DNA of 33,698 bases, taken from NCBI RefSeq assembly GCF_006345805.1, contig NW_021832114.1, positions 1 through 33,698 of the forward strand, given 5' to 3'. The stretch comes from Octopus sinensis (taxonomy: Eukaryota). Positions 1 to 33,698 of this stretch are shown here, one piece after another (the stretch's first letter is position 1; the number at the start of each line of letters is the position of its first letter). Below the pieces are notes generated by a model. It saw only the letters and a list, made by a program, of their open reading frames with translations. It was not told the DNA's origin and did not search any database. The translations under genes and the position numbers were made by a program.

Positions 1-20
1 GAGGAATGTTACAACAATAA

Positions 21-80
21 GTGTCAGTGTGTAGAATGCAATGTATGCGATGCAGGTTCGATTCCCGGGCGAAGCCATTT
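21..80 (+). other. Degenerate tRNA-like sequence (tRNA pseudogene or SINE head)
   Basis: B-box/T-arm GGTTCGATTCC at 55-65, followed by CGGGCGAAG-CCA-TTT. Upstream gtgtcagtgtgtagaatg resembles a D-arm (tRNA-Gly-like GTTCAGTGGTAGAAT). No recognisable anticodon arm. Followed by (ACAAC)n/(AAG)n. Confidence 0.45.
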
Positions 81-123
81 ACAACACAACAACACAACAA
101 TAAGAAGAAGAAGAAGATTGAAG

Positions 124-147
124 TTTAATATTTCTGGAATATTTATT
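124..147 (-). terminator. Candidate polyadenylation signals of the beta-propeller gene
   Basis: On the minus strand, AATAAA (147-142) overlaps the TAA stop and ATTAAA (129-124) follows it. Confidence 0.4.
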
Positions 148-1609
148 TGTCAAAATAAAAGAAAGCAAAAGATTGACGTCCAAGAATAATTCCAAAAACC
201 ATCAAAGAATTGTCTGAAACATCCAAACCAAGAACTTCAGACACTTCATTATCATCCCCACTGAGGAGTAAATATTTTGGATTATCTTTTAATCCCAGGA
301 TTTCATCATCTTCAGATGTTTCCTCTTCAATATGTCCAGGTATTTCGTAAATATTGTTTATGAAATCTGTTATATAAACACATTCACCAATTATGGTCAG
401 ACGAGGTCTTGGATTATAATTTCCCGGAAAAGAAAACCTTCTTCCTTCTATTCTTATCCTCCTCACCAAAGACTTTTCCCTGAACCATTCCACAAAACAA
501 AAAACTTCCCACCATCCAGACTCCTCCTCCATCTCCCTCCTCAAAACAACAACATCACCAAAAGATGTGACTCCCACACCATCCACCCCTTCATCTCCCT
601 CCAACCTTCCCAATCTCCTCATCTTCCCACGACACACTTCATCTTTACATTTCCCATCTTTGATATCAACCACATCCACATAATAAAGGTCAAAGATGTC
701 GAGGTCATTGCAAAAATAGTAATCCTTGTTGTTTCTCCATTTTCTTTGGTATTCCTCATGTCTCTCTTCTTGAGTTATATCTCTAATATAATGACCACCA
801 CACACGAGTTGATTGTCGTTGTATTTATAAATCCTGTTGTAGTATTTCTCAGTTCTGATGGTTTTTAAACGATGGAGATCCCTGTTAAAGACCCTCATTT
901 CTCTCCCAAAGGCGACAATGAAACATTCCTCTGTCCACCGACATATGTCCAGTGGTGGTCGTTGTTGTTGTTCATGTTGAAGTATGTCCACTGTTGTTGT
1001 TGTTGTTGTTCTGATTAATGTGACACTTTCTCGAAACATCAACACACTCACATTCTCATCTAACTTAATTAGTTTACTATTCAAGTCCCTAATTTCCCTC
1101 AAATCATAATCAACAGGTTCCTCGAATGCAGGAATGGAAAAAGGGACCATTGCTGTCCTATATGGAAGTCTCCTTACTGATATTTCATCAATTCCTGAAT
1201 TATTAATCTCCGCTATGTAATTACCACATCTCACCTTTAATCTACCTTTACCAATTATTTCACCTGATTTACCTCTTCTTCTTCCTCCTCCATCTCCATC
1301 TCCTCCTCTGTATTCCAATTCATTAATTAATTCATTACTGAATATTTCCTTGTTCGTTTCAGATGTAATGGAAGGGAAACGAAGACCAGAATCAAGATTT
1401 AATGACGACACAGATTCCAGAATGTTCACTTGGTCCCCATCAATCTTTATGCAATGACATTCAATCAATTCATTATGTACACACCAGTAAATACCCGCCA
1501 CTTTTCTCCATATTACACCATAAGGGATGAGACTCGACCAAACTTGAGATGTCTGCAAATCTTCTCCTTTCAGATGAAATATTTCTTTCCTTTTAGGAAC
1601 CGTGGCCAT
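143..1609 (-). CDS. Intact 488-codon C-terminal segment (beta-propeller-like modules with Gly-rich linker)
   Basis: Open frame with no disruption from ATG 1609 (context cacataATGG: A at -3, G at +4) to TAA 143. Beta-strand-rich protein-like composition. Confidence 0.65.
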   Translation of the reverse strand: MATVPKRKEIFHLKGEDLQTSQVWSSLIPYGVIWRKVAGIYWCVHNELIECHCIKIDGDQVNILESVSSLNLDSGLRFPSITSETNKEIFSNELINELEYRGGDGDGGGRRRGKSGEIIGKGRLKVRCGNYIAEINNSGIDEISVRRLPYRTAMVPFSIPAFEEPVDYDLREIRDLNSKLIKLDENVSVLMFRESVTLIRTTTTTTVDILQHEQQQRPPLDICRWTEECFIVAFGREMRVFNRDLHRLKTIRTEKYYNRIYKYNDNQLVCGGHYIRDITQEERHEEYQRKWRNNKDYYFCNDLDIFDLYYVDVVDIKDGKCKDEVCRGKMRRLGRLEGDEGVDGVGVTSFGDVVVLRREMEEESGWWEVFCFVEWFREKSLVRRIRIEGRRFSFPGNYNPRPRLTIIGECVYITDFINNIYEIPGHIEEETSEDDEILGLKDNPKYLLLSGDDNEVSEVLGLDVSDNSLMVFGIILGRQSFAFFYFDK

Positions 1610-4600
1610 TATGTGTGATTCTTGTGTAAAACACACCCACCAACTAAACTTGCAACATTTCTGTGACATAGCAACTGGCCATCTTCATCGAATATTTTAA
1701 CATTTCCATTATTGGCTTTTTCACACACAACTGTCTTTCCTTCCTCAGAGACATCAAAATCTTTCACTTGAACAGGACATTCGTCTGTTTGTAAACGAGC
1801 AACCGGGAAGCTGTCTCGATTCACCATAAACAACCCTTCAACATACAATTCATTCCTCCTGGGGCTTCCAACAAACCTTGGTCCTTTACAGTCTATACTG
1901 GAGAAATATACTTTATCTTTATAAATTCTTTCATTTAAAAATATTCTCTTGTATTCCCCTTTCTGGGTCAAACACAAAATGTTTTGATATTCAGGGTAAC
2001 CAAAATATTTCTCCCACTCACCATGAATGTACAAAAAACTGTCATCAATTGTCATCCTGTCAACATCACCAATATAAGCTCTATGTAGTGTCTGACTGAA
2101 TGTAAATATTGACCACCACTGTTGAAGAAAATGATGAATCTCCAGTTGTAGACAATGATGACATCTTCATCAGTAACTTTAATATCCAGGATTCTACCAG
2201 AATAATTTCCATCTTCTCTTCTCCCTATTAATGGTTCAGGTATGTCTATTTTTTTTATTTCCTTCACACTCGAATGTATTTCATCAATATCAACAAAATG
2301 CAAATGTCTTCCATCTCCCTCTTCACTCAAAACCAGTTGATTGTTTGATAAAGAAGCCACACATTCATATTTATTTCTCGTTTTGTAAATTACCAACGAC
2401 AATGGAAACTCCACTTTTAATGTCAACAGTTGGGGTTTATTATCATCAAAAATATCCCTCATCGTAATGACCAGTGTGTTTGACTGCCTTCGACACATTT
2501 TAATATTATAATTAACATTCACTTTGATTGAATCCATAAGGTGACCATCCAATGTGAATATCTTAATGTTTCCATTCTTCCTGTCCCATCCTGCAATCAG
2601 ATTATTTTCAGTAAGAACCAACGTTTAATCTCCGTGGTTCTTCGTCTCCCAAATGTTAGGGAGAGGAATATGTCTGGCTTTATCAGAAACTGTCAGGTCC
2701 TGTAGATATAAAGTGGAAAGACAACATTTCACTGAGAGAAATGTGTCTGGAAAATACATCCACCCGTCGATATAATAATTAAGTTGATTATTAGTAACGA
2801 GATCATAACCAACAAATTCTGATCGTTTATGGCAAACATACGGCTTCTGTCTATCAGAAAACAGACGTTGGTCAATAGATCCACCTTGGAGACTGAGGGG
2901 ACGTTTCACTTGGGACATTAAAACACTGGGACCATCTGATGACCGCCATGACCACCACCACTAATGTCCTTGAAGAAAGCTTCTGTTTTGCTCTGAATCA
3001 CTGGAAACCATACCATCACTACTACTAATACTACCATCACCGCCATGACCACCACCAGCATTCTAGTGTTGTACTGAAAGCTTTTCCCTAGTAACAATTA
3101 ATAGCTTTTCTGTTTTCTTGTCTATGATAATGATTTACAAACACAGGGATATTAATGGTCTTAATTACTCGACTGATTATAATAATTGAGGCTAAAATAT
3201 CTAATTGTGATGGTTTATCACAATAACAAACATTTCACATTCACCCAACTTACACATCCGTACATAAGGCTGCCTTAATGATATACTTCTCACTCTCTTT
3301 GATAGGTTCCGATGACCCTTAATTGTTTCTGTAGGGGTAATGTGACCCCTATATGATTAGAATCCCATCGGACATATATCTGTGGCTGTAGACGGCAGAG
3401 ATAATCTGGACACAATGTCTCCTTCCTCAGAAATGTACAACAAGCAATCATGGTGATGTCAGACACCACAAACTGTCCATTGGACAGTATTACATATTTC
3501 GCCAATGACAAGTTTTGGTCATTCTCCTTTTCTTTGAGTCGTAGTAGATTTAGATTTCTGATAAAAGGATTTTCGTGGGTAAACACAGCCAGGACATCCG
3601 GTCTTGATACTTGTAAAGAAGAACCTGCTGTTGAGTTGAGTGTCCGGGACATAAAGAGTTCCTTGGAAAACGCAATGTGAGGGTGAACAGGGAAAGGCAG
3701 TTCCCACTGCCATTCATTTGTCCATATAGATCGTAACATCTGAGAATAGAGTGTCTCCTGAAGAGAGGACATAGAAATAAAACATTATCAGAGTAGATGT
3801 GATGAGGGTGGCCTAGAATGGAAGGTATTTTGAAAAAGTTCTTCACCACATGTGGAATAAAATACCATTTTATTTTCGTTTCCATCTACGACTACAAAAA
3901 TATTGGAGTTGCAGCAATGCTGACATTATGATGTCCAGAGAAATTCTTTCTGCAATGTCAACTTTATCTTTGTTGATCAAGAGGATATGGACCTCGCTTT
4001 TGTTTTCAGTGGTGGTCACAGCCAGACACTTATTTGATACAATATGACATATTTTCATGTAACCAGTTTGCACCTTTATTAAAGGGCCTTTTCTTAGTTC
4101 AGGACAGGTGATATACTGAAACCCTTTCATTTCAGGATAAAATACAAGGAATCTGTTTGTGTTTATTCTACAACAGAAAGAGAAAGAGGGAATCTCAAGG
4201 AAAATGAATTATTTTGGTTAATTATTTCCCCATTATCAGTGAATAATTAGCTTTCTTGTTTTTGTAAATTATTAATATAGAAGATGTAGACATAGGTAGA
4301 ATATTTGTAATGTTGTAGCATCCTCAATATCAATATAGTCTTTTTTAAAACTGGGGGTATGTAGCTGGTGGGTGTATGACAGTTTGGGCCAAAAGTCTTT
4401 ATCATTTGAATACCATGTGGTTTGCCGCAATAATCTGTAACCAAAAAATGGTATCTTTACCAACAGAAATAGAGCGGCATTTCCTCCAATGTCCCTCCTT
4501 GTTACACCACCTTTAGCTGAAATCCTATAAATTATTTGTCCTGGAGGACATAGAAATAATTTTGGTACAGAGAGAGATTACTTGGGAGGTGCAGAGAGAA

Positions 4601-5655
4601 TGGGTCTCTACCTCCCATAACTGTTGGCCATCCAGTTTGTAACAGATTACTCTGTTGATGCTGGCGCGAATGTAATTACAAGTATATTCTGGACCCCTAC
4701 AGCAATATCTGTAGGGTTTCTTTGTAATAATAAATTGATAGTTAATGGTATTATCCTCCCAATCAAATTGGTAAACTGTTTTACCAAACATTTCTACACC
4801 TATAAGGGTAGAATCTTCCAAGTAACTCACCATATGTAACCCCAACTGTATCTTTTGATCTTGAAGGTTTTGGGGCTGATAATAAGAATCATTTCTTGGA
4901 AGGGAGGGTTGCCAGAACCATGTCTTCACTGATTCTTGTGAAACTGGTCACAGAAGATGGACAATGGACATCAATTCTGCACTGTCTCTTGTTACTAAAC
5001 TATTATCTGATAATGGTGGGAATATGTCATCACTCCCTCCTCTATAATGACAATATGGATATTATTGGGATTTCTTCAAATTCTCCAGATTCTCAATATC
5101 TGCATCTCTGGTCACAACTGACTGAAGAGGCCGAAATTTTGATTATTTTTGGTGGCTTCAATGGTTTTGTGTTTGTCTTGTAGAATATTTCTTTGTATAT
5201 AGTGTTCCAGGAACAATTTAGTTTTCCAAAAATTATAAATTCTGATTGTAATCTTTTTTTTTAATGTCTTTTGTCAGAATTTCTATTCTCTGTGTAAAAT
5301 GTTTTAGAAAAGTATTTTCATCCATTCCTATTCTTTTTAAAAAAGTACATATTTCTTTCGAGAATTTATCAACAAATCAATTTGTCCGCATAGGCATTGA
5401 ATGTTGTATAGAATATGTGTTTGTCGAAAACACTCGTTTTTAATTATTTCCAGTTTTTAGGGTCTCCTTTATGTCTTTTGTTTTGTTGTTGGCTGAGATG
5501 AAGCTCGTTTCTCGGACATTTCTCTCCTTGAACCGTCATCTCTCAATATTTACACTTTTCTTCTCAATCCTTCTTCATCCCATTTTGGTGTTGAGTAACT
5601 CAAAGCCCTTTTCTGAGGATATACTTTCCTAAAGTATTTTCAGTTGGTCTTCCAT
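143..5655 (-). pseudogene. Frameshift-disrupted intronless gene for a large multi-module NHL-like beta-propeller protein (TRIM/NHL-like C-terminal modules); pseudogene or indel-rich assembly of a functional gene
   Basis: Manual frame-walking links the ORFs 4525-4929, 4272-4463, 3870-4130, 3550-3885, 3290-3772, 2625-2918, 2052-2621, 1609-2055 and 143-1669 through +/-1 shifts. Recurrent blade motifs: ICYKLDGQQLWE, NKMVFYSTCGEELF, LRCYDLYGQ.EWQWE, VTLPLQKQLRVI, NGNIKIFTLDGHL, NGNVKIFDEDGQL, GGVCFTQESHIMAT. ATG at 5655 lies 7 nt after a splice acceptor. Confidence 0.7.
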
Positions 5656-5662
5656 AGTGAAT

Positions 5663-5692
5663 CTGTAAAGAAATATAAGGAAAACATTTAGC
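5663..5692 (-). promoter_or_regulatory. 3' splice acceptor upstream of the propeller CDS
   Basis: Minus strand reads gctaaatgttttccttatatttctttacAG|attcactATG: branch-point-like motif, polypyrimidine tract, CAG. Confidence 0.6.
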
Positions 5693-6860
5693 TTGTGAAA
5701 ATATTAAAGTTTCAGGGAGATGATGTTTGCTTCATTTGAAAAACACAAAACAAAACATTTATGTATTTCTGTCAGTGAATTAATCTTGTCTAATTAATAT
5801 TTAAACAACTTATTACAATCTATTCTAAGATGTCTTAATAAGTTTCATTAATTACATGGAGTCTAAATTTAGAAATAATTATTTTCACTGGAAATGATAT
5901 TTGCTCTCAACATCACAAGAAATAGTCATGTGTGGCTTAGATTTATTTAACGATAATTAGTCAAAGAGATCCCCTGCTTAAAAGCCACTCAAATAACGAG
6001 ACACTAAGCTGTAGAGAAAATTAACTTTAATTGGTGTACATGCTATATTATGTCCCAACACACAGCAATCATGTTCAAACTTCGTTAACATGGAACAATT
6101 AGCAAAACATAGACTTTATTATGTTTCATAGACATTTGTCAGATACAAGACAGACTGCAACATTTTGCTAGTTAGATGGAATATAAAGTTACTAATGATT
6201 ATATGTACTGGAAATGATGGGACAGTCATGGTGGCTTGGTTTCCATCATATTACTTGATTAACAGATACCCATAAAGCTGGAGATGAAACTGTTCTTAAC
6301 CTGACAAATGCTGTAAATCTCTCAACATTTCAATATAATCCACACAATTATCATACACAACATTGATTAACTCAGAAGCTTATCCAAAGATGGGCTTTCA
6401 TATAATCACATGATAGACAGCATGTTGAGGGATCGTTATTTATTGTTGCTGATTGAGATCATAAAGATGGTTAATGAATAAGCCAATTAATAAGGTAGGT
6501 TCATCTAATTATCTTTAATATAAGGGACAATGTTTGGGTAGCAATGAGAAAGATGTGTTTGTATGAAAAAGGGGTTTGGCAGGTGAAGTGTGTTTTGTTT
6601 GTGTCAGGTGAGGAGTTATAACTTGGTGTAGTTTTATTATGAAGTATTGGGGGTTTAATGAGGTGGATTAGGAAATATTGGTGGGGGTGTTAATGACATT
6701 GTGGTGACCCATCATTATCAGAATGATCCTCCACCGCCTCCTTGGTCTATGAAATAATGACTGTTTACTCTATTGCCCCCAGGAGGAATGAAAAATAAAA
6801 GAGACCTTCTTCCGGATACACATACATAATATTGTATATATATACACATACATATATATT

Positions 6861-7295
6861 GTAAGCATTTTTAGTGAGTTATAGCAAAAAATGCATTAAA
6901 ATGGAATAAAATATGATGGTAATTTTTTTTTTAAATCGTTGACTCATCATAGACATTTTTCGAGAGTTACTTCCCTTATATAATAGCGAAAAATGCATTA
7001 AAATGGAATAAAAAATGATGGTAAATTATTTTTAAAATCGTAGACTCATCGTAGACATTTTTAGAGAGTTACTTCCCTTATATAATAGAGAAAAATGCAT
7101 TAAAATGGAATAAAAAATGATGGTAAATTATTTTTAAAATCGTAGACTCATCGTAGATGCGCGCTAATACCCAGAAGGGCTCGATATGAATCACAACTAT
7201 AAGATACCCGGTTACACTGCACCGCAAAATGTGGGAGTAGTTAGGAATCTAAATCGTAGGAGACAGACACACAACCTTACTTTTATAAATAAAGA
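6861..7295 (-). mobile_element. Non-autonomous Helitron-like element, copy 1, with internal ~102-bp tandem repeats
   Basis: The minus-strand 5' end A|TCTTTATTTATAAAA fits an AT target with a TC start, followed by gtgtgtctgtc. About 220 bp are shared with copy 2. No CTRR 3' end is seen. Confidence 0.55.
6886..7157. repeat. Tandem repeat, 102-bp period, ~2.7 units
   Basis: atgcattaaaatggaataaaa recurs at 6891, 6993 and 7095. Confidence 0.9.
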
Positions 7296-7296
7296 T

Positions 7297-7814
7297 TTGT
7301 GCAACAACTAAAACATTCGGTTGTTCAAATTGTTTGCACAGGAAACCTGCCCTGTGTGGCGGTTTTTGCCGTTTTTGTGGATCTGTTTCAGCTTTTTTAG
7401 CCATTTCTGTTTTGGCGACTTCAAGCCATGAAGTTGTTGTTCTAAAAGAACGCTGGTCTCCTTCACAACGCATTACGACGTTGATTTCCTTACACTCCCT
7501 TCCCCACAGCTTCACGAGGGAGGAAGAAGAAGTGGAGAAGAAGCAACACATGTGCAGGTGTGAGCGTGGACGCCAACTCCGCTGCCATCGACACACGAAA
7601 ATATATGCATTAAAATGGAATAAAAAATGATGTTAAATTATTTTTAAATCGTAGACTCATCGTAGACGCGCGCTAATACCCAGATGGGCTCGATATGAAT
7701 CGCGACTATAAGATACCCGAATTTGGTTTAACTGCACCGCAAAATGTGGAGAGTAGTAGGAATCTAAATCGAAGGGGACAGACACTCACACAACTACAGT
7801 TTTATATATATAGA
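7297..7814 (-). mobile_element. Non-autonomous Helitron-like element, copy 2, head-to-tail with copy 1
   Basis: The minus-strand 5' end is A|TCTATATATATAAAA. 7600-7814 is highly similar to 7090-7295, with a different interior at 7297-7600. Confidence 0.55.
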
Positions 7815-8039
7815 TATGAAAAGGAGTGGCTGAGTGTTGGGGAGAGAATCGGTAGGGCCAGTAACATCCCTAGTTTCATTGGAAGAATTGGTGAAGAGAA
7901 GAGATTTACTGCCAATCTTTGTCACAGCAGTAAGATAGTAGAGTAAAAAGAAGAAGAGAGAGTGATTGAGAGATGAAAGATAGAGGGGGGGGTGATAGGG
8001 GCATGGCAGTAGGGACTCAAGGTCCGAGAGTTGACACTC

Positions 8040-8092
8040 ATCAAACTGGTTTTTTGGAGGTCTGGAATACACCTCCAAAGAACCAGTTTGAT
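8040..8092. repeat. 22-bp inverted repeat with 9-nt loop
   Basis: atcaaactggttttttggaggt / acctccaaagaaccagtttgat, with one U-G position. Confidence 0.9.
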
Positions 8093-8193
8093 AAATGCTA
8101 ATAAACGCGAAATTTCGGATCTTGGGTCAGTTTGTTACTTCTGCTAAATATTTATATATATATATTTTTAATTCAAAATCAAAATCAAGACGA

Positions 8194-8473
8194 CAAAATC
8201 AATGGAAATTGTAGCTGTGATACCAGTGCCGGTGGCACATAAAAAGCACCATCTGATCGTGGCCGTTTGGCAGCCTCGTCTGGCACCTGTGTCGGTGGCA
8301 TGTAAAAAGCACCCACTACACTCACGGAGTGGTTGGCGTTAGGAAGGGCATCCAGCCATAGAAACTTTGCCAGATCAGACTGGGCCTGGTGCAGCCTTCT
8401 GGCTTCCCAGACCCCAGTTGAACCGTCCAACCCATGCTAGCATGGAAAGCGGACGCTAAATGATGATGATGAT
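8194..8473 (+). mobile_element. RTE-tailed SINE-like repeat (2 internal ~63-bp modules)
   Basis: gtgccggtggcac.taaaaagcacc modules, then ggttggcgttaggaagggcatccagc, then aacccatgctagcatggaaa..ggacg.taaa(tga)n tail. Four or more copies occur in the window. Confidence 0.75.
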
Positions 8474-8699
8474 ATAATATACATATATACCTTCACATAC
8501 CCATGTATAAATATTTGTGTCCATGTATGTTATAGCTATGAATCAATGAACGACAAAAGACAAGAGTTACGTAGACACCTTCATTAGCTTCCAGCTGTTT
8601 CTGCTACAGGAAGCAGTGAACTCGAGCTGAGTGTGTGTGCGCGTAGTTGTCTGTGCATTTGTTTATGTTTGCAATCTCTTTTAAGTTGCTCCAGGCAAG

Positions 8700-9085
8700 A
8701 AAACATCTGTCAACCAATCACCCCCACCTTGGAAGGACATGGGAAATAAGAACTTTTGTTCTTGCAAAATGGTTTTGGGTGAGCAATAGGAAGGCTGTCT
8801 GTCTGTAAAACAAGGCTACAATAATATATTCACCTAACCCATGCTAGCATACAAAGTCAGATGTGCAATCAAAACATAAGTAAACCCATGTTTATGCATT
8901 CATATACTCTTATGCATGCATAAACACACACACACACGTGTATGTGTGCATCTGGTTGTTAAGAAGATCATCCAGCTGTAGAAATCTTGCCAAATCTTTC
9001 ATGGAGCTCAGCAATGTCCTCTGGTTCACTGCTTCCTCGTCAACTGTCCTACCCATGCCAGTTAGGGAAAATGGATGTGAAACCT
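8700..9085 (+). mobile_element. Two older, diverged 3' fragments of the RTE-tailed repeat
   Basis: aggaaggc..tctgtaaaa..aacccatgctagcat at ~8785-8850 and catccagctgtagaaatcttgcc..cccatgccag..ggaaaatggatg at ~8965-9080. Confidence 0.5.
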
Positions 9086-9156
9086 TTATAATACATCAGG
9101 TGGTGTATTTTCTTTTCTGTATTTTCCTTCTAATAATTTGTTTTGTTTCTTGCCAG

Positions 9157-9323
9157 GTTCTCGTGAGTTCCACTCAGTCAAGTCTATGACTATACTCGAT
9201 GAGGGTCACCAATCTTCAGCTGGTTTCAAGCAAGAGGAATATTTCCCCAAGTTCTTCCAACATGAACAGCACAATGGTTGGATATGTTTTCTGGTGGAAC
9301 ACTGCAAACAAACGACTCTGTTT
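9157..9323 (+). other. Candidate exon start: either a 6-nt microexon (9157-9162) or a 167-nt exon (9157-9323)
   Basis: Branch-like CTAAT 9130-9134, polypyrimidine tract, TGCCAG acceptor ending 9156. Donor GTGAGT at 9163 or GTATGA at 9324. One frame is open across 9157-9323. Confidence 0.35.
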
Positions 9324-9390
9324 GTATGACGTGACATTTGTTTATAATTCGCAGCAGATGTCAAGACAAGGAGAACATGAGCAGACATAT

Positions 9391-9440
<50 letters not shown>

Positions 9441-9496
9441 CATACACATACATGTACAAATGTAGATATGCATACATGAATATACACACACATGTA

Positions 9497-9657
9497 TATA
9501 CCATAGGCTTATCAGTTCCATGTACGAAACCCATTCACAAGGCTTGAGTCGACCTGGAACATTAGAAGAAGTAATTTTTTTAAGGTGCTGCAAAGTGGGA
9601 CTGAACCTGAGACCACAAGGTTCTGAAGTGAATTCTTAACCATACAGCCATGCCCAA
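9497..9657 (-). mobile_element. tRNA-derived SINE family A (CORE-like), diverged 5' part
   Basis: Reverse complement carries the ggttcagtcccac B-box-like head and matches the copies at 26862-27255 and 30304-30701. Confidence 0.65.
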
Positions 9658-9680
9658 ATTTTTTTGGTAATATTTTGAAG

Positions 9681-9905
9681 ATAATAATAATCCTTTCTAC
9701 TATAGGCATAAGACCTGAAATTTTGGGTGTGGGGGGGTTAATTGATTATGTCACCCCCCAGCCCCTAACTGGTTCTTATTTTATCAATCCCAAAAGGACG
9801 AGGGGCAAAATCAACCTTGGTGGAATTTGAACTCAAAATGTAAACTTGGAAGAAATGATTGCAAAGTATTTTGTCTGGCATTTTTGTAAAAATTCTGCTT
9901 GTTCA

Positions 9906-9941
<36 letters not shown>

Positions 9942-10226
9942 GAAGAAGAAGAATATCGATAAACTATAACAATAACAACATCAATAATAATAATATTAGC
10001 AGCAGCAGCAAAAACAACAACAACAACAGCAATGATTCTTTTATGTTTTTTTAATATAATAAAAATGATTTCAAGTTTTGGCACAAGGCCAGCAAGTTCA
10101 AGGAAGGGTCCAGTCTATTACACTGACCCCAGTACTCAACTAGTACTAATTTATCGATCTGAAAAGGATGAGAGGCTAAGTTGACCTTGGTGGAATTTGA
10201 ACTCAGAATGTAGTGGCAGATGAGTC

Positions 10227-10268
<42 letters not shown>

Positions 10269-10471
10269 GCTTCAATTTTAACAGAAGGCCAGCTTGTTCT
10301 GGGGAGCAGGTAAATTGATTACATCGACTCGAGAACTCAAAAGGTACTTATTTTATGACCCCGAAAGGATAAAGGTTGATGTCGGCAAAATTTGAACTCA
10401 GAACGTAAAGGCAAACAAATAGCTGCCTAGCATTTTGCCCAGAATGCTAACGATTCTGCCAGCTCACCACC
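9681..10471 (-). mobile_element. Three tandem copies of tRNA-derived SINE family B (9681-9908, 10066-10226, 10266-10471)
   Basis: Each has gaatttgaactc (B-box GTTCAAATTC on minus) and a cacaaggcc/ataagacc tail. The copies are separated by (AAT)n/(AAC)n. Confidence 0.75.
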
Positions 10472-10721
10472 CAAACAATAGTAATAGTAATTAATAATAA
10501 TGATAGTAATAGTAATTAATAATAATGATAACAAACCCTTCCTTTCCTATTTTATATCCTTCATATGTCCTTCTCTTCCTTTACTTTCTTCTCTCTCTCT
10601 TTCTCTCATTCCCTCTCTCTTTTCAATATCAACTTCAACATTTATTTCCCTTTTACATAAAATGTATATATTATGTGTGTGTGTGTATTTATATAGTGTA
10701 CGTGTATATATGTATATATAT

Positions 10722-10930
10722 TCTTTATTCTTGTACTTGTTTCAGTCATTTCACTGTGGCCATACTGGAGCACTGCCTTTAGTCAAAACAAATTGACCCA
10801 GGACTTATTCTTTGTAAGCCTAGTACTTATTCTATTGGTATCTTTTGCTGGACTTTTAAGTTACAGGGATGTAAACACACCAACTTCGGTTGTCAAGCAA
10901 TGTTAGTGGGACAAAAATAGAGACACAATT
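10722..10930 (-). mobile_element. SINE family A, 3' half
   Basis: gtttcagtcatttcactgtggccatactggagcac..ggacttattctttgtaagcctagtacttattct matches the other family A copies. Confidence 0.8.
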
Positions 10931-11225
10931 ACGTACCTATTTGATTTCTTAGCTTATATTTCTGTAAAATTGATTTACAAACTTTGAATTTTCTATGCAA
11001 AATAAAATCTAAAACTTTTTGTCATTAAATATAATTTACATTTTCTTTCTTTAGAATTCATCAAATATTTTTGAAATTGTTCAAAAAAATATAAACTTTC
11101 TCTTCTTGTAAAAGTATTTGAAATCCTGGACACATTTTTTATAGTTTATAAAATGGTAGGAGGAAATTAGCACAAATGTGAAGAGTGTGTGTATATATGT
11201 ATGTATACAAGTGTGTATCTCTCTC

Positions 11226-11264
<39 letters not shown>

Positions 11265-11917
11265 TTTCCATCATTTAATCATTAGTACTTGCTGTTTAAT
11301 TAAAATATCAACTCCATTTCCTAATTTAGCTGATCCACAAATAGATTCGGTTAAAATATGTACGGGACTTAAAAAGAAATACCGATGCTAATACAATCAG
11401 TTAAATACATAAAGGCAATGCTCCAGCATGGCCGTGGTTCAATAAACTAAAGGAGTAAAACACATCAGCCACACATTACATACATAACTTGAAATCTCTA
11501 CTTCACCACGACCACCACCATTTAGTCTGTTAACCTCTCTCTATAAATGACACACCCTCTCTTCAATTATTATTCATGTCTTTCTCATCCACAAATCTAC
11601 ACTTAAAGAAAAAAACCATCACTATTCTATTTCTCAACCAAGCTGATAATTCCACAGAAATCTCCAAGAATATTTCTAAATTTACCAAATTATAACATAG
11701 ATTATTCCTTCAAATACAATATTTAAATGTAATTTATAAAAATATATCAAAACTGCCTGAAAATAAAACAAATTCCAATATAAAAATTTATGCTTCAAAT
11801 AGTTCTAATGAAGCTTTACGAAGTGTATGGTAAATTGCGTAGTAGTAAATAAAATAATTACCTGGATTACTTGTGTGTGAGGTGTTTATTCTAGCCTGAA
11901 GTCTTTCTCTCTCTCAG

Positions 11918-12028
11918 AAATCTTTTGCAAAAGTGGCAATGGTTTGGCTAGTGTGCTGCACTTACAGCTATATTATAATCTACCAGGAAGAAGTTTCTAG
12001 ATACCTGGTGGGTGTTACCTTGTCATGG
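11918..12028 (+). CDS. Candidate 111-nt internal coding exon (hydrophobic, TM-like)
   Basis: Acceptor tctttctctctctcAG ends at 11917 and donor GG|GTATGT starts at 12029. Only the phase-0 frame is open: KSFAKVAMVWLVCCTYSYIIIYQEEVSRYLVGVTLSW. No homologue recognised. Confidence 0.35.
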
Positions 12029-12369
12029 GTATGTATCTTGGTTTAAAAGTATGTGTCTGTTGTAGTGTATAGGTATGTGTGTGTATATGTTGGTGTGTTG
12101 TAGTATATGTAGCCAGATTGCATCGACACGCCTATCTCAGATTACCACAGACTGTATGAATGACACCCCTCTCCCACCTCCCATCCAATCCTATATTCTT
12201 TCTTTCTCTCTTTACATCCTCTCCAACATTACCACCACCACACCACCTCCATGCATTTCCATTCAAGTGTTTCATGTTTCTGAACAATCATATTCACTTA
12301 TTTTGCCTTCTTTCTTTATATGGAAAAATCCCATCCTCAACATTTAAATTTGTATACATGCTTATATAG

Positions 12370-12410
<41 letters not shown>

Positions 12411-12553
12411 TATATATACATATAAACATGTACCTACAAACACACCCATATACATACACACATACAGGCATACCTTTTCCAATGAGTTGTAGTGACCCTA
12501 ACATTGTATACAATAAGCCCATTATAGTTATTATTATTATTATTATAATTAAT

Positions 12554-12760
12554 AAGAATCGTTAGCATGCTGGGCGAAATGCTTAGTGGTATTTCACTTG
12601 TCGCTATGTTCCAGGTTCAAATTCCCCCGAGGCCGACTTTGGTTTCATCTTCCCAAGGGCAATAAAACAAGTATCATTTGAGTAGTGAGGCCGATGTAGT
12701 CGACCGTCCGCTTCCCTACAAAATGTCAGGCCTTGTGCCTTTAGAAGAAAGGACTGTCAT
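12554..12760 (+). mobile_element. SINE family B
   Basis: agaatcgttagcatgctgggcgaaatgcttag head, GTTCAAATTC at 12615, ggccttgtgcct..agaaagga tail. Confidence 0.8.
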
Positions 12761-13045
12761 TTATGCAGTGAATGACTTCATCGTTAATGTGTCGGACATT
12801 GAACGAAGCAAGGAAGGAGAATGCTTTAGAGTAGCTAACCCTGCCAGAAATAACAGCCAAATCTCCTTCTAGTCAGATTCTATTGTATAGGAATGTATAT
12901 ATATGTATTGAGCCAATGACGAGAGCTCTGTATGGCTCGGTGCATCAGCATGGCCTCAGCTCTGAGCTGAAACTAGAAAAAAAATATAAAATATATGTAT
13001 ATATATATATATATGTGTGTGTGGTGTTATATATGTATGTATATT

Positions 13046-13232
13046 GCTGAGCTGGCAGAATCGTTAGTACACCAGGCAAAATGCTTAGCAGTGTTTTCAT
13101 CTGACTTTATGTTCTGAGTTCTAATTCCATGGAGACTCACATTCAGGGACGATGGCCACTGGGACTGATGCAATCAAAACTGGAGCATTCCACGAACCTG
13201 CTGGCCTTGTGCCAAAATTTGAATCCAATATT
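13046..13232 (+). mobile_element. SINE family B, internally deleted
   Basis: gagctggcagaatcgttag head and ggccttgtgccaaaatttgaa tail. Confidence 0.7.
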
Positions 13233-13392
13233 TATAGATATAAATATAATTGTGCACATATTTATACACAAAAGAGGTGACCTTTAACAGGACACCTTAC
13301 GTGCTAGAGAGGGCAGTTAAAGCCCAAACCACAAGAGTAATTTCAAAGGGAACTCAAGTTTCTCTATTACTGTGCAAATAAATTAATTTGCC

Positions 13393-13743
13393 CAAATGGA
13401 AATTGTTGTTAAGATACCTGTGCCGGTGACATGTTAAAAGTACCGTCCGAACGTGGCAGATGCCAGCGTGGCCTGACTGTCGTTCGTGTCGGTGACACGT
13501 AAAAGCACCAACCAATCGTGGCCGTTTGCCAGCCTCCCCTCTTGCCCCTGTGCCGGTGGCACGTAAAAAGCACCCACTACACTCACAGAGTGGTTGGCGT
13601 TAGGAAGGGCATCCAGCCGTAGAAACGCTGCCAGATCAGACTGGAGCTTGGTGAAGTCTTCTGGCTTCCCAGACCCTGGTCAAACTGTCCAACCCATGCT
13701 AGCATGGAAAATGGACGTTAAACGATGATGATGATGATGATGA
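13393..13743 (+). mobile_element. RTE-tailed SINE-like repeat (3 internal ~65-bp modules)
   Basis: Same body and (TGA)n tail as 8194-8473. Confidence 0.8.
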
Positions 13744-14496
13744 TTGTGGTGGTATTATATATATGTGTGTGTGTATATGTATAATATGTGTGTGTATATC
13801 TATATATATATGATGTATATATAATATATATATATATATATATACACATACACACACATACATACAGTCACACACTTTACACTCATGCCTTCCTCAATAC
13901 AATCTGGTCCTCCACCCTTCTCAACAACACTTTCCTTTCGTCCTACTTCATGCCCCTCCACTCTCCCTCATGCCTCCTCAACACATTCACTCTCACTGCC
14001 CTCACAGACGTACCATTGTCCCTTAGACACTCCTGTATCTCTCACCCTCTTAGGGATCACCCCTCTCTCTTCTCTCTATCCACACACCCTGTCCAGTCTT
14101 CTGAACCCCTTCATTATGCAGGTGCTCCTACTTCTTTGTGCATTCACTCTGCCTATTCCGAATATGATCCTATTTAATAAGAGAGGAGGGGAGTGAAAAG
14201 TAACGCTCTCTTTCTGTAGAAAGACTGTCCAACTGTCTGTCTCTGCGTCCGTCCGTCTGTCCATGCATCCAATCACACAAACAGGTATATGGTTCAAATT
14301 TACAGGAAACAAAAGACAGGTGTAGGAACAAGGAACACATGTTTTAGTTAAAAGCTCGAGAATGGAAAAGTTTATTTCATATTATTTACATAAATATATA
14401 TATATATATATGTGTGTATATATATATATATATTTACCTATATATGATTGTTTGCATGTATATATACATATGTGTATATATATATATATGTACATA

Positions 14497-14527
<31 letters not shown>

Positions 14528-14544
14528 GATATATATATATATAT

Positions 14545-14810
14545 ATATATACAAATTGAGATAGGGTTTGTAAATGCAACCCTCCATGGGATAACATATA
14601 TCCAATATACTGCTATTTACTTATATTTATATTCTCTTATACATATTGTACTTATTGTATCACATTACTCCTTTATGTACACTGTTTTGTTCTATATTAT
14701 TATGTTTGACCTTAAAGTTTCTTATGTGGTGGTTTAATAAAGTATGTGATTGGGTATTATCTGGAAATTGATATTTGATTTGGATGTATTTCTCCATTTT
14801 CTTATTTTGT
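14545..14810 (+). repeat. Unclassified interspersed repeat; second partial copy inverted at ~27775-27856
   Basis: Both share tgagataggg..caacc..ccatgggataacatatatccaatatactgcta. Confidence 0.6.
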
Positions 14811-16326
14811 ATATATATATTTACCTATATATGATTGTTTGTATGTATATGTACATTTATGCACATAATGCAAGCTAATTAATTAGTGAGAGAATGTAAC
14901 GCAGTCCCCATAACTTACTCAGTGCCCCAAAACCTAATAATTACGTGAGCAGAATGGTAACAATGTATTACTGGTATTTAATGTTTTTCACTGTCTGGCG
15001 AGATGCTGTGTAAAGTTAGTCCAAATAGTATGTCATGGCTGGAATGTCTTGGCTTCTAGAATTGATGGATCAGGGTTGAGTTAGTGCTAAACTGCTATAA
15101 CTACACTAATACGATCCTCTCCCTCCGACAGGCACCATGACCACCACCACTAGCATGGACTATTAGAGAAAGTAGGTAAACCTCACCCAAATCACATGTG
15201 GAACAATAAATTTGTAGCTGGCATTCACTGACTTGATCAACAAGCTTGGGGGAAATGACATGACAGCAACACAACACCAACAATATCACACCACCACCAC
15301 CACCACCACCACCACACACAACCATCAAGACCAAAGAAAGAAAATTAAATTCATTATGTATAAAAGGTTAAAGAATGTTAGAGCTGTTAGAAATAGCAGC
15401 CAAATCCCTTCCAACAACACCATTTTGTCTTAACATAACTTCATACATATTTATGTATGTGACCAGTGACAGTTGAATTGTACATGAGGGCTAGAGCTGT
15501 TAGAAATAGCAGCCAAATGCCCCTCCAACCTACTGAAATTAACTGCAGCTTATAAATTCTATGCTGTCTTTCAACAAATGAACAACAGGTCCATTTAACT
15601 GCAGCACTTCATATGCGAGAAACAACAGCAAGATTTTAGCAAACATGTATATGAAGACAGAGAAAGAGAAGGAGCAATTTTGATGTAATCACCCCAAACA
15701 ACCCTCAAAACTTTTTCCTTTTTGTGAATTTTAGAAGAGTTTTGTAAATTTGTTCTAACACAGGAATTGATACAGTTATGCAAAAGTGAAAAGAAAAGAT
15801 AGTTTTTGTGTTTTTTAAGGGCTATTTAGCTGTTATTTTAGCATATCGCATGACCACTTGATACCTCCTTGTTTGTTCTCACTCTTACGTATGATGTTTT
15901 CATTATCTTTCAATAAATTCATTTAATGGTCTTTTGATGGGATTTAAGCACAAAGTCCAGACTGTCCATTTTTTTAATTTCAAAATATTAAAACAGAATT
16001 TCCTGGAAATTGAAAAAAAACAAAACTGTTATGAGTGATTATATGGGATGCTTCAATCAGAATTCCGACATGGACAAAATATAGAAAGAAGCAGAAAGAA
16101 AAATATTTAAATATCTCATGTATCAATGCTTAATGGACACTAGACCTGCTGCAAGAAATAGCAGCCAAGTCTCCCTAAATCACAGACCTGTCTCTCTGTG
16201 TGTCTGTCTATCTATTATCAGCTCTTCTTCACAGCATTTTAGGATCAGATACCTTCCTTGCAACCCTCCTCCGTATAGACATTCAGTCCCAGGGCACCAT
16301 TTTCTACCATACACATATATGATTAT

Positions 16327-16718
16327 TCTTTGCCTGTTGGCACAAGGCCTGGAATTCTAGTAGAGGCAGCTAATTGACTCCATCGACCCTGCGTGTGAAC
16401 GATTCTTCCACCTCACCGGCTTATACACATACCATACTGTAACTCTCTCTCTCTCTGTCACTCTCTCCTTCTCTATCTTTCTATTCATCTATTAATTATG
16501 TAATAATTCTCATTTTACATTTAGCACAAGGACTGCAATTATTGTGGGCACCTAATCGATTACATTGACCCTATTACTTGATTTGTGCTCAATTCATGAC
16601 CCTGGAACGATTGGATGCAAAGCAACCCTCACCAGAATTTGAACTCACAATGTGAAACTACGAAACGGCGTGAAGCATTTCCTCTGGCATGTGAGGGATT
16701 CTGCCAACACGCTGCCTT
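16327..16718 (-). mobile_element. SINE family B, diverged copy (16501-16718) plus 3' fragment (16327-16390)
   Basis: agaatttgaactc B-box, gattctgccaac head, gcacaagg tails. Confidence 0.6.
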
Positions 16719-17335
16719 ATGAATACACACACACACACACATACTATAACTACAATAATATATATCATATATAGTTATATTAATACATATATGCTTCTAG
16801 AAATAGCAGTCAAATCTCCTAAAATCACACATCATGCTGTGTTATGTCTGAGGAAATTAACTGCATTGTAGGAAGGCTCGTTGGAATTACCAGCCAATTA
16901 AAGCTCTAATTACAGTGTAATTTCTAATGCATGTATATATGAGGTCATACAGGATCTCTATCTGGTAGCTAGATCAATGTTGATTCAACCCCTCCCCTTA
17001 AAATTTCTAGCATTCTCCATAAATCAGGAAAAAAAATCTATTCTTTCTGAGGGCAGGGAGTCGCTTTTTGTATATCTGTGTTTATAGTTGTATTGATATT
17101 TTCTCTTGTAGAAATAGCAGTCAAATCCCTTTAAATCACACATTATACTGAAATATTAGCATTGTGACTCGGCTTGTTAGAAATAACATCCAAATCTCCC
17201 TCTGAAATTAAACATAGGAGATGAAAGAGAGAGCAGAATGAGAGAGAAAACAGTGAGAGAGGGAGGAGGACATATAATGATTGAGTGAGAAAGAAGGAGG
17301 GATTGCTGGAATAAATACAAGGCTTAACAAAAATA

Positions 17336-18500
17336 TGAGGGGTGTTCATTAAAGATGTTCCCTCACCCACCCACTTCCAGTTATTGCAGGAAACGGAACT
17401 TGTACAGGTATAGTCATACCTGTCTCTCCATGTCCCATTGTAAATTGCAGCTTTCCACTCGGATTCGTTTGTCTTTTGCGGCTGCTGAAGTCGACTTAGC
17501 TGTTATAATGGAGGCAGTTGAATGCAGATCAGGGATCAGGTTCTTATACTTGGAAGGTCGTACACCAAATGATGAGATGAAAGAAAGCACTTATGGTGAC
17601 AATGCACCATCATACAACATAGTCAAGCACTGGCATCACCTGTTCAAATGGGGCTGGACATTGGTGGAAAAATGTTGGACATCCACATTCTGCCATTGAT
17701 GATGATGCCATCCATAAAGTGGAAGCTGCCATTTTGGAGGATCACCACAGAACTTTATGGCAACTAACCCAAAAAGTGAAGATAAGCTTAGGATCTGTGG
17801 GAAAAAAACTCATTTACAACCATTTGTACATGTTATCAGCACAATGGATTCCCCAGATGCTCACATCTTTTCAAAAGCAGGAATGGGTCAATTGTTCCAA
17901 GGCCCTTTTGGCAATGTGTCAAGAAAATGAGGAGGTTTTTTTTTGGCAGACTTATCCCACAGGATGAAGCATGGGTCCATCACAATGGTCCTGAGACTAA
18001 AGTCCAGTCAAAACAATGGAAGTATGATAACTCATCACCTCCAAAGAAGGGTCGTGTCCAGCCCTGACCAGGCAAGGTGATGCTCAATCTTTTTGGACCA
18101 GCACAGATTAGTGATGTTGGATTTTCTGGCAAAGGGCTCCACAATTAATGGGGCACATCATGCTTCTCTGCCGCAGAAATTGCAGGATGCCATCAAAGCA
18201 GAGAAGCATGGCATGCTGACCAAAGGAGTCTGCTTCCTCAAGACAACAACTCAGTTCACAAAAACATGTTGCCCAGATGGAAGCACACTCCTGTGGCTAT
18301 GAAATCCTTACTCTCCTGACCTCGCACCATCTGACTCCCACCTCTTTCCGACCATGAAATCTTTTTTGAAGGGGAAGAAATTTTCAGATGACAAACTTAT
18401 TTCTGAGGTAAAGCCTTGACTCTAGATGCAGCCTACCAACTTCTACAGATGAGGGATACACAACTGCATAAAAGAGACAGGAGAAGTGTGACACCACTTC
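17336..18500 (+). mobile_element. Decayed mariner (DD34D) transposon, near full-length transposase pseudogene
   Basis: Left end TA|tgagggg. Remnant motifs: WIPQMLT (WVPxxL), QDEAWVHH..PETKVQSKQW, GKVML, QDNNSVHK, PYSPDLAPSDSHLF. Many stops and frameshifts. Right TIR not found. Confidence 0.85.
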
Positions 18501-19420
18501 TGGAGGACAATTGAAGGTTCCTATGGGACAACCTGTTGAGGGCTACTGACCAGATCTGTGGCTGGTGCAAAGGCCCACTTGACCTAAGGTGGCATGGTGG
18601 TGGAACAATGTAGTTGACAAGGTCATTAGGGAAAAGAAACAGGCATGGAAGGACTGGAAGTGTGGTGGAAGCAGGGAACTGTATCAGATCACCAGAAGGG
18701 AAGCTAGGAGACAGGTTTACTCAGCCAGAAGGGAAGCAGGTAAGAAAAAAAATTTGCCAATGTTCTTTCTTGTGTGGACCAGAAACTCAAAGTGTTTCAT
18801 ATTGCAAGACAGTGTGTGAGAGAGAATTGTGATGTCAAAAGAGAGAAATGTGTCTGCATGGATGATGGGTCACTTGCATTTAATGATGCTGCAAAGAGAG
18901 AGACTTGGAGATGCCACTATAAATGGTCCTGAATGGAAAAAAGTGTGCCAAATGTTGACCTAACAGAGGGATCAGCTATTCAAGTGACAGTAGTACCTTG
19001 GTAGATAAAGCAATTAAGGGTATGGAAGCAGGGAAAGCTCCTGCCTCATTAGGAATCACTGCTGTGATGCTTAAAATATCTGGTGGTGTAGGCTGTAGTC
19101 TAGTCACATGTATAGTCAAGCAGGTGATGCGCAAAGGGGTCATACCCAATGACTGCTGTTGCAGCACCATAATCAATTGCTACAAAGGTAAAGGTGATGC
19201 ATTAGACAAAACTAATTACAGAGGTATGAAATTGTTGGACCAGGTGATGAAAGCCACGGAGAGGGACATAGCCCAACTAAATAGGGAGTGAGTTAGTTTA
19301 GATGAGATGCAGTTTGGGTTTGTGCCAGGGAGAAGCACTATTGATGCTATATTTCTGGTAAAGCAACTGCAGGAGAAATACCTAGTCAAAGATAAGTCTC
19401 CATACTTGGCATTCATTGAC
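18500..19420 (+). mobile_element. RTE-clade LINE ORF fragment (EN-RT linker to RT domain 3)
   Basis: WWNNVVDKVIREKKQAWKDWK, GKAP..GITAVMLK, STIINCYKGKGDALD..NYRG.KLL, QFGFVPGRSTIDAIFLVKQLQEKY..LAFID. Disrupted. Confidence 0.9.
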
Positions 19421-19682
19421 ATTTTTTATTGAACTTAAACATTTGACCTTTAAATTAACTTTGGTACACGCAGCTATCAGGTGACATTTTGTCACCTGGT
19501 CATAGTTTTCAGGGGTCCTTTGCCTCTGATCCACCTGTCCATAAGGGTATTCTTGGCCATTGAGGTGGTGGTAGGGTGTCTACCTGTTTTCAGTTGACTG
19601 GGCCAGAAACATGGATAATCTTGCGAAAACAAACTCATAAACCTAAAAAATAGGTTTATTGACTGAAATGACTAAATCTTTT

Positions 19683-19903
19683 TGAATAGAGAAACATCAG
19701 GTGAGTTTTATTTCAAACAATTGTTTTCGGGTAAGGTCATAAATATATCTGTATTTATGTATAAGTAAATGTGTACCCAAGCACATCTGCCCACACACAC
19801 ACTCACTCTTATGTATGTTTTTACTTAGACATAAACACAGGTGACATTGTAGCTGGCCTAAATCTCATCTTTTCAAATAAAACTCACCTGATTCTTCTAT
19901 TCA
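19683..19903. repeat. Small element bounded by ~33-bp imperfect inverted repeats (MITE-like)
   Basis: tgaataga..atcaggtgagttttattt.aaa at 19683-19717 is inverted at 19871-19903. Confidence 0.55.
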
Positions 19904-20217
19904 GCAGGTATTAAATCCTTTCATTCAATAATGCACAACAACCGGTTTTTTTTCCTTTTTCACTTATTTTTTTTTTTTTTGCTTATTATTTTGACCTCTT
20001 GCAATTTCTATTCATGTGTATGTGTGTGCATATATGTATGCGTGTGTGCAACCACCTGCATGCTAATGTGTGTGCGTAGGGATGTGACACACCCATCAAG
20101 ACCTGGGCAGACATGAAGACTGCATGAAAAGAAATCTGATACACCCTCCACCCCCCACCCCACCGAAGAAAGGAGAAGACTTTGGAAATTGGTTTTAAGT
20201 AAGAAACTCAGTCTGTC

Positions 20218-20254
<37 letters not shown>

Positions 20255-20425
20255 TGGTGCTCCAGCATGACCACAGCTGCATGACGGAAATGAGTAAAAG
20301 AAAACAATAAAACAATAGTATATATGCATACATATATAGACACAGACACATACATATACATACATACATACAAATATATACACATATATATATATATTAT
20401 ATATATATGTATATATATATATATA

Positions 20426-20444
<19 letters not shown>

Positions 20445-20464
<20 letters not shown>

Positions 20465-22157
20465 AATTATTGTATACAGTGCTCAAGTGCACCACAACTT
20501 GTCAGAAAGTGCGTATAAAGTATATGCAGTAATGTAAAAATGTCTGGAAAGTGAACAATGTATGAGTCAGAGACATGCTTGTGTGTGTATGGAGGGGAGA
20601 AAGATCAGGTGTAGTGTTGGCGAATCTCAGGAAGCATGGAAGTTTTGAAGGATGCAGTGCTCCGACAACTAACAACTGATGCCGGCAGTTTATTCCATGC
20701 TTCAGCAACTCTCAGCGTGAAAAAATGTTTCCTGAAGTCATGGGAGCTGTGCTGTTTTCTTACTTTGTAAATATGTCCATGGGTGGAGTTTGAAAAGGTG
20801 CTCAGAGTTATTGTTTGTACGATGGTTGATAATTTTATGGATGTCTGCCAAGTCAGCTTCCAGACGTCGGAGTTTCAATGTGTCTATGCCCAGGGAAGTA
20901 AGGCGTTCAGGATATGGCAAATGCCTGATGGAGGGTATTCTTTTGGTTGCACGTCGCTGAACAGCTTTCAGACGATTGATATCCTGGGCAAGATAGGGGT
21001 TCTAGACCGGTGATGCAAATTCCAGGTGAGGTCTTACCATAGCTATATAAAGCCGCAGATAGATAGCCGGAGAGCGGCTCACAAAGGATTTGGTGAGTGA
21101 TGCCAAGACACCCTCAGCCTTCTTGACAATTTCAGCGATGTGTTTTGTCCAACGCAAATCACTGTCGACAATAACACCCAGGTCACGTTCACATGAAGAC
21201 TTTTTGAGACTAGTGTTGTGGAGGGAGTAGGTGGACGCTGGGTTTCTACTCCCAAAATGCATGGTGGTACATTTGTCCACAGCCAGCTTGAGTTGCCAGT
21301 CCATGATCCACTGCTGCATTGTGTCCAGGTCTGCTTGCAATAGAGATCTATAGTTTACAGGATTTGACCTCTTTATTTCGAGGTACAGCTTGATGTCATC
21401 TGCATATTTCAGCACTGTGGCATTCTTTAAGTAGGCATCTATGTCATTAACATATGCAACAAATAAAAGGGGGCCAAGAACAGATCCCTGTGGTACACCA
21501 GATGTCATCTCATAGGGCGAAGAGTGCTGTCCTAGAACTGTGACAACCTCTTTTCGGCTGAAAATAAAGGACTTCAACCAGTTATAGAGTTCGTCTCTTA
21601 CACCCAACGCAGAAAGCTTCACCATAAGTCTTTTGTGTGGCACAGAGTTAAAAGCCTTAGCGAAGTCCAGGTAAACAACATCCACCCAGGATCCACGATC
21701 AGTGATTTGGGTAACGTCCTCAAGAAACTCGATGAGTTGATTACAGCAGCTGGAGTTAGGAATAAATCCGAATTGTGACGGCTGGATGAGGCTGTGAGAC
21801 TTCCAGAAGTTCCAGAGGGTTTCTCTGATACAGGATTCCATCAGTTTGGCGATGCAGCTAGTAAGACTGATGGGGCAATAGTTGACAGGCGATGTGCGGT
21901 CGCCTTTTTTTAACAGAGGGATGACACTGGCAGTTTTCCACTGTTCTGGAGTAACACCATTGTCGAGACAGAATTGGAAGAATAGAAAAAGTTGGCTTAG
22001 AAGAAAGTACCCACCGCGTTTGAGAAGTAGGTATGTAACACCATCGAGACCAGGAGAGGCATAATTGCGTTTATTCTTAAGGTGGCGTTGCAGCATTGCT
22101 GGTGTAAATTGCATAGTAGATATAGAGTCCGATGTCAGTGGTGATGAAGATGGAATT
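20445..22157 (-). mobile_element. CR1-clade LINE, 5'-truncated, RT domain nearly intact, (ATT)n tail
   Basis: ORF 22114-21002 has QFGF, YLDFAKAFNSVPH, GVPQGSVLGPLLF and KYADD. One TAG at 21002 (expected W of VWNP), then VQRRATK..L.Y.ERL..L. An 11-bp deletion lies near 20779. Confidence 0.95.
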
Positions 22158-22159
22158 AC

Positions 22160-23705
<1,546 letters not shown>

Positions 23706-24985
23706 ATAAAGGAGTTTCACCTTTACCAGTATTATATTACTCTTCAAAAAACAGGTGGATGAATGAACACTTGTTCACAGAATGGTTCATCCAAGAATTT
23801 GTGCCAGCTGAACAAAAGCGCTCTCACAAATGTGGTAAACCTGATTCAAAGTGCCTGCAGCTATTACACAATTGCAGAGCACATCCTCACGACACAAAAC
23901 TAGTGTCATCGTGTGGGAATGTTTTTACGTGCTACTTACCACCGAATGTGACATCTCTCATTCAACCTCTGGAGCAAGGGATTATTTGGAGCTTAAAACG
24001 TTTCTACAGAAATGATTTCAAGATGAATATGATAAATAGCAATGTTAGTATAGGCAATTTCCAGTGCAATTTTACCATCAAAGATGCCATTTTTTCCCTT
24101 GCAAGTGCATGGAATCAGGTTTGAGCAGGCACATTAACAGAAGCGTGGGGGAAATTATACCCAGTGTCTTGTGCTCCTAAAGTGAAAGAAGCAGAAAATG
24201 TATCTGGAGTACAAAATATTCTTGAAAGTAGAGGATTTCCAACCAAACACACCGTTCTTCAATCACTTGATGCAAATGGAATTGAAATGTGGGTTTGACA
24301 AGATGAAGAAAACACTGAACAATGTCCTGAAGACAATATTGGTCATGAAATTAGTGACAGCAATGGCTCCCATTCGAGTGAATCTTATGTAAATGGCCAA
24401 GAACACTCTAATGAGGAAATATCATGGGATAAGATGACAGAAAAGTCTATGGAGATAGTGATAAAATTTCTAGAAAGAAATCCTTACTTTAGTGACAACT
24501 ATTTTTGGCAAGCAATGTCACTTTGAAAGGATATGATCATAAAGAGACTACAGCACGAGGAAATAGTGGAGTTTGGTGATCGCTTGAGGAATGCAATGGC
24601 AGACCCCGTCAGTTTGATAAATGAAGACAGAAACAAAAGTGAAGAAGCTCATTCAATGAACGCATAAAAGTATTCTACATTGGTGATTGGTTGTTAAATG
24701 CAGATAATTTATGTAATAAATACCTAACAATTAACATTTATTTAATTAGAAAAAAAATTTGAAAGTAAATTAACATTATTTAATATTAATTTATTTTCAA
24801 ACTTTTTTCCCCCCAAGCAATGATATTTAACAATTCTTTAAAATATATAATGTGCTCATCTTAATATATACATTAAATACTAGAAGGGGTACCCGGAAAT
24901 GTAAGAGGAAATATTTTCGCACCCTTATGCATTTTCTTCCCATAACTTGAACATAGCACACGTTCGAATTAGAGGAGTTCTACTG
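23706..24985 (+). mobile_element. Tigger/pogo (DDE_1, CENP-B/Jerky-like) transposon, 5'-truncated, with right TIR
   Basis: [21 protein letters not shown] (LLDN), [33 protein letters not shown]. Right TIR reverse complement cagtagaactcctctaattcgaac at 24962-24985 is followed by TA. Confidence 0.9.
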
Positions 24986-24996
24986 TATATACATAC

Positions 24997-25112
24997 AGGT
25001 GGAGGTGCATGGCTTAGTGGTTAGGGTGTTGGACTCATGATCGTAAGACTGCTGTTTCAATTCTTGTACCAGGTGATGCTTTGTGTTCTTGACCAAAACA
25101 CTTCATTTCACT
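24997..25112 (+). mobile_element. tRNA-derived SINE family C head (CORE-like)
   Basis: A-box TGGCTTAGTGG 25010-25020, degenerate B-box gtttcaattc, then gttcttgaccaaaacacttcatttcac. Confidence 0.7.
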
Positions 25113-25231
25113 CAAAAATGAATTACCATAAAAACCCATGTAATTTGCGCACCTGTGTAATTTACGCAGGTGATTTTTAGGATAAAATTTGTTAGAAAAA
25201 GCTTCTGCTCATGTAAAATTCTCACCCAAAA

Positions 25232-25337
25232 GTTTTCAGAATTTCTGGCGAGACAGCTGCAGGAGAAATGCCCAGCCAAAGATAAGCCCCTGTAAATTGG
25301 CTTTCGTTGACATGGAGAAAGCCTTTGACAGGGTCCC
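25232..25337 (+). mobile_element. Short RTE RT fragment
   Basis: FLARQLQEK..AKDKPL.LAFVDMEKAFDRVP. Confidence 0.85.
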
Positions 25338-25588
25338 CTTGTGTATAATACACACCCCTTTTCTAAATTGAGTCGTGCATAATTAAGCCAGCAGCACCTA
25401 GTCAAACAAACACTTCCGCGCATGCGTAATACAATAATGGTGATGTTCTTAACTGTTATATGGAATGTAAATATGTTTGCAAATTGTTTTTGTTATGGAT
25501 TATTCTGTGTTCTGAATACTTTTATTTTAATAAATGTTGCTTATTGCAAGTTATAGATGATTCTTCATTGCTTTCAGGCTTAGCTTAA

Positions 25589-26661
25589 CCCTTTCGTTAC
25601 TATATTTCTGACCAAAATACACCCCTTATGTGTTTCAATTAATTTCTAACGTAATCATAAATTTAGTCTGGTTTCATCAAACAACTATAACTTTTTTATT
25701 TATCAATATATTAACATGAATTTTGGAAGATAATTTAATGAAATGTTCTCAACCAATTCTATACTATAATTTTTGTCACAAAGTGACTCTAATTGCAGGT
25801 AAATACAGGTAAATTCAACAATATATAAAATTATTAAAATTTTGTTCAAACATCGCTATAGAAAATGGGTTTTTAGCTAATATTCAATTGGGTATACAAC
25901 AAAATTTTACGATAGAATTTGTTATTCTTGGTAACTTTCTGATACCCATAATAATATTTATGGCAAAATAGGCCTTAATTTCATTTTAGGTTGTGGGAAA
26001 TAACAAACTATCCTTTCTTTCGCTTTGTTTACGTTTAGCGTAACGGTTCGTTTCCGCCGTAATGATTTCAAATAGGCTCATTCGAAAAAGTAAAAAGAAA
26101 TAGTTTAAGGCTTTACTCTTCTGGGAAAGTCTGTGGCTTGGTCCAGTTTCTTCAGAAAAATCACCGAAAGAAACAGTTTTTAAATTTTCACTCCATTCAG
26201 GTGCCAATTCATTTTCTTTATCGCTGTCGGAGCTCTCAAATTCACTGTTTTCACTTTCGGAAAATGAAACAGATTCATTATCAAATACCACATGCTTTTT
26301 TTTTCAGTCATAGAATTAGATTTATGAAGGTCTTCAGTAGAAAATCCTTCGAATTCTGACTCGCTGCTTGATATAATGAAATTCGTATCCATTTTTTGTC
26401 AGAATTACAAATTTTGAAAACACAATAGGAAGAAATTTCGGAAAAAAATCTCCCATAATTCACGGAATTAAAATTACACTTCGATTATTGTTCAAAACTG
26501 TAGTTGAACTCTTTACGAAGTATAATACGTGTTTTCACGAATGTACTAAAGAGATTTGCTCTGATATTCTCATTTAAATATGAATAGGTAAATTCGGGCG
26601 GTTTGGGGCGGCTTGGTCACATTAACCAAAATTTTTTTCGGGCGGTTTGGTAACGAAAGGG
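25589..26661 (-). mobile_element. piggyBac deletion derivative (1073 bp) with perfect 12-bp TIRs, TTAA TSD and N-terminal transposase remnant
   Basis: TTAA|ccctttcgttac ... gtaacgaaaggg|TTAA. Minus-strand 26392-25930 encodes an acidic N-terminus, FSEETGP..L....AL.YFFLLF...FEII.AETNRYA and TT*NEIKAYFAINIIMG (PGBD4-like). Confidence 0.92.
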
Positions 26662-26861
26662 TTAAGGCATTTTCATGCCCGACATCACAAAATGCGTCTG
26701 AATAAACATTGCCAGACAGCAAATAGAGACTCGGACATTGCTTGGAAAATAGTTTTCAATTTTAACCTCGTATATAGTACGCACTAGGGATTTTGACCTT
26801 TATGTTTTGGGAAAAAAAAGGGGATTATAGTCGAGGATTTACGGTTTATATATATATATAT

Positions 26862-27255
26862 GCAGAAGTGGCTCTGTAGTAAGAAACTTGAATGTGGTTG
26901 CTTCTCAACCACATTATTGTAGGTTCAGTCCCATTGCTTGGTACCTTGGGCAAGTGTTTTCTACTAAAGCATTGGGCTAATTAAATATGTGTGAGTGGAT
27001 TTGGTAGACTGAACTGAAAGAAGACCAACCCTAAACCTAATTTTTGTATTTGTGCCTTGCCACTGCTTGACAATCCATGGCAGTGTGTTCATGTCCCCGT
27101 AACTTAGTGGTTTGTCAAAAGGGACCAATAGAATAAGTACTGCACTGACAAAGAAAATAAGTGTAGGGTGAATCGATTTGACAAGCAAAGAATACCCCAA
27201 GGCAGTGCCCCAGCATGGCCACAATCTAATGACTGAATCAAGTAAAATATTGAAA
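26862..27255 (+). mobile_element. SINE family A, full length
   Basis: tRNA-like head (ggttcagtccc), ccttgggcaagtg CORE-like segment, gagtggatttggtagac, ccagcatggccac..tgactgaa tail. Confidence 0.85.
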
Positions 27256-27299
27256 TATACACACATATACATAAATACATACATAAGTACATGCTAATA

Positions 27300-27726
27300 T
27301 GATCTGGCAGAGTTTCTAAAGCTGGATGCCCTTCCTAACACCAACCATTCCGAGAGTATAGCGGGTGCTTTTACGTGTCACTGGAACGAGGGCCAGTCAG
27401 GCAGTACTGGCATTGACCACGCTCAAATGGTGCTTTTTACATGCCACCTGCACAGGAGCTAGTCAAGCAATGCTGGCAACGGCCATGCTTGAATGGTGCT
27501 TTTTACATTCCACCGGCACCAGAGTCGGTTAGGTGGCACTGGCATCAATCATGCTCAAATGGTGCTTTTAACGTTCTACTGGCACGGGTTCCAGTCAGGC
27601 AGTACTGTCATTGGCCATGATAACAATATCACATGCCTCAACAGGTCTTCGCAAGTGGAGACCATTGCCCAATAATTGAAGGGTACTCTTAAATAGGCTG
27701 GTTATGCAGCATTGGCATAGGCCATG
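27300..27726 (-). mobile_element. RTE-tailed SINE-like repeat (4 internal ~66-bp modules)
   Basis: ggtgctttt recurs at 27364, 27429, 27495 and 27561. gctggatgcccttcctaac is the reverse complement of the family body. Confidence 0.8.
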
Positions 27727-27875
27727 GTTATGTATGTATGTATATATATATAAATATATATATAATTGCATGGCAATTTTTAACATTTATGTATTAGTCT
27801 TGTTGGGTACCTCTCTAGCAGTATATTGGATATATGTTATCCCATGGTGGGTTGAATTTTCAACCCCTATCTCAT

Positions 27876-27981
<106 letters not shown>

Positions 27982-28009
27982 TATATACATATATATATAC
28001 ATATATATA

Positions 28010-28056
<47 letters not shown>

Positions 28057-28377
28057 ATATATATATACTACATGTATATAAGTTAGAGAAGAAGTACCAT
28101 GTAACATTTACCTAGAACTAAATTATGTACTATTTATTTATTATTTTGTACTTTATTTAGTTCTACATAAATGTTTTATCGTATCTTTAATTTTTTCCTA
28201 CATGGTATGATTTAAGTATATCATTGCTGAATTGCTACATGGTGGTTCTTCTCTGATTTACATACATGCATCATATATTGTGAAATTTGATTTAGTATTA
28301 CTAAATTGAATTTCTCCCTGTAAGTTAGGAATCATATTCCCTAATGTTATTATATATATATATATATATACATATAT

Positions 28378-28410
<33 letters not shown>

Positions 28411-28424
28411 GATATGAGATTAAA

Positions 28425-28622
28425 GCTTTCTCAAGGCATTAACTTAAAAAGATGGTTTCCCGGATTCTGTAGCGTATATATTTCCCCGCAGAATAGGAAG
28501 GTGGGCCATCGCTGGATTGCTCATTTTTATCAGCTAATTAGTTTGGGGTAAGTGGAGTGAAGGGTTTTGCTCAAGAAAGTAATCTCTCACCCAATCCAGG
28601 AAGAGAAACTTCGATCTTAAGA
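28425..28622 (-). mobile_element. SINE family C; a 3' part recurs at 33585-33698
   Basis: ttgctcaagaa (CORE-like) and ggaaggtgggccatcg.tggatt are shared with 33650-33680. Confidence 0.6.
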
Positions 28623-28882
28623 AAGACTCACATGCAGGCACACCTACACATGTATACATATATATATATATAAATATATATATAAATATATATATATATA
28701 TAAATATATATATTTATATATATATACACACACACACTCACACACAAATATACACCTTTATATATTCATACACATAAATACATACATGTTCACACCCACA
28801 GTTATATATATATATGCATAATTGTACTGAGAAAATGTTTTTCAATTGAAATTTTCCCAGGCCACTTGTTGACTCTGTTTAA

Positions 28883-29102
28883 CCCATTAGTGTTTAAACC
28901 GGCTGTATCCGGCCCAAATATTCTACACATTTATTGCTCAAACTGGCCAGAACATGCATCTCACACCTACCCTGCAATGTCACTCCAAAAATAAGCAATT
29001 ACATCTTTCCTATCTTGAAGGTACAAAATAATATCAGATAATTTTTTTTAAATGTGAATAAATAAGGATTACTTTTGACAAATTAATCTGAACGCTAAAG
29101 GG
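28883..29102. mobile_element. piggyBac-type MITE (220 bp)
   Basis: TTAA|cccattagtgttta ... tgaacgctaaaggg|TTAA. TIRs match 11/14. Confidence 0.85.
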
Positions 29103-29330
29103 TTAAGCCAAACAAAAGCTTTCTAAGAAAGTGTTTCATGTGAATGCTTATCCAAGTGTAAATAACACCAATTAGCAATTTTGACTTTGCATTCAGACAC
29201 AAAATCGATTCATTGAATGTATCTCTTTGCAATTTGGGATTTCCAAACATATACACTCATCCACCCATTTATACACACCCACATACATACATTCATTCTT
29301 ATAACAACAAACAACTTCAATTGTCTATAT

Positions 29331-29784
29331 CTTTTATTCTTTACTTGTTTAAGACTGTGGCCATGCTGGGGCACTGCTTTCAAGAAGATTTTGCTAAATT
29401 TATCAACCTGAGAACTTAATATTTTAAAACTTGGGGCTTATTCTAAGGGTCTCTTTTGCCAAACCGTTAACTGATGGGGACATAAACACACACTCACCGG
29501 TTGCCAAGCAGTGAGAGGGGGAACAGACATAGACACAGATACACACTCACAGGCAGATGCACACAGATACACGCTCAGATGCACACACGTACACATATGG
29601 TTTTGTATATATGTACACATATATGAGGTGGGCTTCTTTTAGTTTCCCTTTACCAAATCCAAACAAGTGTTTAATCACTCTGTCACTATCGTGGAAGACA
29701 CTTGCTGAAGGTGCCACACAATGGGACTGAACCCAGAACCATGTGGTTGCGAAGCACATTTCTTACTACACAGACATGCCTGTA
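29331..29784 (-). mobile_element. SINE family A, full length
   Basis: Tail at 29331 and gggactgaaccc head near 29725. Confidence 0.85.
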
Positions 29785-29817
29785 CACACACACACACATA
29801 GCTTTTATTTCCATAAT

Positions 29818-29955
29818 AAGTTTACTTCCCAAGCACATGGTTCAGGGTTCAGTCCCACTACATGGCACCTTGGGCAAGTGACTGCTACTCTAACCTCAGG
29901 CCAACCAAGGCTTTGTGATTAGATTTGGTAGACGGAAACTGATAGAAGACCATTG

Positions 29956-30034
<79 letters not shown>

Positions 30035-30230
30035 CTTCACGTCTGTGTGTGTTTTGGTGTGTCTCTGTCCTTGTACCTAAGCAGTTCAGCAAAAGGTACC
30101 AATAGAATAAGTTCCAGACAAAGAAATGAAATATGTGCAGAGTCAGTCCATTTGAATGGCAAAGAATACCCCAAGGTGGTGCCCCAGCTTGGCCGTAGTT
30201 TAATGACTGCAGGATCCAGTAAAAGATCAA
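29818..30230 (+). mobile_element. SINE family A, near full length
   Basis: gggttcagtcccac..ccttgggcaagtg..gatttggtagacggaaact..gccccagc.tggcc tail. Confidence 0.85.
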
Positions 30231-30303
30231 CATACACATACAAGTAAATATATTTACATGGTTATGTTCACACATTTGTTAATATACGTGTGTATATATA
30301 TAT

Positions 30304-30701
30304 CTTTTCTCTCTTTTTCTCTCGTTTACTTGTTTCAGTCTTTTGACTGCGGCCATGCTGGAGCACCACCTTCAAGTAGAGTAAATCGACCCCAGGACTT
30401 ATTCTTTGTAAGCCTAGTACTTATTCTATCAGTCTCTTTTGCTGAACCGCTAAGTTACGGGGACATAAACACACCAGCATTGGTTGTCAAGCAATGGTGG
30501 GGGGACAAACATATACACACATACATATATATACATATATACGACGGGCTTCTTCCAGTTTCCGTCTACCAAATTCACTCACAAGGCTTTGGTCATCCCG
30601 AGGCTATAGTAGAAGACACTTGCCCAAGGTGCCATGCAGTGGGACTGAACACAGAACCATGTGGTTGGTAAGCAATCTACTGACCAAACAGCCACTTCTA
30701 C
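30304..30701 (-). mobile_element. SINE family A, full length, least diverged copy
   Basis: cagtcttttgactgcggccatgctggagcacc tail, gaagacacttgcccaaggtgcc, gggactgaac head. Confidence 0.9.
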
Positions 30702-30869
30702 ATATATATATATGTGTGTGTGTATATATGCATATGTATGTGTGATAGACACTCCAATTGAAAACAACATACGAGCATCCATCTTTTGCCCAAAGGTCTG
30801 CAGAAACAATTCCTTTACAGTGATGAAATGTTCATGCTATACTTTCACTCACTCTACTCATCAAATACA

Positions 30870-30909
<40 letters not shown>

Positions 30910-31072
30910 CATATATATACATATACATACATATACATATACATACATATACGTATACATATATATATACATATACATACATATACATATACATGTATAT
31001 ACATATACATATATATATATACATATACTATATATATATACGTATACATATATATATATACATATATATATA

Positions 31073-31316
31073 CTGTTGTGTCTGGGGAAAGTCATTCACT
31101 TTTAGTGCCTTATTATTTAACACACTCACTGGTAAAATTTCCACTTATTTCTTATTTTTATTTTCTAAAATTTTCGTTGCGTCTTGCAACCTTTTCAATA
31201 GTCTTGACGCAACGAAAATTTTGGAAAATAAAAATAAGAAATAAGTGGAAATTTTACCTGTGAGTGTGTTAAATAATAAGGCACTAAAAGTGAATGACTC
31301 TCCCCAGACACAACAG
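31073..31316. mobile_element. Foldback MITE: 111-bp arms, 22-nt spacer
   Basis: Arms 31073-31183 and 31206-31316 differ at 3 positions. TA on the left flank, AA on the right. Confidence 0.9.
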
Positions 31317-31562
31317 AATATGCTTCAACACAAGAACTCACATAAAGAATCTTGCAAACCAAATCCAAAAACGAAATATATATATACACACATATATATA
31401 CATACATACATATGTGTGTGTGTATATATATAAATAAATAATACATATAAATATATATGTATAAATATACATAATACGTGTGTGTGTGTGTGTATTTATA
31501 TATATATATATATATAAATAAATAATACACACACACACATATATATATACATATATATAAAT

Positions 31563-31925
31563 TTTGGCATTGAAAGCTACACCAATGCCAGAACGGGACG
31601 ACACTGCATAGTGCCAAAGATCCCAGCAATGCTATCGCACTTCGGGATTCAGGGGCCCACAGCTTTTTAATATTCTCCTAAAGAACCTGAAGAACTTGCA
31701 CAAAGTAAATGTAGGAGATTTTAAATCAAAGCTGGACCTCTTCCTGTCGAGAGTCTCAGATGAACCTCCCTCACGTCAAGAGGTGTAAATAAGGGTGGCT
31801 ACATCAAACTCCATTCTTTACCAAGTGCCACATATTGAAGGAGGCACTCAGTAATAACAGTGTAGCAAAACGGCAGTCGCTCCAGCATGGCCACAGCTCT
31901 GAGCTGAAACTACAGAAATAAAATA
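31563..31925 (+). mobile_element. 3' end of a second CR1/L2-group LINE family (ORF2 C-terminus + 3' UTR)
   Basis: [45 protein letters not shown], then tail gctccagcatggccacagctctgagctgaaact and an A-rich end. Confidence 0.8.
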
Positions 31926-31956
31926 TATATAATACATATGTGTGTGTTTTGATATT

Positions 31957-32000
<44 letters not shown>

Positions 32001-32005
32001 TTACA

Positions 32006-32046
<41 letters not shown>

Positions 32047-32054
<8 letters not shown>

Positions 32055-32695
32055 ATGAGGGTGTCTAAGAGACACCAACATGCCGAAATAGCAGTCGAAA
32101 CTCTGACTATAAAAACCACGTTAAGTGTTCATATCGCACCATGAGATAAGACAGAGGGACAAAATATACAAGCAAAAATTATTGAATAATTCAAGATCCA
32201 GGATTTCTGGTTTTGCTTTAAATAAGCTTTACCGTCATCGGTTGAATATATCAAGAGTACATAAATACAGATATATATATGCAGAACAAACGATATACTT
32301 ACATACACGAACGCCCATACATAAATACATATGCACGTATGCACGCGGCCAGTTAAATTACCCGCCGAATCATCCCATAAGTACGATACTGGCCGCGTGC
32401 ATACGTGCATATGTATTTATGTATGGGCGTTCGTGTATGTAAGTATATCGTTTGTTCTGCATATATATATCTGTATTTATGTACTCTTGATATATTCAAC
32501 CGATGACGGTAAAGCTTATTTAAAGCAAAACCAGAAATCCTGGATCTTGAATTATTCAATAATTTTTGCTTGTATATTTTGTCCCTCTGTCTTATCTCAT
32601 GGTGCGATACGAACACTTTAACGTGGTTTTTATAGTCAGAGTTTCGACTGCTATTTCAGCATGTTGGTGTCTCTTAGACACCCTCATTTTTAATT
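32047..32695. repeat. 649-bp near-perfect palindrome (307/308-bp arms, 34-nt loop)
   Basis: Arms 32047-32353 and 32388-32695 differ by only 2 substitutions and 1 single-base indel. Confidence 0.97.
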
Positions 32696-32795
32696 GTTAG
32701 AAATTATTACCTTTGTAAGGTATTTTTCCCATGCTGGCCACTTGATAATATGGATACTTAAATATCGATATTATCCTCATATATAATATATATAT

Positions 32796-32832
<37 letters not shown>

Positions 32833-32836
32833 CAAT

Positions 32837-32878
32837 ATCATCATCGTTTAACGTCCGTTTTCCGTGCTACCACGGGTT
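32837..32878 (-). mobile_element. Extreme 3' tail of the RTE-tailed repeat
   Basis: atcatcatcgtttaacgtccgttttcc.tgcta is the reverse complement of the family tail. Confidence 0.75.
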
Positions 32879-33024
32879 ATATATGTATAGTACATACATA
32901 CATATATTGAATATATACCAAATAATTGTCGTCACATATTACGTTTACAGATATATATATACACATATATATATATATATATATACACATACAAAAAACA
33001 TACATTAATGCATACTACATACGT

Positions 33025-33285
33025 ATGTGACGGTGGCACGTAAAATGCATCATTCAAGCATGCTTGATGCCAGCACTGCCTCAGTGGCCCTGATGCCTGT
33101 GGCACATAAAAAGCACCGACTTCACTCTCAGAGTGGTTGGCATTAGGAATGGTATCCAACTGCAGAAACTTTGCCAGATGAAATTGGGGCCTGGTGCACC
33201 CTTCTGGTATGCCAGCCCTCAGTCAAACCGTCCAATTCATGCCAGCATGGAAGCAGACGTTAAAGACGACGACGATGATGATGAT
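33025..33285 (+). mobile_element. RTE-tailed SINE-like repeat (2 modules)
   Basis: ggtggcacgtaaaatgcatc and gtggcacataaaaagcacc modules, with body and (GAT)n tail as above. Confidence 0.8.
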
Positions 33286-33309
33286 ACATATATGTCTATA
33301 TGTATGTAT

Positions 33310-33500
33310 GTATTTGTAGCCCTCTTAGACATGCCAGTGGCCCCTCAGACAGCCATAGTTACCAGCTATGCTGACGATACAAAATTATCAGAGGCAATAA
33401 AATAATCAAAGATGACATCGCAAGATTACAGCTGGGGCAAACGACTGAGAAAAGCGGCAAGACCATGGTGGTGCTCCAGCATGACCACAGCTGCATGTGT
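33310..33500 (+). mobile_element. CR1/L2-group RT fragment joined directly to the shared 3' tail
   Basis: FVALLDMP.A.QTAIVTSYADDTKLSEAI..DDIARLQ, then ggtggtgctccagcatgaccacagctgcat. Confidence 0.75.
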
Positions 33501-33698
33501 AAAGAAATGTGTAAAAGAATAATATATCTGTGCGTGTGTGTATTATGAAACTGTATCAAAACTTTCCTGAGTCATTGACTCACACAGCACAAATTATCGA
33601 CTCATAAGGACGGTTTCCCTTATTCTGTCATGTATATATTTCCCCCAATGATGAGGAAGGTGGGCCATCGTTGGATTCCTTGTTTTTACTAGCCGAAT

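What the first reader, a model, noticed from the sequence alone, without database searches (positions are those of the whole stretch)
143..5655. Hidden ~1,800-aa intronless multi-propeller gene with a strongly polar pattern of single-base indels
Seen: nine short ORFs join into one protein-like chain when the frame is shifted by +/-1 at each break. Several shifts fall in homopolymers: missing G in ggtggg(g)tgtgt near 1636, missing A in caaa(a)tgaa near 3718, missing A in aagaaa(a)tga at 4892-4894. The chain reads as a helical N-terminus, then at least four and possibly about six NHL-like propeller modules separated by Gly-rich linkers (GGGHGGDG near 3050, RGGDGDGGG near 1295). I infer many shifts in 1640-5655, but the last 488 codons have none. 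Known: molluscs carry expanded, poorly annotated B-box/NHL-like families, and several serial propellers in one exon would be an unusual architecture. Inference, three options: (a) a functional giant gene corrupted by local long-read consensus errors; (b) a pseudogene whose 3' module is kept open by gene conversion with paralogues; (c) a 5'-decayed gene whose last 488 codons were rescued as a new gene from the strong-Kozak ATG at 1609. Frameshifts appear to outnumber clean in-frame stops, which favours (a), yet nearby TEs show few indels.
Basis: partly seen in the sequence, partly recalled or inferred. Interest (0 to 1): 0.75.

Follow-up and report, generated by a model that had tools for sequence, protein, structure and literature searches.

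The report
Octopus propeller gene garbled by assembly errors
The window holds a real copy of an octopus-only family of giant, intron-free, multi-propeller proteins, but the one-sided spray of single-base gaps that breaks it is most likely a patch of poor genome-assembly consensus, because it runs on into the non-coding DNA upstream of the gene.

Summary
On the minus strand, 5655→143, nine open stretches of at least 100 aa are collinear with an Octopoda-restricted family of about 1,660-1,910-aa proteins annotated only as "uncharacterized". One family member is an intact single-exon 1,674-codon gene.

Aligned with eight paralogous units, the window copy has 65 private small indels. Of these, 43 are 1-bp deletions. 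Sixty-two lie between 5694 and 2621, about one per 50 bp. Only two frameshifts (2078, 1637) lie in 2620→143, and there is at most one nonsense substitution.

The polarity is not a property of the gene:
- The same private deletions continue at full density into the non-coding flank 6171-6845 (15 versus 0 in three other copies).
- Private substitutions are roughly uniform along the unit, so the indel:substitution ratio is about 1:1 in the zone.
- The nearest paralogue does not change at the boundary.

It argues against gene conversion (b) and against a rescued 3' gene (c).

A β-propeller fold is supported. Residues 170-508 of the 508-aa ORF model at pLDDT about 80-96 and match WD40-type propellers. 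An NHL assignment is only faint. Whether the copy is functional remains open. Ordinary finding, low to moderate interest.

The parts
143..5655 (-). Footprint of one copy of an Octopoda-specific giant intronless multi-propeller gene, about 1,790 codons if read in the family frame. It is broken as assembled.
   Evidence: Collinear tblastn to P0017, P0020, P0013 and P0004. DNA alignment to eight paralogous units at 84-99% identity.
5653..5655 (-). Conserved start codon (ACTATGGAAGACC).
   Evidence: Aligned with the ATG of the L006, L001, L002a and L008 copies, whose products begin MEDQTENTL….
146..1669 (-). Intact 508-codon 3' ORF. It contains the C-terminal β-propeller, residues about 170-508, which is window about 1162→146.
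   Evidence: the ORF listing. 89-95% identical to O. vulgaris models. The AlphaFold2 model has pLDDT about 80-96 over residues 170-508, with four-strand blades. Foldseek matches WD40-type propellers at E about 1e-7.
2621..5694 (-). Indel-dense zone inside and just upstream of the CDS: 62 window-private small indels, mean spacing 50 bp, mostly 1-bp deletions.
   Evidence: Nine-sequence MAFFT alignment. Other copies have 2-8 private small indels over the whole unit.
6171..6845 (.). Non-coding upstream flank with the same private indel pattern.
   Evidence: Four-way alignment: the window has 15 private small indels (12 deletions) in 593 columns, and L007, L003 and L006 have 0.
8151..8950 (.). Further upstream flank with a thinner excess of private indels. 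The upper edge of the zone is not resolved.
   Evidence: The window has 7 private small indels versus 0-2 in L007, L006 and L005. Pairwise against L007, 7800-10900 shows 37 small indels to 142 mismatches.
2078..2078 (-). Isolated private 1-bp deletion (frameshift) in the otherwise clean 3' part.
1637..1637 (-). Isolated private 1-bp deletion (GGTGG-GTGTG). It separates the 185-aa stretch from the 508-codon ORF.
3033..3056 (-). Gly-rich linker GGGHGGDG. It lies in a length-variable low-complexity segment, about 97 extra bp shared only with L006.
1283..1309 (-). Gly-rich linker RGGDGDGGG, just upstream of the well-modelled C-terminal propeller.
1607..1609 (-). Internal Met codon with a Kozak-like context. 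It is a family-conserved residue, not a new start.
   Evidence: …ESHIMATVPK… is present in the paralogues. Context checked.

Best explanation
The window carries one more copy of a recently amplified, Octopoda-restricted family of intronless proteins of about 1,700-1,800 aa. The architecture is a hydrophilic N-terminus followed by several β-propeller domains separated by Gly-rich linkers.

The striking 5'-heavy spray of single-base indels is not gene decay. It is a contiguous patch of low-accuracy assembly consensus. Such a patch could arise from long-read consensus that short-read polishing did not correct in a multi-copy region. The patch starts inside the coding sequence at about 2621 and runs upstream through the start codon into non-coding DNA, to at least 6845 and probably about 8950.

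The 508-codon 3' ORF is open simply because it lies outside that patch. Whether the underlying copy is intact or carries a couple of true lesions (1637, 2078) cannot be decided from the sequence.

Shown:
- family membership
- the indel census, its spectrum and its extent
- the propeller fold of the C-terminal domain

Inferred:
- that the indels are technical
- that the platform was noisy long reads
For: 1. The window copy has 61 strictly private small indels (47 deletions, 14 insertions), against 2-8 in each of eight paralogous units. Fifty-nine of them fall in the 5' 3.5 kb of the alignment.
2. With a slightly laxer rule there are 65 events, of which 43 are 1-bp deletions. Twenty-nine of the 43 fall in runs of 2 or more bases, where 51% of positions lie. 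The insertions are mostly 2-5-bp tandem duplications.
3. Private substitutions are nearly uniform, at 8-12 per 500 columns in the zone and 3-9 outside it. The indel:substitution ratio is therefore about 1:1 in the zone and about 1:17 outside.
4. The same pattern continues in non-coding flank. In 6171-6845 the window has 15 private indels and three other copies have 0. In 8151-8950 the count is 7 versus 0-2.
5. A LINE copy at 20443-21538 is normal. It is 95% identical to a LINE copy in L001, with only 3 gap openings in 1,108 bp.
6. There are only 0-1 nonsense substitutions in about 1,790 codons, against about 4 expected from 71 private substitutions.
7. The nearest paralogue does not change across the boundary. 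Identity to L006 is 92-99% throughout.
8. The public O. vulgaris chromosome assembly that holds the sibling copies was built from 27.5x ONT R9.4.1 reads with NextDenovo and polished with HyPo. Unpolished patches are expected in multi-copy DNA for this kind of data (PMC10700109).
9. Family membership and architecture rest.
Against: - No reads could be examined, so none of the indels is directly shown to be an error.
- The source assembly and platform of the window are unknown. The 508-aa product is not on record in the gene-position index.
- Equally repetitive sibling copies in the public assemblies lack such a patch, so a local cause has to be assumed, such as low coverage or a failed polishing block.
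- One third of the 1-bp deletions (14 of 43) are not in homopolymers.
- The two frameshifts in the clean part, and the 1-4 private breaks in every sibling copy, could be genuine. In that case the copy would be a pseudogene regardless of the patch.
Confidence: 0.75

Rival explanations
1. Genuine, heavily decayed pseudogene: the indels are real germline mutations that accumulated in a dead copy and its flank.
For: - Every sampled sibling copy also carries 1-4 private frame breaks.
- dN/dS among close copies is about 1 or above in the 3' half.
- Synonymous and non-synonymous private changes in the window copy match the neutral expectation: 11 synonymous observed against 14.9 expected.
- Natural indels are also deletion-biased and favour short runs.
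Against: - An indel:substitution ratio of about 1:1 at only about 2% private substitution is far from the roughly 1:10 or lower usual for neutral DNA (from general knowledge).
- The zone ends abruptly inside the gene, yet substitution divergence and the nearest paralogue stay the same across the edge.
- There are 0-1 nonsense substitutions.
- Almost all events are 1-2 bp, with no private deletions of 6-40 bp in the zone.
Confidence: 0.12
2. One reading: an old pseudogene whose 3' 2.6 kb was recently overwritten by gene conversion from an intact paralogue, which erased its lesions.
For: Similarity among paralogues is mosaic. There are two sequence classes over alignment columns about 1000-2000 (95-97% against 74-78% identity) and two 5'-end classes. 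Exchange between copies therefore does happen.
Against: - There is no jump in identity to any paralogue at about 2621.
- Private substitutions are not depleted enough in the 3' part. There are 35 private substitutions against 2 private indels there, and 61 against 59 in the zone.
- The 5' part is 95-97% identical to its nearest copies, too young to have gathered 20 indels per kb naturally.
- The zone includes non-coding flank.
Confidence: 0.05
3. One reading: the 5' part decayed, and the last about 488 codons survive as a new, shorter gene started from the Kozak-like ATG at 1609.
For: - The ORF is open from 1669 to 146, and the ATG at 1609 has A at -3 and G at +4.
- The encoded C-terminal propeller models confidently on its own.
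Against: - The Met is an internal residue conserved across the family.
- Residues 1-165 of the ORF are modelled as largely disordered. In full-length members they belong to the preceding region.
- dN/dS in this part is about 1 or above among close copies, and on the window's own terminal branch, measured over the whole aligned unit, synonymous changes are at the neutral expectation. This gives no sign of new purifying selection.
- Openness is explained by lying outside the error patch.
- No transcript data are available.
Confidence: 0.03

Closest known systems
Octopoda 'uncharacterized protein LOC…' family, e.g. O. bimaculoides XP_014776406.1 (1,712 aa), O. vulgaris CAI9728090.1 / O. sinensis XP_029641499.1 (1,674 aa) and Argonauta hians GAB1597371.1 (1,913 aa)
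   Same: - Collinear homology over the whole 5.5 kb.
- Same start, same Gly-rich linkers and same C-terminal …FAFFYFDK end.
- Intronless.
- The nearest copies are 89-95% identical in protein and lie in a cluster on O. vulgaris OX597841.1 and O. sinensis CM016888.1.
   Different: As assembled, the window copy has about 60 frame breaks. The conserved members are intact ORFs.
NHL-repeat β-propellers (Pfam PF01436; TRIM71, TRIM2/3 and BRAT type)
   Same: - All-β, four-strand-blade propeller modules.
- The best Pfam match in the family is NHL, in a distant member (P0035).
- A 76-residue stretch of the N-terminal half matches a bacterial NHL-repeat protein 14 times (E 1e-9).
- A family profile touches the TRIM71 NHL domain at E 0.2-0.3.
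   Different: - No piece of the window reaches any Pfam threshold, and neither do four full-length members. The best NHL score is 18.5 bits against a cut-off of 20.
- No RING or B-box was found.
- Foldseek ranks WD40-type 7-8-blade propellers first, not NHL.
Multi-propeller scaffolds such as DDB1, Utp21 and IFT-A subunits
   Same: Several β-propellers in one chain. These are the top Foldseek matches for the 882-aa model (E about 1e-11).
   Different: - TM-scores are below 0.25 and the model has a mean pLDDT of only 48.
- There is no sequence similarity.
- The domain arrangement is not established.
Unpolished long-read consensus patches in hybrid-polished assemblies
   Same: - Private, deletion-biased 1-2-bp indels enriched in short runs.
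- The pattern is indifferent to coding and non-coding boundaries.
- The edges are abrupt.
- The locus is multi-copy.
   Different: There is no read-level confirmation and the source assembly is unknown.

Membership tests
Octopoda giant multi-propeller family (uncharacterized LOC proteins) | Collinear homology along the whole protein or unit | tested here: met
   tblastn of P0017, P0020, P0013 and P0004 hits successive frames in order. blastn to L006 covers window 6300→1 in one alignment at 92%.
Octopoda giant multi-propeller family (uncharacterized LOC proteins) | Single-exon coding sequence of about 1,650-1,800 codons | tested here: met
   The P0030 gene range of 5,025 nt equals 1,674 codons plus a stop, and it translates exactly. 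P0017 is also single-exon. The window unit aligns without intron-sized gaps.
Octopoda giant multi-propeller family (uncharacterized LOC proteins) | Uninterrupted reading frame | tested here: not met
   About 60 frame-shifting private indels as assembled. This is probably technical for 2621-5655 and undecided for 2078 and 1637.
NHL repeat / TRIM-NHL | Pfam NHL (PF01436) matches above the gathering score | tested here: not met
   No hit for ten window pieces, two L002 ORFs, or P0028, P0030 and P0033. P0035 scores 18.5 bits against a cut-off of 20.
NHL repeat / TRIM-NHL | Six-bladed propeller closest in fold to solved NHL domains | tested here: inconclusive
   The C-terminal domain models as a 6-7-blade propeller. 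The best PDB matches are WD40-type: Fbw7, EED and PALB2. A family profile against PDB sequences gives TRIM71 only at E 0.2-0.3.
NHL repeat / TRIM-NHL | N-terminal RING, B-box and coiled-coil (TRIM) module | tested here: not met
   No RING or B-box Pfam hit in the 726-aa N-terminal ORF of L002 or in full-length members. Helical or coiled-coil character of the first about 190 residues was not modelled.
WD40 propeller | WD40 sequence repeats (Pfam) | tested here: not met
   No WD40 hit in any scan. Only a generic fold resemblance was found.
Naturally decayed pseudogene | Nonsense substitutions and indels in proportion to neutral substitution divergence; lesions confined to, or independent of, assembly features | tested here: not met
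   0-1 nonsense substitutions against about 4 expected. The indel:substitution ratio is about 1:1 in the zone. The zone crosses into the flank and ends abruptly inside the gene.
Assembly consensus-error patch | Indels contradicted by accurate reads from the same individual | not testable with these tools
   No read data are available. No short-read-derived protein fragments of this locus are in the protein collection.
Assembly consensus-error patch | Private, deletion-biased 1-2-bp indels, spread evenly over coding and non-coding DNA, with normal substitution levels | tested here: met

The most novel reading that the evidence does not exclude
The whole recently amplified cluster may consist of functional genes rather than pseudogenes. 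There are dozens of copies on the 29.19-Mb O. vulgaris record OX597841.1 and on O. sinensis CM016888.1.

On this reading, the C-terminal propellers evolve under diversifying selection, as expected of an intracellular recognition or immune-like repertoire. The fragmented annotation of two to three gene models per copy would then be largely a by-product of residual long-read errors.

Evidence that does not exclude this:
- All frame-breaking indels in the eight sibling copies are private.
- Nonsense substitutions are four- to ten-fold rarer than expected: 4-11 observed against about 45 expected.
- dN/dS is 1.0-2.3 in the 3' half and about 0.4 in the 5' half.
Probability: 0.3. Interest if true: 0.55.

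Novelty: new member of a known kind. Interest (0 to 1): 0.3.

Why it matters
There are three practical points.
1. The eye-catching polar decay should not be read as biology such as pseudogene polarity, gene conversion or gene birth. It flags a low-quality consensus stretch of at least 4 kb in the source assembly.
2. It shows how such patches, and sparser residual indels, can shatter long intronless genes into several "hypothetical proteins". That is how this family is annotated in O. vulgaris.
3. The family itself is uncharacterised. It is Octopoda-only, about 1,700 aa, intronless, multi-propeller, heavily amplified on one small chromosome, and possibly under diversifying selection. It would merit a proper curated census once accurate (HiFi) assemblies are used.

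Tried and rejected
- **Pfam, window pieces:** a scan of ten pieces and of two long ORFs of a paralogue gave nothing significant.
- **Internal repeats:** BLASTP between the N- and C-terminal halves showed no significant internal repeat.
- **Tandem repeats:** Tandem Repeats Finder found none in 1-7000.
- **Profile against PDB:** two family profiles gave nothing significant. TRIM71 NHL appears only at E 0.2-0.3.
- **First AlphaFold2 model:** the 882-aa P0017 model with 17 sequences had a mean pLDDT of only 48, so its Foldseek matches to DDB1-type multi-propellers count only as a generic indication.
- **Source locus:** an exact look-up of the 508-aa product found nothing on record. No annotated protein is more than 95% identical to it.
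- **Short-read evidence:** a search for protein fragments reading through the 2621-2658 indels gave only four distant NCBI/UniRef hits.
- **Transposable-element idea:** I considered this because the family is multi-copy and intronless and has duplicated 3' fragments. I set it aside because homology between copies extends for variable lengths into the flanks, at least 5 kb upstream for L007. That looks like segmental duplication rather than fixed element ends.
- **Literature:** searches for the family and its LOC identifiers found nothing.
- **Upper edge of the indel zone:** it could not be fixed beyond about 8950, because only one homologous sequence was available there.

Full report
**What is in the sequence**

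The feature lies on the minus strand. Between 5655 and 143 there are nine open stretches of at least 100 aa: 140, 101, 112, 111, 164, 111, 190, 185 and 513 aa. None of the pieces hits a Pfam family, and there is no tandem repeat.

The 513-aa stretch was searched against the large protein collection. It found 23 proteins, all from Octopus vulgaris, O. sinensis or O. bimaculoides. All are annotated "hypothetical" or "uncharacterized", none has Pfam domains, and they are up to 95% identical.

tblastn of the longer models back onto the window hits successive reading frames in collinear order, with frame changes near 1637, 2061-2079 and 2800-2930. The chain is therefore real.

**The family and its architecture**

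I fetched paralogous loci: L001, L003 and L005-L008 from O. vulgaris OX597841.1, and L002 from O. sinensis CM016888.1. The homologous DNA unit spans the whole 5.5 kb and more. L006 aligns to window 6300→1 in a single alignment at 92%.

In those copies the unit is nearly open:
- L003: 918 + 891 aa
- L006: 1,248 + 684 aa
- L005: 472 + 1,353 aa
- L002a: 726 + 70 + 997 aa

An exhaustive HMMER search with the 707-aa N-terminal ORF of L002, and a second word-based search, found intact full-length members of 1,652-1,734 aa in all three Octopus species. They also found 1,913- and 1,925-aa proteins in Argonauta hians.

One of them, P0030, is a single uninterrupted exon of 1,674 codons in O. vulgaris. 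It sits in a 90%-identity cluster with its O. sinensis and O. bimaculoides counterparts.

The "hidden ~1,800-aa intronless gene" is therefore a copy of an annotated but uncharacterised family. I found that family only in Octopoda. I found no paper on the family or its LOC identifiers.

**Fold**

An AlphaFold2 model of the window's own 508-aa ORF, built with a 32-sequence family alignment, gave mean pLDDT 67 and pTM 0.67. Residues about 170-508 score about 80-96 and consist of successive four-strand blades. Foldseek against the PDB returns β-propellers (Fbw7, EED, PALB2, β-TrCP) at E about 1e-7. TM-scores are 0.3-0.57 when normalised by target length.

A model of the 882-aa P0017 was poor (pLDDT 48) but all-β. 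It matched multi-propeller proteins such as DDB1, Utp21 and IFT-A.

Evidence for NHL specifically is faint:
- a sub-threshold NHL hit in P0035, 18.5 bits against a cut-off of 20
- fourteen matches of a 76-residue N-terminal stretch to a bacterial NHL-repeat protein, E 1e-9
- TRIM71 NHL at E 0.2-0.3 for a family profile

No RING or B-box was found. Serial propellers are therefore supported, with two modelled with some confidence. "NHL-like" remains unproven, and "four to six" propellers is plausible from length but was not tested.

**The indel census**

I aligned the window unit with eight paralogous units and counted small indels private to each copy. The window has 61 (47 deletions, 14 insertions). 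The others have 2-8 each.

With a slightly laxer rule there are 65:

| Event | Count |
|---|---|
| 1-bp deletions | 43 |
| 1-bp insertions | 6 |
| 2-bp events | 10 |
| 3-5-bp events | 6 |

Sixty-two of the 65 lie between 5694 and 2621, with a mean spacing of 50 bp. After 2621 there are only 1-bp deletions at 2078 and 1637 and one in-frame 6-bp difference at 1856. The binomial probability of so few in the 3' 2,478 bp is 6e-14.

In the family reading frame the window copy has at most one nonsense substitution. That one sits in a locally misaligned spot near 5440.

The boundary, however, is at about 2621, not 1640.

**Why this is not gene decay**

1. Private substitutions are nearly uniform along the unit, at 8-12 per 500 columns in the zone and 3-9 outside it. 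The zone has about one indel per substitution, while the rest has about one per seventeen. From general knowledge, neutral DNA accumulates roughly one indel per ten or more substitutions. A region only 3-5% diverged from its nearest paralogues cannot have gathered 20 indels per kb naturally.
2. The pattern ignores the gene. In the non-coding flank 6171-6845 the window has 15 private small indels (12 deletions) in 593 aligned columns, and three other copies have none. In 8151-8950 it has 7 against 0-2.
3. The nearest paralogue does not change at the boundary. Identity to L006 is 92-99% throughout. This argues against a gene-conversion tract.
4. Farther away the window is normal. A LINE segment at 20443-21538 is 95% identical to a copy in L001, with 3 gap openings in 1,108 bp, and it keeps a 370-aa RVT_1 ORF.
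5. The spectrum is what noisy long-read consensus produces. It is mostly 1-bp deletions, two thirds of them in runs of 2-5 bases, plus 2-5-bp tandem-duplication insertions.
6. The public O. vulgaris assembly that holds the sibling copies was made from 27.5x ONT R9.4.1 reads with NextDenovo and polished with HyPo (PMC10700109).

My reading is a low-accuracy consensus patch covering at least 2621-6845 and probably reaching about 8950. The 508-codon ORF is open because it lies outside the patch. I put this at about 0.75.

**What stays open**

I could not look at reads, and the window's source is unknown. Its 508-aa product is not on record, and no annotated protein exceeds 95% identity. The protein collection held no short-read-derived fragments of this locus.

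The two frameshifts in the clean part (2078, 1637) occur at the same low density as the private breaks of the sibling copies. They may be true lesions or residual errors.

Several things hint that the cluster may be made of working genes whose annotation is fragmented by residual errors:
- All frame-breaking indels in the siblings are private.
- Nonsense substitutions across the nine copies number 4 by direct count, or 11 by the ancestral-codon method. About 45 are expected if private substitutions fell at random.
- dN/dS by Nei-Gojobori is about 0.4 in the 5' half for deeper comparisons, and 1.0-2.3 in the 3' half among close copies.

The Nei-Gojobori estimate ignores transition bias and rests on few synonymous changes, so I treat this as a lead only.

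- (a) Consensus errors are supported for the indel zone. "Functional" is undecided.
- (b) Not supported, for reasons 1-3 above. Mosaic similarity between copies does show that paralogues exchange sequence.
- (c) Not supported. The Met at 1609 is an internal residue conserved in the family. The first about 165 residues of the ORF belong to the preceding region and model as disordered. There is no sign of renewed constraint.

**Verdict**

This is a real gene copy of a known but uncharacterised, octopod-only family. The polar indel pattern is real in the sequence but most likely technical. The finding itself is of low to moderate interest. The family may deserve curation on accurate assemblies.

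Noticed in passing
L001, L002 (two copies), L003, L005, L006, L007, L008 (paralogous units): Every sampled sibling copy carries 1-4 small frame-breaking indels. All are private to that copy and none is shared. As a result each copy is annotated as 2-3 separate 'hypothetical proteins'. Nonsense substitutions are far rarer than expected, at 4-11 against about 45. This may mean that residual assembly errors fragment the whole family's annotation.
   Followed up: partly
window 143-2620 and the matching 3' half of the paralogues: Nei-Gojobori dN/dS among close copies is 1.0-2.3 in the 3' half (C-terminal propellers). It is about 0.4 in the 5' half for deeper comparisons. This could be diversifying selection or relaxed constraint. 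Synonymous counts are small.
   Followed up: partly
window ~4900-3900 and ~5800-4900 (alignment columns 1000-2000 and 0-1000): Similarity between paralogues is mosaic. The window, L001, L002b, L006 and L008 are 95-97% alike over columns 1000-2000, while L002a, L003, L005 and L007 are only 74-78% identical to the window there. L003, L005, L007 and L002b also have a different 5' end (MEKINEENK…). This suggests recombination or gene conversion between copies.
   Followed up: partly
L002:12428-12785 and 12835-13183; L005:11769-12139, 16619-16967, 17021-17400: Extra copies of only the last ~380 bp of the gene (window 383→1) lie near full copies. One has an open C-terminal fragment ending …FAFFYFDK. 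The origin of these copies is unexplained.
   Followed up: no
window 6178-10900 versus L007:4456-1: Homology with L007 continues at least 5 kb upstream of the gene, interrupted by insertions. The copies therefore spread as segmental duplications, not as an element with fixed ends.
   Followed up: partly
window 2961-3043: The Gly/Ser-rich linker region varies in length. About 97 extra bp (50 + 44 + 3) are shared only by the window and L006.
   Followed up: no
window 21002-22114 (-): Intact 370-aa ORF with a reverse-transcriptase domain (RVT_1, E 3e-34). It is a LINE-type fragment, 95% identical to a copy in L001.
   Followed up: yes
window 23177-24124 (+): An ORF whose C-terminal 135 residues match the DDE_1 transposase domain (E 3.5e-25), i.e. 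a pogo/Tigger-type remnant. It is fused in frame to a long TA/CA microsatellite that reads as YIYIYI.
   Followed up: yes
Protein P0093 (O. bimaculoides, 162 aa): UniRef names this short fragment of the family 'Sema domain-containing protein'. This is an automatic propeller-type label and the only informative name any source gives the family.
   Followed up: no
O. vulgaris OX597841.1 (29.19 Mb) and O. sinensis CM016888.1 (15.1 Mb): Most of the ≥70 family models found lie on these two records, at 8.3, 8.8, 9.6, 10.2, 22.0, 22.2 and 25.1 Mb of OX597841.1. More divergent, conserved members sit singly on larger chromosomes, for example OX597822.1.
   Followed up: partly
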